Source: a virus
Taxonomy: Duplodnaviria > Caudoviricetes
Virus record (IMG/VR): IMGVR_UViG_3300037419_002279
Location: 1 to 64,000 of that record
Strand: one strand, 5' to 3'
Length of the DNA: 64,000 nucleotides
Part shown: positions 1-64,000 of the stretch, in pieces
Layout of the letters: each line of letters starts with the position of its first letter
Position numbering within the stretch: the stretch's first letter is position 1
Position numbers and translations under genes: made by a program
Notes under the pieces: generated by a model
The model's database searches: none
What the model was told of the DNA's origin: nothing
The model's input: the letters and a program-made list of their open reading frames with translations, nothing else

Positions 1-1124
1 GGCAGGCGGATTTCGATGCCGCGTTCGGCACAACCCTCAATCACAGCCTGACCACGCCGCAGGGGCAGCTTGCGTCATCGGACGCGGCGATCATCGGCGA
101 CTGCTACGATCAGTTCACCGCCTTAGCGAACGGCGTCGACCCGGCCTACGCCGCCGGGCGGATGCAGGATGCGATCGGGCGGATCTACTTCATCAGCCGC
201 ATCCCCGCCGCTGCGACCGTTGTCCAGGCCGCCTGCACCGGTGCGACCGGCACCGTCATCCCGGTCGGCGCGCTGATCCGCGATGCCGCCGGCAATCAGT
301 ATGCGGCGACCGCCGGCGGCACGATCGACGGCACCGGCACGATCACCCTTGCCTTCGCCTGCACGGCGACCGGCGCGATTGCCTGCCCGGCGCAGACCTT
401 CACCATCGTCCGCGCCATCCCCGGCTGGGACACCGCGATCAGTTCGGCCGCCGGCACCGAAGGCAATGACGTCGAAACCCGGGACGCCTTCGAGCTGCGC
501 CGCGCGCAATCGGTCGCCGTCAACGCCCTCGGCACCATCCCCGCGATCACCGCGGCCTTGCTATCCGTCCCGGGCGTGCTGGATGTGTTCGTCACCGACA
601 ATTCGACCGGATCGCCGGTGACGACGGGCGGCGTGACGATCGCCGCGCATTCGATTTACGCCGCCGTCACCGGCGGCCTGGCCGCGGATGTCGCCTTCGC
701 GCTGTGGAAGAAGAAGCCGCCCGGCTGCGGCTACACCGGCAACACCACGGTGACGGTGCACGATACGATATCCGGCTATGCCGTCCCGCCCAGCTATTCG
801 GTGACGTTTCAGATCCCGACGCCGACGACGATCAAGTTCGCGGTCAGCATCGCCAACGGCTCGACCGTTCCCGGCGATGCCGCGGCGCAGATCCAGGCGG
901 CGATCATATCGGCCTTCTCGGGCGGCGATGGCGGCCCGCGGGCGCGCATCGGATCGACGATCTATGCGTCCCGCTTCTATGCGCCGGTCGCCGCCCTTGG
1001 GTCCTGGGTGCAGATCATCTCGATCCTGGTCGGCACGACGACGGCGAACCTCAATGACGTCGTCATGAACATCAACCAGGCGCCTGTCACCAGCGCGCCG
1101 AACATCACTGTCACGCTGGTCTGA
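1..1124 (+). CDS. Baseplate J-like protein (5' end outside window)
   Basis: Frame is open from position 3 (QADFDAAFG..TTPQGQLA..DPAYAAGRMQDAIGRIY); VETRDAFELRR and LLSVPGVLDVFV are typical of baseplate J; followed by a DUF2612 gene. Confidence 0.85.
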   Translation, partial: QADFDAAFGTTLNHSLTTPQGQLASSDAAIIGDCYDQFTALANGVDPAYAAGRMQDAIGRIYFISRIPAAATVVQAACTGATGTVIPVGALIRDAAGNQYAATAGGTIDGTGTITLAFACTATGAIACPAQTFTIVRAIPGWDTAISSAAGTEGNDVETRDAFELRRAQSVAVNALGTIPAITAALLSVPGVLDVFVTDNSTGSPVTTGGVTIAAHSIYAAVTGGLAADVAFALWKKKPPGCGYTGNTTVTVHDTISGYAVPPSYSVTFQIPTPTTIKFAVSIANGSTVPGDAAAQIQAAIISAFSGGDGGPRARIGSTIYASRFYAPVAALGSWVQIISILVGTTTANLNDVVMNINQAPVTSAPNITVTLV

Positions 1125-1696
1125 TGGAAAACCCCGATGCGACAGTCATGTCGCAGTTCGGAAACAGCAACATCATCCTGTCGCTGATCCGATCCTTCAA
1201 CACCGCGGTCGATCCCGCCCCACTGATCGATGCCTTCTACCTGCATGTCTGGGACATCCTGACCGCGAACGATTACGGCCTCGACGTCTGGGGCCGCATC
1301 GTCGGCGTGCAGCGGGTGTTCCAGGTCGCGGCTGATAAGTACTGGGGCTATGCGGAAGCGGGCACGATCAGCGCTGATCCCTACGGGCAGTCGCCGTTCT
1401 ACAACGGCGCGGCGTTGACGTCGAATTACCGGCTGTCGAACGAAACATTCAGGACGCTGATTCTAGCCAAGGCGGCGGCGAATATCTGCGACGGCTCGAC
1501 CGCGGCGATCAACGCGATCCTGATGGCGATGTTCCCGCACCGCGGCGACGCCTGGGTAGGCGACGGGCTGGATATGACGATGACCTACAACTTCGCTTTC
1601 ACGCCGCCGCTGACATCGATCGAGATTGCCATCATCAGCCAATCCGGCGTCATCCCGCGGCCGGCCGGTGTCAGCATATCGGTCGTCCAGCACTAA
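1124..1696 (+). CDS. DUF2612 baseplate wedge protein
   Basis: WDILTANDYGLDVWGRIVGVQR and FRTLILAKAAANI motifs; position after J. Confidence 0.85.
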   Translation: MENPDATVMSQFGNSNIILSLIRSFNTAVDPAPLIDAFYLHVWDILTANDYGLDVWGRIVGVQRVFQVAADKYWGYAEAGTISADPYGQSPFYNGAALTSNYRLSNETFRTLILAKAAANICDGSTAAINAILMAMFPHRGDAWVGDGLDMTMTYNFAFTPPLTSIEIAIISQSGVIPRPAGVSISVVQH

Positions 1697-1705
1697 GGAT
1701 TTCGC

Positions 1706-2773
1706 ATGCTGCTGTCAGCCATCCCGACGAAATTCGGCAGCGTCTGGGGCAATGCCGCCGGCGCCGGATATATCCGCACGATCCCGTCCGCCTCGCAGAT
1801 CGGCGTCCATGACGGCTGGGCCTCGCTCGCGGACGGGTTCCCGCCGCTGAATTTCGTTGCAGTCACGAGCGGGGGCGTGCCGCCGTTCGGTCAGGACCAC
1901 AACGGCATCCTCAAATGGGTGACGCAATGGCTGCAATGGCACGAGGCGGGCGGGACGATCCGCTACGATGCCGCGTTTGCCACTGCGATCGGCGGCTATC
2001 CCCAGGGCGCCGTGGTGCAGAGCACGACCAACGGCTATTTCTGGATCAACGCGGTCGATAACAACGCAAGCAATCCTGATTCCGGCGGCACCAACTGGAA
2101 GCTGTTCGAAGGCTTCCCGCGCATCTGGTCGGCGCTGAACACCTTCCAGGCGGGTGCCTATTCGACCGGGTTTGATGTCGGCGGGGCGAATTTCCGCGCC
2201 AATGGCGGGGGCAGCAATTCGTTCGTTGTGCGCGTTGACGGGTCGAACACCTATTTCCTGATTTCCGACACTGCGGCCGGCGGCTACAACGCCAAGCGGC
2301 CGATTACCATCGCACATTCCAACGGGCAGGTGACGATCGGCGGCAACGGCGAGCCGGTCGCGGTCGGCACCGGCGGGCTGTCGGTCAGCAGCACGGTCAC
2401 GGCCAACGCTGCCCGGCTGTCGTTCGGCGCTTATGGCAGCGGTGATGTGGCGCGCGCGGTGCGGCTTGGGGATTTCACCCTCTCAGGCGTGCCCGGCACG
2501 TTCTACGAAATCCTGCCGAACGGGCTCATCATCGAAGGCTTTGGCGGCGCGATCGGCGCGCTTGGCACCGGCACGCCGTATTCGCAGAACTTCACCGTCC
2601 CGCTCACTTTCCCCAACAATATCCTGTTCACCATTGCCACCTGGGGCGGCTTCACCCCGCCGAATACCGGCACGATCGCCGCGAACGTCGCCTCGCCCTC
2701 GCAGGTGACCATTTCGATCAACGCGCCGTCCGGCCCGAGCTATGGGTTCACCTGTTTCGTTGTGGGATACTGA
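1706..2773 (+). CDS. Tail fibre protein
   Basis: N-terminal GFPPLNF..GGVPPFGQDHNGIL..YDAAFATAIGGYPQGAVV fibre-attachment region; C-terminal LPNGLII..TFP gp53-like region. Confidence 0.8.
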   Translation: MLLSAIPTKFGSVWGNAAGAGYIRTIPSASQIGVHDGWASLADGFPPLNFVAVTSGGVPPFGQDHNGILKWVTQWLQWHEAGGTIRYDAAFATAIGGYPQGAVVQSTTNGYFWINAVDNNASNPDSGGTNWKLFEGFPRIWSALNTFQAGAYSTGFDVGGANFRANGGGSNSFVVRVDGSNTYFLISDTAAGGYNAKRPITIAHSNGQVTIGGNGEPVAVGTGGLSVSSTVTANAARLSFGAYGSGDVARAVRLGDFTLSGVPGTFYEILPNGLIIEGFGGAIGALGTGTPYSQNFTVPLTFPNNILFTIATWGGFTPPNTGTIAANVASPSQVTISINAPSGPSYGFTCFVVGY

Positions 2774-3306
2774 TGCTGTACGCGCAATTCGACCACACCG
2801 CGCCGTCGCCGGCCCCGGTGATCGGCTGGTATGACACCGAGGCGTTCAGCTATCCGTCGCTGCCGGCGTCGGCCGATCTGCTGAGCATGACGCAGCAGCA
2901 ATGGGACGCGCGCATGGACGGCCATTGGGCGGTCCAGGGCGGCACGCTCGTTCCCTACACCCCGCCGATGCCGGAACTGAGCCTGCGCGCGCAGGCCGAG
3001 GCGGCGCTGATCGCGGGCGTGTCCATCGTCAGCACCAGCAATCCCGCGCTCGATGGTGTCTATCCGATGACGCCTGAGATGCGGTCGGACATCCAGGCCG
3101 AGGTGCTGTCGCTTGTGGTGAACCAATCGTTCACCAATCAAGGCACGGTGATCGGCATCGGCGATATCAGCAACACGCTGCACACCTTCGCCGCGGATAA
3201 TTTCATTCCGTTCGCTACCGCCTATGGCCGGCATGTCGGGCAGTTGCGCGCGGTGCAGATCAGCAACGAGGGCACGCTGCCAAGCCAGCCCGTGACGATT
3301 CCGTAG
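2773..3306 (+). CDS. Tail fibre assembly/chaperone-like protein
   Basis: Translationally coupled after the fibre; VIGWYDT..YPSLP N-terminus. Confidence 0.55.
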   Translation: MLYAQFDHTAPSPAPVIGWYDTEAFSYPSLPASADLLSMTQQQWDARMDGHWAVQGGTLVPYTPPMPELSLRAQAEAALIAGVSIVSTSNPALDGVYPMTPEMRSDIQAEVLSLVVNQSFTNQGTVIGIGDISNTLHTFAADNFIPFATAYGRHVGQLRAVQISNEGTLPSQPVTIP

Positions 3307-3316
3307 GAGCGCAGCT

Positions 3317-3760
3317 ATGACCGCTATGTCGGACTACCTGGAAAACAAGCTGATCGATCACGTCTTCCGCGGCGTTGCCTATACCGCGCCGGCCGGGCTG
3401 TATGTCGCGCTGCTGACCGCAGCGCCTTCGGACACCGGCGGCGGCACAGAGGTGTCCGGCGGCTCTTACGCGCGCGTCAATCTGGCGCCGAGCACGACGA
3501 ACTGGGCGTCAACGGGCGGCGCGGGAACGACAACCAACCCAAGCGCCGGAACGTCCGGGACCACGTCCAACAACTCGACCATTACGTTCGCATCGCCGAC
3601 GGCGAACTGGGGCACGATTACCCATGTGGGGATCTATGACGCCTCAACCGCTGGGAACCTGCTGGTCTGGACCGCCCTGACAACGTCGAAGACGGTCAAT
3701 AACGGCGACGCCGCACCGAGCTTTGCCGCCGGTGCGCTGACCTTCCAGATCGACAACTAA
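3317..3760 (+). CDS. Conserved virion-associated protein (SDYLENKLIDH..EVSGGSYAR family)
   Basis: MSDYLENKLIDHVFRG, EVSGGSYARV, WGTITHVGIYDA motifs; GGAG RBS. Confidence 0.6.
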   Translation: MTAMSDYLENKLIDHVFRGVAYTAPAGLYVALLTAAPSDTGGGTEVSGGSYARVNLAPSTTNWASTGGAGTTTNPSAGTSGTTSNNSTITFASPTANWGTITHVGIYDASTAGNLLVWTALTTSKTVNNGDAAPSFAAGALTFQIDN

Positions 3761-3772
3761 GGGGCCTGACCG

Positions 3773-4225
3773 GTGGCGACAATCCTCGAACGCACGACGC
3801 CAAGCGCGATCGGAACGTCGCCCTTTACGTCCGCCGATCTGACGTCGCTGGCAGCGGGCGCGTATATCCTTGGCAGCAATGCGATCACGCCACCGGCGAC
3901 AGCGACGTTGCTCGACTTTCGGCTCGTGCTGCCGTCGTCGATAACCCCGACAGCCGGCGGAACAGTCACCCTGTTTTTCCTGCCGCAAGTCGATGGCACG
4001 AACTATCCGAACCCGCCGGGCAGTACGACGGCCGCCGTGCCGTCGCAGTATTACGCCGGGAGCTACGTATTCAACGGCAACGCAACGACGGTCATCGATA
4101 TTCTCAACATGCGATGCCCCGACTACACGTTCGAGGTCGCCTGCTGGAACAACGGCAGCGTCAGTTTCCCCAGCAGCGGAACGTTCACCAACACGCTCTA
4201 CGGCAAAAGCTATCAGATGGTGTGA
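3773..4225 (+). CDS. Hypothetical virion-associated protein
   Basis: GTG start after GGGG; Thr/Ser-rich beta-type composition; packed in the operon. Confidence 0.5.
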   Translation: MATILERTTPSAIGTSPFTSADLTSLAAGAYILGSNAITPPATATLLDFRLVLPSSITPTAGGTVTLFFLPQVDGTNYPNPPGSTTAAVPSQYYAGSYVFNGNATTVIDILNMRCPDYTFEVACWNNGSVSFPSSGTFTNTLYGKSYQMV

Positions 4226-4231
4226 CCGGCT

Positions 4232-7200
4232 ATGCCGGTTGATTTCCCAACTCTGCTCGGAGCGCGGGATACCCGGTTAGTACCCGGCGCCTCAACACGG
4301 GTCGAGCTTGATCCAACGCATTGGGCCGCCAACAGCACGACCGGACTGTGGCTACCAGGCGCGTCGCTGATCAACTACGGCGCGGCGGGCGGCCTTCTCA
4401 GTGGCGCGGCAGGCGGCACGTTCGCGGCGGGCGCCGGGCCGGGTCTGATCGTCCCCAGCGCCGGCCTCAATACCGGCCTGACGGCAGTCAATCTCGGCAT
4501 CGACGGCAATAAGCGGCGCACGTCATTCGGTCATATCTACTGGCCTGACGTCGCGACGCAGATGGTGTTTCTGTTCCTGGGGAGCAACGGGACAGCAAAC
4601 GGCGGCGATGACCATAACACCGACTGGTCGTTAGCCAAGGTCGACAATACCACCCTCAAGGTCAACACCTGGTATAACGACGCTCTCGTCACGCCGGTCC
4701 CCGGTAGTGGCGACTGCCTGATCACCTTCGCTGTGACCTATGACGGCAGCGGCGGCATCAGGCTCACCTCGCGCTGGCAAAAGCTGACCGGAACTGGCGT
4801 CGGCAGCGAGCGGATTGACACGCAAACCACCTCGTTCGGAACCCTCGCCACCAACCCGATCAATACATTCATCATCGGTAACGGCTGGATCGGCAACTGG
4901 ACGCAGCCGATCTACTCGGCCGGCATAGCCAACCGCGACTGGACCGCCGCCGAGTGCCTCGACTACGTCACCAACCCGTACGCTCTGCTGCGGCCGCGGG
5001 TTCTGCGATCCTACGCGTTTTCGTCCGCCCCAAGCGGCCTTGCCGCCAACGCCGCCGACGTCAGCACGGCGACCGCGGCGCTGACGACGGCGATCCGCCT
5101 CGCCGCTAGCGCCAGCGCGACGGCAACCGCAACCGGCTCGATGGCGGCGGTTCTCGTTGCGAACGCAACAGACACCGCGACAGCAACCGCGGATCTGACG
5201 ACCCAGTCGCGGAAGACCGTTTTCATTACGACGACCGGCGCGGGCAGCTACACAATCCCCGCCGACTTCGGCTCGCTTGTATCGCTATCGGCGATCGGTG
5301 CCGGCGGCACATCATCAGGCCGAGCGGGTGCGGGCGGCGGCGCCTATGCGCAGTCCACCACCGTCAGCGGCATGGTGGCCGGCGGCACGCTCTGGTACTC
5401 CGTCGGCGCATCGGCAGCGAGCACAGCCGGCGGCGACACCTGGGCCAATGCCGCATCGAACGCGGCGCCGACGCTGTCCAGCCAGGGCGTGCTGGCGAAG
5501 GGCGGCGGCACCAGCTCAACGACGACCGGTGCACCCGGCGGCGCATCAGGGTCGTCTGTCGGCAACACGGTATTTTCAGGCGGTGCCGGCGGCGCTGCCA
5601 ACAACAACTCGGGCGGCGGTGGTGGTGCGGGCGGTCCGTCCGGCAACGGCAACACGGGTGGCGCCGGTCATACCACCAATAACCGCGGATCAGGCGGTGG
5701 TGGCGCTGCGAATGGCGGCACCGTCGGCGGCGCCGGCGCAGCCAATGCCGGCGGCACCGGCGGCGGTGGCGGCGGTGCTGGATCGGGCACAACCGGTGTA
5801 GCGGCCAGCAACGGCACCGCTCCTGGCTCGGGCGGCGGCGGTGGCTTCGGGGCCACGTCAATCGGCGGCTCCGGGAGTTCCACGTCCGCGATCTGGACGC
5901 AGACCTCGAACGGTGCCACGGCCGGGCCGGGCGGCGGTGGCGGCGGCGGTGGGTCCGGGACAGTGCCGGCCGGAGCCTATGGCGGCGGTGGCGGCGGCAC
6001 GGTCGTTGCCAGTTCCACCTATCTCGGCGGCCAGGGCATCCTGGTCCTCGTCTACAACGCCAGCACGGGCGCGGCGCTGGCAGGATCAGCGACCGACACG
6101 GCGACGGGCAGCGCTGGGCTGACGACCGCCATCCAGGCGGCGGCGAACGCAACAGCCGCCGCGACGTCCACCGCCGGCCTGACGACGTCCATCAGGCTTG
6201 CCGGCGCGGCGACGGACACGAGCACCGCCACAGCGGGCCTGACGACCGCCCTTCAGTGTGCAGCGGCGGCGACCGGCGTCGGGACCGCGACGGCCGGCCT
6301 GACCACTGCCATCCAACTGGCGGCCACCGCCGCCGACACCGCGACCGCAACGGCCGCCTTCCAATCAGCGGCGGCTGCGCTCGCCGCTGATGCGTCCGCG
6401 ACGTCGATGGCCACGGCCGGCCTGACGACCGCCATCACCTGCGCGGCCACGGCAGCGGATACAGCGGCCGCGACGGCGGGCCTGAGCACGGCCGTCGTTT
6501 GCAGCGCGGCGGCGTCAGCGGCGTCCACCGCGACCGCTGGACTGACCACCGCGATCACCTGCGCGGCGGCCGCGTCCGATGCGGCGACGGCCGCCGCCGG
6601 GCTCACGACAGCGATCCGCCTTGCCGGCGCGGCGGCGGATGTCAGCACGGCCAGCGCCGGCCTGACCACGGCCATCCAGTGTGCGGCAGCCGCAAGCGAT
6701 ACCGCGACCGCCACGGCCGGGCTCTCGACCGCCATCCAGCTTGCCGCCGCCGCGACGGATAGCGCGACGGCATCGGCCGCCTTGCTGGTGCCCGGGGCGC
6801 TGGCCGCCAACGCCCTAGCCCTATCGACCGGCACTGCCGGCCTGACAACGGCGATCCGGGCGGCGGCGACTGCGAGCGATGCCGCGATCGCGACGGCGGG
6901 TCTGACGACTGCGATTGTCTGCAACGCGGCGGCGACGGCGGCATCGAGCGCGACCGCGGGCCTCTCGACGGCAATCACCTGCGCGGCTGCTGCGACTGAT
7001 ACAGCGACCGCCAGCGCGGGCCTGGCGACCGCGATCCGGCTTGTTGCCGCTGCCGCCGATGCCGCGACGGCGACGGCCAGCCTGCAAGGTGCAACAGCGA
7101 CGCTAGGCGCCAATGCGTCCGCGGCATCGAGTGCAACCGCGGGTCTGACCACGGCGATCATCTGCGCGGCGGCGGCGGTCAATGTCGCCAGCACGACAGC

Positions 7201-7585
7201 CGGGCTGACGACGGCGATCACCTGCACGGCCGCCGCAGGCGATGCGGCGACAGCCGGCGCGACCCTGACGACGGCGATCCCGCTTGCCGCCAATGCGGTG
7301 GATGTTTCGTCAGCGACGGCCGATCTGGTCGCGCCGATGGGCGCCTGGACTGCTGCCGCCAATGCGACCGCCGCGGCCAGCGCCGATCTGACGACAGACA
7401 TCCGGCTTGCCGCCAACGCGATCGTCAGCATGCAGGTCAGCGGCTGGATGCGCGCCTATCAGCTTCGGCCCGCACCGCCCGCGCGCACGGTCGGCAGCCC
7501 GGAAGGCGTTCGCCAGATCCGGGGCGGCGTCGCCGGTCGGATGGTCCGAGGCGATGCGTGCGACCGCACACAGCGGGGTGTCTAA
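4232..7585 (+). CDS. Large virion-surface protein: LamG/ConA-like N-terminus, Gly-rich domain, Ala/Thr repeats
   Basis: 1117-aa ORF; Gly-rich 5220-6060; AGLTTAI repeats about 6110-7300. Confidence 0.6.
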   Translation: MPVDFPTLLGARDTRLVPGASTRVELDPTHWAANSTTGLWLPGASLINYGAAGGLLSGAAGGTFAAGAGPGLIVPSAGLNTGLTAVNLGIDGNKRRTSFGHIYWPDVATQMVFLFLGSNGTANGGDDHNTDWSLAKVDNTTLKVNTWYNDALVTPVPGSGDCLITFAVTYDGSGGIRLTSRWQKLTGTGVGSERIDTQTTSFGTLATNPINTFIIGNGWIGNWTQPIYSAGIANRDWTAAECLDYVTNPYALLRPRVLRSYAFSSAPSGLAANAADVSTATAALTTAIRLAASASATATATGSMAAVLVANATDTATATADLTTQSRKTVFITTTGAGSYTIPADFGSLVSLSAIGAGGTSSGRAGAGGGAYAQSTTVSGMVAGGTLWYSVGASAASTAGGDTWANAASNAAPTLSSQGVLAKGGGTSSTTTGAPGGASGSSVGNTVFSGGAGGAANNNSGGGGGAGGPSGNGNTGGAGHTTNNRGSGGGGAANGGTVGGAGAANAGGTGGGGGGAGSGTTGVAASNGTAPGSGGGGGFGATSIGGSGSSTSAIWTQTSNGATAGPGGGGGGGGSGTVPAGAYGGGGGGTVVASSTYLGGQGILVLVYNASTGAALAGSATDTATGSAGLTTAIQAAANATAAATSTAGLTTSIRLAGAATDTSTATAGLTTALQCAAAATGVGTATAGLTTAIQLAATAADTATATAAFQSAAAALAADASATSMATAGLTTAITCAATAADTAAATAGLSTAVVCSAAASAASTATAGLTTAITCAAAASDAATAAAGLTTAIRLAGAAADVSTASAGLTTAIQCAAAASDTATATAGLSTAIQLAAAATDSATASAALLVPGALAANALALSTGTAGLTTAIRAAATASDAAIATAGLTTAIVCNAAATAASSATAGLSTAITCAAAATDTATASAGLATAIRLVAAAADAATATASLQGATATLGANASAASSATAGLTTAIICAAAAVNVASTTAGLTTAITCTAAAGDAATAGATLTTAIPLAANAVDVSSATADLVAPMGAWTAAANATAAASADLTTDIRLAANAIVSMQVSGWMRAYQLRPAPPARTVGSPEGVRQIRGGVAGRMVRGDACDRTQRGV
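6110..7300 (+). repeat. Coding tandem repeat of about 19 aa (AGLTTAIxxAAxAxDxATAT)
   Basis: AG(L)(T/S)TA(I/V) recurs roughly 18-20 times at about 57-nt period. Confidence 0.85.
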
Positions 7586-8217
7586 TGAGCTACAGCGCCA
7601 TAACCCTCTACCGGACCTGGCCATCGTCCGGACCGCTTCAGGCGCCGGACAGCGATCTAGACTATTCCTACGACGCGGCCATCGAAACACAGGACGGGGC
7701 GGATCCGATCGTGGAAGCATCGATCGCGGTGCAGCCGTCCGGCGCCGGCGAAGTGTCCGCCCACGATTTCTCGGTCGCCGGCAGTGTGCTGACGGTGTGG
7801 ATGCGCGGCGGCGTCGCCGGCCGTCGCTACCGGGTCAGGCTCGAATTCGCCACCGCGTCGGGTCGGGCGTTCGAGCGGATCATCATGCTGCCGATCGATC
7901 CGATCCTGGCGACGTTCCCCGTGCCGACGGTGTCCAGCACCGCGTTTTCTGATCCGCTGACCTGGACGCCGCTCGGGCAGGCCCGCGATAGCGATGGCAA
8001 CCTGGTGGTCGATTCCGACGGCAATCCGCTGTTCACCAGCGATGTCAGCGGCAGCAGCGGCGGCAGTACCGCCCAGCAGGCGACGGACAGCGCCGGCAAT
8101 CTGCTGTTCGATTCGGACGGCAACCCGGTGTTCACGTCCGAGGCCCCCGGCAGCACGTCAGGCGACATCACGATCCTGGTGGGCGCCGACGGGGCCGTTC
8201 TGACTCCGGGGGGCTGA
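7585..8217 (+). CDS. Fibre-tail adaptor-like protein with C-terminal DSDGN repeats
   Basis: TAATG coupling at 7583-7587; PDSDLDYSYD..LTVWMRGG..YRVRLEF..SGRAFER; three DS(D/A)GN repeats. Confidence 0.55.
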   Translation: MSYSAITLYRTWPSSGPLQAPDSDLDYSYDAAIETQDGADPIVEASIAVQPSGAGEVSAHDFSVAGSVLTVWMRGGVAGRRYRVRLEFATASGRAFERIIMLPIDPILATFPVPTVSSTAFSDPLTWTPLGQARDSDGNLVVDSDGNPLFTSDVSGSSGGSTAQQATDSAGNLLFDSDGNPVFTSEAPGSTSGDITILVGADGAVLTPGG

Positions 8218-8221
8218 TCCC

Positions 8222-9847
8222 ATGACGACGGTGTACCGCACGTTCAACGCGAGCGATATCGCGTACGCGCTGGGCCATCCGCTGGCGATCAGCGGCCCGG
8301 TGACCGTATCCGGCCCCTATACCCTACGGCTGAACCTGACGGCCGACACGCAATTGACATTGCCGCCCTCGGGCCAGTTGGCGACGCTGCCGATCTTCAC
8401 CGCACAGATCGCCGACTGGGCGGCCGCGACCGGCGCCTTTGTCCCCCCGGTGTCGTCGGTCGCCGGGCGCACGGGCAATGTTGTCCTTTCGGCGGCCGAC
8501 ATCCCGGATCTCTCGGCGACAGACATCCCGGACTTCGCGTCGTGGGCCGCGGCGGCTGCGCCGATTCGGACCGTGTTCGGCCGCACGGGTGACATCGCCT
8601 TGCAGGTCGCTGATCTGCCCGCCTCGGGCGTCGCCCCCGGCGTCTACACCCGCGCAACCGTCACGGTCGATGCAGCCGGGCGCGTCACATCGGCGTCCAG
8701 CGGCAGTGCCAGTGCGGGCACGGTCAGCAGCGTCGGCCTGTCGATGCCGTCGGGCTTTACTGTCGCCGGATCCCCGGTCACAGCCTCGGGCACGATCGGC
8801 GTCACGCTGACCAGCCAGACTGCCAAATTCGTCCTGGCCGCGCCCACCGGTTCGGCCGGCGTCCCGTCCTGGCGGCAACTCGTCACCGCAGACATCTCGA
8901 ATTTCACGACCGACGCCGCCGCTGCCGCGCCGGTGCAGAGCGTCTTCGGGCGCGGGGGCACCGTCGTGCTGCAAGCCGGGGATTTGCCCACATCCGGCGT
9001 GACCGCCGGCAGCTACACGGCCGCAAACATCACCGTCGATGCCGCCGGCCGCGTGACGTCTGCGGCCAACGGATCGTCTGGCAGCGGCTCGGGCACGGTG
9101 ACCAGCGTCGATATGACCGTGCCCTCCGGATTCGCGGTCAGCGGCAATCCGGTCACCGGCGCCGGCACGCTGGCGATCAGCCTGACCAGCCAGACGGCGA
9201 AATTTGTCCTCGCCGCGCCGACCGGCTCGGCGGGTGCGCCGTCATGGCGGCAACTGGCCGCGGGCGACGTCTCGGGCCTCGCCGCGTCGGCGACGACGGA
9301 TGCCACCAATGCGGCGAATATCGGCAGCGGCAACCTGCCGGCGGCGCGGATCACGGCGAACCTGTCGTCGGCGATCGATACCGCGGTCGGATCGACGCGC
9401 GGCGCGGTGCTCTATCGCGGCGCATCGGGCTGGGCGATTCTGGCGCCCGGAACGTCGGGTAATGTGCTTCAGACCAACGGCGCCGGCGCTGACCCGTCCT
9501 GGGCGGCCCAGACCGGCGGCTCGGGCACAGGCACCGTCCCGGTCACGACCGTCGCCGCGTCAGGCACGGCGCAGACGATCAGCTTCCCTGCGGCCGGATC
9601 GGTCGCCTACGACGTGACCCTGACCGGGAACTGCACCTTCAGCCTTTCGGGCGGCACGGCGGGCCAGCTTCAGACCATCACGCTGATTCTGCGCGAAGAC
9701 GCGACCGCAGGGCGCACGATCACCCTGCCCGGCACGATCAAGTGGTCGGGCGGCCTCGCGCCAACCTTCGATACCGGGGCCGGCGCCATCAACATCGTCC
9801 GGCTGATGACGCCGGATGCCGGTGCGACGGTCTTCGGAAGCTACTAA
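8222..9847 (+). CDS. Fibre-like repeat protein, copy A
   Basis: V(S/Q)SV(A/F)GRTG.V.L, VT.GSYT.ANITVD..GRVT and GTVTSV repeats typical of fibre shafts. Confidence 0.6.
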   Translation: MTTVYRTFNASDIAYALGHPLAISGPVTVSGPYTLRLNLTADTQLTLPPSGQLATLPIFTAQIADWAAATGAFVPPVSSVAGRTGNVVLSAADIPDLSATDIPDFASWAAAAAPIRTVFGRTGDIALQVADLPASGVAPGVYTRATVTVDAAGRVTSASSGSASAGTVSSVGLSMPSGFTVAGSPVTASGTIGVTLTSQTAKFVLAAPTGSAGVPSWRQLVTADISNFTTDAAAAAPVQSVFGRGGTVVLQAGDLPTSGVTAGSYTAANITVDAAGRVTSAANGSSGSGSGTVTSVDMTVPSGFAVSGNPVTGAGTLAISLTSQTAKFVLAAPTGSAGAPSWRQLAAGDVSGLAASATTDATNAANIGSGNLPAARITANLSSAIDTAVGSTRGAVLYRGASGWAILAPGTSGNVLQTNGAGADPSWAAQTGGSGTGTVPVTTVAASGTAQTISFPAAGSVAYDVTLTGNCTFSLSGGTAGQLQTITLILREDATAGRTITLPGTIKWSGGLAPTFDTGAGAINIVRLMTPDAGATVFGSY

Positions 9848-12042
9848 TGACCCTGCAATATCTGTCCAGCGATGCCACCACAGGCATCGACGCGACCGGC
9901 ACGCTGCCGTCCGGCTTCACCGCGCTGTCGGGCACCTGGACCGTCAACAATTCGATTTCGATCAACGGCCACGCGAACTGCATTTCCTATACCGGCGGCT
10001 CGGTCAATCAGGTCGCGCTGCTGGAAGGCCCCGGCACGCTGTCCGGCGTCGATATGTCCTTCTGCCTGCCGAACAATGCGGGCCTGACGGGCAACGCAAA
10101 CCTCGAACCCTTCGTGTGCGCCAACGCCGCCAACAACAACGGCTATCTGCTGATCATGCTGTTCAGCAGCACGACGGCGGGGCAACTCTGGCTGTTCCGG
10201 CGCGATCCCGGCGGCGACCATCTGATCACCAATCCCAGCGTCACATTGGCCTCGGGATCGACCAACTCCTACACGCTGCGCTTGCAGGTCCAGGGGGGGT
10301 CGGTCCGCGGCAAGGTCTGGTCGACGAATTCTGCGGAACCTGACTGGCAGATCAACACTACCGATTCGACCTATTCGTCGGGCTATTGCGGTTTCCAATC
10401 GAATAACGGCGGCGTGGCAAATGTCACGGCGGCAGACGTCGTTATCAATACCGTCGCCGCCAATCAGGTGATGGTCGATCAGCCACAGTCGCCGACGGTC
10501 AGCACGACATTCACCGCGTCGGGCATTTACTACGGCACCGCCCCGACGGCGATGGACTATGCATTCGACGCAACGACGCCCGGTTCCTGGGCGGCGATGA
10601 CTGGCTTTTCGACAACGACGTCGGGCGTGCCCATCAGCGGCGGCGGGCACTGGCAGGGGACCGTCACAGCCCCATCCGCGACCGGCCTGCACACCCTTAT
10701 CGTTCGCGACCACAACACGACCACGGTGCAAGGCGCGTCGGCGTCCTTCACGGCCGTTTCGGGGTCATCGACGATCAGCGTCACGACGCCCGGCACGCTG
10801 ACCCAGAGCGCATCCTACACGCTGGCCGGAACATATACCGGCACGGCACCGACCGGCGTCCAGTACGCCTACGACGGTGGATCGTCCTACACGGTCCTGA
10901 CCGGCTTCAGCGCTTCAGGCGGGACATGGTCGGGCACGGCAACCGCGCCGGCCAGCACGGGATCACACACGGTCACCGTTCAAGAGACGAACAACACGTC
11001 CATCACCGCCACGTCGTCCAGTTTCACCGTCAGCGCGGCGACGACGACGATCCCCGCCGACGGCGGGGCCTTCCACTACAGCCCCTATAACTGGAACGTC
11101 GGCAGCGGCAGGGCGAAGACGATCTGCTGCGGCGCGTACTTCTCGACCGTCTTCACCGGCGGCTCGTGCACGGCAACCTTCGACATGACCGGCCTTTCCA
11201 CGCCGTACCCGCAAATCTGGTATCGTATCGATGGCACCAATTGGTTAAGCGCCTCGATCGCGGCCACGGTAGCGCTGACGATGCCGTCGACGACCACCGG
11301 CTGGGCCAAGCACCATCTGGAAGTCATCGTCAAAAGCACCTCGGAATGGATGGATCGCTGGAACACTCAGGCGGCCTCGGTGGCGTTCACCGGCCTGACC
11401 CTGGCGAGCGGTCAGACTGCGGCTTCGCCCACAGCATCGCCGCAGCGACGGATTGTGCTGTTCGGTGACAGCATCACCGAGGGCTATCTGTCGGTGTCGA
11501 ACACGACCGATACCGCCGGCAGCGATGTCACGGTGACCTGGGGCTACCAACTGCGACATTTGCTGGGCGCCGATGTCAGCGTCATCGCCTGCGGCGGGCA
11601 GGGCATCACGCAAGGCGGACAGGGCAACTGGCCTTCGCTGATCAACGCATGGAATTTCCACTGGTCCGGACAGGCGCGAACCTACACGCCGACGCCGGAC
11701 CTGATCGTCATCAATCAGGGGCAGAATGACGGCGCGACGGGATCGGGCTTTCAGTCGCAATACGCCTCGACGTTGAATGCGATCCTGGCCGGCATCCCGA
11801 ACTGCCCGGTCGTCATTCTGATCCCGTTCTCGCAATCCCACGCCTCCGACATCCCCGCGACGGTCACGGCGGTGGGCAACAGTCGCGTGCACTACATCAC
11901 GACATCAGGCTTCTTCGATAGCTCGCTGTCGGTTGACGGTGTGCATCCGCTCGGCGTCGCCGCGCTTGATTCGCTGGCCCCGCAGGTCGCGGAAAAGCTG
12001 CGGCCGTTTCTCAACACCAGCAAGCGCTGGTCGTATTCTTGA
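9847..12042 (+). CDS. SGNH/GDSL hydrolase with Ig-like modules, copy A
   Basis: TAATG coupling; LFGDSITEG (block I), NQGQND (block III), DGVHP (block V). Confidence 0.8.
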
Positions 12043-12056
12043 CCAAAGGGGCAGAC

Positions 12057-13187
12057 ATGACATCTATCCGCTCGTACGGTCTGGCTGCCCTGTTGCTGGG
12101 GCTGCTGCCGGCGTCCGCCTTCGCGCAATGCGCCGGGCAGCACCGCATCCCGTTCGACTGCGCCACCGTCTCCTCTATCGCGCCGGGCGATGTCTTCCTC
12201 GGCGGCACCGTCAGCAACACCGCGACGGTGAAGTTTACCGCCGCGCAGGTGGCGGGCCTGGCGCCAGTTCAAACGGTGTTCGGCCGCACCGGGGCGGTGG
12301 TGCTGCAAGGATCGGACCTGCCGACCTCGGGCGTCACGCCCGGCAGCTATACGAACGCCAACATCACGATCGACGGGACCGGCCGCATAACCGCCGCGAC
12401 GAATGGGTCCTCGGGCGTCCCCGGCTCGGGGACCGTGACCAGCGTCGGACTGACGATGCCATCGGGCTTCACCGTCAGCAACAGCCCGATTGTCGATAGC
12501 GGCACGCTGGCGGTTTCGCTCTCGTCTCAGACCGCCAAATTCGTCCTCGCCGCACCGAACGGATCGGCAGGCACCCCGACCTGGCGGCAGCTTGTGGCAA
12601 CCGATGTGTCCGGGCTGGCAACTTCGGCGACGACCGACACAACGAACGCCGCCAACATCAGCAGCGGCAATCTTGCCGCCGCGCGGATGTCAACGAACCT
12701 GTCGGCTGCGATCGACACAGCGATCGGATCGACGCGCGGGTCGATCCTGTTCCGCGGCCTGTCGGGCTGGTCGCTTCTCGCCCCGGGCACCGCAGGCCTC
12801 GTGCTGCAAACCAATGGTGCCGGTGCTGATCCGACCTGGGTCGCGCAGACCGGCGGCACGGGCGGGCCGGCGACGGTGCCGGTGACGACGGTGGCAACCT
12901 CGGGCAGCGCGCAGACGGTGTCATTCCCGGCGAACGGTAGCGCGGCTTACGACATCACGTTGACCGCGAATTGCACGATCACCGTCAGCGGCGGCACCGC
13001 CGGGCAGATGCAGCAGATCACGGTGTTTCTGCGCCAGGATGCTACCGCAGGACGGACGCCGACCTTCCCCGCAGGTGTCCGCTGGTCCGGCGGCGCACCG
13101 CCCGCGTTCAACACGACTGCCGGGCGCATCGACGTTGTGACGCTGACCACGCCCGATGCGGGCGCGACGGTCTTCGGGAGCTACTAA
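12057..13187 (+). CDS. Fibre-like repeat protein, copy B, with predicted Sec signal peptide
   Basis: AAAGGGG RBS; [23 protein letters not shown]|Q; remainder paralogous to 8222-9847, both ending [12 protein letters not shown]. Confidence 0.65.
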
Positions 13188-13189
13188 CC

Positions 13190-15955
13190 ATGTCGCTTGT
13201 ATATCTCTCGAACGACGCGACGACGGGCATCGACGCGACCAACGCGCTGCCGTCCGGCTTTACCCAGACCGGCGGCTCCTGGTCCGTCAATTCCAGCACG
13301 ACGTGGCTTGGCCACTCGAAGCAACTGTCTGCCAATAGCGCCGCGAACAATCAGCTCGCCGTTCTGACCGGCGCCGGCACCCGTGCCGATCAAGAACTGT
13401 TCTTCACGATCCCCTACAACGCGGCGACGACCGGCAGCGAGCTATTGGAGCCGCTCGTGCGCATGGACGCCGCGGGCACCTCGACCGCCTATATGTTCAT
13501 CCTGCTGTTCGATGCCGGAAGCCCCGCCCCATCCGCAACAAGCGCGCATTTGTGGGTGTTCAAGCGTTCCGGCGGCGACAGCCTGGTTAACAATTCGTCG
13601 GTCATCAATTTCCCGGCCAACTCGACCGCGATCTCCTGTCGTGTTCAGGCTGTCGGGACCACGATCCGCGGCAAGTTCTGGGCGACGCAGACCGCCGAGC
13701 CGACCGCGTGGACCTATTCTTTTACCGACGCCGCCATCGCCAGCGGCTACTGCGGCTTTAACACCAACATCCAGGCCGGCGGCTTCTCGCCCGGCGCTGC
13801 CGATATCATCGTCAATGCCATCACCACCAATCAGGTGATGGTCAATCAGCCGGCGGCGGTCACCACCTCGACCAGCTTCACCGTGACGGGCGTTTACGAG
13901 GGCACCGCACCGACGGCGATGGATTACGCCTTCGACGCGACGGCGCCCGGAACATGGACAGCGTTCACCAGCTTCAGCGCATCGGGCGGCACATGGACGG
14001 GGACGGCGACCTCGCCGTCCGCGGCGGGCCTGCACACGCTGATCGTGCGCGACCACAACACCACGACGGTGCAGAACGCATCGCCGGCCTTCACCGTCAA
14101 TGCGCCGGCGTCGATCACCGTCACCACGCCGAGCACGCTGACGCAGAGCGCGTCCTACTCGCTGTCGGGCAGCTACACCGGGACCGCGCCGACCAATGTG
14201 CAGTACGCCTATGACGGCGGGTCCAGCTACACCGCCCTGACCGGGTTCTCAGCATCGGGTGGCGCCTGGTCAGGCACCGCGACCGCGCCCTCGGCCACCG
14301 GATCGCACACGGTTACGGTGCAGGAGACGAACAACACCGCGATCACCGCGACGTCCGGAAGCTTTACGGTGACGGTGTCGTCAACGATTCAGGTCACCAC
14401 GCCGGGGACGTTGGCGCAGAGCGCGTCCTATACGCTTTCCGGGACCTATGGGGGGACCGCACCGACCGGGGTGCAGTACGCCTATGACGGCGGGTCGAGC
14501 TACACAGTCCTGACCGGGTTCACCGCATCAGGCGGCACTTGGTCGGGCACAGGAACGGCGCCTTCGACCGCGGGGTCCCACACTGTCACCGTTCAGGAAA
14601 CGAATAACACCGCCATCACCTCGACGTCGGGTAGTTTCACCGTATCGGCGTCGAATGCGATCACCGTCAACACGCCGGGCACGGTGACTGCCGGATCGTC
14701 CTTCTCGATCAGCGGCAGCTATACCGGCACAGCGCCGACCGGGCTCAACTACAGCTTCAACGGCGGCACGAGCTACAGCACCGCGTCGGGCTTTTCGGCA
14801 TCCGGCGGCTCATGGTCGGCGATCGCCACCGCGCCCGGTAGCGCCGGCTCCTATCAGGTGACGGTGCAGGAAGCCAATGCGACCGGTGTCACAGCGACCT
14901 CGGGCAATTTCACCGTTGCCACCGGCACGATCACCATCGATCCGTCGAACGCGGCGATCATTTACTCGCCGTACACGTGGAACGTGACCGCCGGTGCGGC
15001 GCAGACCATCAATCCGGGGGCGTATTTCCGCGTCCTGTTCAGCGGCAATACGGTCGGCCTGACGTTCAACGTGGCGAACTTGTCTTCGCCGCAGTCGCAG
15101 ATCTGGGCGCGCGTCGATTTCGGCCCCTGGACGCAATACACCGTGGCGTCCTCGATCTCGCTGACGATCCCGGCTGCCACGCTTGGGAACACCGATTTCC
15201 CCTATCACTTGCTCGAAGTCATGGTGAAGTCGACCTCGGAAACGCTGAACCGCTGGAACAGCCCCTACAACACCGCTGTCATCCTGACCGGCATCGTGCT
15301 GGCCTCGGGGGCCACGGTGCTGCAAGGCTTGCGGGCGCCGCGCAATGTGCTGATCTACGGCGATTCAATCACCGAGGGCGTGCGCACGGTCGGCGAATCA
15401 GCGACCAATGATACCGACCGCAACGATGCCATGACGTCCTACGCCTATCATCTTGGCCGCGTGCTCTTAGGCGCTGAAGTCGGCGTTGTCGGCTTCGGCG
15501 CGCAGGGGATCAACAACAGCGGGTCGGGCAACGTTCCGGGCATGGTCAGCGCCTGGAATCAGCTCTATTCGGGGGCCTCGCGCAGCTTCACGCCGCAACC
15601 TGACATGATCATCATCAATCAAGGTGGTAACGACGGAAACAACGACACCCATGTGAGCATGACGACGATCCTGAACGGGCTGCTCGCGGCCTGCCCGAAC
15701 GCCGCGATCGTCGTGACGACGCCGATGCGATCGTCCGGCCAGCCGGCGTTTCTGCAACAGGCGATCGCCGCGTGCAACAATCCCCAACGCATCCGCTATC
15801 TCGATACGATCACCAATCCTTTCTACAATCCGGCGTTGGGCTCGGACACGTTGAACTTCCATCCGAACGGGCCGAACAGCGTCGCCTTCGTCGCACCGAA
15901 ATTCGCCGCCGCGGTGAAGGACTGGTTCCCCTCGCGGGGTGCCACGCACTACTAG
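13190..15955 (+). CDS. SGNH/GDSL hydrolase with Ig-like modules, copy B
   Basis: IYGDSITEG, GFGAQG, NQGGND, LNFHP; paralog of 9847-12042 with extra ~90-aa repeats. Confidence 0.8.
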   Translation: MSLVYLSNDATTGIDATNALPSGFTQTGGSWSVNSSTTWLGHSKQLSANSAANNQLAVLTGAGTRADQELFFTIPYNAATTGSELLEPLVRMDAAGTSTAYMFILLFDAGSPAPSATSAHLWVFKRSGGDSLVNNSSVINFPANSTAISCRVQAVGTTIRGKFWATQTAEPTAWTYSFTDAAIASGYCGFNTNIQAGGFSPGAADIIVNAITTNQVMVNQPAAVTTSTSFTVTGVYEGTAPTAMDYAFDATAPGTWTAFTSFSASGGTWTGTATSPSAAGLHTLIVRDHNTTTVQNASPAFTVNAPASITVTTPSTLTQSASYSLSGSYTGTAPTNVQYAYDGGSSYTALTGFSASGGAWSGTATAPSATGSHTVTVQETNNTAITATSGSFTVTVSSTIQVTTPGTLAQSASYTLSGTYGGTAPTGVQYAYDGGSSYTVLTGFTASGGTWSGTGTAPSTAGSHTVTVQETNNTAITSTSGSFTVSASNAITVNTPGTVTAGSSFSISGSYTGTAPTGLNYSFNGGTSYSTASGFSASGGSWSAIATAPGSAGSYQVTVQEANATGVTATSGNFTVATGTITIDPSNAAIIYSPYTWNVTAGAAQTINPGAYFRVLFSGNTVGLTFNVANLSSPQSQIWARVDFGPWTQYTVASSISLTIPAATLGNTDFPYHLLEVMVKSTSETLNRWNSPYNTAVILTGIVLASGATVLQGLRAPRNVLIYGDSITEGVRTVGESATNDTDRNDAMTSYAYHLGRVLLGAEVGVVGFGAQGINNSGSGNVPGMVSAWNQLYSGASRSFTPQPDMIIINQGGNDGNNDTHVSMTTILNGLLAACPNAAIVVTTPMRSSGQPAFLQQAIAACNNPQRIRYLDTITNPFYNPALGSDTLNFHPNGPNSVAFVAPKFAAAVKDWFPSRGATHY

Positions 15956-15968
15956 CGAAGGACACATC

Positions 15969-16586
15969 ATGCCGCACCCCGTGACCCCCTGGGCGCACGA
16001 CAGGCCCGTGCGCAATAACAATCCCGGCGACCTGCGCACGCGCCACACGCCGCCGCCCTGGCCCGGCCAGGTGGACGTTGACGATGACCCCGGCGGGCCG
16101 TTCGCGATCTTCGCCACCCCGGCCGACGGCTGGGCCGCCCTGGCGCTCTGGTGCCTCGATGCGCGGTACCTGCGCGGGCTGCACACCGCCCCGCAGATGA
16201 TCAACGTCTTCGCCCCGCCCGCCGACAACAACCCGACATCCGCCTATGCGCAGTTCGTCAGCGACCGCGTCGGCGCCGGCGACCTGGACCTAACCGATCC
16301 GGACCGGCTTGCCGCGCTGTGCCGCGCGATCGCCTGCTTCGAAGACGGGCGCGCATCATGGAATGAACTCGAAGTGCAGTCCGGCCTGCTGCTGGCCTCT
16401 GCCCGCTGGCCGGAATGGAAGGCGGCGCGGCTGGGCGATCAGCCGCCGATGCAGGCGGTGCCGGTGCACGAGCAGACCGCACCGCTGCCGGCGGATCCGG
16501 CGATCGAGATTGCCGGGCTGTCGGACGCCGACCGGCTGAACCAGGCCGAACTCGATCGGCTGCATCGCGAACAGGGAACGGCGTGA
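15969..16586 (+). CDS. Putative endolysin (RNNNPG-motif family)
   Basis: AAGGA RBS; RNNNPGDLR, FAIFATPADG, FAPPADNNPTSAYAQFV, AIACFEDG motifs; sits in front of a holin-like gene. Confidence 0.65.
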   Translation: MPHPVTPWAHDRPVRNNNPGDLRTRHTPPPWPGQVDVDDDPGGPFAIFATPADGWAALALWCLDARYLRGLHTAPQMINVFAPPADNNPTSAYAQFVSDRVGAGDLDLTDPDRLAALCRAIACFEDGRASWNELEVQSGLLLASARWPEWKAARLGDQPPMQAVPVHEQTAPLPADPAIEIAGLSDADRLNQAELDRLHREQGTA

Positions 16587-17048
16587 ATGGACAGCAACCC
16601 GATCGTCAACGCGCTGATCAGCCTGGCCTCGTTTGCCGTCAGCATCGCCATCCCGATCCTGCTGCCCGCGCTGCTGCGCCGGCTGAAGATCGCGTCCGAT
16701 AGCGACCTAGCACGGCGGCTGGATACCGCGGCGAACGCCGCCGCCGGCCTGGCCTATCAGCAGGCCGCGGCGCGGGCGAACAGGCTGGCACTGACCAGCG
16801 GCCTCGGCGATCCGGGAACGCATGCGGCCGCGGTCAACGCCGGGACCAACTACGTCGTGCGGCACCTGCCCGATGCGATGCAACGCCTCGGCGTTTCCGT
16901 CCCCGACGTCGCCGAAATGGTGTCAGCGCGGCTCGGCACGCTGCTTGCCGCCGACCCCTCTGTCACCGCCGGACAGCCGATCGGCGTGCCGCCGCCGCGG
17001 GCGGCATCGATCCCGGTCGAACCGGCCGACGGCCATCCAACCGCATAG
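16587..17048 (+). CDS. Putative holin
   Basis: N-terminal TM (IVNALISLASFAVSIAIPILL) followed by a basic patch; position in lysis cassette. Confidence 0.55.
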   Translation: MDSNPIVNALISLASFAVSIAIPILLPALLRRLKIASDSDLARRLDTAANAAAGLAYQQAAARANRLALTSGLGDPGTHAAAVNAGTNYVVRHLPDAMQRLGVSVPDVAEMVSARLGTLLAADPSVTAGQPIGVPPPRAASIPVEPADGHPTA

Positions 17049-17061
17049 GGGGTTCATTGCC

Positions 17062-17229
17062 ATGCTGACGATCCTGATCATCATCGTGCTGCTGCTCGCC
17101 CTCGGCGCGCTGCCGGCCTGGCCGTATTCCCGGTCCTGGGGCTACTATCCCGCCGGCGGCCTCGGCTTGATCGTGATCATACTGCTGATCGTCATAGTGT
17201 TTACCGGTGTCGGTCCGTTTCGCTACTAG
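17062..17229 (+). CDS. DUF3309 small membrane protein
   Basis: MLTILIIIVLLLALGALPAWPYSRSWGYYPAGGLGLIVIILLI matches the family pattern LP.WPYSR.WGY.P.GGLG. Confidence 0.85.
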   Translation: MLTILIIIVLLLALGALPAWPYSRSWGYYPAGGLGLIVIILLIVIVFTGVGPFRY

Positions 17230-17351
17230 GCCAGGATACGCGCAACGTGTCGGCACCGCCGATCCGCTAGTGACGCGCATCGAAACCGTTTAGCGGTTCC
17301 CAGTCGTTCACAGCCGCGTGATAATGTCCCGATCAGTCGGGACGTTCCCCC

Positions 17352-17798
17352 ATGCCCAATCAGTCAGAGCGTGATGTCCAATTATGGTGCGCCGTCGTTT
17401 TGCAGGCGCGCGAAGACATCGAAACGCTGCCGATCGGTTCGACCGACTATGAAGCTGCGACGGCATTTCTGACCAGCAACGCGGCATATTGGCGTCATAG
17501 TCGCAATGAAATCGCGGCGCATATCGGGGTCGACGGCGACGCGCTGAAAAAGGTCGGCACCGCCTGGGTGATCGCCCGGCGCCGCAGCGAAGGTCTGCCG
17601 GATCATCCGCCCGTCGTCGCCCCGCGGCCGGCGCCCGCACGGCCGTCACTACGCAGCGCCTGGACGGCGGCGCCGCCGCCACGGACGCCGCTGCTGCTAC
17701 GCGAAGCGCTGAAGGCCGGCCGGCAGCGGACGCCCGACCGCAACCCGTTCAACCCGTTCCGCCGGCAGGTGGAAAATTTCGCTTGTGCCGACGGCTGA
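17352..17798 (+). CDS. Hypothetical protein (LWCAVVLQAREDI family)
   Basis: 148-aa ORF with plausible phage-type N-terminus. Confidence 0.55.
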   Translation: MPNQSERDVQLWCAVVLQAREDIETLPIGSTDYEAATAFLTSNAAYWRHSRNEIAAHIGVDGDALKKVGTAWVIARRRSEGLPDHPPVVAPRPAPARPSLRSAWTAAPPPRTPLLLREALKAGRQRTPDRNPFNPFRRQVENFACADG

Positions 17799-18005
17799 CC
17801 GCCCTGATCACTGATGACCGGTTACAGACCGGCACCGAGGCACTGTGATCAATACACACCGGCCCTGTAGACCGATGCGCGCACCTTACGCGTATGAAAC
17901 AGATAACGCAAGGGGCCGGTAAGATTTCGCTTGAAATCGACCATCGCGCCATCGATGATCCCTGTGTCTGACTGGCGTAAACGATTCCTACCCCAATGCC
18001 AATCG

Positions 18006-18034
18006 CCGGCCCCTGTTCCCCGGGGCCGGTTTTT
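18006..18034 (+). terminator. Intrinsic terminator after lysis region
   Basis: CCGGCCCC/GGGGCCGG stem followed by TTTTT. Confidence 0.75.
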
Positions 18035-18044
18035 CGTTTGGGGC

Positions 18045-18539
18045 TCATTGCTCGCCGGTCCTGTCGTAGAGGTCGCGCAGCAGCGGCATGGTCTGATCGA
18101 TCAGGTCGATCGCCCTACCGCCGGCGCCACGCTTCGCCACGCCGGGGATAGCCAGCAGCCCGGCGCGCAGGTCGGCCAGCATCAGCATCAGGTCGGCCAG
18201 GCTACGCGACAGACTGCCATCGGCGGCCTGCGGGATCAGCACGCGCCGCTGTTCGCGCCGTTCGATGGCGTCGAGCGCTTCCAGCCCCAGCGGCGTGATC
18301 CGGTAGACGGTTTCGGTGTCAGCATACCGCCGGCGGCGCACATCTTCGGCCGGTAGTTCCTCGTGCGTGCGCTTGTCGCGGAAGACCGCGATCGTCCAGA
18401 ACTTCGAACTGCACTGCATGACCGGCTGTGCGCCGTGGCGGGGGCAGACCGTCGGGCCGTCCCGGCGTAGCGTTTCCAGCCAGCGCCGCTGACCTGCCGT
18501 CATGCGGTCTGTCACCACAGGGGATATCTTGTATGGCAT
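18045..18539 (-). CDS. Hypothetical protein
   Basis: 164-aa ORF ending at the terminator; ETVYRITPLGLEAL wing-like segment. Confidence 0.5.
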   Translation of the reverse strand: MPYKISPVVTDRMTAGQRRWLETLRRDGPTVCPRHGAQPVMQCSSKFWTIAVFRDKRTHEELPAEDVRRRRYADTETVYRITPLGLEALDAIERREQRRVLIPQAADGSLSRSLADLMLMLADLRAGLLAIPGVAKRGAGGRAIDLIDQTMPLLRDLYDRTGEQ

Positions 18540-18751
18540 GGACGGGGACTCGCCGCGAGGACGGCGCGCAGGTGGTGTTGCTGACCGTTGTCCCGCCGAC
18601 CTGGGGCGCGCGCGGCCCGCACGGACACGTCGTCAGGGAATGCCCGTGCTGCGGCGATCAGATCCGCACCCGCGAGGTGGCGCAGGCGATCGCCGACTTC
18701 GTGTTTCCGCGGCCGAATCATGACCGGCACTATAATCGGGCGGCGTCGTGA
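18533..18751 (+). CDS. Small CPCC zinc-ribbon-like protein
   Basis: GGGGA RBS; RECPCCG. Confidence 0.4.
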   Translation: MAWTGTRREDGAQVVLLTVVPPTWGARGPHGHVVRECPCCGDQIRTREVAQAIADFVFPRPNHDRHYNRAAS

Positions 18752-18891
18752 GCGTCCTCTGCTTCTTCTTCCCGTGCCGGTGGGTCCATGTCGACGCCGG
18801 CATCTGGCAGTGCCGACGGTGTAAGACCTGTTCATCCGGGCGCGTCCCGGCGCGGTCGCAATGTCCGCCGCAGCCGCATCTGCCTCATTGA
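18748..18891 (+). CDS. 47-aa Cys-rich microprotein
   Basis: GTGA overlap; VSVLCFFFPCRWVHVDAGIWQCRRCKTCSSGR; not in ORF track. Confidence 0.45.
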   Translation: MSVLCFFFPCRWVHVDAGIWQCRRCKTCSSGRVPARSQCPPQPHLPH

Positions 18892-19100
18892 TGCGCGGCC
18901 GCCCCGTAGTTGCGCACGGGGAAGAATGTCGCCCGATGGCCGTAGGTCCCGAGGCCGAGGACCAGGAACAGCGAAATCGCCACCGACGCGGCCAGGAACA
19001 GCGCCATCGCCGCGTTGTCGCTCAGTGTCAGGCCAGTCGCGAGACACGCCGCCATCAGTAGGGCCGCGACCGCCAAGGCCAGCAGCATCCACATGCGCAT
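18885..19100 (-). CDS. Small two-TM membrane protein
   Basis: GAGGG RBS; two hydrophobic stretches. Confidence 0.5.
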   Translation of the reverse strand: MRMWMLLALAVAALLMAACLATGLTLSDNAAMALFLAASVAISLFLVLGLGTYGHRATFFPVRNYGAAAHQ

Positions 19101-19130
19101 CCCTCGACCGCAGATCAGGAGCATACCGCT

Positions 19131-19421
19131 ATGAGCGACCGGAAACCCCTATTCCCGGCCCGGCCGGGTGACGACGTCGTGACCGCGCCGCCACCGCCGC
19201 CACCGCCGTCAGCCCCGTCCCCGCCGCCGGCCCCGACGATCGATACCGAGATGGCCGGGCGGATCGAGCGCGCCGTCATCGACGTCTTCATGCGGCGGTT
19301 CAACCCGGAACGCCTGCCCTATGCCCAAGCCCGGATCCTGGTGACGCTCGAACTCGAAATCGTCAGCGTGCTTGTCCGGGAACTGGCGACGACGCCGGCG
19401 TCACGGGCGGCCCCCCCCTGA
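19131..19421 (+). CDS. Hypothetical Pro-rich protein
   Basis: AGGAG RBS at about 19118. Confidence 0.55.
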   Translation: MSDRKPLFPARPGDDVVTAPPPPPPPSAPSPPPAPTIDTEMAGRIERAVIDVFMRRFNPERLPYAQARILVTLELEIVSVLVRELATTPASRAAPP

Positions 19422-19511
19422 GGCGCGTCAGCAGGCGGCGCTTATGCAAATTATGAAAGTTAATTCTAATCGAACGTTTTGCCCGTACGGCAAAACTGCA
19501 TAGGAGCCGCT

Positions 19512-19745
19512 ATGAGCGACAAGCCGGTAACCCCAACGACCGCCTGCCCCATCGCCACGGCGGTTGCTGCCGACGTTCTCGCGCGCGCAGAGCGCGGCCT
19601 TAAGAAGTATGGCGTCCCGTTGTCGCGCACGGACCTGTCGCGTGCAGAATGGTTGCAACATCTCTACGAAGAGTTGCTCGATGCCGCTGCTTATACGCGG
19701 ACCTTGATCGAGTTGGAAAAAGCCAATGTCACCAACAAAGCCTGA
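19512..19745 (+). CDS. Small conserved phage protein, possibly NTP-pyrophosphohydrolase-like
   Basis: TAGGAG RBS; RAERGLKKYG..L.RTDL..EWLQHLYEELLDAAAY. Confidence 0.55.
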   Translation: MSDKPVTPTTACPIATAVAADVLARAERGLKKYGVPLSRTDLSRAEWLQHLYEELLDAAAYTRTLIELEKANVTNKA

Positions 19746-19759
19746 ATCAATGGCGACGG

Positions 19760-19858
19760 TCACTGTTCCGTCCGGAAACGGTCGATTGAGCCGCGCCGTA
19801 AAGCCGCATAGGAGGCGATAATCGCAGCCTTGCAATCCCGTTCCGCCGGTTCATCCAT
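19760..19858 (-). CDS. 32-aa ORF divergent from the peptide array
   Basis: AGAGGGGG RBS; MDEPAERDCKAAIIASYAALRRGSIDRFRTEQ. Confidence 0.3.
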   Translation of the reverse strand: MDEPAERDCKAAIIASYAALRRGSIDRFRTEQ

Positions 19859-19962
19859 CGCATGCCCCCTCTGATGTATTTGTTGGCCGATGCAGGCTAT
19901 TGGATACCCTTGTGTAAAGTTGTTATCTGTGCTTCTGTTCCTCTGGAACCGGAGTATGCGAC

Positions 19963-20073
19963 ATGAAGGCGTTGCTCTTGGCTATCGCGCTACTTGCCGG
20001 CATTGGCGTCGGCGCGACGATCTACATCGGAATACAACCGGCGCATGCGGAATGCGGCGGCCCGAACTGCTGA
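19963..20073 (+). CDS. Secreted Cys-peptide precursor 1 (predicted core ECGGPNC)
   Basis: GGAG RBS; MKALLLAIALLAGIGVGATIYIGIQPAHA|ECGGPNC. Confidence 0.85.
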   Translation: MKALLLAIALLAGIGVGATIYIGIQPAHAECGGPNC

Positions 20074-20085
20074 TAGGCCCATGCC

Positions 20086-20199
20086 ATGAAAACCTGTCTC
20101 CTTCTGATCATACTCCTGGCAGGCTTCGGCGGCATTGGTGCGGCTACCTACATCTCTGCACAACCGGCGCATGCAGAGTGCAGCGGCCCGAACTGCTGA
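20086..20199 (+). CDS. Secreted Cys-peptide precursor 2 (core ECSGPNC)
   Basis: MKTCLLLIILLAGFGGIGAATYISAQPAHA|ECSGPNC. Confidence 0.85.
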   Translation: MKTCLLLIILLAGFGGIGAATYISAQPAHAECSGPNC

Positions 20200-20212
20200 T
20201 AGGCGTATTCAC

Positions 20213-20326
20213 ATGAAGATCCTGCTTTTGCTGGGCGTCCTAGTCGTTAGCTTCACCGGCGCCGGCGTGGCTGCTTACCTCGCCGCGCAGCCGGCGTATG
20301 CAGACTGCACCGGCCCGAACTGCTGA
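20213..20326 (+). CDS. Secreted Cys-peptide precursor 3 (core DCTGPNC)
   Basis: MKILLLLGVLVVSFTGAGVAAYLAAQPAYA|DCTGPNC. Confidence 0.85.
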   Translation: MKILLLLGVLVVSFTGAGVAAYLAAQPAYADCTGPNC

Positions 20327-20336
20327 TAGACCTGCC

Positions 20337-20453
20337 ATGAAAACCTGTCTCCTTGTGCTCATGCTCCTGGCAGGCTTCGGCGGTGGTCTGGCTGTCTATC
20401 TTGCCGTCCAACCGGCGCACGCAGAGGGCGGCTGCAGTGGCTCGAACTGCTGA
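20337..20453 (+). CDS. Secreted Cys-peptide precursor 4 (core EGGCSGSNC)
   Basis: MKTCLLVLMLLAGFGGGLAVYLAVQPAHA|EGGCSGSNC. Confidence 0.85.
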   Translation: MKTCLLVLMLLAGFGGGLAVYLAVQPAHAEGGCSGSNC

Positions 20454-20465
20454 TAGGCCCATGCC

Positions 20466-20582
20466 ATGAAAGCCTATCTCCTCGTGATCCTGCTCCTGGG
20501 CGCCCTCGGCGGCATCGGTGTGGCTGCCTACATCGCCGCGCAGCCGGCGCAGGCGCAGGGATGCACTGGTCCGAACTGCTGA
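20466..20582 (+). CDS. Secreted Cys-peptide precursor 5 (core QGCTGPNC)
   Basis: MKAYLLVILLLGALGGIGVAAYIAAQPAQA|QGCTGPNC. Confidence 0.85.
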   Translation: MKAYLLVILLLGALGGIGVAAYIAAQPAQAQGCTGPNC

Positions 20583-20629
20583 ACGTCTCTGAAACGTTTG
20601 GGTCCGCCGGTAAAGCTGAACAAGGCTCG

Positions 20630-20812
20630 GTGCTCCCGAAGACTGATGACCGTCTATGGCAGATCCAGGCACCGCACTTCACGGCGGGAGCCGAGTTCAT
20701 CAACGGTGTCTGCTCGCGTGCCGCGCCGATCATCCGCTGGATGGTCGGCAAGACCGATGTGGATCTGCAAGCGCACTGTCGGCGCAAGGGCTGGACGATA
20801 ACGGCCTGCTAA
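20630..20812 (+). CDS. Small conserved phage protein (APHF.AG..RAAPI family)
   Basis: QIQAPHFTAG..SRAAPIIRWMVGK..CRRKGW; GTG start inferred after AAGG. Confidence 0.6.
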   Translation: MLPKTDDRLWQIQAPHFTAGAEFINGVCSRAAPIIRWMVGKTDVDLQAHCRRKGWTITAC

Positions 20813-20955
20813 TTCCGTCCGAAAGCGCCGCTTGTCGGACGCACGCCTGACAAACCGCATTAGCAGGCGTGCGACTTGGCATTGCGGCGCCCGGTTCTCG
20901 ATTCAGCATGCCGAGCGCATATCATCGGTCAGAACCGGAAGGCGCAGCTACCATC

Positions 20956-21285
20956 ATGGATTTCCGCCTGTCGTTCGAAGGCCTCGGTGAGGTGTCAGTC
21001 AGTGAACGCCGCAAGCCGGCCGATCCTGACGCCCATTCCTACGAATCCGACGATCTGGTTGATCGAATTGACGACGTCAAACTGGATGTCTACTCGCTCG
21101 AAAAGACGCCACGCAAAGGCGCCTGCGTGCTGCTGGATATGAATGCCTACCACATCGAAAACGACGACACCGGGCGGGCATTCCATACCAGCGTCGGACT
21201 TCACCTGACGCGCGCCGAGATCACCACGCTGCGCGACTTCCTCGACTTCATTATCGAACACGCCGATGACGCTGACCCCGAATAG
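20956..21285 (+). CDS. Acidic hypothetical protein
   Basis: GAAGG RBS; Asp/Glu-rich 109 aa. Confidence 0.55.
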   Translation: MDFRLSFEGLGEVSVSERRKPADPDAHSYESDDLVDRIDDVKLDVYSLEKTPRKGACVLLDMNAYHIENDDTGRAFHTSVGLHLTRAEITTLRDFLDFIIEHADDADPE

Positions 21286-21362
21286 CGCTTTCACATGTCC
21301 GACGCCGCCTGAAATCCCCCGACCGACGAATCTAAGTCGCCCCGTTCGGTTCGGACCGCACG

Positions 21363-21396
21363 AAAAAACCGGCCGGGAATTACGGGTCCCGACCGG
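21363..21396 (-). terminator. Intrinsic terminator of the leftward operon
   Basis: Minus strand CCGGTCGGGA-loop-TCCCGGCCGG-TTTTTT. Confidence 0.75.
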
Positions 21397-21567
21397 CGCC
21401 TTGCTTTCGCTCGCAGCCTTCGCTTTTTCGGCCCGGAACTAGGTTTCGGGATGCCGCTCTTATGGCGGCGCGGCGTTATCGGCCGCGGGGGTGAGATGGT
21501 CAAGGCGTGCACTACCCTGCTAGCGTATCCACGGGGATCACCACGACGTCAGACCAGCGAGAAGCCG

Positions 21568-21780
21568 ATGGGCGCGCGCCTCTGCAAAGACTGCCGGCAC
21601 GCCGAGCAGGATCAGCACGATCGATGGATTTGTCACCACCCAAGCTCGCGCTATCAGCCGCGCCCGGACCTCGTAACCGGACAGCCGCGCGACTCTTATC
21701 AGCTTGATTGCCAGATGGCGCGCGACGGCACGCTCCCGCACGAGTGCGGCCCGGCGGGGCGCTACTGGGAAGCCAGATAG
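21568..21780 (+). CDS. Small Cys-rich phage protein
   Basis: LCKDCRHA..C..DCQMAR..ECGPAGRYWE. Confidence 0.6.
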   Translation: MGARLCKDCRHAEQDQHDRWICHHPSSRYQPRPDLVTGQPRDSYQLDCQMARDGTLPHECGPAGRYWEAR

Positions 21781-22106
21781 ATGTTCCCGACCACCTCGGC
21801 GAAAGCACAACAGGGGCCGCATAGGTCAATGTCAGGCACCGGCATAATCGGCCGTCGCAGCCATTCATACACCGCCCGGGTGGCTGCGAAGACTTCCCGC
21901 TGTTCGTAGCGCTGCGCCGGCGACAGCCTGCCGGCCTCGCGTCGCGCGTGGCGCATCATCTGGGCGACGCGTCCGGCCGTAATGCCCAGCCTGTCTGCGA
22001 TCGCACGGTAGGACATCCCGGCGGCATGGGCGCGCAGGATGCGCTGGCGTCTTTCCCATGCTTGCTGCTCGGCGAGGATGCCAGGCGGCAAATGCGCGTC
22101 ATTCAT
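21762..22106 (-). CDS. Sigma region-4-like HTH protein
   Basis: ILRAHAAGMSYRAIADRLGITAGRVAQM. Confidence 0.7.
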   Translation of the reverse strand: MNDAHLPPGILAEQQAWERRQRILRAHAAGMSYRAIADRLGITAGRVAQMMRHARREAGRLSPAQRYEQREVFAATRAVYEWLRRPIMPVPDIDLCGPCCAFAEVVGNIYLASQ

Positions 22107-22305
22107 GGGCATTCACCATCGGCACCGGATCGCAGCGCACGATCGGCGCTAACGCATGCGGATCCGACGCGGCGTTGTTCGCGACCATCCGTGCGGCCAG
22201 CGTTTCGCAGTCAGCCTGCGTCAGCAGCACCGCGCGCGCCAGTTCTGTCTGCGGTCCGATCAGCACCAGCGTCATCAGGTAGACGATCGCCGGCGCATCG
22301 CACAT
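22099..22305 (-). CDS. Hypothetical protein
   Basis: Coupled overlaps with neighbours. Confidence 0.45.
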   Translation of the reverse strand: MCDAPAIVYLMTLVLIGPQTELARAVLLTQADCETLAARMVANNAASDPHALAPIVRCDPVPMVNAHE

Positions 22306-22589
22306 CAGTCGGCCGGCCGGGACGGCGACAGATCGAAGATGCGCAGCTCGCAGCGCACCGGCTTGCCGGCCTTGCCGGCATCGGCCGCGATCTTCCGCGC
22401 TAGCGATTCGAGCATCTGCGCAGTGCTTCGCTTCGACGAAATCAGCGGCATATGCCGTCGCCCTTCCCCGGGGAACGGCAGGTCCGCCGAGAGGATACCT
22501 TCGCCGCCGTCGTCGTGAATGGCGACCCAGGCGTAGAGGCGGGTGATCCGCTGATGCGGCGGCGGCGGGTCGTCGGCGCTATAGTTCAT
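22305..22589 (-). CDS. Hypothetical protein
   Basis: ITRLYAWVAIHDDGGEGI..MPLISS; coupled overlaps. Confidence 0.55.
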   Translation of the reverse strand: MNYSADDPPPPHQRITRLYAWVAIHDDGGEGILSADLPFPGEGRRHMPLISSKRSTAQMLESLARKIAADAGKAGKPVRCELRIFDLSPSRPAD

Positions 22590-22800
22590 TGTCGGCGTCC
22601 CGTACCCGGTATGTCGTGATCAGCGGACCGGGCATCGCCAGCAGTTCCGCGGCAAGCTGGCTCTGATCCCCTGTCGCGCACAGGGCGGCGATGTAGGCGA
22701 TGATCTCGGTGCCCTGATCGGTCTGTCCGACCCACGCGCGGACCGGGATGCCTTCGTCGGTCAGGAAGATATCCGCGGTCGGTTCAAGCGTAATGAGCAT
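22579..22800 (-). CDS. Hypothetical protein
   Basis: GGGGG RBS; VRAWVGQTDQGTEI. Confidence 0.5.
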   Translation of the reverse strand: MLITLEPTADIFLTDEGIPVRAWVGQTDQGTEIIAYIAALCATGDQSQLAAELLAMPGPLITTYRVRDADNEL

Positions 22801-23071
22801 CGTCGCCCCCATGGACCGCATCGGTGACCAGCCGTGCCCAGTTGGCCCGGTCGATCGCGTAGGCGCCGTCGATGCGCGTCAGGTAGCCGAGGATCTGCAT
22901 CCGTTGCGCATCGGCCAGGCGGTCGGGCGGGGGCCGGTAGCGGCCGCCCTTGATCGTCGCGCGCGCCCAGAGGCATTCGCGTAGGACGTCGTGTTCACCC
23001 CGGGTCAGTCCGATATCGCGGGCGATGATGCGCAGGGCACGGATGAAATCAGGCGGATCGACGATTGACAC
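22784..23071 (-). CDS. Hypothetical protein (winged-helix-like)
   Basis: GTG start inferred right after the upstream stop. Confidence 0.4.
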   Translation of the reverse strand: MSIVDPPDFIRALRIIARDIGLTRGEHDVLRECLWARATIKGGRYRPPPDRLADAQRMQILGYLTRIDGAYAIDRANWARLVTDAVHGGDDAHYA

Positions 23072-23072
23072 C

Positions 23073-23573
23073 TTAGTTATCCACAGAATAGTGGATATTA
23101 CTATCACCGAACAACCGAACCTGGGCGTCGTGGGCGTCGGCCAGCAGCCGTTGCCAGCCGGCATCTTCGAGGATAAAGGCGAATCCGAGGCTGCGGACAT
23201 CCTTCACGCGTGTCGCATCGGCCAGCGTCAGGTAACCACGATCGACCAGGTCGTCGGCGCGCGGCAGGTCGCGTCCGCTGACGACGAAGCAGCCGCCCGG
23301 GGCGTGTTCGCGGGCAAACAGGCCGTTGCGCAGGACCGCATGCGCGCGCGGCAGAAGGCCCAGCAGGACGGCCGCCAGTTCAAGCTGTTCGTGGCGGGAT
23401 ACCAGCGGCGACGCATCGTCGAGCAGGTCGAAATAGCGCTGATAGGGGCGCGGCGGCGTCGGGCTGGCCGTGGGCATATCCCGACTGAGGCGAAGGTTAC
23501 GCAAATACATCGCGTCGCCAGCGTATAGGGTCGGACCGTCGGTCTGACAACGCTTGTCAGACTCGGGCATCAA
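23073..23573 (-). CDS. Hypothetical protein
   Basis: 166-aa ORF in the leftward operon; start uncertain. Confidence 0.4.
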   Translation of the reverse strand: MMPESDKRCQTDGPTLYAGDAMYLRNLRLSRDMPTASPTPPRPYQRYFDLLDDASPLVSRHEQLELAAVLLGLLPRAHAVLRNGLFAREHAPGGCFVVSGRDLPRADDLVDRGYLTLADATRVKDVRSLGFAFILEDAGWQRLLADAHDAQVRLFGDSNIHYSVDN

Positions 23574-23829
23574 GGCGCGCGCCCACCGTGGCGATCGTGG
23601 TCAGACAATCGACCATGATCAGCACGACCTGCCAGACCGTTCTTGCGTCGTCCTCGGCCAGCGGCTGCGCCGCGGTCATGGCATCGAGGGCGGCCTGACG
23701 CATCCGCGCGAAGCTCTGCACCGTCGCCCGGGTTCTGTCAGGTCCCGGCGGGCTACTGTGCCAATCGGCCAGGTGATCCAGTTCGCGCATCATGGCGACC
23801 GGGACCGATTCGGCGACGACCTCACCCAT
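23557..23829 (-). CDS. Hypothetical protein
   Basis: AAAGGAG RBS. Confidence 0.55.
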   Translation of the reverse strand: MGEVVAESVPVAMMRELDHLADWHSSPPGPDRTRATVQSFARMRQAALDAMTAAQPLAEDDARTVWQVVLIMVDCLTTIATVGARLDARV

Positions 23830-23847
23830 TCTCGCACTCCTTTGACC

Positions 23848-23880
23848 GGCCGTCGGGGACCAGCCCGGCGGCCTTTTTTT
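23848..23880 (+). terminator. Plus-strand intrinsic terminator in the 5' region of a minus-strand gene
   Basis: GGCCGTCGGG/CCCGGCGGCC stem followed by T7. Confidence 0.7.
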
Positions 23881-24020
23881 ATGCGCTCACCCGAAAATGT
23901 CTGACTTTCGCCGCGCGCCGCGGAACCGGTGCGAGACGGGCAATCTTTGCCATTGTCGCAAGTAACTTGCCAAGCCCAGATCGCACGCGATAGCGTGAAG
24001 TCAGACAAAAAGTCGGCCCG

Positions 24021-24260
24021 ATGATCACGCCGCAGCAGCAGATCGAATGCGTCCGTCGTGAGCTTCTTTACCGCCAGCGCGTCTATGCGCGGCTGGTCGC
24101 CCGCGGGCTGATGACGGCGGACGTCGCTGCCTACGAAATGGACGTGATGAACGCCGTCCTGCGAACGCTGTGCGACGTCAATGACCTACCCTGCGACCCG
24201 GTGCCCTGGGTCCCGCCCCGGCGTCGGACGCCGGTCCGACAAGCGACGCTAGCAGTTTGA
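24021..24260 (+). CDS. Small conserved phage protein (QIECVRREL..RQRVY family)
   Basis: QQIECVRRELLYRQRVYARLVARG.M. Confidence 0.65.
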   Translation: MITPQQQIECVRRELLYRQRVYARLVARGLMTADVAAYEMDVMNAVLRTLCDVNDLPCDPVPWVPPRRRTPVRQATLAV

Positions 24261-24414
24261 CATTTTGTCCTCCGGGAAGCGGCAGCCTACCTCCCATCCC
24301 CCCAACCGCACCCGGCCGGCGTCCCGGAGTCGGACAAAATGTCCTTTTTCCCCAAGGTTAGACACCCGATCATGACGGTTCGACAAAATGTTTGACATTT
24401 CAATGCAGTGAGTG

Positions 24415-24882
24415 ATGATGTCGCACGCAACGACTATTTACGGGCACGAACAGCTTGTCGGCATCGTCAGACGATCGCGCAGCCAGCCGAAGCCCATCAT
24501 CCTGGCTCTGTCGCCGGGCGAACGGCTGTTCCTGTTGCATCGACTGAAGGACCGGACTGCGACCGCCGATGCGATCGTGCACCATCCACCGCAGGGCGCG
24601 CACCTATCGCCCTGGACGCGTGATCAGGTGCTGGCGCGGCTTTCGACGATGATCGAGACCCTACGGGGCGGCAGGGACTTGATCGTCATCAATCTGCTCG
24701 ATAAGCGACTTGTCATTGAGGCGATCGAGGGCAATTCGTATTTCTCCAACATGCATAGCACGGATCCGCGCTTGACCGCCGACGCCGTCCGCGCCGCGGA
24801 TGCCTTACGCCGGCGAATCGCTTCGGCCATCGGCTGTCGCATTAAGAAGATCAAGCTGGGGGCTGGGCGCGTAAGGCTGTGA
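24415..24882 (+). CDS. Hypothetical protein
   Basis: 156-aa ORF. Confidence 0.5.
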   Translation: MMSHATTIYGHEQLVGIVRRSRSQPKPIILALSPGERLFLLHRLKDRTATADAIVHHPPQGAHLSPWTRDQVLARLSTMIETLRGGRDLIVINLLDKRLVIEAIEGNSYFSNMHSTDPRLTADAVRAADALRRRIASAIGCRIKKIKLGAGRVRL

Positions 24883-24894
24883 AGGGGAATTGCG

Positions 24895-25326
24895 ATGGTA
24901 GGGGACACGAAGAAACGACAGTACGAAGACGGGCCGCATACTATTAAATTCCTACGGGCGGCCGATAAGGCGGCCATGTGGGACGCGGCACAGCGGGCGG
25001 ACAAAACGGTGCAGGACTGGATTACCGAAGCGATCCGCGAAAAGATCCAGCGCGAACACACCACGTTCGAAGGCGAGGTGATGCCGCCTGCGTCCGAGAC
25101 GATGCCGCCGACGGGGATGTATGTAATCGACGGCCCGCGTCGGCGGCCGACGCTCGATGAATATGCCGCCGCGCTGTCGCTTGCCGAGAAGATGGCACAA
25201 TACCGGACCGGTAGTGCCAAAGGTCGCGTGAAGGGCCGCTACATCCGCGCCCTGGATCAGATCCTCGACCAAGCCCTGCCGGACCCGAAACCGCGGGCCA
25301 AGAAAAGGTCAGACACTCAGGTCTGA
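24895..25326 (+). CDS. Putative ribbon-helix-helix DNA-binding protein
   Basis: GAAGGGG RBS; HTIKF..DKAAMWDAAQRADKTVQDWITEAIREKI. Confidence 0.5.
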   Translation: MVGDTKKRQYEDGPHTIKFLRAADKAAMWDAAQRADKTVQDWITEAIREKIQREHTTFEGEVMPPASETMPPTGMYVIDGPRRRPTLDEYAAALSLAEKMAQYRTGSAKGRVKGRYIRALDQILDQALPDPKPRAKKRSDTQV

Positions 25327-25466
25327 CTTCATGTTAGACATTGGCGCCCCGTCCCGGGATCGCGCCGATGTCCGACCGAATCATCGCCCTGCTGCAATCT
25401 GAAATCACGCCGGTCCTACAGCGGCTCAGTGTCCTGGAAACGGCAGTTCGGATTCAGGAGAGGCAC

Positions 25467-25873
<407 letters not shown>

Positions 25874-25892
<19 letters not shown>

Positions 25893-26170
25893 TCCCGCTT
25901 GCGCAGGCTGTGTTCGGCGACCCGCGCCAGCACAGCCGCTCGGGCGTCCGCTGGATCGATCTTCTGGGTCGGGAACAGCGGGCGCCCGACGAAGCCGCAC
26001 CAGAGTTCGTACCAATCGAGACCGCCCGCGGCGTTCAGTTCTTCCAGCGTCTGCCCGAACACAGCTTCGAACTGCGCGCGGTATTCGGCAACCGCGGAAA
26101 ACGCGATGACCCGGTAGGGCAGGCCGTCTCGCACCCGGAACCAGGCGGCTGAATCGTCAGTGATAGACAC
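25874..26170 (-). CDS. Hypothetical protein
   Basis: [19 protein letters not shown]. Confidence 0.55.
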
Positions 26171-26420
26171 GCGTGCTGACCATCGCCGCGGCGCGGTCGG
26201 TCGCCCCGCAGGCGATTGCCTGGATGATCTCGGCGACAGACTTCGCCCGATCCGGCCCGCCGGTGCCGTCGACGACCATAGCCGCGACGATGATCGCCAG
26301 CGCGGTTTCGGCGGCGAATGCGGCTTCGTCCCAGGACATCCCGTCGCTGCGATGATGCATCAGGTCGATCGCCAGACCGACGCCGATCGCATAAGCCAAG
26401 GGGTCGGTGCTGACCTTCAT
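26157..26420 (-). CDS. Hypothetical protein
   Basis: ATGA overlap with upstream gene. Confidence 0.45.
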   Translation of the reverse strand: MKVSTDPLAYAIGVGLAIDLMHHRSDGMSWDEAAFAAETALAIIVAAMVVDGTGGPDRAKSVAEIIQAIACGATDRAAAMVSTRVYH

Positions 26421-26635
26421 GGCGTCGCGCAGGCCCGCACCGCCATCACCCGCAGCGTGCAGGTAAAGCGGGCCGCGGCGTCCGACCAAACGAGCGCCGG
26501 GCACGGGGCGCTTGCGTGCGGATAGGCAATGCGCGCAGCGGCGCAGGTGCCGACCGCACAGCAGAGGCCGCAACCGTTGCAGGGGCTGCCTTCCTCGGGT
26601 TTTGTGGGCGGCAGCCAGGGCGGACGGTCGGACAT
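26417..26635 (-). CDS. Cys-rich metal-cluster microprotein
   Basis: KP..GSPCNGCGLCC..C..PCPAL.W..FTC. Confidence 0.55.
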   Translation of the reverse strand: MSDRPPWLPPTKPEEGSPCNGCGLCCAVGTCAAARIAYPHASAPCPALVWSDAAARFTCTLRVMAVRACATP

Positions 26636-26708
26636 AGAGTCATACCTACGGCGGCTGATGTATGACTTGTCGCATAGGGCGATTCCCTTTTTCCACAGCG
26701 AAATGGGG

Positions 26709-26891
26709 TCAGCCGGTCAGCTTCGTCTTCCAGCGCGCCTGGCACTCGTTGCAGGCCCATTCGCCGGCTTCCTCCGGGATCGGCCAGCGGTTGTCGGTGT
26801 AGGACTGGCCGCAGAAATCACAGTTCTCTGGCAACCCGCCGCGCAGCGCCACCAGCAGGTCGAAGGCGGCGCGGTTGAAGTCGTCACTCAC
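26709..26891 (-). CDS. Small zinc-finger protein
   Basis: CDFC..WACNEC. Confidence 0.55.
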   Translation of the reverse strand: MSDDFNRAAFDLLVALRGGLPENCDFCGQSYTDNRWPIPEEAGEWACNECQARWKTKLTG

Positions 26892-27199
26892 GACCCATCC
26901 CAAGATATCAGGCGCGACAGGTCGATCATCCCGGCCTCTTCGAGGGCGTGCACGGCAAGGGCGATCTGCATTGTGCGTTCGCTCATCACGTTGACGATGC
27001 GCACGCGGCCGCCGCGCAGCCGATCGACGATGCGCCGGCGCAGATCGTCGTGTTCAGCCTCGTTTTCTGGCCAGACGCGGTCGGGGTCCAGGGCCGGATC
27101 GCCATCGGTGTCGATCTCGATCAGGACCGCGATGACCTTGCCGCCGGCGGGAGGGCGCGGTCGGTCCACATGTTCCGTGTCGTCCTGGGTCTTATTCAT
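26888..27199 (-). CDS. Hypothetical protein
   Basis: GGAGGAG RBS. Confidence 0.55.
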   Translation of the reverse strand: MNKTQDDTEHVDRPRPPAGGKVIAVLIEIDTDGDPALDPDRVWPENEAEHDDLRRRIVDRLRGGRVRIVNVMSERTMQIALAVHALEEAGMIDLSRLISWDGS

Positions 27200-27503
27200 G
27201 GGCTCCTCCGGTAATGGTGACCTCGGCGATACCGTCGTGCTCAAAACCGAGCCGCCGGGCGGCGGCCCGGGTTACGTCTATGACGCGACCGCGGACATAG
27301 GGTCCGCGGTCTGTGACAGTCAGACTGACACAGCGGCGATAGCGTATGGTGCAGACGCGGATCTGACTGCCAAGGCCGAAGGTGCGGGAGGCGGCGGTCA
27401 TCGCGTCATTGCGAAACGGGCGGCCGTTCGCCATCGGCCGCCCTTCGAACCAGGATCCGTAGTATGACGCGATGCCGGTCTGCGTGACCTGATCCGCGGC
27501 CAC
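27192..27503 (-). CDS. rlpA: RlpA-type (DPBB) lytic transglycosylase domain, no signal peptide
   Basis: GIASYYG..MANG.PF..MTAA..LGS.IRV..VTDRGPY..RVIDV..AA..LG. Confidence 0.85.
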   Translation of the reverse strand: MAADQVTQTGIASYYGSWFEGRPMANGRPFRNDAMTAASRTFGLGSQIRVCTIRYRRCVSLTVTDRGPYVRGRVIDVTRAAARRLGFEHDGIAEVTITGGAHE

Positions 27504-27506
27504 GGT

Positions 27507-27824
27507 CTAGGCCGCGTTTGCCTGGGCGAATGCCTTGCTCACCCGCGCATGCACCGCCCGCCCGGCATCCGTCGGCGCGACCAGGATCATCCGCGCATCG
27601 CCGGAAAATTCCGACAACTTCAGCAGTCCCCGGGCCTGCAAGGCCCGGGTTAGCCGAGACACGCGCGATCTGGACAGGGCGAGGCCTTGGGCGATTTCGG
27701 CCTGCGAGACGGGTTCGGCCATCTCGCAGCAGAAGGCGATGACCTGCAAATCGCGCGTCGTCAGCCCATCGCCGACGCCTTCGCGGTCGAGCAGCGAGCG
27801 AAAGACGGACAACAGGTCCGACAT
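27507..27824 (-). CDS. MarR-family winged HTH regulator
   Basis: SQAEIAQGLALSRSRVSRLTRALQARGLL..DARMILVAPTDAGR. Confidence 0.8.
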   Translation of the reverse strand: MSDLLSVFRSLLDREGVGDGLTTRDLQVIAFCCEMAEPVSQAEIAQGLALSRSRVSRLTRALQARGLLKLSEFSGDARMILVAPTDAGRAVHARVSKAFAQANAA

Positions 27825-29455
27825 TAGCCTTGTCCCTCGAAGCGCTGCGTGGCCGCGGCAAAGGCGGCGTCGGCGCGATCGAACAGCGCCGGGGTATCGC
27901 GCCGCAGCCGCAGCATGGTGCGGCGGACATCCGCATCGGACACGATCGCTTCGAAGCCCGCGCGATCGGCCGCGGCATCGACCCGGGCGATGATGTCATC
28001 GACCCAGGTTCCGTCGGCCGTCGGTTCGGCCGGGCGACCGCGGATGACATCGGCGATCCAGGCGGGCGGATCAGCAATTCCTTTGGCTTGGGCGGCATCA
28101 AGGACGACACGGGCAGCCGTCAGCCGGTGCGAGGGCGCGCAGGTTTCGATGCGCGGGCGCTGCGCGGCGGCCCAGGCAGCGAAGTGTTCGGCTGCGACAT
28201 CCGCCGCCGCCGCCTTGAGTGCCCTGACGTAGCCGGGCCATGACATCTTTCCCCGATCGACCGGTGGCTCGACGATTGCGAAGTCTGGTGAGACATTTTG
28301 TCGAACATCCCCCCGTTCATCGATACTGGCAAGTACCGCCGCCGCCTCGCTGTCCCTTTGAGCATCGGCAATAGCATCAGCATTATGTTCGGCCAGCGCC
28401 GCGCGGCCCTGCGCATCAGCGGGATCAAACTCGATCACGTACGCCTGAGCCCATTCGCGCGCATCGGCATATTCGTCGCCGATGATGTCACCGGCCGCGT
28501 CGATCAGCGGATGCGGGAATGTTGCGGCCGCCGTCGGGGCCGGCGGCTGCACCGGGGGCTGCGCCGGGGGCTGCGTCTGGGCCGGGGGCTGCGCCGGTGC
28601 AACGGCGCCCATGCGCGCCCGCGCCCGATCGAACGCGACCTGGATCTCATAAGCCGCCTCGTCTGGTGCCGTCCGCCGCATTTCGCGCACCCGCGGCAGG
28701 TCTTCGAGCGCCTTCAGTGCCCGGGCCGACGGTGCGGACGTCGTCGCCTTGGTCAGCAGCTTCATGGCCTTCCAGGCGTTTTCCTCGGCCGCAAGCTGCT
28801 GGTCGATGCCGGTCAGCCAGGCCTGTCCCCAATCTTCCTCGGGCGGCCCGTCCGGCGGCGGCGGGGCGGCTTCCCAGCGGGCATGGGCAATCCCCATGTT
28901 GCCGTCATCATCCTCGTCCTGGGCGACGATATTGAACGCCGCGCAGAACAGGTTGCGCTTCAGGTAGGACGTCGTGCTGATCATCCCGTGCAGCGCGGTC
29001 TTATTGATCTTGCCGCCCGATCCGGTGTTGTCCGGCGGACCCGACAGCGGGCCGATTTCTTCGCGATGCCCGTCCTGATGGCTGACGACGCAGACCAGCG
29101 ATATCCAACCCGGTTCCGGCGGCGGCACCGGCTGGAAGGACACACTGAAGCCGTGCTTGCTGATGATCGGCATGGCAACCGCGCAGATCGTCTCGTATCG
29201 CGCGTAACGGGATCGGGTCTGGGTGTTCGCCGCATCGCGGCGGATCGGCGGGATTTCCCGCTGCGCGGCCGCCATTGCCCGGCCGTAGGCAAGTTTCGCT
29301 TCATCGGCGAGGATTTCCCGCTGCATCCGCAGCAGGGCTTCGAATTTGCCGATATCGACCTGCGGGTCGCGTGCGGCGACGGACAGGAAATTCAGCAACG
29401 ACGGCAATGTCGCCATCGCGCTGTGCGCCGGAACCGGCGGGGTAATTTCGTTCAT
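27824..29455 (-). CDS. ERF-family ssDNA annealing protein with long C-terminal extension
   Basis: YARYETI..PIISKHGFSVSF..SHQDGH.E..STTSYLKRN..FNIVAQDEDDDGN. Confidence 0.8.
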   Translation of the reverse strand: MNEITPPVPAHSAMATLPSLLNFLSVAARDPQVDIGKFEALLRMQREILADEAKLAYGRAMAAAQREIPPIRRDAANTQTRSRYARYETICAVAMPIISKHGFSVSFQPVPPPEPGWISLVCVVSHQDGHREEIGPLSGPPDNTGSGGKINKTALHGMISTTSYLKRNLFCAAFNIVAQDEDDDGNMGIAHARWEAAPPPPDGPPEEDWGQAWLTGIDQQLAAEENAWKAMKLLTKATTSAPSARALKALEDLPRVREMRRTAPDEAAYEIQVAFDRARARMGAVAPAQPPAQTQPPAQPPVQPPAPTAAATFPHPLIDAAGDIIGDEYADAREWAQAYVIEFDPADAQGRAALAEHNADAIADAQRDSEAAAVLASIDERGDVRQNVSPDFAIVEPPVDRGKMSWPGYVRALKAAAADVAAEHFAAWAAAQRPRIETCAPSHRLTAARVVLDAAQAKGIADPPAWIADVIRGRPAEPTADGTWVDDIIARVDAAADRAGFEAIVSDADVRRTMLRLRRDTPALFDRADAAFAAATQRFEGQG

Positions 29456-30231
29456 CAGCCGCGGACCCCCATGACGACGTCGCATTCCCATCGGATCCCC
29501 GGGATCACCGCGAGCGGCCGCCCGGTCGCATCGCGCTCGCGCGCCGCCTCGCCGATTGCCGCGGGATTGGCCATCAGGAATTCACGCGGGATCAGGCTTT
29601 CGTCTTCGATCACCCAGCGCCAGGTGCGCCGGGCCGAGACGGCCGAGCCATAATCACCGCGGACCCGCGTCATGTCGGCAACCGAGGCCTGCGCGGCCGC
29701 CGTCGCCTGTGCCGCCTTCGTCGCCGCTGTTTCGGCGAGGTCCATAGCGGTGCCGGCCCGCTTGCCGGCGGCGATCTTTTCCGCCGCCTGCGCGGCCAGC
29801 CGATCGGCCTCGGCCTGCGCCGCGGCCGCGGCCGCGCGCCGTTCGGCTTCGGCCTTGTCCAGCTTGCGGCGGGCATAGTCATTCATCCGCGCCTGCACCG
29901 GGCGGATCGCATCCGCGAGCGGTTCGACGAAAACCTTGAACCAGCTATCGACGGTGCGGCCGCCGGCGAGGAACGGCTCCTTCGCCCGCTTCCGACGTTC
30001 CTCGACCGCGGTGTTCAGCTTCTTCGCGAGCGCGATATTTTCGCTGACCTCGCCGAGCACCTCGTCATCGTCGATCTGCGGATAGGCGGCGGCCGATGCA
30101 GCCAGGGCGGCGATCAGATCGTCGCGCCGGGCGCGCATGCGTTCGGTATCGAATTCCAGATATTCCCGGATCTGCGCATCCGATAGCGGCGCCGGCGGCT
30201 TAGGCCGGTTGGGGATTGTCATATCGTTCAT
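29455..30231 (-). CDS. Coiled-coil recombination-module partner (Gp157/Gam-like)
   Basis: ERRKRAKEPFLAGGRTVDSWFK; WRWVIEDESLIPREFL..IPGI; directly upstream of ERF. Confidence 0.55.
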   Translation of the reverse strand: MNDMTIPNRPKPPAPLSDAQIREYLEFDTERMRARRDDLIAALAASAAAYPQIDDDEVLGEVSENIALAKKLNTAVEERRKRAKEPFLAGGRTVDSWFKVFVEPLADAIRPVQARMNDYARRKLDKAEAERRAAAAAAQAEADRLAAQAAEKIAAGKRAGTAMDLAETAATKAAQATAAAQASVADMTRVRGDYGSAVSARRTWRWVIEDESLIPREFLMANPAAIGEAARERDATGRPLAVIPGIRWECDVVMGVRG

Positions 30232-30602
30232 GTGTTCGGTGTCCTGATTTTTGGTTGGATAGGCTTCAGCTTCGCGCGGTCGATCGGCGTGTAGGGATCG
30301 GCCGCGGGGTGCCCCGGATCATGCGCGCGCGCGTGCGCCGCCTGATCGATCAGGCGTTGATAGGTCGCCTGATCGATACGCTCGCCGTAATGCCAGATAT
30401 CCGACACCATGCGGGCGTAGGCCGGGTTCCAGTTGGGATGATGAAGCTTGCCGTCGACCTCGGCCTGCCATAGCCCGTCTTCGGTCTTCCCGATGCGGGC
30501 GCCAACGGGCCAACCGCCTTTGACCAGCCGTAGCCGGAAGTATCCCGGTTCGGGCGGCCAGACGCGACGGGCCTGATCATCGGCAGAATTACGGAACGGC
30601 AT
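30228..30602 (-). CDS. Hypothetical protein
   Basis: PEPGYFRLRLVKGGWPVGARI; first gene after the promoter at 30636-30664. Confidence 0.6.
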   Translation of the reverse strand: MPFRNSADDQARRVWPPEPGYFRLRLVKGGWPVGARIGKTEDGLWQAEVDGKLHHPNWNPAYARMVSDIWHYGERIDQATYQRLIDQAAHARAHDPGHPAADPYTPIDRAKLKPIQPKIRTPNT

Positions 30603-30635
30603 GCGACAGCACCCGCTGTTCGTTGCACCGTCCGC

Positions 30636-30664
30636 ATTATGTGCCCGCTACGCACAGATCGCAA
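30636..30664 (-). promoter_or_regulatory. Sigma70-type leftward promoter overlapped by an operator half-site
   Basis: TTGCGA-N17-CATAAT on the minus strand; ATCTGTGCG overlaps the -35 and spacer. Confidence 0.7.
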
Positions 30665-30711
30665 GCGGTTCGTCGCGCGGATCTGCCCGCTATGCACACA
30701 TTTCGCTGTGT

Positions 30712-31368
30712 TCAGCGATCCGCTAGGACGGCCGGCAAGTGCTTGCGCACATACTCGATCGGCGAGGCCGCGATGACTGACTGATCCGCCAGTAAACCGC
30801 CGTCATAGCCGACGAGTGTGCAGAGTCCGTTCGGCTGTACTGACAGCACGCGCAGCAGCACCGTGCCGTCGGCGATTTCGGCGACGCATTCGAGGCCGTG
30901 CAGGTCGCGCAGGCGGAAGCGGTCCGGCCTGACGCTGCGATGGAACACAATATCCCCGGCGCGGTAGGCGGGGCGTAAGCTGTCATCGGTGACCGCGGTC
31001 GCGACCAGATCGCCGGCGTCCTCGGGGGAAATGTTGAGTGCAACAGTATCAGGTGCTGTCAAGATAGCTGCGACTTTTCCGCCCTGGCCGATGCGTGAGA
31101 CGATCGGGATTTGCGCATACGCGGTGACTTCGGCGCCATAAAGCAGGGTACCGGGTTTGAGATCAAGCATGCGCTCGTAATCGCGTGCTGCTTCCCACTG
31201 AAATTCGCGGGTGCCGTTTTCATGGTGTTGGTAGGTGGCGATTTTGATGCCGGCCGTTTGCGCAAAGGCGGCGGCGGATTTGTAGCCGGCGGCGATTCGG
31301 GCTTCGCGTAGCCGTTCGGCCGCGGTCATTTCGTCAGTCGCTAATTTGAGCATTATTTTCCGTGCCAC
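30712..31368 (-). CDS. CI-like repressor (HTH + degenerate S24 domain)
   Basis: ERLREARIAAGYKSAAAFA..ATYQHHENGTRE; DSLRPAYRAGD; start GTG 31368 or ATG 31353. Confidence 0.85.
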   Translation of the reverse strand: MARKIMLKLATDEMTAAERLREARIAAGYKSAAAFAQTAGIKIATYQHHENGTREFQWEAARDYERMLDLKPGTLLYGAEVTAYAQIPIVSRIGQGGKVAAILTAPDTVALNISPEDAGDLVATAVTDDSLRPAYRAGDIVFHRSVRPDRFRLRDLHGLECVAEIADGTVLLRVLSVQPNGLCTLVGYDGGLLADQSVIAASPIEYVRKHLPAVLADR

Positions 31369-31378
31369 GTTCGGTGTC

Positions 31379-31430
31379 TCTGTGCAGGCCGCACAGATCG
31401 ATTGACATAGGCTGTGCGCTGCGTATTGAT
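31379..31430. promoter_or_regulatory. cI/cro operator-promoter region
   Basis: TCTGTGC-N5-GCACAGA (31379-31397); TTGACA 31402-31407; CTGTGCG 31412-31418; TATTGAT 31424-31430. Confidence 0.75.
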
Positions 31431-31438
31431 TTCTCGGC

Positions 31439-31807
31439 ATGGGAGCCCGAGAGGATAAATGGCCGGCCGACGCAAGCTACCGACCGATCCTGGCGCGCTG
31501 GCCGTCGGTCTCAGCACTCGCGCACGACCTCGGGCTGCCGATCGACACCGTCTATAGCTGGCGCCGCCGCGATAGTTTGCCGCAAGGCAAATGGGGTGCG
31601 ATCTGGGAAGCGGCGCGCGTGCGCGGCTACCGCGACGTAACCTATCGCCGTCTGCGTGCCATCGCCGCTGAACGTGCCCGTATTTCAGCCGACCTCTCCG
31701 ACAATGACGGCGTGTTACCACAGCCCGAGTGTGTTCAAAGTGCACAGATTCGAGGGGTCCGGCAACCGAAAACCATAACGCGATCGGAAGCAGAGCCATG
31801 CCCCTAG
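31439..31807 (+). CDS. Cro-like protein
   Basis: ILARWPSVSALAHDLG..TVYSWRRRDSLP..W..I; divergent from the repressor; no SD, so possibly near-leaderless. Confidence 0.75.
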   Translation: MGAREDKWPADASYRPILARWPSVSALAHDLGLPIDTVYSWRRRDSLPQGKWGAIWEAARVRGYRDVTYRRLRAIAAERARISADLSDNDGVLPQPECVQSAQIRGVRQPKTITRSEAEPCP

Positions 31808-32427
31808 ATGCGTCAGTCACCGAGCCGGTCCTGTCGAACGACGCCGCCGCCGATTGGCTGCGTCAGTGGCGCACCGCGGACCGCGTATGCAAGGAGGCCC
31901 AAGCCGCGCGCAGCGCGATCAGCAAACGCGCGAAGGCCGACGGCGTCGACGTCAAGGCACTGAGTATCGTCGTCGGCTACACCAAGCTCGAACCCGATCA
32001 GGTGGCACAGCACCTGCGCGAGGTGGTCCGCTACGCCAACATCCTGCGGATCCCGGTCACCCAGGACGACCTGTTCGCCGGATGGTCGCCGGACGTGACC
32101 GAGAAGACACGCGCCGAGGACGATCTGTGGGACGCGCAGGATCGCGGCTACAAAGACGGCCGCCACGGCCGCCCGCTTGACGAATGCCCGTACCAGCCGG
32201 GGACTGAACTGCACGTCGCCTACCGCGAATTCTGGCATAAGGGGCAGGCGTCGATCGCGCGCGAATTGGGCGACGGTGTGACCCAGGCCAGCACCGCGCG
32301 CAAGCGGCCGTCGCGGGCGAAGCAGATGCGGATCCCGGGGACCGAGACGCAGGACCGGCCGCGCAAGCGGGGACGTCCGCGCAAAGACCGCAGCAACGGG
32401 GCCGACGCGCCATCGCCGATCCAGTAA
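31798..32427 (+). CDS. GapR/DUF2312-like protein with C-terminal Rmf-like motif
   Basis: AARSAISKRAKADGVDVKALSIVV..K; AQDRGYKDGRHG..DECPY..FW.KG. Confidence 0.6.
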   Translation: MPLDASVTEPVLSNDAAADWLRQWRTADRVCKEAQAARSAISKRAKADGVDVKALSIVVGYTKLEPDQVAQHLREVVRYANILRIPVTQDDLFAGWSPDVTEKTRAEDDLWDAQDRGYKDGRHGRPLDECPYQPGTELHVAYREFWHKGQASIARELGDGVTQASTARKRPSRAKQMRIPGTETQDRPRKRGRPRKDRSNGADAPSPIQ

Positions 32428-32433
32428 CCGGCC

Positions 32434-32991
32434 GTGGCAGCGCCGGGCGGCATCTTGGCCCTGGATCTGGCCGGCGACACCGGCTGGGCCTACGGCCACG
32501 TCCATGACCGGACGCCTGACTGCGGGGTGATCCGGCTGCCCCGGCCGGCCGAGTATGGCGAACGGGTCGCGGCGATTCAGAACGAGCTCGAGCGGCTGTG
32601 CGAGGATCTTCAGCCGCAGAAGGTCATCATCGAAGCGGCGCTGCCGCTGGCAGCCCTCGCCGGGCATACGACCTTCGACACCGTCCGCCAGCAGTTCGCC
32701 TTCAACGGTGCCGCCCACGCCGCCGCCTGGCGCGTCTATGCGGCGCGCGAGGAAATCTCGGCCGACGTCGTCCGCACCGAATTGCTCGGCCGCTGCCGGC
32801 TGACCAAGCGCGAGCAGGACGCTGGGCGGACGATGAAGGACCTGGTCACCGATTACTGCCGCCAGCGCGGCTGGAAGCCGCCGGACCATAACGCCGCCGA
32901 CGCGCTGATGATCTGGGCCTGGCACGTCGGGCGGCTGCGCGGCACCCGCCCGGTGTCCGGGCCGCTGTTTCAGGAAAGGGCACTGCAATGA
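32434..32991 (+). CDS. RuvC-like Holliday junction resolvase
   Basis: ILALDL..TGWA, VIIE, DHNAADAL. Confidence 0.75.
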   Translation: MAAPGGILALDLAGDTGWAYGHVHDRTPDCGVIRLPRPAEYGERVAAIQNELERLCEDLQPQKVIIEAALPLAALAGHTTFDTVRQQFAFNGAAHAAAWRVYAAREEISADVVRTELLGRCRLTKREQDAGRTMKDLVTDYCRQRGWKPPDHNAADALMIWAWHVGRLRGTRPVSGPLFQERALQ

Positions 32992-34166
32992 ACGGACAGG
33001 TCGATATCCGCCCTGAGGTCGAAACCGTCTGGGTCCGGACCGACGACCTGTCGCGGCATGCGGAATCGCAGATCAGGGCGAAGGCTGATCCGCAGCTTGT
33101 CGCCGAATACGCCGAGGCGATGCTCGAAGGGGCGGAATTCCCGCCGGTCATCATCTTCCAGGATACCGACGGATACCGGCACCTTGCCGACGGTCATCAT
33201 CGGGTCGATGCAGCGGCGCTGGCTGCACTGAAGGACACGCGTCGATCGGCCGAAGTGTTGGCCGAAATCCGCCCCGGCACACTGGATGATGCATTGCGGT
33301 ACGCGATGCGGGCGAACGTGCAGCACGGCAAGCGGATGTCCGATGCGGACTATGCGCGCGCGATCGGGATCGCCCTCGACCGCGACATGATTCAGGCAAC
33401 CAACGCGAAGGACGTGGTGCCCGAGCTTGTCGCGTTGATCGGATGCAGTATCCGCCGTGCGCAGGAATGTTCGGCGGACTACCGCAAGGCGCTGATTCTC
33501 AAGCGCGACCGACTCATCATCGAGATGCACGCGAAGGGGCGGACGCAGGAAGCGATCAGCGCAAAACTGGGCGTTGGACAAGCAACTGTCGTCCGCGTTC
33601 TAGAGCGAATTATTCAAAAGCGCGACGACGCGGAAACGAATGATCTACCGCAACGGACCTTGCCGCCAAGTCCCTTCCCTGAAGACGACGAGGCTGGCGA
33701 AGCAACAGCGGATGCAAAGGCTGCGGAAGCTGACCAGGAAGAGACCGTTGACGAAGCCGATCAGCAGGAAACCGCTGACGATACCGACGAAGAAACCGTC
33801 GCCGCGGCGCCGGCCGCAGCGTCCTACAAGATCGACGTCTCGCCCTACCTGCCGCTGCTGGCGCCGCTGGCCCCGATCGACGAAGGCGGCGACGATCTAG
33901 AAAGCGGCGACGTCGCCGCCCTGCCCGACATCAGCCCGGCTGACGCGGTCAAGGAATCCAAATCCGCGGTCCGCGCGCTTGGAAGGGTCGAGCGCGAGAT
34001 CGACAAGATGTTCAAGGCGCTCGACGGCAAGCTGGACGACCTGACCGAACCTTACACGGAAGGCAGCGCCGCAGCGGCGATCGAAGCGATCGACCGGGCC
34101 TTCGACTACCTCGGCGCCCTGCGCAGCTACATCGAAGAGGGGGCCGCCGATGCAAACCCTGCTTAG
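32988..34166 (+). CDS. ParB/Srx N-terminal domain + HTH protein
   Basis: VAEYAEAM..FPPVIIF..LADGHHRVDA; GRTQEAISAKLGVGQATVVRV. Confidence 0.8.
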   Translation: MNGQVDIRPEVETVWVRTDDLSRHAESQIRAKADPQLVAEYAEAMLEGAEFPPVIIFQDTDGYRHLADGHHRVDAAALAALKDTRRSAEVLAEIRPGTLDDALRYAMRANVQHGKRMSDADYARAIGIALDRDMIQATNAKDVVPELVALIGCSIRRAQECSADYRKALILKRDRLIIEMHAKGRTQEAISAKLGVGQATVVRVLERIIQKRDDAETNDLPQRTLPPSPFPEDDEAGEATADAKAAEADQEETVDEADQQETADDTDEETVAAAPAAASYKIDVSPYLPLLAPLAPIDEGGDDLESGDVAALPDISPADAVKESKSAVRALGRVEREIDKMFKALDGKLDDLTEPYTEGSAAAAIEAIDRAFDYLGALRSYIEEGAADANPA

Positions 34167-34596
34167 GCCGTATCGCGAAATCCTGCGGCCACTTCTCGGC
34201 GGTGCGACGACCGTCACCGACACCTTCCGTCACAACGCTATCAAGGCGACGCTCGACGTCCTGGGGATAGACAAGAAAGTCGATGGCGAAGACAGCCTTC
34301 GGTACATCGTCGGCCAAAGCGCCGCCCGGCTGCTGGTCAACCAGCAGGCGCCGATGTGCCTGCCGCGGATTAAAAAGGATGGGCTTCCGCAAAGCCAATT
34401 GACGCTGCTGAACGAAACCTTCGAGTTCGGCGGCGAGCAGGTCCGCCTGGGCTTCCTGACGCCGAATCAGGCCGAACAGGCGGCGCTTGAGACGCTGATC
34501 GGGCAGCGCAATGCGCTGAATAGCCGCATTAAGGAAATCCGCACTCTGATCCGGCGCTGCCGCCGCCGAGACATCCCGATCATCGACCAGCTTTAA
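34150..34596 (+). CDS. Hypothetical protein
   Basis: GAGGGGG RBS; overlap coupling. Confidence 0.55.
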   Translation: MQTLLRPYREILRPLLGGATTVTDTFRHNAIKATLDVLGIDKKVDGEDSLRYIVGQSAARLLVNQQAPMCLPRIKKDGLPQSQLTLLNETFEFGGEQVRLGFLTPNQAEQAALETLIGQRNALNSRIKEIRTLIRRCRRRDIPIIDQL

Positions 34597-34606
34597 GGGC
34601 CGCGAC

Positions 34607-34891
34607 ATGACCGCCCGGGACGCTGTCTACATGATCGATCGGGGGCGAGTGAGCAGTCGCCGTCGCATTGAGGAATGCCGCAATCTCGGTTTGGCAGGTT
34701 ACGACGACGGTCCACCGGACGCGCTGCTGGACGCGGTTATGATCGCGATGTTTACCGGGCTCTCAAGCGGCAGTTGGGTCTGTGTGGCCGAAGCCTACGT
34801 CATGGCCGCCAACCTGTATCGGATGATGACAGGCCGGGAGTCTGACTTCGACAGGCACGTCCAAGAGGGAGGGCCGGACCAGGAATGGTAG
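34607..34891 (+). CDS. Hypothetical protein
   Basis: AAGGG RBS. Confidence 0.45.
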   Translation: MTARDAVYMIDRGRVSSRRRIEECRNLGLAGYDDGPPDALLDAVMIAMFTGLSSGSWVCVAEAYVMAANLYRMMTGRESDFDRHVQEGGPDQEW

Positions 34892-34893
34892 GT

Positions 34894-35427
34894 CTAACCG
34901 CCCCGCACCCGCGCCCGCTTCTCGGCAAGCTTCCGCCGCGCGACCTCGCGGCCCGCCTCGTCCATCGGCTGTGCCGGCGTGCCGTCGAGATTGTAGCGCA
35001 CGTCACCGGCGATCAGCGCTTCGAGGTAGCTTTCCATCCCGACCCAGTGGTTCATGAAGGTGCTGACGCTGTTGTTCGACAGCCAGAACCGCTGGCGGAT
35101 GACGTTGTGGATGCCGATCGCCAGCGGCTTCGGCCGGTGGATGTTGAAGAGATCCGGATAGAGCCGGGGCAGCCGGTCGCGGCAGAACCGGACGCCGGCC
35201 TTGTAGCGGCGGCTGGCCGCCTCGTTTTCCGCGGCATTGGCCGCCTTCTGTGCGGCGACCTCGGGATCGATCTGCTTGGGTTTCGGCGCCGGCGCGGGCT
35301 TCGCCGCGGCGGGGGCCGGCGGCGTGGGCTTGGCTGCTTGCGGCTTCGGCTGCTTCGCCGCCGGCGGCGCAATCCGGGCCTTGATCCGATCGGCCTGTTC
35401 GGGGCGCAAGCGCAGCGTCGTGCTCAT
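34894..35427 (-). CDS. ProQ/FinO-family RNA chaperone
   Basis: YPDLF..PKPLAIGIH..YLEAL..G.VRYNLDG.P. Confidence 0.85.
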   Translation of the reverse strand: MSTTLRLRPEQADRIKARIAPPAAKQPKPQAAKPTPPAPAAAKPAPAPKPKQIDPEVAAQKAANAAENEAASRRYKAGVRFCRDRLPRLYPDLFNIHRPKPLAIGIHNVIRQRFWLSNNSVSTFMNHWVGMESYLEALIAGDVRYNLDGTPAQPMDEAGREVARRKLAEKRARVRGG

Positions 35428-35892
35428 GCCGGGCATTTAGCAAGCCGCCCGGTAGATGCAAAGCCGGTCGGACGCAGTTCGACAAATTATCCGACAAGTT
35501 CGACAAAAAGTCTGACCTTTCAACGGATCAGACCAGGAAGGAAGCCAGCTATGCCGGTTCCATTGCGCGCTCGATTCGCCGCGTCGATTCGTAGAGCATT
35601 GTCTTTGCTGCAAATAAAACCCGCAGGCGAACACGTGAAGGGTCTGCAACCCGTTGCCTACGTCGCAAATCTGGGGCATGGTCCGTACAAGCAAACGCCC
35701 CGTGAGTCAGACGGGGCGGTGCTTAGTCAGACTTAGCAACAACTAGAGGCGCTGTACGGGCGCATCTAGGGGGCACATAGGCTCGCCCTCTATATCGCAC
35801 GCCGCGCGCCTCGCTGCAATAGGCACTAGTGCGATGATTCCTAATAGTTTTGTGACGCTGGTTCTGTGCATTCCGGGCATGGGGGTGCAACG

Positions 35893-36687
35893 ATGAACGC
35901 TGACGCGGCCGACGACGCTCCGGCCGGGGCGGCAAGCCTGATCGCAGGCTATGTCGCCGATTCGTATGAGGTACTTGCACAGATCGACATCGCCCAGCGC
36001 CGGCTTGCCGACATCAAAGACCGGCTGCCGGACGCGCTGCGGCCTGCTGCGGCAACGCTTACCGCGGAACAGCGGATCGCGCTGTTCGCCGAGTTCTACT
36101 GGCGGGCGACGGACCTAGCGAGCGAACCGGTGCTGCTCGGGCTCGGGTACACGTCGGTCGGCAGCGTCCTACCGGCGATCCCGCCAGGCCGGACCGGTGT
36201 GCCATGCCTAGGCTGCGGTGCGGACCTAAAGGCCCGCAGTCGGTCCCATAGGGCAGAAATTTGCAAAGCAGCGAATGAAGAGACCGAGCAACGGGCGCGT
36301 AACCGTCATTGGCTCAACCGCGCCCTTTACTGCGACCGCTGCTATGACCGCGCCAACAAAGCGCGCGACCGGGCCTGGGATCAAGAACAGGTCGAGCGGC
36401 AGCGGGCGTGGCAGCAGCGGCAGCGAGCCCTTCGCGCGATGCCGTTTGCTGAGTACCTGCGAACACCGGAATGGCGCGAAACGCGATCGGACGCCTTAGA
36501 GCGGGCGGGCTTCCGCTGTCAGCTATGCGCCGAAAAAGACCGATCGACGCTTGATGTCTATCACAACAGCTACGCCAGGATCGGTAACGAGGCGCCGGCC
36601 GACCTGATCGTGCTTTGCCGGCCGTGCTACGCGACAAACGGCCATGTTTTGCCGACGCCATCCGATCAGCAGGAGGCCCGGTCATGA
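35893..36687 (+). CDS. Protein with C-terminal HNH-like domain (catalytic His apparently replaced)
   Basis: YLRTPEW..R..ALERAGFRCQLC..LDVYHNSY..GNE..DLIVLCRPCY. Confidence 0.7.
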   Translation: MNADAADDAPAGAASLIAGYVADSYEVLAQIDIAQRRLADIKDRLPDALRPAAATLTAEQRIALFAEFYWRATDLASEPVLLGLGYTSVGSVLPAIPPGRTGVPCLGCGADLKARSRSHRAEICKAANEETEQRARNRHWLNRALYCDRCYDRANKARDRAWDQEQVERQRAWQQRQRALRAMPFAEYLRTPEWRETRSDALERAGFRCQLCAEKDRSTLDVYHNSYARIGNEAPADLIVLCRPCYATNGHVLPTPSDQQEARS

Positions 36688-37559
36688 GCCTCTTTGCTGT
36701 CATGAATGCCCTGATGACGAAGGGCCTGACCCCGAACGAAAGCCGGGTCTACGCCTACCTTGTCGGCCGCGGCAACGGTGTCCGGATGTGCTGGGCTGAA
36801 GTGCCCGATATCGCCGCAGACCTCGACATGACGCCTCGCACCGTCATGGCTTGCACCAAGGCGCTTGCAGCGAAGGACAAGCAGCTAATCACTGTGACCC
36901 GGCGGTACAAGGACAGCAACAACTACGCCGTCGTGGACCGCGACGGGCTTTACGACCGGCCGACTTACGCGAACGCCAAGCGCGCAGCCCAGGCGTCCGG
37001 CATCGATTGGGGTGCCGACCCGGAACAGACCGAGTCCGCTGACCTGAAAAAAACAGCAGATATGGCGCCCGATCCTGACCTGAAAAAAACAGCAGATGTG
37101 TCGCTCTCACCTGAAAAAGACGACATTCTGACCTGCAAAAGTACGCATTCTGACCTGAAAAAAACCGCACAAGAGTCAATAGACCAAGACTCTACCAAGG
37201 AAGATACCAAACACACACAGCGCGCGCGCGCGACGGCAAGCCCGTTTGCCGTCGCCGATCCGCCGGGGTGGGAAGCGTTCAAGGCGGCTTACCCGCCGCA
37301 CGACGGTAGCTGGCACGTCGCCCGGCTAGCCTACTGTCAGGCGCTCGCCGAAGGCGTTGACCCCGAGGTCATCGTCGCCGCCGCAAAGGCGTTCCCGTTC
37401 CGGCGCGACGCCGGCACCCGGTTCGTCATCCATCCCGCGACGTGGCTGCGCGAACGCCGATGGGAAACCGAGATCCCCGAACCCGAGCCGGAAGAGTCGC
37501 TGGCTGACCTGATCGCGGCGTCACAGGCCGAACGCGCCGCCCAGCAGAAGGTCGCGTGA
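36684..37559 (+). CDS. Replication initiator (lambda O-like, N-terminal wHTH)
   Basis: AGGAGG RBS; LTPNESRVYAYL..IAADLDMT.RTV; internal iterons; FVIHPATWLRERRWE. Confidence 0.8.
   Translation: MSLFAVMNALMTKGLTPNESRVYAYLVGRGNGVRMCWAEVPDIAADLDMTPRTVMACTKALAAKDKQLITVTRRYKDSNNYAVVDRDGLYDRPTYANAKRAAQASGIDWGADPEQTESADLKKTADMAPDPDLKKTADVSLSPEKDDILTCKSTHSDLKKTAQESIDQDSTKEDTKHTQRARATASPFAVADPPGWEAFKAAYPPHDGSWHVARLAYCQALAEGVDPEVIVAAAKAFPFRRDAGTRFVIHPATWLRERRWETEIPEPEPEESLADLIAASQAERAAQQKVA
37039..37169 (+). repeat. Replication-origin iterons
   Basis: CTGACCTGAAAAAAAC(A/C)GCA at 37039, 37075, 37150; degenerate copies at 37106 and 37128. Confidence 0.85.
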
Positions 37560-37560
37560 C

Positions 37561-38400
37561 ATGGCACTGACCCCACACCAGAAGCTCGCCCGGGCATGGC
37601 TGTCCGGGCTTGCCAATCTGTATCCCACGCCACCCGACATCGAGACGAAAATTCAGGCAATGACGCCGCTGCTGGCGGCAGCCTTTCCCGACGCGCTAGC
37701 CTTCACCGACGAGAGCAAGGCGGCGATGGCGGCGTTGATGCACAGCTTCCCGAGCTTCGGCAGGCTAAACGACTTCCTGAACGCCTGGTGGGCGGACCAC
37801 CAGCCGAAGACGCCGGAAGGCAAGCCCGACGATCTCGATGCCGCGGACATGTCGGCCGAGGACAAGATGGGCGTCCGCATCTGGCTCGGGCACCAGCGCA
37901 TCGGCGACCTGCCGTCGGCGGAACTGATCACGCGGCTGGCGGTCATCCGCCGCTATCACGCCGCCGGCTATCGCTGGCTGATCGCCCATGACACCGCCGC
38001 CGCCGACATCGCCCGCCAGCGCGGCTGGCACGATGCGGCGCCGCGTCCGGCTGACGATGCGGAAAAGGAAGCCGTTGCGCGGATGCTGCACGGCGATCGG
38101 CGAGGCACGACGGATGCGACCGGCAAGCCGATCCCGTCCGGTGCGCCGAAGCAACCCGACCCGGTGCATCAGGCGGCCGCCGGCGTCGTCGCCGATCAGG
38201 TCCGACAGCGCACCGGCCGAACGCCGGGGCAGGTCGCCCCGGACATCCTCGAAGCGGCCCGTGCGGCGAACGCGAACATCGCCGCGGCCCGGGAATACCA
38301 GGAGAAGCAGCGCGCCGCCGCGGCCGCATCGAACGTCACACCGTTCCGACGCAGCCGGATCGATTGGGACGCCGAGCCGCCGGCGGCGGCGACCGGATGA
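37561..38400 (+). CDS. Replication accessory protein (possible helicase loader)
   Basis: Directly follows the initiator; function inferred from position. Confidence 0.45.
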   Translation: MALTPHQKLARAWLSGLANLYPTPPDIETKIQAMTPLLAAAFPDALAFTDESKAAMAALMHSFPSFGRLNDFLNAWWADHQPKTPEGKPDDLDAADMSAEDKMGVRIWLGHQRIGDLPSAELITRLAVIRRYHAAGYRWLIAHDTAAADIARQRGWHDAAPRPADDAEKEAVARMLHGDRRGTTDATGKPIPSGAPKQPDPVHQAAAGVVADQVRQRTGRTPGQVAPDILEAARAANANIAAAREYQEKQRAAAAASNVTPFRRSRIDWDAEPPAAATG

Positions 38401-38600
38401 CTCGGTCGCCGTCCGAGGCGGAACTGGCCGCGACCTGGCACGCGCGCCGCTGTGCGGTCTGCGGCGCCGAGGTGATCGCGGTCATCCTGCCCTGCGACGG
38501 CGTCGACGAAATCAATCTCTGCGCGGCGCATTTCGTCGCCCGGCTGCCGCAGCAGCGCCGGGTGACGGATCGCCACCACCGGAAGCGACGGACGTCGTGA
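38397..38600 (+). CDS. Small zinc-finger protein
   Basis: CAVC..C..LCAAH; ATGA overlap. Confidence 0.5.
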   Translation: MTRSPSEAELAATWHARRCAVCGAEVIAVILPCDGVDEINLCAAHFVARLPQQRRVTDRHHRKRRTS

Positions 38601-38661
38601 TGATGCGGCGCGGCCCGGAAGGAAAACTCGGACAGTTTCGTCACGCTTTGTCCGAGTCAGG

Positions 38662-39483
38662 TTGAAACGATATCGCCGTCTGAAAGCAGGAGAAGTCGCC
38701 GCCATGATCCGCCGAGTCCCCTGGGACGGACCGAACCCGGCACCGGGCGAATTCCTCGCCGGCAAAGGCCGGTCGTATTTCCGCATCCGATCGGTCGTGC
38801 CGCTGGTCCGGCCGTCGCCCGACGGCGCGCGTTTATCGCTCGATCTGCTGCGTCAGGGCGCGTCCGATCTGCCCGACGGTGCCGTCGTGCACCCGCTGTC
38901 GCGCTATGCCGCATCGGATCCGGCCGGGCCGCCGCGCATCCGTCAGATCACCGACGGGCCGGCTGGCGTCATGCGCGACCGCTGGCGCGATCCGTCCGAC
39001 ACAAGGCCCACAGCCGCCGCCAGGCCGCGGCTGGTAACCGGCTACCGGTCGTCATGTCCGCTGCGGCGGATGGCGGCCGCAAAGAAATCGCACATCACCG
39101 ACATCCACATCGTCGCGGCCGACCATTTCCGCACGATGTATGACCTGGCCTATCTCGGCTACACGATGACCGCCGACGGGGTGAAAGTAGCCGCGGGCTA
39201 CGGGCCGCGCCCGGGGCCGTCGCAGGCCGCGCACGCGCAGTCAGCGGCGCGGGGATCGGTGCAGCGCGCGCTCGCCCGCTTCGCGCCGCCGCAGACCGCG
39301 ATGCTGACCGCGATCGTGCTGCAAAATTCCAGCCTCTATGCCTGGTGCGCCGAGGGTCGCCTGAACGCCTCGGTCGAAATGGGCAAGCTGATCGCGATCC
39401 TCGATATCCTGGCCGATCATTATGACCGTGAAGTGGATGCGCTGATGCAGACCGACGCGGCCCTGGTGCTCGAACGCGCCTAG
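38662..39483 (+). CDS. Late transcription regulator candidate (DUF6456-like)
   Basis: WRDPSD..TGYR..PLRRM..IT..H..AAD.FR; last gene of the replication operon. Confidence 0.6.
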   Translation: MKRYRRLKAGEVAAMIRRVPWDGPNPAPGEFLAGKGRSYFRIRSVVPLVRPSPDGARLSLDLLRQGASDLPDGAVVHPLSRYAASDPAGPPRIRQITDGPAGVMRDRWRDPSDTRPTAAARPRLVTGYRSSCPLRRMAAAKKSHITDIHIVAADHFRTMYDLAYLGYTMTADGVKVAAGYGPRPGPSQAAHAQSAARGSVQRALARFAPPQTAMLTAIVLQNSSLYAWCAEGRLNASVEMGKLIAILDILADHYDREVDALMQTDAALVLERA

Positions 39484-39530
39484 CGCTATATGCGGCGCAT
39501 CGACGTGGATCGGTGTCCACGTACAAACTT

Positions 39531-39571
39531 CAGCGGCCGACGGGAAGCACCCCATCGGCCGCTGCTCTTTT
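39531..39571 (+). terminator. Intrinsic terminator
   Basis: CAGCGGCCGA/TCGGCCGCTG stem followed by CTCTTTT. Confidence 0.7.
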
Positions 39572-39636
39572 CATCTTGCCGTGCATAAAGCACAGCGCTA
39601 TGAAATCATTAGTGTGGCGAGTTGCGCCTCGCTCTC

Positions 39637-39870
39637 TCAGAAAATATCCCGAATCCAGTTTCCGTCGGCCTGCCGGCGCAGCACGCTGACTGGCCCGCGC
39701 GCCTCGGTCCGCGCGCAGAACAGGTCGAACCGGCCGGACGCGCCGGATTCCGTGGTGCCGATGACGATGGTGCGCGATAGCGCCCGGCCGCAGTGATCGC
39801 AGTATGCGACCGGTGGGATGGATGTGCCGAGCATTTCGGCGGGTTCATCGTCGTGGTGCGAAATCAGCAT
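39637..39870 (-). CDS. Small zinc-ribbon protein
   Basis: AAAGGACACCGA RBS motif; YCDHC. Confidence 0.6.
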   Translation of the reverse strand: MLISHHDDEPAEMLGTSIPPVAYCDHCGRALSRTIVIGTTESGASGRFDLFCARTEARGPVSVLRRQADGNWIRDIF

Positions 39871-39889
39871 GTGTCGGTGTCCTTTGGTT

Positions 39890-39918
39890 AAAAAAAGGGC
39901 GACCCGAAGGCCGCCCTT
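39890..39918 (-). terminator. Intrinsic terminator with cUUCGg loop
   Basis: Minus strand AAGGGCGGCC-TTCG-GGTCGCCCTTTTTTT. Confidence 0.85.
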
Positions 39919-39924
39919 GCTCGA

Positions 39925-40806
39925 TTAAGCCTCGACGAGATCCCGCCAGACTTTGCCCTCAATCAACCCGGCGACCCTCTTGTGCCGGTCGAATTTGGCT
40001 TGACCGCGGCCGCCCTTCACGGCGCTATCCGCATGCGATGCCCAGTTGGTCAGCACCGAATAAAGCGTCCATGCGTTCGGACCCGATTGCGCCGATCCGT
40101 CGTCGCGGGCGCGTAGCCAAGCGTGCACCAGGTGATCCGTCAGCGAGTCAGTCGCTTGCGGTAGAGCTTTGCAGACCTGCATGGCCTGTTGGTCGCTAAT
40201 CGCGATCGTCGCCCATTCCTTCCAGCGCCGCGTCCGCTCGATGTGCTCTTCGGCGGCTTTAGTCAGGCCGGCGATAGCTGCCTTGACGTCAACGGCGCCG
40301 GTGTGCCGGGCAGAAAACTGCGCGTAATCCGTCCCGTGGATTGCCGTGTTTGCGCAGACGAACGTGTAGGCCCCGCACTGCCCCCGGAACCGAAGCGACC
40401 CATCATAGGAATTCATCATAATCAAAGCGAGGGCTACACTTACGCCCTTCTTAACTTCGATCTGATGGGCCGGAAGCAGGTACTGCCGGAAGCAGCGCGC
40501 ACCGTTGTTGGCGTAGTCGGTGCCGATCCGCATGCCTTCCAGATCCAGCGTGCTGGACTCTAGCGCTTCCTCAAAGGCGCCGAAGGCTTCCTCGTTGGTG
40601 ATCACCTTGTAGCTGTCGGTGGCGACATGCAGCGTATCGCCGGTGTCTTCGCGCACGATGCGCAGGTAGCCGGGCAGTTCGTGACCCTGTTCGTCGAACA
40701 GGCGCCGCGCCTTGACCGGGAAGAAGACCGGCTTGGCATGGTTCGCCGGGATGAAGCCGTACTTGTCCATCTGGTCGGCGTAGGAAGAAATCGCGTCTAA
40801 CGGCAT
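39925..40806 (-). CDS. DUF932/DUF945 family protein
   Basis: IVREDTG..L..DSYKVITN.EAF..NSYDGS..F..VCAN. Confidence 0.85.
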   Translation of the reverse strand: MPLDAISSYADQMDKYGFIPANHAKPVFFPVKARRLFDEQGHELPGYLRIVREDTGDTLHVATDSYKVITNEEAFGAFEEALESSTLDLEGMRIGTDYANNGARCFRQYLLPAHQIEVKKGVSVALALIMMNSYDGSLRFRGQCGAYTFVCANTAIHGTDYAQFSARHTGAVDVKAAIAGLTKAAEEHIERTRRWKEWATIAISDQQAMQVCKALPQATDSLTDHLVHAWLRARDDGSAQSGPNAWTLYSVLTNWASHADSAVKGGRGQAKFDRHKRVAGLIEGKVWRDLVEA

Positions 40807-40965
40807 CGTCGGTGTCCTTTCTGGTTTTGCGTCCCGCGCAATTTATGCCCGGTGCGCACAGATTATGTCCATCGCGCACAGATAGCAAGAACGAAAATCC
40901 GGTTCGGTGAAAAAATCCGGCAATTTTTTCGGCCGGAAGAAGTCTGTCGCCGGCAGCCGCCAATA

Positions 40966-40992
40966 AAAAAACGGGGCACCGCGCCCCGCCTT
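40966..40992 (-). terminator. Intrinsic terminator
   Basis: Minus strand GCGGGGC-GCGGT-GCCCCGTTTTTT. Confidence 0.7.
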
Positions 40993-41050
40993 TCTGATGA
41001 TACTCTGAACCGAGACGCCTAGTCTGCGGCGGACCAGTACAGGATCAGCC

Positions 41051-41290
41051 CTACAGGTCGCGGATGCTGCGCGAAATCTCGAACAGAAGCGTCCGCATCG
41101 CGTCGAACCGTCGCGCGACAGCAGGCCGCTTCCGATCGAGTTGGTAGGCCGCGTCCTCGGCCGCGGTTAGGTGCTTGTGGATGTGCCTGATCTGCTTGCG
41201 TAGCTCATCGGCAACCGCGGGCGGATAGAACACCCGACGATACGCCTCTTCCCGCGTCGGCGGAATGATGGTGAGGTTCTTGCCGCTCAT
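41051..41290 (-). CDS. Hypothetical protein
   Basis: AGGACGCCGCAAC-ATG; ATGA overlap. Confidence 0.55.
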   Translation of the reverse strand: MSGKNLTIIPPTREEAYRRVFYPPAVADELRKQIRHIHKHLTAAEDAAYQLDRKRPAVARRFDAMRTLLFEISRSIRDL

Positions 41291-42030
41291 GTTGCGGCGT
41301 CCTGCTTGGTTAGGTGGTAGGTGCAAGGCCGCACTGACTTGTCGACCCGGTAGTCGTAGCCCCAGCGCGCGCCGATGCGCTGGCACTCCTGGATAGGCGC
41401 CGGGTTCTTCCAGCCCGTCGCATCGGCGATCTCCTTCGTCGTCGCACCCCCGTCGCGGGTGGTCAGGTCGATGAATATCTGATCCGAAGCGCCGGGTGCG
41501 GTCAGCCGCCCGCCGGTGCGCAGGCCGCCCGAACCGCCGCCGCCGGCCGGCGCGTCGATGGTGACCGTCTGGCCGCCTTCCGGTGCGTAGCTGACCGACA
41601 CGCCTGTCCGCTTGGCGAGCAGCTTCGCGACGTCGTAGGCACCGATCGCCGTCAGCGGCAGGGCGAAGCTGTAGATCGCGGTCTTCTGGCCGTCGTCAGG
41701 CAACGGCAGCGCCGCCTGCGCCGGGGCCTCCGGGACCGCCGGCGCCGGGTCTTCGATCACCGCCTCGACCGCGTCCGCAAGCGCCGCATCGTCGCCGTTG
41801 GCAACCGCTTCGTCCTTCGCATTGCGGTGCGCATCGAAGATGCAAATCGCTTCGTCGCTGACCGGCTCAAGCCGCACGCCGCCGTCCGCTTCGGTGATCA
41901 GATCGCAGCCGATCGCCTCGCGCAGGTCGCCCTTGACGCCGCGCCGACGCAGGAATTCACGCGCGGACTTTTGCGAGAACCAGACCTTGTCGATCGTGTC
42001 GGCGGTCAGGATGCCGGGAAGATTCATCAT
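41287..42030 (-). CDS. Hypothetical protein with C-terminal winged HTH
   Basis: GATTKEIADATGW..; AAGGACACCGA motif. Confidence 0.65.
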   Translation of the reverse strand: MMNLPGILTADTIDKVWFSQKSAREFLRRRGVKGDLREAIGCDLITEADGGVRLEPVSDEAICIFDAHRNAKDEAVANGDDAALADAVEAVIEDPAPAVPEAPAQAALPLPDDGQKTAIYSFALPLTAIGAYDVAKLLAKRTGVSVSYAPEGGQTVTIDAPAGGGGSGGLRTGGRLTAPGASDQIFIDLTTRDGGATTKEIADATGWKNPAPIQECQRIGARWGYDYRVDKSVRPCTYHLTKQDAAT

Positions 42031-42153
42031 GTTCGGTGTCCTTCATTGTTGCCGGGCGTATTCGCCTCGGTGACGGAACTATAGGCGAGTAATTCAGAAT
42101 ATAACGAATGCGTTTAGAGCGCTCGACGAGTGCTCAAAGAGCATAGGCGGGGA

Positions 42154-44997
42154 ATGACCCAACTACAGATCGAATACAGGCCGGTAGAAGCCTTGATCCC
42201 GTATGCGCTGAACCCGAAAACGCATTCGGATGCGCAGATCGCCGCGATCGGCGAGTCGATGCGCGAATTCGGCTGGACGAACCCGGTGCTGATCGACGGC
42301 CGGGGCGGGATCATCGCCGGACACGGCCGCATCGCCGCGGCGAAGGCGCAGGGGATCAGCGACGTCCCCTGCATCGTCCTCGATCACCTGAATGACGCGC
42401 AGGTACGCGCCCTGGTCACGCTGGACAACTGGCTGACCGAACACGGCGCGTCCTGGAACCTGCCGCTGCTGCAAGGCGAGATTGCCGCGCTGTCGGACAT
42501 GAAGTTCGACCTCGAACGCTTCGGCATGACAGCGCCGAACCTGACCGCCGCCTTCCCGGGTCTGTTCGCCGCCGGCACCGGTGCAGCACCGCTGGCGGAA
42601 CGCACCGCCCCCGTCGGTAACCTGGCCGACCGCTTCGGCCTGCCGCCGTTTTCTGTCCTGTCCGCCCGCGACGGATGGTGGCAGGCACGCAAGCGGGCCT
42701 GGCTGCGCTTAGGCATCCGCTCCGAACTCGGCCGCGGCGTCGAAAACCCCGACGATCCGCAACTGACCTACAAAGGCCAGGCCAGCCTCAACGCGATCAC
42801 CGGTCAGCGCAAAGCCGGGCTGCTATACGGCGAACAGAGCGCCGAATTCGATCATTACCGCCGGCGCGAAGGCACCCGCCCAGCGCTTGCCGAAGAAGGC
42901 GACGCCCGGCAGGTGATCGGGACATCGATCTTCGATCCGGTGCTCTGCGAATTGGCCTATCGCTGGTTCTGCCCGCCCGGCGGTGCCGTCCTCGACCCGT
43001 TTGCCGGCGGATCGGTCCGCGGTGTTGTCGCCGCCTGGCTCGGCCGGCAGTATGTCGGCGTCGATCTGTCCGGCCGGCAGATCGCGGCAAACAGAGAACA
43101 ATGGGAGGCTATCCGCGAAGGCCGGCCGACAGCGAAGCCTGAACCCATCATCGAGGATCCTGCCGCGTTGACGCCGATCCAGGCCGTCGGCGACGTGCTG
43201 GTCAAACGCGATGACCTGTTCGAATTCGCCGGCGTACCCGGGGGCAAAGTCCGAACCTGTCTTGCCCTAGCCCGGGCCGCCCTTGCGGCAGGGCAAGGCG
43301 GGCTTGTCACCGCCGGGTCGCGGGCAAGCCCCCAGGTCAACATCGTCGCCCGCGTGGGCCGCGCCCTGGGCCTGCCGGTGCGGTGCCACACCCCGCAGGG
43401 CAAGCTGGCCCTTGAAGTCCAGGCCGCCCTCGAAGCAAGGGCAGAAGTCATCCAGCACAAAGCCGGGCACAACACCGTCATCGTCGCCCGCGCCCGCGAA
43501 GACGCCGCCGCCCGCGGCTGGGCGGAAATCCCCTTCGGCATGGAATGCCTCGAAGCGATCACCCAGACGCGGCGCCAGGTCGCGAACGTCCCGCCCGATG
43601 TCCGACGCATTGTCATCCCCGTCGGATCCGGCATGTCAGCCGCCGGCGTGCTCTGGGGCCTGATCGATCAGGGCCTGTCGATGCCGGTCATCGGCGTCGT
43701 CGTCGGCGCTGATCCCGCCGATCGGCTGGATCACCATGCGCCGCAGGACTGGCGCGACCGCATGACGCTGATCCCGTCCGGGTCGGACTATCACGAGCCG
43801 GCCGCGCAAACAGCGTTCGGACATCTCGACCTCGACCCCCACTACGAAGCGAAGTGCATCGATTTCCTTGAGCCCGGTGACCTGCTCTGGATCGTTGGCG
43901 TGCGCGCCACGTCCAGACTGGCGTCCCGGCCGGCGTCGACTTCAGTCGTGGCACCGTCGGCCGGGTCTGCCCTGCGCTGGCGCGTGGGCGCAAAGACGAT
44001 GACCGCCCGCCATGACTGCACCCTGTCCGGCATCCAGACCCGCTGCGGCGGCGGTTGCTGCCGCGCCGGGCCGTCCCGCAGTTACTGGCCGGCGCGCGCC
44101 TACGGCGATGTCTGCGGCAACCTCGGCCCGTCCGGCTGCACCCTGTCCCCGGACGACAAGCCGGTGACCTGCCTGCTCTATCCGCTGGTGGCCCACGACG
44201 ATAAGGGCTCGATCGTGCTGCATCATCGGACCCGGCTGCCGACGTCGGTCTGCCGCGGCAATTACGGCCAGGGGCCGATGCTGATCGATGCGATCGAAGG
44301 CAACCTGCGCACGCTGTTCGGCGATGCGCAATTCGAGCGGGTGCATGCCGAGGTCACCGCCGGGCGCGACAGCTATTTCGACGTCCCGCCCGATATCGCC
44401 GAAGCCGTCCGCCGCGAACACGGCTGGGCCGAGCATGCGATCAAGCCGGTGCCGCGGTCGCAGGCGGGGACGATACCAGAGTCCACACCGCCCGCGCGGC
44501 CCGATCCGGTCTGGATCGAAGGAGACTCACGTGCGATCGCCGATCTCCTGCCGGCGGATTTCGAAGCCGACTTCATCTGGACCTGCCCGCCCTACGCGGA
44601 CCTCGAAGTCTACAGCGACCATCCGGCCGATCTGTCGGCAATGTCAGACCCGGACTTTACTGACGCCTATCGGCAGATCATCGCCGCAGCCTGCGCGCGG
44701 CTGAAGCCGGACCGGTTCGCCGCGATTACCGTGGGCGAAGTGCGCGATGATCGGGGCATGTGCCGCAACCTGCCCGGCCTGACGATCGAGGCGTTCGAAG
44801 CGGCCGGCCTGAAGCTCTACAACGACGCGATCCTGGTCACCGCCGTCGGCAGCCTGCCGATCCGTGTCGGCCGGCAATTCACCGCCGCCCGCAAGCTCGG
44901 ACGGACCCATCAATCGGTGCTGGTGTTCATCAAGGGCGACCCGAAAGCGGCAACGGCCGCGTGCGGGGACGTCGAATTCGGGGACGCGCCCACATAG
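42154..44997 (+). CDS. ParB-like + amino-DNA-methyltransferase interrupted by PLP-enzyme and Cys-rich domains
   Basis: PYALNPKTH..FGWTNPVLID..IIAGHGR; DPFAGGS (42994); KRDDL..GGKVR (43246); CGGGCC..CLLYP; TCPPY (44581). Confidence 0.85.
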   Translation: MTQLQIEYRPVEALIPYALNPKTHSDAQIAAIGESMREFGWTNPVLIDGRGGIIAGHGRIAAAKAQGISDVPCIVLDHLNDAQVRALVTLDNWLTEHGASWNLPLLQGEIAALSDMKFDLERFGMTAPNLTAAFPGLFAAGTGAAPLAERTAPVGNLADRFGLPPFSVLSARDGWWQARKRAWLRLGIRSELGRGVENPDDPQLTYKGQASLNAITGQRKAGLLYGEQSAEFDHYRRREGTRPALAEEGDARQVIGTSIFDPVLCELAYRWFCPPGGAVLDPFAGGSVRGVVAAWLGRQYVGVDLSGRQIAANREQWEAIREGRPTAKPEPIIEDPAALTPIQAVGDVLVKRDDLFEFAGVPGGKVRTCLALARAALAAGQGGLVTAGSRASPQVNIVARVGRALGLPVRCHTPQGKLALEVQAALEARAEVIQHKAGHNTVIVARAREDAAARGWAEIPFGMECLEAITQTRRQVANVPPDVRRIVIPVGSGMSAAGVLWGLIDQGLSMPVIGVVVGADPADRLDHHAPQDWRDRMTLIPSGSDYHEPAAQTAFGHLDLDPHYEAKCIDFLEPGDLLWIVGVRATSRLASRPASTSVVAPSAGSALRWRVGAKTMTARHDCTLSGIQTRCGGGCCRAGPSRSYWPARAYGDVCGNLGPSGCTLSPDDKPVTCLLYPLVAHDDKGSIVLHHRTRLPTSVCRGNYGQGPMLIDAIEGNLRTLFGDAQFERVHAEVTAGRDSYFDVPPDIAEAVRREHGWAEHAIKPVPRSQAGTIPESTPPARPDPVWIEGDSRAIADLLPADFEADFIWTCPPYADLEVYSDHPADLSAMSDPDFTDAYRQIIAAACARLKPDRFAAITVGEVRDDRGMCRNLPGLTIEAFEAAGLKLYNDAILVTAVGSLPIRVGRQFTAARKLGRTHQSVLVFIKGDPKAATAACGDVEFGDAPT

Positions 44998-45163
44998 AAG
45001 ATCGGCCGGGTATGACCCCGGCCGCCGTGCTGCCCCCCTGGGGCCTGTTCTATTAGGTGAGGTTTGAGAGTCCCCGCGCGGCCTCGCAGAGACGGACACT
45101 GGACGCCGCCGCGGCGCCGCGGCGCAACTCACGAAGCGGGGAAGTCAGACCAGAAGTCTGACG

Positions 45164-45259
45164 TCATCCCCGCCAGTTTAGCCAAACGACGAACCCGCCG
45201 AACAAGCCGGCGGCGAAGATCGGCCAGATGATCCAGGTCAGGACCTGATCCGCGGTCAT
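45164..45259 (-). CDS. 31-aa single-TM protein
   Basis: MTADQVLTWIIWPIFAAGLFGGFVVWLNWRG; overlap with upstream stop. Confidence 0.55.
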   Translation of the reverse strand: MTADQVLTWIIWPIFAAGLFGGFVVWLNWRG

Positions 45260-45468
45260 TGAAGCCTCCCGAGCAGCGCGCGGGCAGCGGCGTGCACGCC
45301 GACCGCGATGATAATCCAGACCAGGCCGCTGACAAAGCGGCCGGCCCCTTCGATCTGTCCCGACGCCGCCGGGGCGATGAACCCGGCGACGGCAAAGGCG
45401 ACAGCGACGTTGTTCAGACCCGTCGCGGCAAGCTTGATCCGTTCGTTGTGGATGTCCGGTGCCGGCAT
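45256..45468 (-). CDS. Small two-TM protein (HNERxKL family)
   Basis: IHNERIKLAATGLNNVAVAFAVAGFIAP. Confidence 0.65.
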   Translation of the reverse strand: MPAPDIHNERIKLAATGLNNVAVAFAVAGFIAPAASGQIEGAGRFVSGLVWIIIAVGVHAAARALLGRLQ

Positions 45469-45683
45469 CAGGAAGCATCCGGCGGGCGCGGCCCGCCATG
45501 GACCTCGCCGCTGGTGTCGAAATGCCAGATGCGTTCGGATCCGTCCCAGCATTCCCAGGCAGTCCAGTTCGGGTCATGGAAAATGCCCGGGATCATCCGG
45601 CGCGCGGGGTTCTGCGCATCGGCTGTCGCCTGCCGCGTCTCGCCTGTCACCCGGTTGCGGAAGACGTACGTCGGCATCATCAT
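45468..45683 (-). CDS. Hypothetical protein
   Basis: GAGGGAGG RBS. Confidence 0.6.
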   Translation of the reverse strand: MMMPTYVFRNRVTGETRQATADAQNPARRMIPGIFHDPNWTAWECWDGSERIWHFDTSGEVHGGPRPPDAS

Positions 45684-45865
45684 CCCTCCCTCAGTGCGGC
45701 GATGAAGCGCTGCACGACCGCGACGTCATGTTCCATCAGGCTTGCCGTCGCGACGACATTGCCATCGGACAGCTTCCGCCGCCCGCCTAGTTCGATCACC
45801 TCTACAATCGCCTGTTGCAGCCGCATTGCGGCCCGCAAGGCGCCGATCGCCTGTTCCGATTTCAT
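45680..45865 (-). CDS. Hypothetical protein
   Basis: AAGGGGG RBS; ATGA overlap. Confidence 0.55.
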   Translation of the reverse strand: MKSEQAIGALRAAMRLQQAIVEVIELGGRRKLSDGNVVATASLMEHDVAVVQRFIAALREG

Positions 45866-45951
45866 GTCCGCGCCCCCTTGACCAGACGCGCAACGATACT
45901 GACGTGTAGCCGGAATAGAAGACCGGCCAAGCTCTGCCATGGGCACATCAT
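45862..45951 (-). CDS. 29-aa microprotein
   Basis: AAAGGACACCGAT-ATG; MMCPWQSLAGLLFRLHVSIVARLVKGART; ATGA overlaps on both sides. Confidence 0.45.
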   Translation of the reverse strand: MMCPWQSLAGLLFRLHVSIVARLVKGART

Positions 45952-46274
45952 ATCGGTGTCCTTTCGTCGGCGGTCACGGTGTGCATCCGGCCGCCGGTGT
46001 TGTTGGTGACCTCGAAGCTGTCGGGGTAGCTGGCGAAAATCGCCAGCGCGTCGCCGCCGGGCCGCGACGTGATCTGACCGGTGACTGCGAACAGCCCGTC
46101 GGCCGTCACATCGGGGAAGACCGCAAGTTCCAGCATCCAGCCGCTGCGATCGGTGCGCCGATCGCCCGTGTGGTCGATGAACAGCACGACGTCCCAGCCT
46201 GACCCGCCGGGATTGGCGGTCACGCGCACCTCGAACGGCGTCCCGCCGTCGCGCGGTTGAACAGTTGTTTGCAC
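45948..46274 (-). CDS. Hypothetical protein
   Basis: GGAGG RBS before GTG. Confidence 0.55.
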   Translation of the reverse strand: MQTTVQPRDGGTPFEVRVTANPGGSGWDVVLFIDHTGDRRTDRSGWMLELAVFPDVTADGLFAVTGQITSRPGGDALAIFASYPDSFEVTNNTGGRMHTVTADERTPI

Positions 46275-46276
46275 GG

Positions 46277-46576
46277 TCAGCACCTCCAGCGGCAGATGAC
46301 GACGACGTCCGGCTGCGGCGGCTGCGCGGCGGCAACGGCAGCCAGTGCGATGATAGGCAGCAGCAGCAAACCGAGCGCGACATTCCCGGCGGTTTCGTTG
46401 TTTTTCTGCGTTTCTAGATTGGCTTCGGCCTGTCTTTGCGGCAGCCGGTCGCACGCGACCTTGTCGCCTTGCTGGCACCAGGCCTGATCCTGTTTGAGAT
46501 TGTCGTGCGCATAGGACGCACAGCCGGACAGAAGCGTCAGCGCCATCAGCGCCGCGCGAATGCGGTATTTTACCAT
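46277..46576 (-). CDS. Lipoprotein
   Basis: MVKYRIRAALMALTLLSG|C lipobox; second hydrophobic helix. Confidence 0.75.
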   Translation of the reverse strand: MVKYRIRAALMALTLLSGCASYAHDNLKQDQAWCQQGDKVACDRLPQRQAEANLETQKNNETAGNVALGLLLLPIIALAAVAAAQPPQPDVVVICRWRC

Positions 46577-46602
46577 AGGTTCGGTGTCCTTTTTGGTGGT
46601 TA

Positions 46603-47529
46603 CTAGATCGAGCGATCGTCAGTTGGCGTCCGCACCGGCGCCGGGCGGCTGAACGGCGGCGTTGGCGGCGCACTAGGGGCCGCAGATCCGGCAAACGGCT
46701 GTGTCGGCGGCGTAGCCGGGGCAACGGGCGGCTGTCGGCCGTAAGGCTGCGTCGCGAACTGCGTGCTATCGCGCATGCACGACAGCATGCGCAAAACCGC
46801 GACCTGCGACCCGCTCATCTTCGCGATCCAGGGCGTTTCGGTCCCGTCGGGGAAGCTGACAACCATACTGTTCGCCTGGGCAAGGCGCGTCAGAAACCGC
46901 TGCGGCGTGTCGATATCGAGTTCAACAAGCCCACCCCCGTTCGGATGCGCTGTTCCGATGCCCTCCCAGGGAACGTCCTGATCAAACTGCACCGTCATGT
47001 GCAGCCGTGTCCCGGCAGGAATGCGCCAGCTGTCTTTATGCAGGTGGATGACGAGGCTGTCGTCTTTCTTGAACCATTTGACGATGAAGACCTTGTCGGG
47101 ACCGGTGACCTTGACGCCGCACATCCAGGTGCCGTCGTTGACCGTGCCGGCAATGGTTGTCCATGCGCCGTACTGACTGATGGTGCGCACCTCGGCCCGG
47201 GCAGCGGGGATAAGCAAGCCGGCCGCCGCGACCGCCGCTAGGATCATGGATTTCATCGGCCGCGCCGCGCGCTGCGCCGCCGTCGGATAGGCATCGCCGA
47301 TGCAGATCGCACCGCCCCGGGGATGGATGCCGTAGATGATCGCGCGCCGGCCGTGGGCGCCGTGTTCGGCGTTCATCCGATCAGCGATCTGCTGCGCCTG
47401 GTCGCGGGTCGCGGCGTCTTCGCGGATCACCTCGTAAGGTGACTTACGAAACCAGACGGAAAAAGCGGTGCATTCCGCAATGCGCTGTCGCTCGTAAGTA
47501 TCGGCGGGATGTTCATGAGATCTAGGCAT
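46603..47529 (-). CDS. In-frame fusion: ~91-aa cytoplasmic phage protein + signal-peptide-bearing periplasmic protein (internal ATG 47256)
   Basis: FSVWFRKSP..MNAEHG.HGRRAIIY, then MKSMILAAVAAAGLLIPAARA|EVRT..YGAW. Confidence 0.6.
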   Translation of the reverse strand: MPRSHEHPADTYERQRIAECTAFSVWFRKSPYEVIREDAATRDQAQQIADRMNAEHGAHGRRAIIYGIHPRGGAICIGDAYPTAAQRAARPMKSMILAAVAAAGLLIPAARAEVRTISQYGAWTTIAGTVNDGTWMCGVKVTGPDKVFIVKWFKKDDSLVIHLHKDSWRIPAGTRLHMTVQFDQDVPWEGIGTAHPNGGGLVELDIDTPQRFLTRLAQANSMVVSFPDGTETPWIAKMSGSQVAVLRMLSCMRDSTQFATQPYGRQPPVAPATPPTQPFAGSAAPSAPPTPPFSRPAPVRTPTDDRSI

Positions 47530-47548
47530 CGATCGGTGTCCTTCGTTT

Positions 47549-47586
47549 CTGTGCGTTACGCACAGTTCATGTAAACGATCTGTGCG
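47549..47586. promoter_or_regulatory. Operator/promoter of the leftward envelope operon
   Basis: Perfect CTGTGCG-TTA-CGCACAG (47549-47565) plus ATCTGTGCG (47578-47586) flanking TTTACA. Confidence 0.7.
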
Positions 47587-47671
47587 CTAGGAGCAATTAC
47601 TCATCGATATGAAGTAAACCATGAGGACAGATTTAATTTTTTCGCACGCCATACAGGGCGGACCGGATTAA

Positions 47672-48130
47672 ATGTCGGACGCCCCACGCGGACGCGGCCG
47701 CCCGCCGCATATCCCGACACCCGAACAGCGCCGGCTGGTGCAGGTGCTGCGCAGCAACGGCACCGCGCTGCGGGTCATCGCGCGCAACCTGTCCCTCGAT
47801 GTGACGACGCTGCGCAAAGCCTACAAAGACGAATTGCGCGAAGGCCATGAATCCGTCGTCGCCGCCGTCGGCGCGGCGATCGTGCAGCAAGCGCTGAACG
47901 GCAATGTGCACGCGGCCAAGTACTGGCTGTCCACCCACGGCGGTCCGGAATGGAAAATCGTCGAGGGCCGTCAGATCGGCGGCATGCCCGGCGCTGATCC
48001 GATCCCGATCCAGCAATCAGGCGAATCGCGCGTCGTTATCGTGCTGCCGGATAACGGCCGCGACCGGGCGGCGATCGGCGATGCGCTCGGCTTAGGCGAC
48101 ACCGCCGAGGGCCGGACATTGAATGACTAG
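47672..48130 (+). CDS. terS: Terminase small subunit
   Basis: GRPPHIPT.EQR..TLRKAYKDEL..AAKYWL; precedes terL. Confidence 0.8.
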   Translation: MSDAPRGRGRPPHIPTPEQRRLVQVLRSNGTALRVIARNLSLDVTTLRKAYKDELREGHESVVAAVGAAIVQQALNGNVHAAKYWLSTHGGPEWKIVEGRQIGGMPGADPIPIQQSGESRVVIVLPDNGRDRAAIGDALGLGDTAEGRTLND

Positions 48131-49529
48131 GGAAATCCGGCCGAACCCCGGACCGCAATCGGATTTTCTGGCAAATGCCGCGGACCTGACGATTTTCGGC
48201 GGCGCGGCCGGCGGTGGAAAAACCTGGGCGCTGCTCCTCGAACCGCTGCGCCACGTCACCACAAACCCTGCTTTCGCCGCGGTCTGCTTCCGCCGCACGA
48301 CGGTGCAGATCAGAAATCCCGGCGGGCTGTGGGATCAGTCAATGCGGCTATATCCGCTGATCGGCGGCATCCCGGCCGGACAGCCGCTCGAATGGCGCTG
48401 GAAAAACGGCGGGAAAATCAAATTCGCGCACCTCGAACACGAAAATAACAAACTCGACTGGCACGGCAGCGAAATCCCGCTGCTGCTGTTCGACGAACTG
48501 ACGCATTTTACCGCCACGCAGTTTTGGTATTTGTTGAGCCGCAATCGCTCGATGTCCGGCGTCGCCGGCTATGTCCGCGCATCCTGTAATGCCGACGCCG
48601 ATAGCTGGGTCGCACAACTGATCGAATGGTGGATCGACCAGACGACGGGCCTGCCGATCCGCGAACGCTGCGGCGCGTTGCGCTGGTTTGTCCGCATATC
48701 CGACGAAATGATCTGGGCGGATGATCCGGACACGCTGCGCCGCGATTATCCGGGCTCGCTGCCGAAGTCGCTGACGTTTATTGCCGCGACCCTCGATGAC
48801 AACCCCGCGCTAAATGCGGTCGATCCCGGCTACCGCGCGAACCTGATGGCGCTGCAACGCGTCGAGCGCGAACGGCTGCTCGGCGGCAATTGGCTGATCC
48901 GCGCGTCCGCCGGTAATTTCTTCCAGGCCGGCTGGTGCGAATTCATCGATGCGGCCCCCGCCGGGATGACCGAAGTGCGCGGATGGGATTTAGCAGGCAC
49001 GCGCGACGACGGCACGAATGACCCCGACTGGACGACCGGCACACGCATGGGCCGCACCCCTGACGGCCGCTACGTCGTGCTCGATCATGTCTGGATGCGC
49101 GGCACCCCGGGGCAGGTCGAACGGCTGATCTACAACACAGCGACTCAGGACGGGAAGAAGGTCGCGATCAGTCTGCCGAAGGATCCCGGACAGGCCGGCG
49201 TCGCACAGGTCCTGGCGTTGACTAAGATGCTCGCCGGCTGGATCGTCAAATCGTCACCCGAGTCAGGCGATAAGGAAACGCGCTTTTCCCCGTTCAGCGC
49301 CCAGGCCGAGGCCGGCAATGTGCTGGTGCTGCGCGGGCCGTGGATCCAGCGCTGGATCAGGCAACTCGAAGGCTTTCCGGAGGCGCCGCATGATGACGAT
49401 GCTGACAGCACCGCGCGCGCCTTCAACTTCCTTGCCGAGCGGCCGGCCGTGCGCCGCTTTTCCGATGCCGCCCTGCTGCGCGCGGCCCAGCGCCGCGACG
49501 GCGGCCCGGTTGTGAGCCGGCCGTTTTGA
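48123..49529 (+). CDS. terL: Terminase large subunit
   Basis: FGGAAGGGKT Walker A; LLFDELTHF Walker B; RGWDLA..HDDDADS nuclease. Confidence 0.95.
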   Translation: MTREIRPNPGPQSDFLANAADLTIFGGAAGGGKTWALLLEPLRHVTTNPAFAAVCFRRTTVQIRNPGGLWDQSMRLYPLIGGIPAGQPLEWRWKNGGKIKFAHLEHENNKLDWHGSEIPLLLFDELTHFTATQFWYLLSRNRSMSGVAGYVRASCNADADSWVAQLIEWWIDQTTGLPIRERCGALRWFVRISDEMIWADDPDTLRRDYPGSLPKSLTFIAATLDDNPALNAVDPGYRANLMALQRVERERLLGGNWLIRASAGNFFQAGWCEFIDAAPAGMTEVRGWDLAGTRDDGTNDPDWTTGTRMGRTPDGRYVVLDHVWMRGTPGQVERLIYNTATQDGKKVAISLPKDPGQAGVAQVLALTKMLAGWIVKSSPESGDKETRFSPFSAQAEAGNVLVLRGPWIQRWIRQLEGFPEAPHDDDADSTARAFNFLAERPAVRRFSDAALLRAAQRRDGGPVVSRPF

Positions 49530-51502
49530 TTTCCTGGGCAACGATCACCGCCGCGGCCAGCCTGCTGCTGGGGCGTACCGCGCCGCCCGCACCGGCCCCG
49601 GCCCCGGTGCCCGAGCCGCGCCGCATTCGCCACACAGCACCCGGCCCGTCGCGCCCGACCGTGACGCCCTGGCAGATCGCAGCACCCCCGCCCGGCGTCG
49701 TGCCCGAAGGGGCGGCGACGATGGCGCAGGACGATGCCCTGACCGGGCTGTATGCCTACGCGTCCGCGTCGAACGTCTGGGGCGAAGGGCTGCAATGGTT
49801 CGGCTATCCGTTCCTCGCCGAACTCGCGCAGCGTGCCGAATACCGGCAGATCAGCGAGACGCTTGCGAAGGAAATGACCCGCAAATGGATCACGATCCAG
49901 GCCACCGGGTCCGACGACGGCAAGGCCGATAAGGTCCGCGCGCTCGAGCTCGCCTTCAAGCGGCTGAAGGTCCAGCAGGCATTCCGCCGTGCCGCCGAAT
50001 TGGACGGATTATTCGGCCGGGCACAAATCTATATCGACACCGGCTGCACGGATGATCCGGACGAACTGCGCACGCGGCTGACGCCGACGCCGGAAAAGAT
50101 CAGCCGCGGCGGGCTGAAGGGCCTGCGCGTCGTCGAGCCGCTGTGGACCTATCCGACCGACTACAACAGCATCGACCCGCTGCGCCCGAATTACTTCGTC
50201 CCGCGCGCCTGGTTCGTGCAGGGCCGGCACATCGATGCGACACGGCTGCTGACCTTTGTCAGCCGCGAAATGCCCGACATGCTGAAGCCGGCCTATAGCT
50301 TCGGCGGCCTGTCGATGTCGCAACTCGCCTACCCGTATGTCGAAAATTGGCTCCGGACTCGGCAGTCCGTCAGCGACATGCTGCACACCTTCAGCGTCAC
50401 CGGGCTGAAGACGAATATGCAGGTGATGACCGACGACGAGGTGTTTCAGAAGGCGCAGTTCTTCAACAATTTCCGCGACAACCGCGGCCTGATGATGATC
50501 GACAAAGAGGCCGACGACTTCTTCAACATCAGTGCACCGTTGGGTGGGCTCGATCACCTGCAAGCGCAGGCGCAAGAGCAGATGGCTTCGGTCGCGCGCA
50601 TCCCGCTTGTCGTGCTGCTGGGCATCACGCCGTCGGGGCTGAACGCATCATCGGACGGCGAAATCCGCACCTTCTATGCGTGGATCGAGGCGCAGCAGGA
50701 AGCGCTGTTCGCCGACCATCTAAACACCGTCCTTAAATACGTGCAGCTATCCGAATTCGGCGAGGTCGATCCCGAGATCGGTTTCCGCTTCAACCCGTGC
50801 TGGACGCTGGACGAAGAAAAGCAGGCGACGGTGCGCAAGACGCAGGCCGACACCGCGGCCGTCTACATTCAAGCCGGGGTGTTGTCGCCGCACGAAGAGC
50901 GCGAACGGATCGCGCAGGACGAGGACAGCCCGTATGCCGCGCTGGATCTCGCCGATCGCGAAGACCCGACGCCGCCGGCTGATCCGGCCGCTGAGGGCGA
51001 TCCACTGTCCGAACCTGACAACGACAATCAGCCGCCGCCGGGACGTCCGGACCTGCCCCACCCCGCCGGGGTAGGCCGTCCGGATGTGGGCCGGCCTGGT
51101 GGCCCCGGGCGGCCGGCTGCCAGCCGCCCGGTCGGCCCCGGACGCCCGGACGTGGCCCGCGGTGCGCAGGACATCAGCCTGTGGGATCTCGACTGGCTGC
51201 TCGACAAATACGCCCATGTCTTTGGACAGCGCCCGTCCTGGGACATCCCGCCGCACGCCTATCCGCAGGCGGCGCTGGCGCTGACGCAGGCGATCGCCAC
51301 CGGCGAGCCGGTCGATGACGACGCCGAATTCGACGACGCCGAGGCCGGGGGATTTGGTGAGGACGCCGGCTTCGAGGAAGCCGACCACCCCCGTGACCAG
51401 GGCGGCAAGTTCACCTCAGGCGCCGGATCGGGCGGCGGTTCGACAAAAGGTCCGACCGAAAAGGCTAAAGGTCGAACTAGCATTCAGCGACGGCCGGCGT
51501 AG
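49526..51502 (+). CDS. Portal protein (DUF1073) with long C-terminal extension
   Basis: GYPFLAELAQRAEY..EMTRKWI..IPLVVLLGITPSGLNASSDGEI; extension ends in HPRDQGGKFTSG. Confidence 0.9.
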   Translation: MISWATITAAASLLLGRTAPPAPAPAPVPEPRRIRHTAPGPSRPTVTPWQIAAPPPGVVPEGAATMAQDDALTGLYAYASASNVWGEGLQWFGYPFLAELAQRAEYRQISETLAKEMTRKWITIQATGSDDGKADKVRALELAFKRLKVQQAFRRAAELDGLFGRAQIYIDTGCTDDPDELRTRLTPTPEKISRGGLKGLRVVEPLWTYPTDYNSIDPLRPNYFVPRAWFVQGRHIDATRLLTFVSREMPDMLKPAYSFGGLSMSQLAYPYVENWLRTRQSVSDMLHTFSVTGLKTNMQVMTDDEVFQKAQFFNNFRDNRGLMMIDKEADDFFNISAPLGGLDHLQAQAQEQMASVARIPLVVLLGITPSGLNASSDGEIRTFYAWIEAQQEALFADHLNTVLKYVQLSEFGEVDPEIGFRFNPCWTLDEEKQATVRKTQADTAAVYIQAGVLSPHEERERIAQDEDSPYAALDLADREDPTPPADPAAEGDPLSEPDNDNQPPPGRPDLPHPAGVGRPDVGRPGGPGRPAASRPVGPGRPDVARGAQDISLWDLDWLLDKYAHVFGQRPSWDIPPHAYPQAALALTQAIATGEPVDDDAEFDDAEAGGFGEDAGFEEADHPRDQGGKFTSGAGSGGGSTKGPTEKAKGRTSIQRRPA

Positions 51503-51546
51503 CCACCTTTAACAAGGGCACCGCACCGCCGGCCGAACTGAACGGT

Positions 51547-52845
51547 GTGCCCTTCAAGTCCTGGAAGCCCCCGCACAACGCGGCGGCGTGGAAGCTGCTC
51601 GCCCATGTCGGGCCGGCGTTCGACGAACCGCCGCTGCCGCCGGTGCCGAAGGGCATGAAGCAGGGCGCGGGCGTCATCGTCCGCGAGCCCGACGGCCGCA
51701 TCTGGCTGATGCATCCGAAAAAGGGTTACGGCGGCTACAAGGCGACCTTCCCCAAGGGCACAGTCGAGTCCGACATCGGGCCGCGCGCAACCGCGATCAA
51801 AGAGGCCTACGAAGAAACCGGCCTGCATGTCCGCCTGACCGGCTACGCGGGCGATGTGAAGCGCACGACGTCGGTCGGCCGCTACTACTACGCCGAACGG
51901 GTCGGCGGCACGCCGGCCGATGCCGGCTGGGAAGCGTCCGGCGTCAGCCTGGCCGAACCGGACGCGCTGCATAAGCTGCTGAACGCCCCGCACGATAAGG
52001 CGCTGGCGTCCGCGGTGACCGGCGGGGCGCCCCTGCCGCCGGTAGAGTCCGCACCCGACAAAGCGCCGACAAAAACCGACGACGCGCCGACGAAAGCCGG
52101 CGGCGTTCCTGAAAAGGCCCCGGCAAATCCGACAAAGGCACAGGATGTTCCCGACATAAGCGCCTGGAAGAAGGTCGGCGCGCAACTCGGCTCGAACCCC
52201 GGCGGCACCTACACCGACCCGTCGGGCGCGAAGTGGTACGCGAAGCAGCAGAAGTCCGAACATCACGCGCGCAACGAGGCGCTCGCCTCGGCGCTGTATC
52301 AGGCCGCCGGTTCGCCCGTCGTCAACAGCAAGCTGGTCAAGTTCGGCGACACCTGGGGCACGGCGACGCCCTGGCTCGACGGCGAGAAGCACGACATCGG
52401 ATCGAAGCCTTCGCAGGCGGATCGCGACGCCGCGGCGGAAGACTTCGCGACGCATGCCTGGCTGTCGAACCGCGACGCGGTCGGCCTCGATTATACGAAC
52501 CAGGCGAAAATCGACGGCAAGATGCGCACGATGGACGTCGGCGGCGCGCTGGAATTCCGTGCGCAAGGCGGGAAGAAGCCCAGCTTCGGCGATACCGCGG
52601 ACGAATGGGACAGCCTGCGCAACGCCGGGATCAACCCGCAGACGCATGCCGTCTACGGCGCGATGACGCCGGCACAACTGAAGGCCTCGGCCGCGAAGGT
52701 CGCAGCGGTCCCGGATCAGACAATCCGGACCCTGGTCGATCAGCATGGGCACGGCGACGCGGCGGCAAAGAAGGCGCTCGCCGAGAAGCTGATCGCGCGC
52801 AAGGCCGACATCGCGGCCCGGGCCGCCGCCCTGTCCGACAAATAG
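51547..52845 (+). CDS. NUDIX hydrolase + HipA/PI3-4-kinase-like protein (frame open from 51481, probably continuing the portal extension)
   Basis: FPKGTVE..AIKEAYEETGL Nudix box; LGSNPGG..WYAK..NEALAS.LY..NRD..N..MDVGG. Confidence 0.8.
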   Translation: MPFKSWKPPHNAAAWKLLAHVGPAFDEPPLPPVPKGMKQGAGVIVREPDGRIWLMHPKKGYGGYKATFPKGTVESDIGPRATAIKEAYEETGLHVRLTGYAGDVKRTTSVGRYYYAERVGGTPADAGWEASGVSLAEPDALHKLLNAPHDKALASAVTGGAPLPPVESAPDKAPTKTDDAPTKAGGVPEKAPANPTKAQDVPDISAWKKVGAQLGSNPGGTYTDPSGAKWYAKQQKSEHHARNEALASALYQAAGSPVVNSKLVKFGDTWGTATPWLDGEKHDIGSKPSQADRDAAAEDFATHAWLSNRDAVGLDYTNQAKIDGKMRTMDVGGALEFRAQGGKKPSFGDTADEWDSLRNAGINPQTHAVYGAMTPAQLKASAAKVAAVPDQTIRTLVDQHGHGDAAAKKALAEKLIARKADIAARAAALSDK

Positions 52846-52867
52846 TCGAACCGCGGAAGGGGAAGGT

Positions 52868-55702
52868 ATGACCGATGCCCTGTTCCCGCGGGCCGGCACC
52901 TGCCGCCGTGCGATCCCCCGCCTGATCCTGCCCCGCCCCGGGCTGATGGCGCGCGACGACTGGCAGGCGCACCTGCACCCGCGCGACGAGACGGGCAAGT
53001 TCACGTCCGGCCCCGGATCGCATGCAGAGTCGACGCCGAAGCATCCGGCCTGGATGGGCAAGACCGGCCAGGCGTTCTACGACGAAGTCGTCAACGGCCT
53101 CGGCTCGAAGCATCACGACGAAATTGCCCAGGCGCTGAAGGACAAGGCCGCGACGCTGAAGGCCGGCGACTATTCGTCCTATGCGAACAAGCTGCTGGCG
53201 CACGTCGAACAGGCGCACGGGCTGGAAAAGGGCAAGCTCGGCAAGGCAAAGCCGATGGGCAAGGCGGCCCCGCCGGCCGCGAAGGAACCGCCGGCACCGG
53301 CGCCCGAACCCGCGAAGGCACCCGACGTCGACGCCGAGTTCAAGTCGATGGTCGACGAAGCCCTGGCGACCGGAAGTCCGCAGCAGCACGCCGAATTCCT
53401 CGAAGGTCTGATCCCGCACACCGAAGGCGCGAAGAAGGCATACCTTGAGGGTCAGCTTGCTGATCTGAAGGGCAAGATCGCCGCCGGCACGGCGAAGGGC
53501 GAAGCGACCGAAGCGCCGCTATCGGCGGAAAAGGCCGCGCGCAAAGCCGAGATCGAAGCCGCCGAGGAACCGGCTGCACCGCCGCCGGAAATCGCAGCGC
53601 TGCCCGATCCGGCGACGAAGGTGCAGAAGAATATTCACGACCTGATGCAGTCCGACCTGCCGGTCGAGAGCATCAAGCAGAAGATCGCGAACATCGCCGA
53701 GGCGTCGCAGCACCCGCCGAACAAGGCGTATGCCGAACAGGCCCTGGCGCTGCTGGAACAACAGGCCGGCACAGCCGCGCCGTCGATGCAGGACGAAGCC
53801 TACGCCGAAGCGTCGAAGGCGCTCACGGAAAAGGGCAACATCGGCTTCTGGCTTGACCTGGCGAACAGCAACGGCGTCGATCCGGACGCCGCGGTCGGGA
53901 TCAAGCAGGCGATCGCCGAATGGCAGGACGCCAATCCGCCCGACGACGATGAGCCCGCGTTCTTCGCGCCGGCGGAACCTGAAGCGCCCGAACCGGCGGC
54001 GCCGATGACGACCGAACAGGTCGACTCCCTCTATCCGGACGTGTCGGTCGACCTGAAAAGCGCATGGAATGAAGAGATCGCGAAGAACAAGAAAGGCGCG
54101 ATCAAGGACCTTGAGAACGTCATCAAGCATTTTTCCGACAAAACGCCCGAGGCGGAAGTCTCGTGGATGAAGGACAAGGTCGCGGCGCTGAAGGGCGAAG
54201 GCACCGCGCCGGCCCCGCCGGCCGACACCGATCTTCCGAAGCCGGCGAACCCCGCGCAAGAAATCATGGCGTCGGCCCTGACAAAGACCGGCGTCTTTGC
54301 GGACGCATCGCCCGAGACCACCGAGGCGGCGTTCCAGCAGTGGCTCGCCAGCCCGCACATGGCGCCGGAAGACAAGGAATACGCGAAGAAGGTCATCGCG
54401 AAGATGGGCGCCGAGACCGGCGCCGCCCCGGCCGCCCCGGCGCCGATGACGTCAGAACAGGTCGACGCCGCGCATCCGGATGTCACGGAAACCCTGAAGA
54501 AGAACTGGAATCAGTCGATCGCGCAGGATCCGGCAGGGTCGGCGGCAACCTTGCAGAAATACCTAGAGGTCGGCGCCGGTCTGAGCCCGACGCTCAAAGC
54601 CTGGATGAAGGACAAGGTGGCAGCCCTGAACGCCGCCGGTCACGGCACTGCTGCCCCGGCCGAACCCCCGGCGCCACCGCCCGAGCCGCCGGTCAGCCTG
54701 CCCGCGCCGCACCCGTCGTCGAAGGGCCAGACCCTGGTGCACGGCATTGCATCCGGCGAAGGCAGCAAGGCCGACAAGATCGCCAAGATCAAGCAGGCGG
54801 TCGCCGACGACCCGCACCACTTCCCGGCCGGCGGCTACGCGAAGAAGTACGCCGATCAGCTTATCGCGGCCCTGGGCGGCGACCAGACGGCGCAGCAGGC
54901 GGCGCCCAAGCCGGCCGCAGCCGCGGCACCGGCCGCGCCCGCAGCAAAGCCCGCAGCGGCCGACCCGGCGCTGCACACGGCCCCGGCCGGTTCGGCGACG
55001 CACGAGGACGATCACGCCGCGCCGATCCCGGCGTATTTCGTCAACCAGGGCATGAAGGCGAAAAGCCGGGTCAGCGCGCACGACACGCTGAAGCGCATCC
55101 AGAACATCAAGGCGGTTGCCGCGAACGCAAAGACGGTCACGTCGATCACCACGGCGGCGGCGAAGAAGCTCTGCCCGACGGCGACATCGGCCTGGTGGAA
55201 GACAAACGCCGATGCCTCGGTGATCAGCGCAATCCAAAGCTACTCGGGTAGCGGCTACGGCACCATGAACGCGGTGCTGCGCGGCGACAGCAACGACCCG
55301 GCTGCGCTGGCGAAGATCAACCATATCGACGATATGTTCGAGCACGACGAGGCCGCCGTGACCGACGACGTGATCGTGCACCGCGGGGAAAATCTGACGG
55401 ACGACACCGTCATTGCCAAATGGGAAGCGGCGCTGAAGGCCGGCAAGCCGGTGCGCGAGATCAAGCACGGCTTCACGTCCGCATCCCTTGCCGATCACGC
55501 GGCCTTTTCCCACCACAACGTCCAGTATCAGATCACCGTCCGCAAAGGGTCGCGGATGCTGGGCATCGGCGTCAAAGGCGTCTCGGGTTACGGCTCGGAC
55601 GAAAACGAAGTGCTGCTGCGCCACGGCCAGACGTTCGAAATCTACGACATCACACGAGCGAGCAACGGCCGCGTGTTCGTCAAGATGGCCGTCACAACTT
55701 AG
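52868..55702 (+). CDS. Head-associated protein with C-terminal ADP-ribosyltransferase (VIP2-like, R-S-E)
   Basis: HPRDETGKFTSG N-terminus; SYSGSGYGTMN.VLR, HRG (55379), FTSAS (55472), ENE (55601). Confidence 0.85.
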   Translation: MTDALFPRAGTCRRAIPRLILPRPGLMARDDWQAHLHPRDETGKFTSGPGSHAESTPKHPAWMGKTGQAFYDEVVNGLGSKHHDEIAQALKDKAATLKAGDYSSYANKLLAHVEQAHGLEKGKLGKAKPMGKAAPPAAKEPPAPAPEPAKAPDVDAEFKSMVDEALATGSPQQHAEFLEGLIPHTEGAKKAYLEGQLADLKGKIAAGTAKGEATEAPLSAEKAARKAEIEAAEEPAAPPPEIAALPDPATKVQKNIHDLMQSDLPVESIKQKIANIAEASQHPPNKAYAEQALALLEQQAGTAAPSMQDEAYAEASKALTEKGNIGFWLDLANSNGVDPDAAVGIKQAIAEWQDANPPDDDEPAFFAPAEPEAPEPAAPMTTEQVDSLYPDVSVDLKSAWNEEIAKNKKGAIKDLENVIKHFSDKTPEAEVSWMKDKVAALKGEGTAPAPPADTDLPKPANPAQEIMASALTKTGVFADASPETTEAAFQQWLASPHMAPEDKEYAKKVIAKMGAETGAAPAAPAPMTSEQVDAAHPDVTETLKKNWNQSIAQDPAGSAATLQKYLEVGAGLSPTLKAWMKDKVAALNAAGHGTAAPAEPPAPPPEPPVSLPAPHPSSKGQTLVHGIASGEGSKADKIAKIKQAVADDPHHFPAGGYAKKYADQLIAALGGDQTAQQAAPKPAAAAAPAAPAAKPAAADPALHTAPAGSATHEDDHAAPIPAYFVNQGMKAKSRVSAHDTLKRIQNIKAVAANAKTVTSITTAAAKKLCPTATSAWWKTNADASVISAIQSYSGSGYGTMNAVLRGDSNDPAALAKINHIDDMFEHDEAAVTDDVIVHRGENLTDDTVIAKWEAALKAGKPVREIKHGFTSASLADHAAFSHHNVQYQITVRKGSRMLGIGVKGVSGYGSDENEVLLRHGQTFEIYDITRASNGRVFVKMAVTT

Positions 55703-55754
55703 GCTAGCTCCGATACCCGCGATTGCTATACAATCGCAACGGAAGGATTAGGAC

Positions 55755-55943
55755 ATGGCAAGGCAGCCCGACCCGGCTGACGATCGACAGGACAGCCCCG
55801 GCGTCTTCATCGTCGGCGACGAAGTCATCTACGACGGTGAAGCCGACAAGCTCGGCCTGCCGAGCAAGGTAGGGCAGAAAATCCCCCTGCCGGAAGGTTG
55901 GGATGACAGCCGGACCGACGACACCGGCGATGGCCGGGCCTGA
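55755..55943 (+). CDS. Small acidic protein (candidate immunity)
   Basis: GGA RBS; 62 aa, Asp-rich; directly after the ART gene. Confidence 0.55.
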   Translation: MARQPDPADDRQDSPGVFIVGDEVIYDGEADKLGLPSKVGQKIPLPEGWDDSRTDDTGDGRA

Positions 55944-56037
55944 CTTCAGCCTCTGGCCGCTGGCCGTCATCCTGATCATCGCCGCAGCAGGTGGCGGCCT
56001 CGTTTTCCTGATCGCCCTGCGCGCCGGTGCAATGTGA
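55930..56037 (+). CDS. 35-aa single-TM protein
   Basis: MAGPDFSLWPLAVILIIAAAGGGLVFLIALRAGAM; not in ORF track. Confidence 0.5.
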   Translation: MAGPDFSLWPLAVILIIAAAGGGLVFLIALRAGAM

Positions 56038-56042
56038 AGCCG

Positions 56043-56510
56043 ATGACATTCCGCGGGCTGTTCGCACGGTTCGCGCAGGCGACCGCCGTCGCATCGGGGC
56101 ATCCGGTCACCTTCGGCCTTGCCGTCATCGTCGTCGTCGTCTGGGGCGCGACCGGGCCGATGTTCGGCTACAGCGATGGCTGGCAACTGGTGATCAACAC
56201 CGGCACGACCGTGGTCACCTTCCTGATGGTGTTCCTGCTACAAGCCACACAGACCCGCGACACGGCCGCGATCCAACTGAAGCTCGACGAACTGATCCGC
56301 GCGATCGACGGGGCGCGCAACAACCTGATCGCGATCGAAAAGCGCACCGACGATCTGGCCGAACCGATCCTGCCGCCCAGCGCGTTGCCGCGTACGAATA
56401 TGAAAATCCCGCCGCCACGTCCGTCGCCACCGCATCAAGGCACCAGCGCCGCGCCGCCGCTGCACGTCTACAATCAGTCCACCAGCATCCAGCCGCCGCG
56501 GCAGCCCTAG
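56043..56510 (+). CDS. Low-affinity iron permease (Fet4-like) family protein
   Basis: WGATGPMFGYSDGWQLVINTGTTVVTFLMVFLLQATQTRDTAAIQLKLDELIRA. Confidence 0.9.
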   Translation: MTFRGLFARFAQATAVASGHPVTFGLAVIVVVVWGATGPMFGYSDGWQLVINTGTTVVTFLMVFLLQATQTRDTAAIQLKLDELIRAIDGARNNLIAIEKRTDDLAEPILPPSALPRTNMKIPPPRPSPPHQGTSAAPPLHVYNQSTSIQPPRQP

Positions 56511-56755
56511 CGCTCCCAGGACGCCCGGCCGGTCGTCAGATATTCCAGGTCGATGCCGGTGCACGCGCTGATCGCGGCCAGGACCTGCGGCGGGGCCAGC
56601 ACACAGCCGGCTTCGTAGGCATCGTAGACTGCCGGATCGACGTCGAGCATCGCGGCATATTCGGCCGCCGTCAGGTCGGTCTGCCCGGTGACCATGATGA
56701 AGGCCAGCCGCACCGCGCTTAGCCGATCAGCGAGTTCGTCCTGTTGGGCGTTCAA
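56507..56755 (-). CDS. XRE-like HTH protein
   Basis: RLSAVR..LTAAEYAAMLDV..YDAYEAG..P..L..I..G.DLEYL.TG; TTG start inferred. Confidence 0.65.
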   Translation of the reverse strand: MNAQQDELADRLSAVRLAFIMVTGQTDLTAAEYAAMLDVDPAVYDAYEAGCVLAPPQVLAAISACTGIDLEYLTTGRASWER

Positions 56756-56837
56756 TCCCGATCCCCTTCTGTGATGCACAGCTAGGCACACGTCCGACAA
56801 ATTGTCGAACCTAACGGCGCTGTTGTAGGACCCCGAC

Positions 56838-57635
56838 ATGCTTGAGTCGCCGACCGGCAAGCCGGTAACCCTCGGCGCGGCGCATCCGAACGCCGGCCTC
56901 GAAGTGCAGTACCGCCGCAAGCTGGTCCGCCTGGTCGATGAGATGAACCGGTCGATCCTCTACTGGATCCGCGTCTACTACCGCCGCGACCCGCCCGAAA
57001 TCGCCCAGGACAGCCCGGCGGGCACGCTGATCAAGGCCATCCGCGGCCTCGGCCGGCGCTGGACCCGGCGCTTCAACGACACAGCCGACGAGCTTGCCGC
57101 CTATTTCGGCACCGCGATCCGCAACCGGTCCGAGGCGGCGTTGCAGGACATCCTGCGCCGGGGCGGCTTTTCCGTCCGCTTCCGCCCGTCGGCCGCCGTC
57201 CGCGACGTCCTCGATGCGATCGTCGCCGAGAATGTCAGCCTGATCCGGTCGATCCCGGCGCAGCATTTCACCCAGATCGAGGGGATGGTGATGCGCTCGG
57301 TCCAGGCCGGGCGGGACCTGAAGCAACTGACCGACGATCTACAGGATACCTTCGGCGTCACCCGCCGCCGGGCGATCGCGATCGCGCGAGATCAGAACAA
57401 CAAGGCGACGGCGATGATCACCCGCGCCCGACAGATGGAAATCGGCGTCACCAAGGCGATCTGGCTGCACAGCCACGGCGGCAATCCGCGGCCCGAGCAT
57501 CTGTCCTGGTCGGGGCAGGAATACGACGTCGCGAAGGGCATGTGGTCGAAGGTCGATCAGGCCTGGGTCTGGCCGGGGACCGCCATCAACTGCCGCTGCG
57601 TCAGCAAGTCGATCGTGCCGGGTTATTCAGCCTAG
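56838..57635 (+). CDS. Head morphogenesis protein (MuF/SPP1 gp7)
   Basis: RRRAIAIARDQNNKAT..W.HS..RPEH..PGTAINCRC. Confidence 0.9.
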   Translation: MLESPTGKPVTLGAAHPNAGLEVQYRRKLVRLVDEMNRSILYWIRVYYRRDPPEIAQDSPAGTLIKAIRGLGRRWTRRFNDTADELAAYFGTAIRNRSEAALQDILRRGGFSVRFRPSAAVRDVLDAIVAENVSLIRSIPAQHFTQIEGMVMRSVQAGRDLKQLTDDLQDTFGVTRRRAIAIARDQNNKATAMITRARQMEIGVTKAIWLHSHGGNPRPEHLSWSGQEYDVAKGMWSKVDQAWVWPGTAINCRCVSKSIVPGYSA

Positions 57636-57662
57636 CGACCATCCTGACGGCGGGAGGCGTTC

Positions 57663-58007
57663 ATGCCGGTGCCAGCAACGGAACCCGTAATCCGGGCGGC
57701 GCTCGCCGAGATGCGCGGGCAATGCTGCGTCAACGACGCGCAGCGTGCGCTATGGGACTGGCTCGCCGACGTATCGCTCGCCTGGATGATCGACAGCGCG
57801 GAAGACGAACGACAGCAGGCTGAGATGTCCGTGCGCCGCTGGCTCGCCGACGATATGGCCTACCGCCTGTCCTATCAGCTTCCGGATCTGGCCCGCGACC
57901 TGACCGGCACCCCGGGGCACGCCGCGGCCGTCGCCGCCCTTGCTGAAGCCGACGACATCGTCGGACGGCTGCTGCTGATCATGACCGAGGACGATCACCG
58001 GCACTGA
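57663..58007 (+). CDS. Hypothetical protein
   Basis: GGAGG RBS. Confidence 0.55.
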   Translation: MPVPATEPVIRAALAEMRGQCCVNDAQRALWDWLADVSLAWMIDSAEDERQQAEMSVRRWLADDMAYRLSYQLPDLARDLTGTPGHAAAVAALAEADDIVGRLLLIMTEDDHRH

Positions 58008-58242
58008 CGGCGGTCGCAGCAGCAAACAATTCCCCGCCCGGGTCGGCGGTGAATTGCTGCGCCATCAACCGCAAGCCGTGCGCGTGCGCATTGTTGTCAT
58101 TAATCCAGGCCGTCAGCCGCTCGATCTCGCGCCTATCCGTTGCCTCTGACCGGGACCGCTCGACTGACGCGGTCTGCAAGTCATAGCGCCGCGCTGCTGC
58201 CTCAAGGCCGGCGCGCACCCCCGCAATGAAGTCCGGTGACAT
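57979..58242 (-). CDS. Hypothetical protein
   Basis: 87-aa ORF. Confidence 0.45.
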   Translation of the reverse strand: MSPDFIAGVRAGLEAAARRYDLQTASVERSRSEATDRREIERLTAWINDNNAHAHGLRLMAQQFTADPGGELFAAATAVSAGDRPRS

Positions 58243-58255
58243 CGGTACCTGCCCG

Positions 58256-58582
58256 TCAGTTCGGCATCCCGCGCTTGAGGAAGCGATCCCGGAACGACGA
58301 CGGCGTATCCGGTCGGCTGATCCACATCATGATCGCCCCGGCGGTAATCACGACGTCATCAACCGCAACCTCCCTCGGTTTCCTGCCGACGACCGCCGCC
58401 GCGGACAGCAGTCGCCCGCTTTGCAACTCGGGCAGGATCTCATGCCAGCCGTACCCGAACTGATTCAGAAAGTCCGGTAGCCGCCAAAAGACGCTGTTGG
58501 GGTCCTCAGTTAAGCGCCGCGCTGCCTCGGCTGGGGCCAGTCGCTTAGGGCCGCGCCGATCCGCGCGCCGATCCTTTTTCAT
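58256..58582 (-). CDS. Hypothetical protein
   Basis: AGGAG RBS before ATG 58582. Confidence 0.5.
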   Translation of the reverse strand: MKKDRRADRRGPKRLAPAEAARRLTEDPNSVFWRLPDFLNQFGYGWHEILPELQSGRLLSAAAVVGRKPREVAVDDVVITAGAIMMWISRPDTPSSFRDRFLKRGMPN

Positions 58583-58603
58583 ATCCGTGCTCCTGGGGGT
58601 GAA

Positions 58604-60388
58604 ATGCCCATCCGATCGTGCACCTTGCCCGACGGCGGCAAGGGCTACAAATGGGGCGATTCCGGAAAATGCTACCGGAATCGTAAAGACGCCGAACGCC
58701 AGGCCTCTGCCGCCTATGCGAACGGCTACGCCGGCGACGAAGCGCTGATCCCGCCCGGCATGCGGGCGGTGATGCCGCAGGACCTGATCGTCATGGATCG
58801 GCGCCCGTCCGCGCGCCTGATCACCGCCGACGGTCACCTGCGCGTCGCCGGATCGGCTGTCAGCAAGTCGAACGTATGCCCCTACCTCGGCGCCGAAATA
58901 CCCGGCTGGCAGCAGTTGGGGCTCGATGCCGGGCGCATCTACCGCCTGTATCGCGACCCGAAGGCGCTAGCCGCCGCGGCCGACAGCCTGAACGGCAAGC
59001 CGCTCTTGGTCGTGCACCGCCCGCTGACCGCGCAGGATCACGATCACCGTGTCGTCGTCGGCGCCCTCGATAATGCGCACTGGCAGGCCCCCTATCTGCG
59101 CGCCGACCTGACCGTCTGGACGCAGGATGCGATCGATCTGATCGAAAGCGGCGAGCAGCGACAACTGTCGTGCGCCTATCGCTACACGCCGGTCATGCGT
59201 CACGGCGTGACCGCCGACGGCGAGCCCTACGACGGCTACATGGCCGACATCCACTTCAACCATTGCGCGCTTGTTTCGACCGGCCGGGCCGGGGCGGACG
59301 TGATGGTCGGAGACTCCCTCACAAAAGGACTGCTGAGAATGGCAACAGGACAGGCGTCCGCCCGGCTATCGCGCAAAGCGGTAATGGTTGCCGGTGCGGT
59401 GCAGGCTTACATCCACCCGAAGCTAGCGACCGATCAGAAGCCGGATCTGCGTCGCGCGCTGCTCGGCACGACAGCGGCGAATTACACCGCGCGCAAGCCG
59501 GTGCTGGCGGCGCGGCTGCACCGCGCGCTGTCCGGCAAGCTGGCGAAGGACGCCAGCCTGGCCGAGATCGTCGCCCTGCTCGATCGTCTCGAAGGTGACG
59601 ATACCGCCGTCGGGACGCAGCCCGATCCTGATCCCGACGACGACGGTGACGTCGACGTCGATCTTGATGCCGATGACGACGACGGCGCGCGCACCGATCC
59701 GCCGCCCGATGATGACGCATCCGACGTCACCCCGGCCGGATCGGACATCCCGCCCGAGGTCGCCGAAGCGGCGGCCGAAAATATCGACCCTGACATCGAA
59801 AATCCCGACGCGGGCGACATGCCCCCGCCGGAAGAAGTGCCGGACAGCGACGACGTTACTGCGCCGCCGCCTGATGCCGGACCGGCTGGGGAAGTCACCG
59901 ACAAAGTCCTGACTTTCCTGAATGACCTGATCCGCCCGGAGGACCTGGCAATCGTGACACATCTTCTGAAGCCGAACGGCTCCGGGTCTGACCCCGAGCC
60001 GAAGTCCAAGCTGACCGTCGACAAGCCTGCGTTCGTGACGAAACAGGCGATGGACGCCGCGATTAAGGCGGCGACGAAAGCCACTGAGCAGGCAACGATC
60101 GCCCGGCTGCGGGCGGTATCGGATGCAAGGGCTTTCATTCGCCCCTGGGTGGGCGAACTGAACATCGCCCAGGACAGCGCCGAGGGCGTGCTGCGCGCCG
60201 CCCTCGAACACCTCGGTGTCGACGTCAAAGACGTCCATCCGTCGGCCTACAAGGCAATCCTGTCGGCGCAGCCCCGCCCCGGCGAACGGCAGCGCGGCGC
60301 CCCGCGCGCGCTCGCGCATGCCGCCGACGCAAAGCCGCTGTCGTTCGAGGAACGATTCCCGCACGCGAACCGGCTACGGGCCGGCTGA
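58604..60388 (+). CDS. DUF2213 prohead protease/scaffold with small N-terminal extra domain
   Basis: DGHLRV..SKSNVCPYLG.EIP..YRDP..NGKPLL..H..LSCAYRY..NHCALV..GRAG.DV..GDS; acidic scaffold tail. Confidence 0.9.
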   Translation: MPIRSCTLPDGGKGYKWGDSGKCYRNRKDAERQASAAYANGYAGDEALIPPGMRAVMPQDLIVMDRRPSARLITADGHLRVAGSAVSKSNVCPYLGAEIPGWQQLGLDAGRIYRLYRDPKALAAAADSLNGKPLLVVHRPLTAQDHDHRVVVGALDNAHWQAPYLRADLTVWTQDAIDLIESGEQRQLSCAYRYTPVMRHGVTADGEPYDGYMADIHFNHCALVSTGRAGADVMVGDSLTKGLLRMATGQASARLSRKAVMVAGAVQAYIHPKLATDQKPDLRRALLGTTAANYTARKPVLAARLHRALSGKLAKDASLAEIVALLDRLEGDDTAVGTQPDPDPDDDGDVDVDLDADDDDGARTDPPPDDDASDVTPAGSDIPPEVAEAAAENIDPDIENPDAGDMPPPEEVPDSDDVTAPPPDAGPAGEVTDKVLTFLNDLIRPEDLAIVTHLLKPNGSGSDPEPKSKLTVDKPAFVTKQAMDAAIKAATKATEQATIARLRAVSDARAFIRPWVGELNIAQDSAEGVLRAALEHLGVDVKDVHPSAYKAILSAQPRPGERQRGAPRALAHAADAKPLSFEERFPHANRLRAG

Positions 60389-60401
60389 AAGGGGCGCAGA
60401 C

Positions 60402-60902
60402 ATGACCTTTCAAACCGCAATCAACGTCCAGCAGGCCCCTGCCGTCGCCGGCGACTTCGCATCCGCGAACCCGCGCAACAGCATGATCAGCCGCCCCGGC
60501 GGCTTCGTCGCCGGCACCAACGGCGTCACTGTCGGTCTGTTCGTCTGGCAGGACACCAGCACCGGCACGATCCTGGCAAACACCGGCACCGGTGCGCCGA
60601 ACGGCTTCATGCATCGCGAAATGAACGCGACGAACTACACCTATCTGTCGAACGGCACGATGCTGATCCCGGCCAATCAGGGCATCGGCGGCATGTTCGA
60701 TGCCGGTGACTTCTGGTGCAAGAACGCCGGCGCCGGATCGGTGACCGTCGGGCAGAAGGCGTTCGCCAACAACACCAACGGCACGATCAGTTTCGCCAAC
60801 ACCGGCGCGACGGTTTCCGGTTCGACCGAAACGAAATGGTACGCGCGGTCCGCCGGCGCCACGGGCGAACTGATCATCATCTCTACCACCTCGCCGACCT
60901 GA
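60402..60902 (+). CDS. Capsid decoration/cementing protein
   Basis: FQTAINVQQAPAVAGDFASANPR..FVAG..GVTVG.F.W; between protease and capsid genes. Confidence 0.75.
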   Translation: MTFQTAINVQQAPAVAGDFASANPRNSMISRPGGFVAGTNGVTVGLFVWQDTSTGTILANTGTGAPNGFMHREMNATNYTYLSNGTMLIPANQGIGGMFDAGDFWCKNAGAGSVTVGQKAFANNTNGTISFANTGATVSGSTETKWYARSAGATGELIIISTTSPT

Positions 60903-60919
60903 AGCCGGGAGCATCAGCA

Positions 60920-61978
60920 ATGTATCGTAGTAGCGTTTTCGAGGCTGATGCCGCGCGGCTGGAAGCCGAGTGGGGCATCGTCATGCCGTTCGCGCAGGAC
61001 TGGCTACCGCGCGAATTCCGCAACAACTGGCAGATGGCCGTCGACGCGCAGCCGACGCTTGTCACGACGCCGAATGCCGGCGTGCCGGCGTTCTTCACCC
61101 AGCTTGTCGATCCTGACGTCGTGCGCGTCCTTCAGACGCCCAACAAGGGCGCCGAGATCCTCGGCGAACAGAAAAAGGGCACCTGGACGGACATGACGCT
61201 GTTCATCCCGGTCGTCGAAAACACCGGCGAGGTGTCGTCCTACGGCGACTGGAACAACAACGGCCGCTCGGACGTCAACGAGTCCTGGGAACAGCGGCAG
61301 GCATATAACTTCCAGACGATCATCGAATACGGCGATCTGGAAGTCGATCGCGCCGCGGCCGCGAAGCTTCAGCTTGTCAGCGAGAAGCAGACTTCGGCGG
61401 CGAAGACCCTCGATAAATTCCTGGACTACTGCTACCATTTCGGGGTCGCAAGCCTTCAGAATTATGGCATCCTGAATGACCCGTCGCTGCCGGCGGCGAT
61501 CACGCCGACGACGAAGGCGGCCGGCGGCGTCCGCTGGGTGACGACAGGCGGCGTCGTCAATGCACAGGCGGCGGAAATCTATTCCGACTTCCTGCTGCTG
61601 TTTAACCAGCTTGCCAGCGCGTCCGGCGGCTACATCACCGCCGAGTCCCGGATGAAGCTCGTCACCCCGAACAACGTCGCCTCGGCGCTGGCCGTGGTGA
61701 ACAGCTTCGGCATCACGATCAAGGCGTTCATCAAGGAAAGCTTCCCGAACGTCGAGTATGTGACCGATCCGCGCTATGCGACCGGGTCCGGCAACGTTGT
61801 GCAGTTGATCGCGATGGAATTCGACGGCAACGACACCGGCTACTGCGCCTTCAACGAAAAGAGCCGCGATCACCAGGTCGTCAGGCAATTGTCGGCGTAT
61901 GCGCAGAAGCGCAGCGCGGGCACCTGGGGCGCGATCATCCGCTATCCGCTGGCCTTCGCCCAACTGATCGGGGTTTGA
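60920..61978 (+). CDS. Major capsid protein (DUF2184)
   Basis: AVDAQPTLVTTPNAGVP.FFT..VDP..; SSYGDWNNNG; LQNYGILNDPSL; SAGTWGAIIRYP. Confidence 0.9.
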   Translation: MYRSSVFEADAARLEAEWGIVMPFAQDWLPREFRNNWQMAVDAQPTLVTTPNAGVPAFFTQLVDPDVVRVLQTPNKGAEILGEQKKGTWTDMTLFIPVVENTGEVSSYGDWNNNGRSDVNESWEQRQAYNFQTIIEYGDLEVDRAAAAKLQLVSEKQTSAAKTLDKFLDYCYHFGVASLQNYGILNDPSLPAAITPTTKAAGGVRWVTTGGVVNAQAAEIYSDFLLLFNQLASASGGYITAESRMKLVTPNNVASALAVVNSFGITIKAFIKESFPNVEYVTDPRYATGSGNVVQLIAMEFDGNDTGYCAFNEKSRDHQVVRQLSAYAQKRSAGTWGAIIRYPLAFAQLIGV

Positions 61979-61983
61979 AACGG

Positions 61984-62412
61984 ATGGCCGGAACGCTGAC
62001 GGTCGCCTGCAAGCTTCCTTGCGGCTACATCATGGAAGTCTGGGGCATGGAAGAACGCCAGGAAGAAATCCTGGGCGGCGGTTTCCGCGTCGTCAAGCGC
62101 GCGGTCAGCCTCGGCCGGCGCGTCAAGATCAACGGGGCCGCCCGCAAGGTCGGCCGCGACGCGCCGCACGAAATCCGCAACGGCGTCGGCCTGACGCACG
62201 GCGTGGATGCCGACTTCTTCCAGGCGTGGCTCGATCAGCACAAAGACGACGATCTGGTCAAAAACGGCGTCATCTTCGCCGCGGCGAAGTCGATCGACGT
62301 CGAAGCGCAAGCCAAGGATCGCAGCACCCAGCGATCCGGCTTCGAGCCCGTCGATCCGAACAACCTGCCGGGCGAATTCCGCCGCAGCGTCGAGCCGCTG
62401 CCGCAAGCATAG
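61984..62412 (+). CDS. Post-capsid conserved virion protein
   Basis: VACKLP.G..V.ING..G.GLT.GVDADFF.AWL..SGFEP.DP. Confidence 0.7.
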   Translation: MAGTLTVACKLPCGYIMEVWGMEERQEEILGGGFRVVKRAVSLGRRVKINGAARKVGRDAPHEIRNGVGLTHGVDADFFQAWLDQHKDDDLVKNGVIFAAAKSIDVEAQAKDRSTQRSGFEPVDPNNLPGEFRRSVEPLPQA

Positions 62413-62423
62413 GAGAGTGGAAC

Positions 62424-63035
62424 ATGGCTGACGAAGACCTCATCCGGGTCGCTTCTGCGTCGCCGCTGAACCTGGCGATCCAGGACCTGCCCGAAGACGA
62501 AGAAAAGCCCGGCGCCTCGCCGCCGCCGCGCGTCGTGCAGATCAACGGCAACCGCCATCCGCTTGCCGTCAACGGCCTCGGCATCACCGAAGGCGTGCCG
62601 CGCGGCATGTTCGAAGCCTGGCTCGACAAGCACCAGCACCTGCGGAACCTGATGTGGCCCCTGGACGATCAGAAGTTCGAGGAACACCAGAAGGCGCAGG
62701 TGCAGTTCGGCACCGACGTCGGCCTGCCCGAGCATGAGAAGGCCGGGGAAGGTAGCCTGATCACCGGGCCGGTGGTCACCGCTGAAGATATGGCCGCGGT
62801 ATCGACGACGCCGAACGATGACAGCCCGCGCAGTCAGGTGACCGTCGGCGTCGGCCTGCCGGGCATGATCCCGGTCACGCCGGCCGTTCAGCCGGGCGTG
62901 GGCGGCATCCCGACGCCGGCCCGCGAAACCGGTGCGCCGACGCCGGCGCCCGACGTGACCCCGTCCCAGGCGCCGATGCAGCCCGACGACGACAGCCCGA
63001 AGTCCGGCCGGCGCAAGGGGTCATCCGATACCTGA
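62424..63035 (+). CDS. Divergent paralog of 61984-62412 with Pro-rich tail
   Basis: AGGAGAG RBS; V.ING..GLGITEGV..FEAWL. Confidence 0.6.
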   Translation: MADEDLIRVASASPLNLAIQDLPEDEEKPGASPPPRVVQINGNRHPLAVNGLGITEGVPRGMFEAWLDKHQHLRNLMWPLDDQKFEEHQKAQVQFGTDVGLPEHEKAGEGSLITGPVVTAEDMAAVSTTPNDDSPRSQVTVGVGLPGMIPVTPAVQPGVGGIPTPARETGAPTPAPDVTPSQAPMQPDDDSPKSGRRKGSSDT

Positions 63036-63238
63036 TGGCGCGGTATCGGAACCTGACCAATCAGGTCCGCGTCGAGCAGCGCGGCCGCGAGGTGCACCTG
63101 ATCGTGCTGGGCGACAGCAACGAACAGGCCGAAAGTCTCTGCGAAGACATCGCGGTCAAGCTGCGCACCGGCGCCTGCACCATCACCATCGCCTGCGATC
63201 CTGCCGTGGGGGTGACCGATGCCGTCGGCCGTTTTTGA
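63035..63238 (+). CDS. Hypothetical protein
   Basis: TGATG coupling. Confidence 0.45.
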   Translation: MARYRNLTNQVRVEQRGREVHLIVLGDSNEQAESLCEDIAVKLRTGACTITIACDPAVGVTDAVGRF

Positions 63239-63674
63239 TTACTATGCCTGGATCACACGCTATCCCGAGTTCGGCGATAGCGTGCCCCCGGGGCTGGCCG
63301 CGGCCTACTTCGATGAGGCCACGGCCTACCTCGACAACACCGATTGCAGCCCGGTTGCGGATCTGACCAAGCGGCTGCGGCTGCTGAACATGATCACGGC
63401 CCATATCGCCGCGCTGAATGCGCCGGGATCGTCGCCGCTGGTCGGGCGGATCAGCAACGCGTCCGAAGGATCCGTCAGTGTCAGCGCCGACCTGACGGGC
63501 ACCCCGGCCGCGGCGGCCTGGTGGATGCAGACCAAGTACGGGGCGGCGGCGTGGGAGGCCATGAAGGGCCTGCGGACGTTCCGCTACTTCCCGGGGCGGC
63601 AGCCGATCTTCGACGTGCCGGGCCGACCGAGCCTGGTCGGCGTCGGCTGGCCGGGGTGGCCGTGGCGACCGTAA
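63219..63674 (+). CDS. DUF4054 head-tail adaptor
   Basis: FDYYAW..RYPEF..LLNMITAHIA..VGRISNASEGSVSVS..WWMQTKYGA. Confidence 0.9.
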   Translation: MPSAVFDYYAWITRYPEFGDSVPPGLAAAYFDEATAYLDNTDCSPVADLTKRLRLLNMITAHIAALNAPGSSPLVGRISNASEGSVSVSADLTGTPAAAAWWMQTKYGAAAWEAMKGLRTFRYFPGRQPIFDVPGRPSLVGVGWPGWPWRP

Positions 63675-64000
63675 CCGGCGGCAGCTTGATGCGGCGCGCG
63701 CTGAACCGGATCAGCGCGCAGCTTCTCGGCACGCCGACCCTGCGCGTCGGCTTCCTCGAAAACGCCCAGTACCCGGACGGGACAAAGGTCGCCCTTGTCG
63801 CTGCTATCCAGGAATTCGGTGCGCCGAATGCGCGGTTTCCGATCCCGGCCCGGCCGTTCTTCCGCACCATGGTCGCCCAGCACCAGCGCGACTGGCTGCC
63901 CGGCCTGGCCGGCATCCTTCAGCACAACGGCTTCAAGGTGATGCCGGCGCTGACCGGCCTCGGGCAGGTGATGGAAGGGCAGCTTCGGCAGTCGATTGTC
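63662..64000 (+). CDS. Neck/tail-completion protein (3' end outside window)
   Basis: LRVGFLENAQYPDG..A.IQEFG..IPARPFFR. Confidence 0.8.
   Translation, partial: MATVTGGSLMRRALNRISAQLLGTPTLRVGFLENAQYPDGTKVALVAAIQEFGAPNARFPIPARPFFRTMVAQHQRDWLPGLAGILQHNGFKVMPALTGLGQVMEGQLRQSIV

Follow-up and report, generated by a model that had tools for sequence, protein, structure and literature searches.

What use could a tailed phage have for five consecutive genes that each appear to encode little more than an export signal and a few residues framed by two cysteines? The genes lie in a window of 64,000 bases (the whole stretch of DNA that was analysed), which corresponds to bases 1–64000 of an IMG/VR virus record of 73,182 bases (linear, ~91% complete). 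Standard annotation misses them: an ORF list that starts at 60 aa lacks four of the five copies. The earlier note had described five same-strand ORFs of 36–38 aa lying 10–13 nt apart and ending in two-cysteine tails, and the sequence, the ORF list and a count of the spacers all agree with this description, the five tails being exactly as noted and the start of unit 4 needing a slight adjustment, to 20337. The locus is made up of the following parts:

19836..19962 (+ strand): intergenic leader, relatively AT-rich, with GGAG at 19951–19954, 8 nt 5' of the first ATG
19963..20073 (+ strand): unit 1, 36 aa; 29-aa signal-like leader ending in P-A-H-A; tail E-C-G-G-P-N-C
20086..20199 (+ strand): unit 2, 37 aa; tail E-C-S-G-P-N-C
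20213..20326 (+ strand): unit 3, 37 aa; site P-A-Y-A; tail D-C-T-G-P-N-C
20337..20453 (+ strand): unit 4, 38 aa; tail E-G-G-C-S-G-S-N-C
20466..20582 (+ strand): unit 5, 38 aa; site P-A-Q-A; tail Q-G-C-T-G-P-N-C
20630..20812 (+ strand): downstream small ORF of 60 aa (start GTG 20630) or 83 aa (start ATG 20561)

All units follow a single plan: M-K, ~22 uncharged residues, Y-x3-Q-P-A-x-A, and a tail of 7–9 residues ending in C-x-G-(P/S)-N-C, followed by TGA. In a five-way alignment, M1, K2, Y21, Q25, P26, A27, A29 and, within the tail, C, G, N and the terminal C are invariant, which confirms that the A-x-A site, the C-x4-C spacing and the terminal N-C are constant across the array; the five rings differ only by G, S or T at one position and P or S at another. 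A profile built from the five units matches exactly these five places in the 73-kb record, with E values of 1e-21 to 1e-25, so the match is not a chance one. At the DNA level the units are 65–83% identical. Junctions 1–2 and 4–5 are identical and the 122-nt block spanning them is 83% identical, and the array therefore grew by duplication in place. All five units end in AAC TGC TGA, followed in four of them by TAG, and the spacers (12, 13, 10 and 12 nt) carry only AGG inside the array. No match to the sigma-70 consensus was found in the leader (19836..19962), the promoter and terminator scan gave no usable result, and Rfam had no match in the array. The downstream small ORF has a coding-like GC3 and no family match; no terminator-like site separates it from unit 5, and its co-transcription with the array is possible.

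The units are genes and not a mere DNA repeat. Their pooled GC content by codon position (0.65/0.51/0.74) is close to that of the long genes of the window, and in every unit both ATG and TGA are intact, although the spacer lengths are not all divisible by three. Comparison of the paralogue pairs by the Nei–Gojobori method gives pS 0.47, pN 0.23 and dN/dS 0.38. Broken down by region across the five paralogues, dN/dS is 0.46 for the n- and h-regions and 0.22 for the c-region and tail, which are thus the most constrained part. The proposal that the h-regions diverge freely while the tail is under selection consequently holds for the tail, and the word 'freely' holds only in relative terms.

The record is clearly that of a tailed phage. 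The window DNA (~65% G+C) encodes head proteins (portal, Mu-F-like protein, DUF2213 and major capsid protein), tail and lysis proteins (tail fibres, neck-passage protein, GP4-type fibre–tail adaptor and an SLT/endolysin-like protein) and recombination proteins (an Erf-like annealing protein and an exonuclease), together with HTH proteins. The host is probably proteobacterial, since relatives of the portal are found in Klebsiella, Ralstonia and Acetobacter phages and the fibre adaptor is of the GP4 type. No match to a tyrosine integrase or a serine recombinase was found in the 73-kb, ~91%-complete record. Small genes of unknown function surround the array, with the tail/SLT module on one side and the leftward recombination genes on the other: 3–4 kb upstream are further small membrane ORFs and an enzyme of the SLT type for lysis or ejection, and genes of the opposite orientation lie between the array and the SLT gene. 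In the ORFs scanned from 16.6 to 31.4 kb with Pfam and PHROG, we found no receptor-like, TPR, kinase, thioredoxin-fold or peptide-modifying domain; the single ORF of at least 300 aa in the 17–27.8 kb interval (26529–27467) has no family match and weak GC3 support.

Several other genes of this phage deserve mention in their own right. The gene for a DUF3309 small membrane protein (17062–17229, + strand, Pfam E value 8e-18) directly follows the SLT-like gene and a holin-like ORF, and is the second host-type small membrane gene of the phage. The ORF at 12971–15955 (+) specifies a 994-aa tail-region protein with a C-terminal GDSL lipase/acylhydrolase domain, which is likely a tail enzyme deacylating a receptor or polysaccharide. 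At 42130–44997 (+), a 955-aa ORF unites, in an unusual fusion, matches to a ParB N-terminal domain (weak, under the Pfam cut-off), to an N6/N4 DNA methylase and to a PLP-dependent enzyme (PALP). After the portal gene and a gene for a NUDIX-domain protein (51547–52845) comes a gene (52868–55702, +) whose 944-aa product carries an ADP-ribosyltransferase exoenzyme domain at its C-terminus and is possibly a virion protein that is ejected and modifies the host. Finally, a 242-aa ORF with an Xre-type HTH (30712–31440, −; HTH_31, just under the Pfam cut-off) adjoins the Erf/exonuclease module and could encode a cI-like repressor, despite the absence of an integrase match.

Is the array peculiar to this phage? 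Known families and known phages gave no relative. With Pfam and NCBIfam, the five peptides and their neighbours yielded only noise (E values up to 1); megablast of the 15–24 kb region against GenBank phages gave no match; and tblastn of unit 2, at E values up to 10, found nothing in 50,697 GenBank phage records or in the PLSDB plasmids. IMG/VR searched with the five-unit alignment returned 597 pattern stretches, none of which was confirmed. A degenerate DNA pattern gave two matches on IMG/VR and 19 on the GTDB representative genome contigs, all of which were discarded as due to chance. The same type of search on metagenome contigs led to five loci, and an exhaustive profile search of 1.84 billion representatives recovered seven true relatives and one noise match, besides the window's own three representatives. 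An 18-sequence profile then brought the family to ~50 distant members, all from metagenomes or MAG-type sources and none with a functional name; P0008 and P0012 were set aside as noise and a clustering artefact, respectively. Among the at most 18 candidates scored per genome, no member was found in a sample of ~1,600 genomes taken from Alphaproteobacteria, Acidobacteriota, Gammaproteobacteria and the order of G001; this result and that of the GTDB pattern scan indicate that the family is rare or patchy. The weak profile matches in these genomes are the N-terminal signals or anchors of long exported or membrane proteins, and the first 30 positions of the units thus look like a generic export signal. 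The protein atlas gave only unnamed clusters under the reliability line, and literature searches on the tail strings and on small peptides secreted by phages gave no description of the family. As no family model or paper was found, the earlier view that no phage system of this architecture has been described stands: neither the family nor its Cys frame, its arrays or its occurrence in a phage of proteobacterial type is described in the libraries and literature searched.

The relatives define the family by very few residues. Among the ~50 distant members, just the start Met, the Pro, the −1 Ala and the Cys pair are constant family-wide, in sequences that are otherwise ~34% identical. Counted over 55 distinct units, the leader is 29–32 residues long and begins with M-K/R; Pro lies at −4 to −6, A, V, I or T stands at −3, any of many residues is accepted at −2 (H, Y, Q, R, V, M and others), and Ala occupies −1 in 55 of 55 units. 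Position +1 is never Pro but rather D, E, C, Q, G and similar residues. The tail comprises 5–11 residues, almost only C, G, N, D and S, and is hypervariable apart from the Cys frame. Exactly two Cys are present in 51 of the 55 tails, with C-x4-C spacing in 36 and a C-terminal last Cys in 43. One non-phage member (P0033) has a tail identical to that of phage unit 1. We also observed that three members (P0046, P0050 and P0052) combine the usual leader and a P-A-Y-A site with Cys-free, acidic, Gly-rich tails (D-G-D-D-N-G-G-...), and we read them as a sub-type without Cys.

Arrays are a family trait. P0004 and P0005 lie on one 984-bp contig, several called proteins are two fused units, and a bacterial-looking 15.8-kb metagenome contig (L036) carries five units of its own, from 8253 down to 7608 on the minus strand, with 14–15-nt spacers containing GGAG. 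The pattern of variation in the L036 array is the reverse of that in the phage: the leader is conserved (pN 0.10, pS 0.38), whereas the tails vary, in ring size as well as in sequence. Fused or truncated units (P0004, P0013, P0019 and P0048) point to birth-and-death turnover, and turnover of the same kind is suggested by a 29-codon ORF situated right after the family member of the L051 locus (3688–3777, −), which resembles a second leader without a Cys tail.

The loci of the relatives look bacterial and have no neighbour genes in common. The L036 array lies directly downstream of a 486-aa PAS/LuxR-like ORF (8353–9813), a regulator that has no counterpart in the phage, and its other neighbours include an IS-type HTH protein and an ATP-dependent ligase. 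At L044, the neighbours encode a cNMP-binding protein, an O-methyltransferase (directly downstream), an aldehyde dehydrogenase and sugar-type oxidoreductases, and at L051 small proteins of unknown function, the O-methyltransferase being absent. No conserved neighbour gene was found among the phage, L036, L044 and L051, and translated comparison of 11 kb of the phage with the relatives' loci gave matches from array to array only. The search for a conserved neighbour that might be a receptor, which the earlier note had advised, therefore came out negative, and no receptor gene was found among the ORFs scanned around the phage array either. Nor is the family specific to phages: relatives occur among bacterial metabolic and regulatory genes, one contig having its own five-gene array. 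Rfam had no match in three of the relatives' loci. As a separate observation, a ~65-nt block 5' of the peptide gene is nearly identical between L044 (2890–2960) and L051 (3940–4010, −), two otherwise diverged loci; it has no Rfam match, of its four substitutions, three are silent when read in a frame that ends in ...EKLLAG(Y/L)EI-stop, and it may be a tiny upstream ORF or a conserved gene end rather than a promoter.

How, then, might the units work? The reading that we favour, and hold with even confidence, is that they are Sec-targeted micropeptides of host origin from which signal peptidase I would release disulfide loops into the periplasm, and which the phage would have amplified in place for dosage. 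The positive N-terminus and the hydrophobic stretch would take the precursor into the inner membrane by the Sec or YidC route, with the C-terminus outside according to the positive-inside rule. Signal peptidase I would cut at the small-x-Ala site after the Pro and release into the periplasm an acidic or neutral peptide of 7–9 residues (predicted oxidised mass 676–810 Da), in which the host Dsb system would close C-x4-C into a six-residue ring, disulfide closure by DsbA being established chemistry. The masses predicted for the single oxidised peptides are 676.19, 706.21 (shared by two units), 810.23 and 776.26 Da. The gene probably came to the phage from a proteobacterial host lineage and was multiplied in place into five nearly equivalent copies, which would be expressed as one polycistronic accessory ('moron'-type) unit. 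These copies would serve dosage and not five specificities: since the five tails are nearly alike and are the most constrained part of the units, more product is the simplest reading. The idea that five variants allow several specificities is weakened by the near-identity of the rings and the low dN/dS of the tail (0.22), which dosage fits better. The target of the loops would most likely be a conserved envelope component or a distant host receptor, because it is not encoded next to the genes. Likewise, since the loci have no conserved neighbour and PF05114 (MNIO) has no match anywhere in the phage record, the peptides would need no dedicated maturation machinery.

The residue pattern expected of a Sec/signal peptidase I substrate is present: a positive n-region, a hydrophobic h-region, small residues at −3 and −1, and no Pro at +1. 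Small-x-small with a free middle residue is the (−3,−1) rule of signal peptidase I, and the family invariants form the pattern expected from selection on a site of this type and on a Cys-framed tail. Apart from recognition by signal peptidase I, we see no explanation for this site being the most conserved feature of the sequences. Three points speak against release, namely the long hydrophobic core, the conserved leader of the L036 array and the three members with Cys-free tails. The core has a median length of 23 residues (range 16–26, in a 7-residue Kyte–Doolittle window), whereas that of cleaved bacterial signal peptides is usually 7–15 residues long and long cores tend to remain anchors. 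Conservation of the L036 leader hints that the hydrophobic segment does more than targeting. In sum, of the claim that a signal peptide and a two-Cys tail are under selection, the layout, the purifying selection and the recurrence in ~50 relatives hold good, while cleavage and export are predictions to be weighed against the ~23-residue core. A bacterial lipoprotein processed by signal peptidase II was considered and rejected: after L-A-G in the h-region comes F, I or L and not Cys, and the lipobox is absent. In the family as a whole, Cys directly follows A-x-A (tail position 0) in only 11 of the 51 two-Cys units, and without Leu at −3.

The same long core and L036 leader lead us to keep as a strong, if less probable, rival the possibility that the peptides are uncleaved N-in/C-out membrane anchors, in which the 12–14 residues from P-A-x-A on would form a tethered periplasmic disulfide loop regulating a sensor kinase, a transporter or a phage receptor. 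There is a precedent in MgrB, a 47-aa enterobacterial one-helix micropeptide that inhibits PhoQ, with its N-terminus inside and a functional periplasmic Cys pair. The median core length is typical of anchors that are not cleaved, the helix retains Gly-x-x-Gly-like packing motifs, purifying selection acts strongly on the leader of the L036 array, and some of the nearest non-family profile matches look, by their N-termini, like the signal anchors of membrane-fusion-type proteins. However, membrane anchoring would not account for the Ala found at −1 in all 55 units, for a small residue at −3 or for a free −2, and tails of 5–6 residues straight after the site would leave almost nothing to display. 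The resemblance to MgrB is moreover one of plan and not of homology: no sequence match to MgrB or to any small-membrane-protein family was found in Pfam or NCBIfam, and MgrB is a single-copy, uncleaved protein with a periplasmic part of ~25 residues, whereas the array family has a peptidase-type site before a tail of 5–11 residues. Whether cleaved or anchored, the peptides would present their Cys loop in the periplasm.

Maturation by an enzyme encoded elsewhere, as in RiPP-like precursors with a conserved leader and a hypervariable Cys core (compare the Sec-exported bufferins), seems to us improbable. The family does have such a leader and core as well as multi-copy precursor arrays, and an O-methyltransferase is encoded directly downstream in L044, but the related L051 locus lacks this enzyme, none of the loci examined has a conserved modifying enzyme beside it, and the leader is a hydrophobic export signal and not a recognition leader. 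Bufferins share with the array peptides a Sec signal and a ribosomal origin, and Cys residues are functionally important in them; MNIO, however, is without a match in the phage record and absent from the annotated neighbours of the bacterial loci, and the array tails are far shorter.

Less probable still, and in our opinion very unlikely, is that the units encode membrane-damaging peptides resembling type I toxins or holins/antiholins, or some other lysis accessory. A multi-copy phage array of short hydrophobic peptides, 3–4 kb from an SLT-type enzyme and small membrane ORFs, is compatible with such a role; yet the 10–13-nt spacers within one operon leave no room for type I promoters and antisense RNAs, and the array showed no type I toxin–antitoxin features (no promoter-like sites on either strand, no Rfam match). 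The oppositely oriented genes between the array and the SLT gene, the acidic or neutral tail with its conserved Cys pair, unlike the charged C-terminus of holins, and the non-phage contexts of the bacterial relatives also argue against it. Lastly, we give next to no credence to a non-coding tandem DNA repeat with incidental ORFs, in spite of the 121–132-nt repeat period and of the long antisense ORFs that also cross the region, given a dN/dS well under 1, a coding-like GC3, distant relatives that keep the protein features and not the DNA, and the Arg-rich composition of the antisense ORFs, which is expected of reverse frames in GC-rich DNA and marks them as artefacts.

The favoured reading, that of exported and cleaved disulfide loops, invites comparison with the peptide signals of Gram-positive bacteria and their phages. 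AimP/Phr-type systems rely on a small precursor in which an export signal at the N-terminus is joined to a short mature peptide at the C-terminus, AimP being phage-encoded (PMC11323111). This layout, export signal plus short C-terminal peptide, is the known part of the phage array. There is no sequence relation, however: no Pfam or NCBIfam match and no tblastn match in the 50,697 GenBank phage records links the units to arbitrium precursors, none of the ORFs scanned between 16.6 and 31.4 kb matches an AimR-type TPR receptor, and the array has neither an adjacent AimR/Rap-type receptor nor an aimX-like partner. It differs from AimP in its five tandem copies instead of one, its Cys-framed and presumably cyclic peptide, its probable proteobacterial host and the absence of an integrase match. 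With no receptor, integrase or Gram-positive-type uptake logic found, nothing argues for a lysis–lysogeny signal specifically; kinase modulation and superinfection exclusion are possible roles, offered as guesses.

Other likenesses are more distant. STa-type enterotoxins have a Sec signal, a pro-region and three disulfides formed by DsbA within 18–19 residues; they resemble the array peptides in route only (Sec, periplasmic DsbA disulfide, tiny product), with no homology, and nothing suggests that the array peptides are toxic to animals. In the conotoxin superfamilies, a conserved signal precedes a hypervariable, Cys-framed mature peptide, which is the same evolutionary pattern as in our family (conserved signal, hypervariable mature part, fixed Cys frame) in unrelated organisms and sequences. 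The C-x3-N-C ring of oxytocin and vasopressin has the size of the commonest family ring, C-x-G-x-N-C, with Asn likewise before the second Cys, a purely formal resemblance.

Sec-exported short-peptide signalling is textbook knowledge for Firmicutes and their phages, and is to our knowledge essentially undescribed for Proteobacteria and theirs. The family described here, present in one phage and on bacterial-looking contigs, joins a fixed peptidase-type site and Cys frame to hypervariable loops and a tendency to form arrays, and requires no dedicated enzyme. A bolder proposal, which we regard as rather unlikely, is that Gram-negative soil bacteria possess an unrecognised, enzyme-independent class of Sec-exported, disulfide-cyclised peptides of 5–11 residues, encoded in fast-diversifying tandem arrays and acting as diffusible signals or envelope ligands, which the phage, having captured and amplified copies of the host type, would counterfeit or jam while it infects; the point behind the counterfeit is that one phage tail is the same as the tail of a relative outside phages. 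Released loops would count among the smallest ribosomally made cyclic peptides known from bacteria, their masses lying close to the porin limit, and would provide a testable example of host-peptide copying by a phage. Anchored ones would represent a new phage-borne class of MgrB-like envelope modulators.

What the first reader, a model, noticed from the sequence alone, without database searches (positions are those of the whole stretch)
42154..44997. DNA methyltransferase split by a PLP-dependent enzyme and a Cys-rich domain
Seen in one 947-aa frame: ParB-like N-terminus; MTase motif I (DPFAGGS, 42994); a complete fold-type II PLP-like domain (VKRDDL..GGKVR, Lys at 43246; IVIPVGSGMSAAG; LDPHYEAKC, to about 43900); a Cys-rich domain (C..CGGGCC..C..C..KP..CLLYP..C, about 44010-44420); and then motif IV (TCPPY, 44581). 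Established: these PLP motifs resemble ACC deaminase/D-cysteine desulfhydrase, and amino-MTases carry their target-recognition domain between motifs I and IV. Inference: a single-chain base-hypermodification enzyme whose chemistry goes beyond simple methylation (for example SAM- or amino-acid-derived adducts).
Basis: partly seen in the sequence, partly recalled or inferred. Interest (0 to 1): 0.75.

Follow-up and report, generated by a model that had tools for sequence, protein, structure and literature searches.

The report
Phage DNA methylase with PLP insert
One phage gene joins a DNA-loading domain, a DNA methyltransferase, a vitamin-B6 (PLP) enzyme and a cysteine-rich metal-binding domain; the PLP part is most closely related to phage enzymes that trim amino acids attached to DNA bases, so the protein probably makes an undescribed DNA modification rather than plain methylation.

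Summary
Window 42154-44997 (+) is one intact 947-aa gene with this order: ParB-like domain, MTase N-half (DPFAGGS), PLP domain (Lys365), 8-Cys domain, MTase C-half (TCPPY).

- The MTase is a circularly permuted beta-class amino-MTase. The insert sits at the junction of its two halves, not in a target-recognition domain.
- The PLP domain has the ACC-deaminase/D-Cys-desulfhydrase fold. Its closest characterised relatives are ViI gp226 (phrog_3650) and M6 gp52 (phrog_7093). Both are PLP decarboxylases that act on amino acids already attached to DNA bases.
- The three modules (MTase, PLP, Cys) occur in hundreds of metagenomic phage proteins, in at least 9 domain orders and in every pairwise fusion. 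They also occur as separate adjacent genes, for example Mycobacterium phage Vincenzo gp1/gp2.
- This genome lacks the 5-hmdU pathway, so the PLP substrate must come from the MTase module or from free metabolites.

My best reading (about 0.45) is post-replicative hypermodification. The simplest route is SAM-derived aminocarboxypropyl transfer followed by decarboxylation. The main rival (about 0.3) is plain methylation with an accessory PLP function. I found no literature on this system. It can be tested in cultured phages.

The parts
42154..42558 (+). ParB/Srx-like N-terminal domain (residues 1-135, GHGR motif)
   Evidence: PHROG 15396, 620 and 930 match at E 5e-60 to 2.5e-27. Pfam ParB_N scores 19.7-21.7 bits, below its 26.3 cut-off. 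The AF2 model has pLDDT about 90 here.
42601..43143 (+). MTase N-half (MTn). It holds the conserved PPFSVL..RKRAW helix, a disordered linker (residues 196-256), motif X-like SIFDPVLCELAYRWF, and motif I DPFAGGS (base 42994).
   Evidence: Pfam N6_N4_Mtase matches residues 272-308 to profile positions 178-214 of 221. A homologous stand-alone MTase aligns its motif I half to the C-terminal part of PDB 2zie. D281, P282, F283 and G286 are invariant.
43156..43923 (+). Compact fold-type II PLP domain (residues 335-590). Schiff-base Lys365 is at 43246-43248. Also present: SPQ (392-394), phosphate loop GSGMS (491-495) and YEAK (564-567).
   Evidence: Pfam PALP E 1.5e-11. phrog_3650 E 3e-35 and phrog_7093 E 8e-14. 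Foldseek finds D-Cys desulfhydrase 4d8t at E 5.8e-11, TM 0.66. The GGK lysine aligns with the GNK PLP lysine of 4d8t. pLDDT is 88-98 over most of the domain.
43966..44478 (+). Eight-cysteine metal-binding domain (residues 605-775; Cys 622, 631, 635, 636, 654, 662, 673, 700; KPVTCLLYP motif)
   Evidence: All 8 Cys are invariant in 9-13 homologs. Pfam DUF3109 matches weakly at E 0.022. Relatives carry PF11307 in precomputed annotation. The ESM Atlas lead is PF03692 CxxCxxCC at score 0.93. The family has 339 representative clusters, mostly stand-alone proteins of about 177 aa.
44497..44997 (+). MTase C-half (MTc, residues 782-947) with motif IV TCPPY (base 44581) followed by ADLEVYSD, plus the stop codon
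   Evidence: phrog_498 and phrog_12517 match residues 782-942. A homologous MTase aligns this half to the N-terminal SPPY half of PDB 2zie. C811, P812, P813 and Y814 are invariant.
45003..45024 (.). G+C-rich hairpin just after the stop, terminator-like
   Evidence: This is a consensus scan only.

Best explanation
The gene encodes an all-in-one, post-replicative DNA-modification enzyme of a temperate-type tailed phage. I propose the following division of labour.

1. A ParB-like domain brings the protein to DNA.
2. A circularly permuted beta-class amino-methyltransferase (motif I DPFAGGS, motif IV CPPY) binds SAM and flips out the target base.
3. A compact PLP enzyme sits at the junction of the two MTase halves. 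It belongs to the phage clade of ViI gp226 and M6 gp52, which decarboxylate amino acids attached to DNA bases.
4. An 8-Cys (Zn or Fe-S) domain acts as an optional third component.

The mechanism I think most likely is inferred, not shown. The MTase-fold module places an amino-acid-type group on an exocyclic amine of A or C. The simplest source is the 3-amino-3-carboxypropyl (acp) group of SAM, which would release MTA instead of SAH. The PLP domain then forms a Schiff base with the free alpha-amine of that adduct and decarboxylates it to an aminoalkyl (aminopropyl) group. The resulting cationic modification would shield phage DNA from host nucleases.

What is shown: the domain identities, the conservation of both active sites, and the recurrent genetic coupling of the three modules. 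What is inferred: the substrate, the group transferred and the product.
For: 1. Both catalytic centres are invariant across 48 homologs.

2. The PLP domain's best family matches are phage families, not cellular enzymes. It hits phrog_3650 at E 3e-35 and phrog_7093 at E 8e-14. ViI gp226 is the archetype of phrog_3650 (E 2.5e-241) and M6 gp52 of phrog_7093 (E 3.6e-159). Profile comparisons give 98% and 94.6% probability, with the Schiff-base Lys, SPQ, GYNS, GSG and YE.K motifs shared. Both enzymes were shown biochemically to decarboxylate O-serinyl-T and C-alpha-glycinyl-T in DNA (PMC8989533).

3. The domains are genetically coupled in the Rosetta-stone sense.
- The PLP module, 60-69% identical throughout, is fused to this MTase in at least 9 orders.
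- MT-Cys, PALP-Cys and triple fusions all exist.
- PALP, Cys and MT are three consecutive genes in L072.
- 72 of 80 PALP-anchored IMG/VR loci have the MTase fused or within 8 kb.

4. The window's genome is 91% complete and has no aGPT-Pplase2, 5-HMUDK or ThyA-like gene. I recognised no other DNA-modifying enzyme among the 20 non-structural ORFs scanned. The amino-acid substrate therefore has to come from SAM or from free metabolites.

5. Rare relatives carry amine-acylating partners. One has PALP fused to a GNAT (P0211). Another PALP gene lies next to an MprF-type aminoacyl-transferase-like gene (L054).
Against: 1. The MTase core is indistinguishable between PALP-fused, PALP-adjacent and PALP-less members such as phiFL3A gp36 and B054 gp77. 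They share the same SIFDP, DPFAGGS and CPPYADLEVYSD motifs.

2. On the MTase tree, PALP association changes at least 25 times, against a shuffled mean of 46. The MTase chemistry therefore does not seem to change with the partner. If PALP-less members are ordinary methylases, then so is this one, and m6A or m4C offers no amine for PLP.

3. One relative (P0020) fuses PALP-Cys to a canonical Dam-type DPPY methylase.

4. No member of this MTase family or of this PALP subclade has been assayed.

5. Decarboxylation is extrapolated from relatives that are only 25-28% identical.

6. The evidence for tailoring domains is thin: single clusters, one Pfam hit below its cut-off, and an amidoligase lead that was not confirmed.
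Confidence: 0.45

Rival explanations
1. The enzyme is a plain protective N6-adenine or N4-cytosine methyltransferase. The PLP domain works on a small molecule linked to methylation rather than on DNA. For example, it could decarboxylate or otherwise destroy the product inhibitor SAH, which is itself an amino acid tied to a nucleoside, so that a whole phage genome can be methylated quickly.
For: The MTase core is identical in style to PALP-less family members. PALP is gained and lost repeatedly on the MTase tree. In bacterial genomes, 59 of the 80 loci kept (57 MT only, 2 MT plus Cys) have the MTase without PALP within 3 kb. A PALP-Cys module is also fused to a canonical Dam-type DPPY methylase. 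That suggests the partner needs 'a SAM-using adenine methylase', not a special MTase.
Against: I know of no PLP-dependent SAH- or SAM-degrading enzyme with this fold. The closest characterised relatives act on DNA-bound adducts. This reading does not explain the GNAT and aminoacyl-transferase-like partners, nor why the 8-Cys protein belongs to the same triad.
Confidence: 0.3
2. The PLP domain attaches an amino acid itself. As in cysteine synthase or tryptophan synthase beta, it would form an aminoacrylate from serine, O-acetylserine or cysteine. The exocyclic amine of the base flipped out by the MTase module, or a methylated or thiolated intermediate, would add to it. The 8-Cys domain would help in sulfur or redox handling.
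For: The fold-type II scaffold has a conserved Lys, Ser and Gly loop. The nearest cellular structures are D-cysteine desulfhydrases, which carry out beta-eliminations. The genome has no other enzyme to attach an amino acid.
Against: Characterised members of the phage clade are decarboxylases, not beta-replacement enzymes. This route would leave the conserved SAM site with no clear role. The two active sites would also need to share one flipped base, for which there is no evidence. The interdomain geometry of the model is unreliable (pTM 0.52).
Confidence: 0.12
3. The PLP-like and Cys-rich domains are catalytically silent. They would serve as DNA-binding, specificity or oligomerisation modules of an ordinary methylase.
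For: The insert lies at a permissive junction of the permuted MTase. Metal-binding Cys clusters often bind DNA.
Against: Every PLP catalytic residue is invariant, and the domain is the most conserved part of the protein: 60-69% identity against 45-60% for the MTase halves. It also works as a free-standing protein of about 250 aa in hundreds of clusters and in any position relative to the MTase. That fits an enzyme, not a specificity insert.
Confidence: 0.08
4. The fusion is an assembly or gene-calling artefact that joins separate genes.
For: The record is a metagenomic IMG/VR contig. The three modules do occur as separate genes elsewhere.
Against: There is no stop or frameshift over 2,844 bases. 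The two MTase halves flank the insert in frame. The same architecture occurs in about a dozen independent clusters and in cultured phages Pam4, ZS04 and R6L (without the Cys domain). A 95-96% identical copy lies on another contig.
Confidence: 0.01

Closest known systems
ViI gp226 (phrog_3650) and M6 gp52 (phrog_7093): PLP-dependent decarboxylases of thymidine hypermodification (Lee et al. 2021, PMC8989533)
   Same: They share the compact ACC-deaminase-like fold-type II scaffold. They share the Schiff-base Lys in a G-x-K-x-R motif and the SPQ, GYNS, P-x-GS-G and Y-E/D-x-K motifs. They are phage-specific. HMM and profile matches are E 3e-35 and 8e-14, with 98% and 94.6% probability.
   Different: Identity is only about 25-28%. 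[quoted passage not shown] Here the partner is an amino-methyltransferase, usually in the same polypeptide. The substrate and reaction have not been tested.
Beta-class N6-adenine/N4-cytosine DNA methyltransferases (Pfam N6_N4_Mtase; PDB 2zie TTHA0409; CcrM)
   Same: The catalytic core is homologous. The motif X/I half and the motif IV-VIII half both align to 2zie, and the SAM motif DPFAGGS is present.
   Different: The core is circularly permuted, with motif I before motif IV. Motif IV is CPPY instead of (D/N/S)PPY in 71 of the 76 MTase ORFs checked. There is no recognisable TRD between the halves. No member of this permuted family has an experimentally assigned product that I could find.
Phage ParB-methyltransferase fusions (phrog_498; surveyed in PMC12704722)
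   Same: A ParB/Srx N-terminal domain is followed by an N6_N4-type MTase. The gene lies just upstream of the terminase genes, as in phiFL3A, Vincenzo and ZS04.
   Different: That survey does not mention PLP or Cys-cluster inserts. Here about 450 residues of two extra domains are inserted inside the MTase.
ACC deaminase and D-cysteine desulfhydrase (PDB 1j0a, 1tzk, 4d8t)
   Same: These are the best solved-structure matches (Foldseek E 5.8e-11 to 1e-8, TM about 0.6-0.69). The PLP Lys, the catalytic Ser and the Tyr-Glu pair align.
   Different: The domain is about 80 residues shorter. NCBIfam scores are far below the family cut-offs, so it is not a member.
acp-transferring SAM enzymes (Tyw2, Tsr3, TapT/YfiP). 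This comparison rests on my own knowledge and PMC7026641; it is a functional analogy only.
   Same: They offer a precedent that SAM-binding enzymes can transfer the 3-amino-3-carboxypropyl group to a nucleobase. Tyw2 has a class I MTase fold.
   Different: I tested no sequence relationship. All known cases act on RNA. None is coupled to a decarboxylase.

Membership tests
Fold-type II PLP enzymes (Pfam PALP, PF00291) | HMM score above the gathering cut-off | tested here: met
   41.2 bits for the whole protein and 44.6 bits for the domain alone, against a cut-off of 35.
Fold-type II PLP enzymes (Pfam PALP, PF00291) | Schiff-base lysine and glycine-rich phosphate loop at the homologous positions | tested here: met
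   GGK365 aligns to the GNK PLP lysine of 4d8t, and GSGMS aligns to the SGSAGT loop. Both are invariant in 48 fused and 29 stand-alone homologs.
ACC deaminase / D-cysteine desulfhydrase (TIGR01275, NF003030, NF010646) | NCBIfam score above the curated cut-off | tested here: not met
   13-23.4 bits against cut-offs of 289-610. Only the fold is shared.
Phage DNA-adduct PLP decarboxylases (ViI gp226 = phrog_3650; M6 gp52 = phrog_7093) | Sequence membership at PHROG/profile level | tested here: met
   The domain hits phrog_3650 at E 3e-35 and phrog_7093 at E 8e-14. gp226 and gp52 are the archetypes of these families. hhalign gives 98% and 94.6% probability.
Phage DNA-adduct PLP decarboxylases (ViI gp226 = phrog_3650; M6 gp52 = phrog_7093) | Genomic partnership with 5-hmdU DNA kinase, aGPT-Pplase and dUMP hydroxymethylase | tested here: not met
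   The 91%-complete genome has no match to M6 gp51, M6 gp54 or PF00303.
Phage DNA-adduct PLP decarboxylases (ViI gp226 = phrog_3650; M6 gp52 = phrog_7093) | Decarboxylation of an amino acid attached to a DNA base | not testable with these tools
   This needs biochemistry.
Beta-class amino-MTases (Pfam N6_N4_Mtase, PF01555) | SAM motif I (F-x-G-x-G type) and HMM match | tested here: met
   DPFAGGS is present. The score is 28.5 bits against a cut-off of 26.7, but only profile positions 178-214 match. Both halves align to PDB 2zie.
Beta-class amino-MTases (Pfam N6_N4_Mtase, PF01555) | Motif order IV...TRD...X-I | tested here: not met
   The order here is X-I then IV, a circular permutation.
Beta-class amino-MTases (Pfam N6_N4_Mtase, PF01555) | Catalytic tetrapeptide (D/N/S)PP(Y/F/W) | tested here: inconclusive
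   The motif is CPPY, with Cys in the first position. It appears in 71 of the 76 MTase ORFs checked and also in PALP-less phage members. Whether Cys supports methyl transfer is unknown.
ParB/Srx N-terminal domain (PF02195) | HMM match and GxxR motif | tested here: inconclusive
   Pfam scores 19.7-21.7 bits, below the 26.3 cut-off. PHROG ParB families match at E 5e-60 to 2.5e-27, and GHGR is present.
YkgJ / CxxCxxCC (PF03692) and DUF3109 (PF11307) cysteine-cluster proteins | HMM score above cut-off | tested here: inconclusive
   DUF3109 scores 15 bits against a cut-off of 33.5. Relatives carry PF11307 in precomputed annotation. The ESM Atlas's nearest named clusters are PF03692, at score 0.93 with 187 of 256 features shared.
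YkgJ / CxxCxxCC (PF03692) and DUF3109 (PF11307) cysteine-cluster proteins | Eight conserved cysteines including a C-x3-CC and a C-x-LYP block | tested here: met
   All 8 Cys are invariant in 13 homologs. Whether the metal is Zn or Fe-S cannot be tested here.

The most novel reading that the evidence does not exclude
An amino-methyltransferase fold has been recruited to transfer the 3-amino-3-carboxypropyl group of SAM onto a DNA base. A fused gp226-type PLP enzyme then decarboxylates it on the DNA, giving N-(3-aminopropyl)-dA or -dC. This would be a new class of DNA hypermodification. It would be made by one polypeptide from two universal cofactors, and it would be present in hundreds of uncultured phages and in cultured phages of Mycobacterium, Pseudanabaena and Erythrobacter.
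Probability: 0.3. Interest if true: 0.9.

Novelty: new variant of a known kind. Interest (0 to 1): 0.72.

Why it matters
All known amino-acid-derived phage DNA hypermodifications start from 5-hydroxymethyl pyrimidines made at the nucleotide level. A system in which a SAM-dependent MTase-fold enzyme partners with the same PLP enzyme clade would be a second, independent entry into such chemistry, probably on adenine or cytosine amines.

It is widespread. At 90% identity there are at least 448 fused clusters and at least 932 shorter ones. The system is also self-contained in one gene, which would make it easy to move into other hosts as a DNA-labelling or restriction-evasion tool.

It also gives a testable function to genes now annotated 'carboxylate deaminase', 'nucleoside deaminase' or 'pyridoxal-phosphate dependent enzyme' in cultured phages. 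Examples are Vincenzo and AlanGrant gp2, Pam4 gp70 and ZS04 gp7.

Even if the product is only m6A or m4C, a PLP enzyme dedicated to a methylase would be a new kind of cofactor housekeeping.

Tried and rejected
- **Target-recognition-domain reading.** I rejected it. The junction equals the old termini of a permuted beta-class MTase, and PALP-less relatives have no insert there.
- **CPPY as a marker of PALP-linked new chemistry.** I rejected it. PALP-less phiFL3A gp36 and B054 gp77 also have CPPY.
- **Part of the 5-hmdU pathway.** I rejected it.
- **Fold of the Cys domain.** The domain-only AF2 model was poor (pLDDT 66.8). VIA-align against 48,161 chains gave nothing above Z 2.2. No conclusion about the fold is possible.
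- **Amidoligase identity of the 290-aa C-terminal extension in P0026, P0060 and P0097.** The ESM Atlas lead scored 0.96. It was not confirmed by PF12224 in four records. Those four records were not shown to encode this extension, so that test bears little on it. Precomputed Pfam on 5 stand-alone homologs and a PDB profile search did not confirm it either. I keep it as a lead only.
- **Link to a characterised E. coli ParB-methylase.** Only the ParB part matches in E. coli genomes, and the downstream gene is unrelated.
- **Literature.** Nine full-text searches and targeted reading found no description of an MTase-PLP fusion. Iyer et al. 2013 (NAR 41:7635) is not held, so I could not check it.
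- **Complex prediction.** I did not use it. The many natural fusions already imply physical association.
Full report
**Observation.** Window 42154-44997 (+) is an uninterrupted 947-codon frame. Its ATG follows a GGCGGGG ribosome-binding-like run and an AT-rich spacer. A G+C-rich hairpin follows the stop. The record is a 73,182-bp IMG/VR viral contig estimated 91% complete. Nearby genes are a replication initiator (36615-37559), small and large terminase (47672-49529), portal (49526-51502) and an ERF recombinase. The gene therefore lies in the usual place of phage ParB-methylases, just upstream of the packaging genes.

**Anatomy.** Pfam finds PALP (residues 347-535, above cut-off), the motif I end of N6_N4_Mtase (272-308) and a weak ParB_N. 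PHROGs finds ParB-like families and the ParB-methylase family phrog_498 in three separate stretches. It also finds phrog_3650 and phrog_7093 over the PLP part. An AlphaFold2 model built on 48 homologs has mean pLDDT 82.4. It shows well-folded blocks at 1-135, 257-322, 335-590, 605-775 and 782-940, separated by low-confidence linkers. Its pTM of 0.52 means the relative placement of domains is not reliable.

**The methyltransferase.** A stand-alone member of the same MTase family aligns to the solved beta-class enzyme TTHA0409 (2zie) in two swapped pieces. Its C-half matches the N-terminal SPPY half of 2zie, and its N-half matches the C-terminal motif I half. The family is thus a circular permutation of the beta class. 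In relatives without the insert the two halves abut within about ten residues. The insert therefore sits at the joined former termini, not in a target-recognition domain. Motif IV is CPPY in 71 of 76 family members examined, including members in phages with no PLP gene. I found no experimentally characterised member.

**The PLP domain.** Its fold matches D-cysteine desulfhydrase and ACC deaminase (Foldseek E 5.8e-11, TM about 0.66). The GGK lysine aligns with their PLP lysine. NCBIfam scores for those families are far below cut-off, and the domain is about 80 residues shorter.
- The best family matches are phage families: phrog_3650 (E 3e-35) and phrog_7093 (E 8e-14).
- Salmonella phage ViI gp226 (Vi01_182) is the archetype of phrog_3650 (E 2.5e-241).
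- Pseudomonas phage M6 gp52 is the archetype of phrog_7093 (E 3.6e-159).
- Profile comparison of 29 stand-alone homologs with gp226 and gp52 gives 98% and 94.6% probability. The Lys, SPQ, GYNS, GSG and Y-E/D-x-K motifs are shared.
- Lee et al. 2021 showed with purified proteins that gp226 and gp52 are PLP enzymes. They decarboxylate O-serinyl-thymidine and C-alpha-glycinyl-thymidine within DNA, and they need a free alpha-amine on the adduct (PMC8989533).

The domain's nearest characterised relatives are therefore DNA-hypermodification enzymes.

**The Cys domain.** Eight cysteines, a C-x3-CC block and a KPVTC-x-LYP block are invariant. Pfam gives only a weak DUF3109 hit. Relatives carry PF11307 in precomputed annotation, and the ESM Atlas points to viral PF03692 (CxxCxxCC) clusters. 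A profile search of 1.84 billion representatives finds 339 clusters. Of the 134 newly returned among the best 150, 120 are free-standing proteins of about 177 aa. The fold search was uninformative. I read it as a Zn or Fe-S binding accessory protein of unknown activity.

**Comparative genomics.**
- Searching the insert region returned at least 448 longer clusters and at least 932 shorter ones. The candidate lists were capped.
- Mapping five domain probes on 120 homologs shows one PLP module, 60-69% identical and the best-conserved part, joined to this MTase in at least nine orders. These include MTn-PALP-MTc (commonest), MTn-PALP-Cys-MTc (this gene and about a dozen others), MTn-MTc-Cys-PALP, MTn-MTc-PALP(-Cys), MTn-Cys-PALP-MTc, Cys-PALP...MT and PALP-MT. 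One protein has PALP-Cys ahead of a Dam-type DPPY methylase.
- MT-Cys and PALP-Cys fusions without the third partner also exist.
- Of 80 PALP-anchored IMG/VR loci, 55 have PALP fused to the MTase, 17 have a separate MTase gene within 8 kb, and 8 have none. L072 has PALP, Cys and MT as three consecutive genes.
- Cultured examples: Pseudanabaena phage Pam4 gp70 and Erythrobacter phages ZS04 and R6L carry fused forms without Cys. In Mycobacterium phages Vincenzo and AlanGrant, gp1 (ParB-MTase) is followed by gp2. gp2 is annotated 'carboxylate deaminase' or 'nucleoside deaminase' and matches the PLP profile at 99.85% probability.

**What argues for caution.** The MTase core of PALP-fused, PALP-adjacent and PALP-less members is the same at every conserved motif. 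On a tree of 150 MTase C-halves, the presence of PALP needs at least 25 changes, against a shuffled mean of 46; well-supported branches force at least 4. In bacterial genomes, 59 of the 80 loci kept have the MTase without PALP within 3 kb, 2 of them with the Cys domain. PALP is therefore an optional, frequently exchanged partner, and the MTase chemistry probably does not differ with or without it.

**Mechanism.** The genome lacks the 5-hmdU route, and I recognised no other modifying enzyme among the 20 non-structural ORFs I scanned. The PLP enzyme's substrate must therefore arise from the MTase module or from common metabolites. The PLP clade needs an alpha-amino acid tethered to a nucleobase. 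The simplest such adduct a SAM enzyme can make is the 3-amino-3-carboxypropyl group. Decarboxylation would give an aminopropyl base. PALP-less phages would then stop at the acp stage, or the whole CPPY family might be unusual. Rare partners that acylate amines fit a free-amine product, but this evidence is thin: GNAT fused to PALP in P0211, and an MprF-type transferase-like gene next to PALP in L054 with a weak hit in P0103.

The main rival is ordinary m6A or m4C methylation with the PLP domain acting on SAH or SAM. It is favoured by the unchanged MTase core and by the Dam-type fusion. I put 0.45 on hypermodification beyond methyl (0.3 on the acp/aminopropyl route specifically), 0.3 on plain methylation with an accessory PLP role, 0.12 on direct beta-replacement, and 0.08 on silent domains.

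**Novelty.** Nine full-text searches and targeted reading found no description of this fusion or of the triad. The recent ParB-fold survey lists ParB-MTase fusions but no PLP. [quoted passage not shown] Iyer et al. 2013 could not be read. I class this as a new variant of a known kind: phage post-replicative DNA hypermodification using gp226/gp52-type PLP enzymes, here coupled to a methyltransferase fold.

**Earlier scan notes.** The scan had already noted this same stretch, read in another window of the same genome, with the same idea. It added no independent evidence.

Noticed in passing
L085:1406-2275 (Mycobacterium phage Vincenzo gp2; identical in AlanGrant): This gene is annotated 'carboxylate deaminase' in Vincenzo and 'nucleoside deaminase' in AlanGrant. 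It is a homolog of the ViI gp226 PLP decarboxylase family (phrog_3650, E 2.7e-106) and lies directly after the ParB-MTase gp1 and before the terminase. It offers a tractable M. smegmatis system for this question.
   Followed up: partly
L045:5917-10740: One 253-kb IMG/VR contig carries three tandem ParB-MTase genes of this permuted family. Only the middle one holds the PLP insert.
   Followed up: no
P0112 (946 aa): An MT...PALP fusion protein is itself interrupted by an intein-like element (Hint_2 plus LAGLIDADG/Hom_end hits at residues about 287-560) between the MTase and PLP parts.
   Followed up: no
P0020 (1513 aa): This giant protein has PALP-Cys, then a Dam-type D12 methylase (DPPY at 689), a second DPPF motif at 983 and a C-terminal XkdF-type protease domain.
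   Followed up: partly
P0026, P0060, P0097 C-terminal ~290 aa; stand-alone P0244-P0248: A conserved extra domain follows PALP in some ParB-MT-PALP proteins. It has invariant E-x-E, H-x-H and E-F-R-like blocks. The ESM Atlas points to viral Amidoligase_2 clusters, but Pfam and PDB searches did not confirm this.
   Followed up: partly
window 52001-56000: This stretch has a strong positive AT skew (0.29-0.34) over the 944-aa ORF at 52868-55702, in the head-gene region. That is far above the rest of the window.
   Followed up: no
L181:2622-4257 (E. coli STEC384 prophage): The E. coli relative of the ParB part is a ParB/Srx protein with no MTase. It is followed by an unrelated 287-aa hypothetical gene and then the terminase. 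The ParB module therefore pairs with different enzymes at the same prophage position.
   Followed up: partly
window 39925-40806 (-) and 38662-39483 (+): DUF932 (phrog_1221) and DUF6456 proteins lie just upstream of the modification gene. Their function is unknown.
   Followed up: no

Follow-up and report, generated by a model that had tools for sequence, protein, structure and literature searches.

The portal gene and the NUDIX-kinase reading frame

Analysis of the window (the whole stretch of 64,000 nucleotides of viral DNA studied here) indicated that the extension of its portal gene and the NUDIX-kinase open reading frame (ORF) behind it very probably belong to a single gene for a head-packaged effector fused to the portal, which a plain indel has split in two. 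As it stands, the sequence contains two ORFs whose frames differ by one base. In the window, TerS and TerL are followed by portal, NUDIX-kinase, ADP-ribosyltransferase, MuF, DUF2213 protease and MCP, which places the NUDIX-kinase within the terminase-portal-head morphogenesis module, the setting by which head-protein-fused effectors are recognized.

The portal ORF (49526..51502, + strand) encodes 658 aa and begins with a TTG that overlaps the TerL stop. It belongs to Phage_portal_3 (PF06381, E 1.1e-85; 288 bits, cut-off 33.8, with the match running over positions 4-356 of the 357 in the profile) and also matches phrog_146 (E 4.7e-108). The PF06381 domain occupies aa 97-445 and is followed by a C-terminal extension of about 155-210 aa, and the N-terminal leader can be aligned with fused homologs. 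Across 50840-51500 no frame other than that of the portal is open, and extra frameshifts within the portal extension were rejected on this ground. GC3 is also high in the +1 frame at 50900-51150, the source being a Pro/Gly/Arg-rich composition. At about 51400-51500 the frame marked by GC3 changes from portal to NUDIX.

The portal frame ends at a TAG at 51500-02, 29 codons past a junction motif, FEEADHPRDQGGKF. The NUDIX-kinase lies in the -1 frame, which has a TAG at 51478-80, is open from 51481 and reads HSATAGVATFNKGTAPPAELNGVPFKSW. Because both frames are open only between these two bounding TAGs, the frame break must lie within the 19-nt stretch 51481..51499 (+ strand), CATTCAGCGACGGCCGGCG. 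The first ATG, GTG or TTG of the NUDIX-kinase frame is GTG 51547, 45 nt past the portal stop, and no purine-rich SD was found in the 25 nt before it. An SD is likewise absent at the other candidate start, ATG 51655; the GAAGGG upstream of it is 1 nt from the ATG and codes for the conserved residues PKG(M/K)K. The next gene does have one: the SD-like GGAAGGGGAAGG precedes ATG 52868 (52855..52870, + strand), and this true gene start, used for comparison, reads GGAAGGGG-N5-ATG. In these respects the coordinates given in the initial annotation, namely a portal ORF extended to a stop at 51500-02 with HPRD from 51386, a -1 NUDIX-kinase frame open from 51481 and a GTG at 51547 without an SD, were all reproduced. 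The computed length of the joined product is about 1,106 aa.

The gene that starts at ATG 52868 encodes the ADP-ribosyltransferase cargo (52868..55702, + strand; PF03496, E 2.2e-15). The splitting and fusing of modules at junctions is common in this family, and the ADP-ribosyltransferase gene of the window is cleanly split off. Further downstream lies the DUF2213 head-maturation protease (58604..60388, + strand; PF09979, E 7e-40; phrog_2229, E 1e-106), which in relatives is an alternative carrier of the NUDIX-kinase module (P0008, P0009, P0011, P0013 and P0095-P0103 combine PF09979 with NUDIX).

The junction motif and homology across the break

The junction or tag motif occupies 51371..51412 (+ strand) in the portal frame, with HPRD at 51386-51397, and the Gly-rich linker TSGAGSGGGS comes after it. 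Relatives have this motif ahead of their NUDIX module, and a second copy, WQAHLHPRDETGKF, is present at 52961-53002 in the ADP-ribosyltransferase gene. All 56 strict instances of the motif in the window and 80 related loci are on the cargo strand, and at least 150 aa follow the motif in 52 of them. A loose scan of the MuF, protease and MCP genes gave no further copies; the look-alikes FEAD (MCP N-terminus) and FEERFPH (protease C-terminus) were discarded as too weak. The literature searched on the motif and on the function of DUF2213 yielded nothing useful.

In Yersinia phage fHe-Yen8-01 gp131 and Enterobacter phage phiT5282EW, HHPRLGExG is found about 30 aa before EVATFxPNGxxPxExNG, a segment whose alignment to P0002 starts at residue 4, ahead of GTG 51547. 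The fHe-Yen8-01 NUDIX protein, annotated in GenBank as 'particle associated protein', is 44% identical, the one indirect hint at packaging in the virion and delivery into the host. Closer relatives carry [FW]xE[AS][DE]HPR..G[KQ]F, a G-rich linker, TFxK..P..LNGVxFxxW, NUDIX and kinase in a single frame. In a tblastn search with the ORF of locus L012, consecutive query residues matched the portal frame at 51359-51415 and the NUDIX frame at 51502-52755, so that homology to this ORF spans the break; its motif and that of the window are 74% identical.

At the junction, we compared the window with 51 related viral loci. The contexts of P0092 and P0008 were provided by IMG/VR loci. The arrangement of the window occurs in none of them, and none has its first start inside the conserved N-region of the NUDIX module. 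Because at least 46 open codons precede this N-region in all 51 loci, against 0 in the window, the pattern of the break is not due to chance. No locus shows a frame offset at the junction: the modules are either in frame or separate genes with their own starts, and in stand-alone relatives every start lies upstream of the protein's own tag motif. Ancestry as a portal-HPRD-NUDIX-kinase fusion, as first proposed from the sequence of the window, is supported by the homology across the break and by many intact portal-NUDIX(-kinase) ORFs in relatives. The proposal would have been refuted had the relatives always possessed two genes; the portal is in the same ORF as the NUDIX module in 11 of the 51 loci. 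Moreover, PF06381 and PF00293 are joined in at least 18 database proteins among the 120 longer homologs listed, one protein of 1800 aa corresponds to all three genes of the window (portal, NUDIX-kinase and ADP-ribosyltransferase), and in P0099/L015 the ADP-ribosyltransferase module stands behind portal-NUDIX-kinase in one ORF. A near-identical phage copy was not found by P0002 peptide-pattern scans of viral, metagenome and genome collections, nor was the exact 26-mer from 51450-51475 found in viral and metagenome contigs.

Conservation and predicted folds of the cargo domains

The conserved N-region of the NUDIX module, VATFNKG..PAELNGVPFKSW..EPPLP (51499..51654, + strand), lies mostly upstream of any start codon. 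It can be aligned to Yersinia phage gp131 from residue 91 and to 43 loci. AF2 predicted two strands (residues 7-10 and 19-26) and then a helix (34-41); pLDDT is 90-98 from residue 11 on. Since the N-region is confidently folded in the model, a product started at GTG 51547 or ATG 51655 would be truncated within the fold.

The NUDIX hydrolase domain (51661..52002, + strand) matches PF00293 with an E value of 2.6e-12 (47.4 bits, cut-off 21.1) and has a predicted Nudix fold, for which the top Foldseek matches were the Ap6A hydrolase Ndx1 (E 8.5e-9) and the Ap4A hydrolase aq_158 (E about 9e-9). Its core motif, KEAYEETGL, retains the EE pair of REUxEExGU, while K stands in place of R and the first Glu of the box is substituted; these substitutions are family-wide rather than specific to the window. 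The domain may be a nucleotide-signal hydrolase, as first proposed; its nearest solved folds are Ap4A/Ap6A-type Nudix enzymes.

The C-terminal domain (52147..52830, + strand) is a predicted protein-kinase-like domain that resembles HipA, CtkA and PI4K. It had no match in Pfam, NCBIfam or PDB sequences, and it does not fall within Pfam HipA_C or a related profile, so its likeness is one of fold only. The AF2 model (pLDDT 92.9) gave CtkA (3akl) as the first Foldseek match (E 9.4e-7, TMq 0.58), followed by HipA, PI4K and LepB, which agrees with the HipA/PI-kinase-like assignment made in the initial annotation. The family-invariant GSNPGG, K255, N-E, D332, N340 and D352-x-GG are all kept, and by analogy with the known kinases K255, D332, N340 and D352 would have catalytic roles, as the ATP-binding Lys, the catalytic Asp/Asn and the metal-binding Asp. 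No deviation was observed at the 41 NUDIX columns conserved at 90% or more, and only one (D339T) at the 29 conserved kinase columns; decay of a pseudogene was rejected on these counts.

Origin of the frame break

Programmed recoding would be one explanation for the two frames: an inefficient, non-canonical -1 shift would produce a minority of cargo-bearing portals, with most chains ending at TAG 51500. The 19-nt overlap that is open in both frames, the perfect preservation of the downstream ORF and the biological sense of a mixture of short and long portals in a 12-mer ring are all consistent with it, as is a 9-bp GC inverted repeat (51491..51535, + strand; CGGCCGGCG at 51491-99 and CGCCGGCCG at 51527-35, found by RNA folding) whose stem encloses the portal stop. 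However, the overlap contains neither an X XXY YYZ slippery heptamer, as had been reported at the outset, nor an A/T run suited to transcriptional slippage, and the A-AAG site upstream at about 51455 runs into two stops of the -1 frame. The stem is present but has no slip site before it, and with a fold z-score of -0.73 for the whole region it does not stand out as a frameshift stimulator. Given the lack of a slippery heptamer, of significant RNA structure and of any relative with the shift, recoding is unlikely, and we consider it very improbable. A further reading is a deliberate break, in which a non-canonical, inefficient -1 event (or termination-reinitiation) in the 19-nt overlap, aided by the stem, would set the ratio of bare to cargo-carrying portals. 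If true, this would be a new mode of dosing for portal-tethered effectors; we think there is very little chance of it.

Alternatively, the two ORFs might be separate genes, the portal ending after a terminal tag and the NUDIX-kinase starting at GTG 51547 or ATG 51655 through termination-reinitiation, which would leave the NUDIX-kinase untagged and perhaps unpackaged. Module splits at the junctions of this family are common, a portal with a terminal tag has a precedent in locus L040, where the ORF ends naturally 12 aa past the motif, and both the position of GTG 51547, 45 nt from the portal stop, and the GAAGGG ahead of ATG 51655 would suit such an arrangement. Against this, the stand-alone relatives all start upstream of their own tag and have 46 or more open codons ahead of the N-region, and either start would remove residues 7-58, which are conserved and confidently folded in the model. 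In addition, GTG 51547 has no SD, and the GAAGGG is only 1 nt from its ATG and encodes conserved residues. We regard separate genes as improbable, if a little less so than recoding.

The initial annotation had offered three readings of the gene, namely a break, recoding and a sequencing error; the first and the last stand, and recoding is disfavoured. Because recoding is unlikely and neither the NUDIX nor the kinase domain shows decay, the split effector gene is best explained by an assembly or sequencing indel or by a very recent mutation. There is about an even chance that the break is an assembly or sequencing error, and a natural mutation that arose very recently in the population sampled is a somewhat less probable source. 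The 9-bp GC repeat could be a place where errors or indels arise easily. In TerL, portal, MuF, protease and MCP, comparison with homologs showed no further + strand frame breaks, and for the head module the idea of a contig full of indels was rejected on this basis.

A probable portal-borne effector

The intact gene would encode, in order, the portal, the junction motif, a Gly-rich linker, NUDIX and a HipA/CtkA-like kinase in about 1,100 aa, and a net one-base indel in 51481-51499, within a variable linker about 30 codons past the motif, would have put the halves out of frame. Homology across the break and intact fusions were established by sequence comparison, and the NUDIX and kinase-like folds by structural models. 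We infer the packaging, cleavage, injection and substrates of the cargo as follows. In the intact form, the cargo would sit on the C-terminus of the portal, facing the capsid interior, and would be loaded as the head assembles. Presumably, proteolysis at the junction motif or close by would then free it, and it would exit with the DNA and act early in the next host.

Read through, the gene would be a compact portal-NUDIX-kinase example of capsid-riding phage effectors. Loci of this type will be mis-annotated by gene callers, as a long portal and a 'NUDIX' gene that lacks a start. While the frame break is in itself probably trivial, the junction motif is the more useful by-product: [FW]xExxHPR..GxF stands before nearly every cargo module, whether portal-fused, DUF2213 protease-fused or stand-alone, and is a candidate loading or cleavage tag that is open to mutagenesis and virion proteomics.

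Comparison with known systems

The predicted kinase-like domain shares the fold of the HipA/CtkA/PI4K atypical kinases, and the counterparts of their Gly-rich loop, Lys, catalytic Asp/Asn and DxG are family-invariant here, whereas identity to the solved structures is only about 10-14%. Programmed -1 frameshifting is well known in phage structural genes, as in the tail chaperone G/GT, and in sites of the dnaX type. A late structural gene with two frames that overlap, giving a short and a long product, would match such sites, but the window has no slippery heptamer or significant stimulator, and the shift is not conserved in its relatives: the frame offset was seen at 0 of 51 related loci.

T4 Alt and the internal proteins of T4 carry a capsid-targeting sequence (CTS), a short N-terminal address that loads enzymes into the head for delivery with the DNA. 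The T4 set and the window system both include an R-S-E ADP-ribosyltransferase, and the window tag, a candidate address of this kind, precedes each cargo module; the tag has no sequence relation to the T4 CTS. Unlike Alt, cargo of the window type can form a covalent fusion with the portal or the protease, with putative cleavage and injection. The packaging of Alt is summarised in passages of Iyer et al. 2022 (PMC9503650).

The general kind to which this gene would belong is already known. Passages of Iyer, Burroughs, Anand, de Souza and Aravind 2017 (PMC5512222) and of Iyer et al. 2022 describe polyvalent or head-protein-fused effectors. In these, Nudix or ADP-ribosyltransferase domains are joined to the portal, to MuF or to the peptidase that processes the capsid; their genes are neighbours of terminase and portal, and the products are predicted to be packaged and then injected. 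Neither the recurrent [FW]xExxHPR..GxF motif nor the kinase-like partner is mentioned in the searched passages of these two papers. The window shares the neighbourhood and domain set described in those passages; its one-base frame break sets it apart from its relatives, in which fusions of this kind are intact.

The head module and its frame break

The virus record is linear (73,182 bp, with a CheckV completeness of about 91%), and the window comprises its first 64 kb. The head genes all lie on the + strand: a small terminase (47672-48130), TerL (48123-49529), a 658-aa portal whose PF06381 domain spans aa 97-445 (49526-51502), a NUDIX-containing ORF (open between 51481 and 52845), a 944-aa protein with a PF03496 ADP-ribosyltransferase (ART) at its end (52868-55702), MuF (56838-57635), the DUF2213 head-maturation protease (58604-60388) and the major capsid protein (60716-61978). 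The ~1.1 kb between the ART and MuF genes (55703-56837) contain just Arg-rich, non-coding-looking ORFs (e.g. 56027-56722), for which no family match was found.

The initial annotation had described a portal that runs on through HPRD and stops one base out of frame with the NUDIX-kinase ORF, and our analysis confirmed this arrangement: HPRD occupies 51386-97 and the portal ends with TAG at 51500-02; the -1 frame is closed by a TAG at 51478-80, opens at 51481 and reads HSATAGVATFNKG... Across 50840-51500 the portal frame is the sole open frame, and around 51400-51500 the GC signal at third positions moves out of it and into the NUDIX frame. Within the portal extension, 50978-51352 consists of a Pro/Gly/Arg-rich linker and ISLWDLDWLLDKYAHVFGQRPSWDIPPHAYPQAALALTQAIATGEPV, with a homolog in none of the 80 related loci.

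Homology across the break and intact fusions in relatives

In tblastn searches of phage genomes, matches to the NUDIX ORF begin at query residues 1-4, upstream of GTG 51547. Gp131 of Yersinia phage fHe-Yen8-01, annotated as a particle-associated protein, and its homolog in Enterobacter phage phiT5282EW, which is similar in layout, carry HHPRLGExG ~30 residues before the aligned EVATFxPNGxxPxExNG. In all closer metagenomic relatives (46-55% identity), the order in one frame is [FW]xE[AS][DE]HPR..G[KQ]F, a Gly-rich linker, TFxK..P..LNGVxFxxW, NUDIX and the kinase-like domain. The junction of one such locus, L009, reads dfkeaehprneggkftagaggggaapeapkaakksq and then TFGKKG in a single frame; that of the window reads feeadhprdqggkftsgagsgggstkgptekakgrts before the break and atagvaTFNKG after it. 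The ORF of locus L012 matched (tblastn) the portal frame at 51359-51415 and then the NUDIX frame at 51502-52755 with consecutive query residues, consistent with the one-frame order in relatives.

A restored frame had been predicted to give a single protein of about 1100 aa, and portal-NUDIX/kinase fusions of this size do exist (P0117, 1122 aa; P0111, 1294 aa). Among the longer homologs listed, 18/120 combine a PF06381 portal and NUDIX in one protein, several also with an ADP-ribosyltransferase. The 1800-aa P0099 joins portal, NUDIX and kinase to a second tag, repeats and an ADP-ribosyltransferase, and this single ORF is the counterpart of all three window genes. We examined 80 related IMG/VR loci, and the conserved stretch opening the NUDIX module (N-region, 51499-51654 in the window) was present in 51. 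In all 51, the N-region is preceded by 46 or more open codons, with a start codon well upstream, and in 11 the portal lies within the same stop-to-stop ORF; only in the window are there 0 such codons and does the first start codon fall within the conserved stretch. Further carriers of the NUDIX-kinase module are DUF2213 protease, topoisomerase IB proteins and short stand-alone leaders. A second leader type, taken from gp131 (L001:5731-6549) and proteins P0017 and P0021-P0023, precedes NUDIX modules in roughly 90-kb phages and has an N-terminal M..LKA..KGY.RxDGxxVxxH and a variant HP[RLKQ]xGExG motif.

The NUDIX and kinase-like domains

An AlphaFold2 model of residues 1-200 of the NUDIX-kinase ORF product, P0002 (35 sequences), had a mean pLDDT of 91.3. 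The N-region is modelled as strands 7-10 and 19-26 and helix 34-41, with pLDDT 90-98 from residue 11, and is confidently predicted to belong to the domain fold. The NUDIX core is KEAYEETGL, and its nearest folds are the Ap6A/Ap4A hydrolases Ndx1 and aq_158, and also DR1025 and MutT1. The C-terminal domain had no family match in Pfam, NCBIfam or PDB sequences. Its model (pLDDT 92.9) is nearest to H. pylori CtkA, HipA, PI4K and LepB, and an atypical-kinase fold is confidently predicted. The family keeps GSNPGG, Y-x-K, N-E, NWD...N and DxGG without variation. Residue 339 (52495-52497) is Thr in P0002 and Asp in 97% of 76 relatives; this position, the D of a DNQ triplet beside the invariant N340, is the sole deviation at a highly conserved column. 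The kinase-like domain also stands behind a CDKN3/dual-specificity-phosphatase-like domain in chromosomal proteins of about 400 aa (P0060, P0071-P0079; L091-L167) from Alpha-, Beta- and Gammaproteobacteria (Rhodovulum, Rhodobacter, Methylocapsa, Methylomonas and others), outside obvious phage head context.

Nature of the break

That portal and NUDIX-kinase are truly separate genes is unlikely. GTG 51547 (residue 23) is the first possible start in the NUDIX frame and, as the initial annotation stated, has no Shine-Dalgarno sequence; no clear ribosome-binding site was found before ATG 51655 (residue 59) either, and with either start the N-region would be truncated. True starts in this phage can have clear ribosome-binding sites (GGAAGGGG-N5-ATG at 52868, GGGAGG before 57663). 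Recoding, which would need a -1 shift across the overlap, appears very improbable. A 9-bp GC stem (51491-99 with 51527-35) surrounds the portal stop, but the predicted folding of the region is no stronger than that of shuffled sequences (z = -0.73); the 19-nt overlap lacks an X XXY YYZ slippery heptamer, as had been noted, and any homopolymer run; a shift at the closest A-AAG site (about 51455) would meet two -1 frame stops; and none of the 51 relatives shares the frame offset.

No decay is seen in the downstream ORF, with 0/41 deviations in NUDIX and 1/29 in the kinase (D339T) at columns at least 90% conserved. Compared with homolog ORFs, the head module changes frame on the + strand at just two places, the break and a clean gene boundary at about 52850-52870, and TerL, portal, MuF, protease and major capsid protein are unbroken. 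No near-identical copy of the locus was found in viral, metagenome or genome collections. Therefore, an indel error and a very recent mutation both fit: we see about an even chance of an assembly or sequencing indel, and regard a very recent real mutation as a tentative but serious possibility.

The junction motif

Distinct strict instances of the junction motif, [FW]xExxHPR..GxF (51371-51412 in the portal frame), numbered 56 across the window and the 80 loci, all on the cargo strand, and in 52 at least 150 residues, i.e. a cargo domain, follow. Where the ORF 5' end was defined (44 instances), the motif lay at most 40 aa from the ORF start in 7 and more than 100 aa inside in 30. Multi-cargo proteins have the motif before each module, and it may be a tag for loading and/or cleavage, or a joint between modules. 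The ORF stops soon after the motif in two cases only, after 29 aa in the window and after 12 aa in L040. In the latter (IMGVR_UViG_3300045283_000290; L040:9252-9329), a portal-kinase-NUDIX ORF ends past a terminal WEESKHPRDPEGKF motif, and no cargo could be recognised downstream; either the tag naturally lacks cargo here, or a module has been lost. The window's ART gene (52868-55702) has its own strong Shine-Dalgarno sequence and a second tag copy, HPRDxxGKFTSG (motif 52961-53002). The two window copies share 48/76 nt, including a 14-nt identical run, GGCAAGTTCACC, and recombination between them would remove NUDIX-kinase. The papers searched, including passages of PMC5512222 and PMC9503650, yielded no description of this motif.

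Comparison with known systems

Iyer et al. (PMC5512222, PMC9503650) already described fusions of Nudix and ADP-ribosyltransferase domains to portal, MuF and capsid-processing peptidase, and predicted that such head-protein fusions are packaged and injected. Thus, the window locus appears to be of this known kind, but its own frame is broken.
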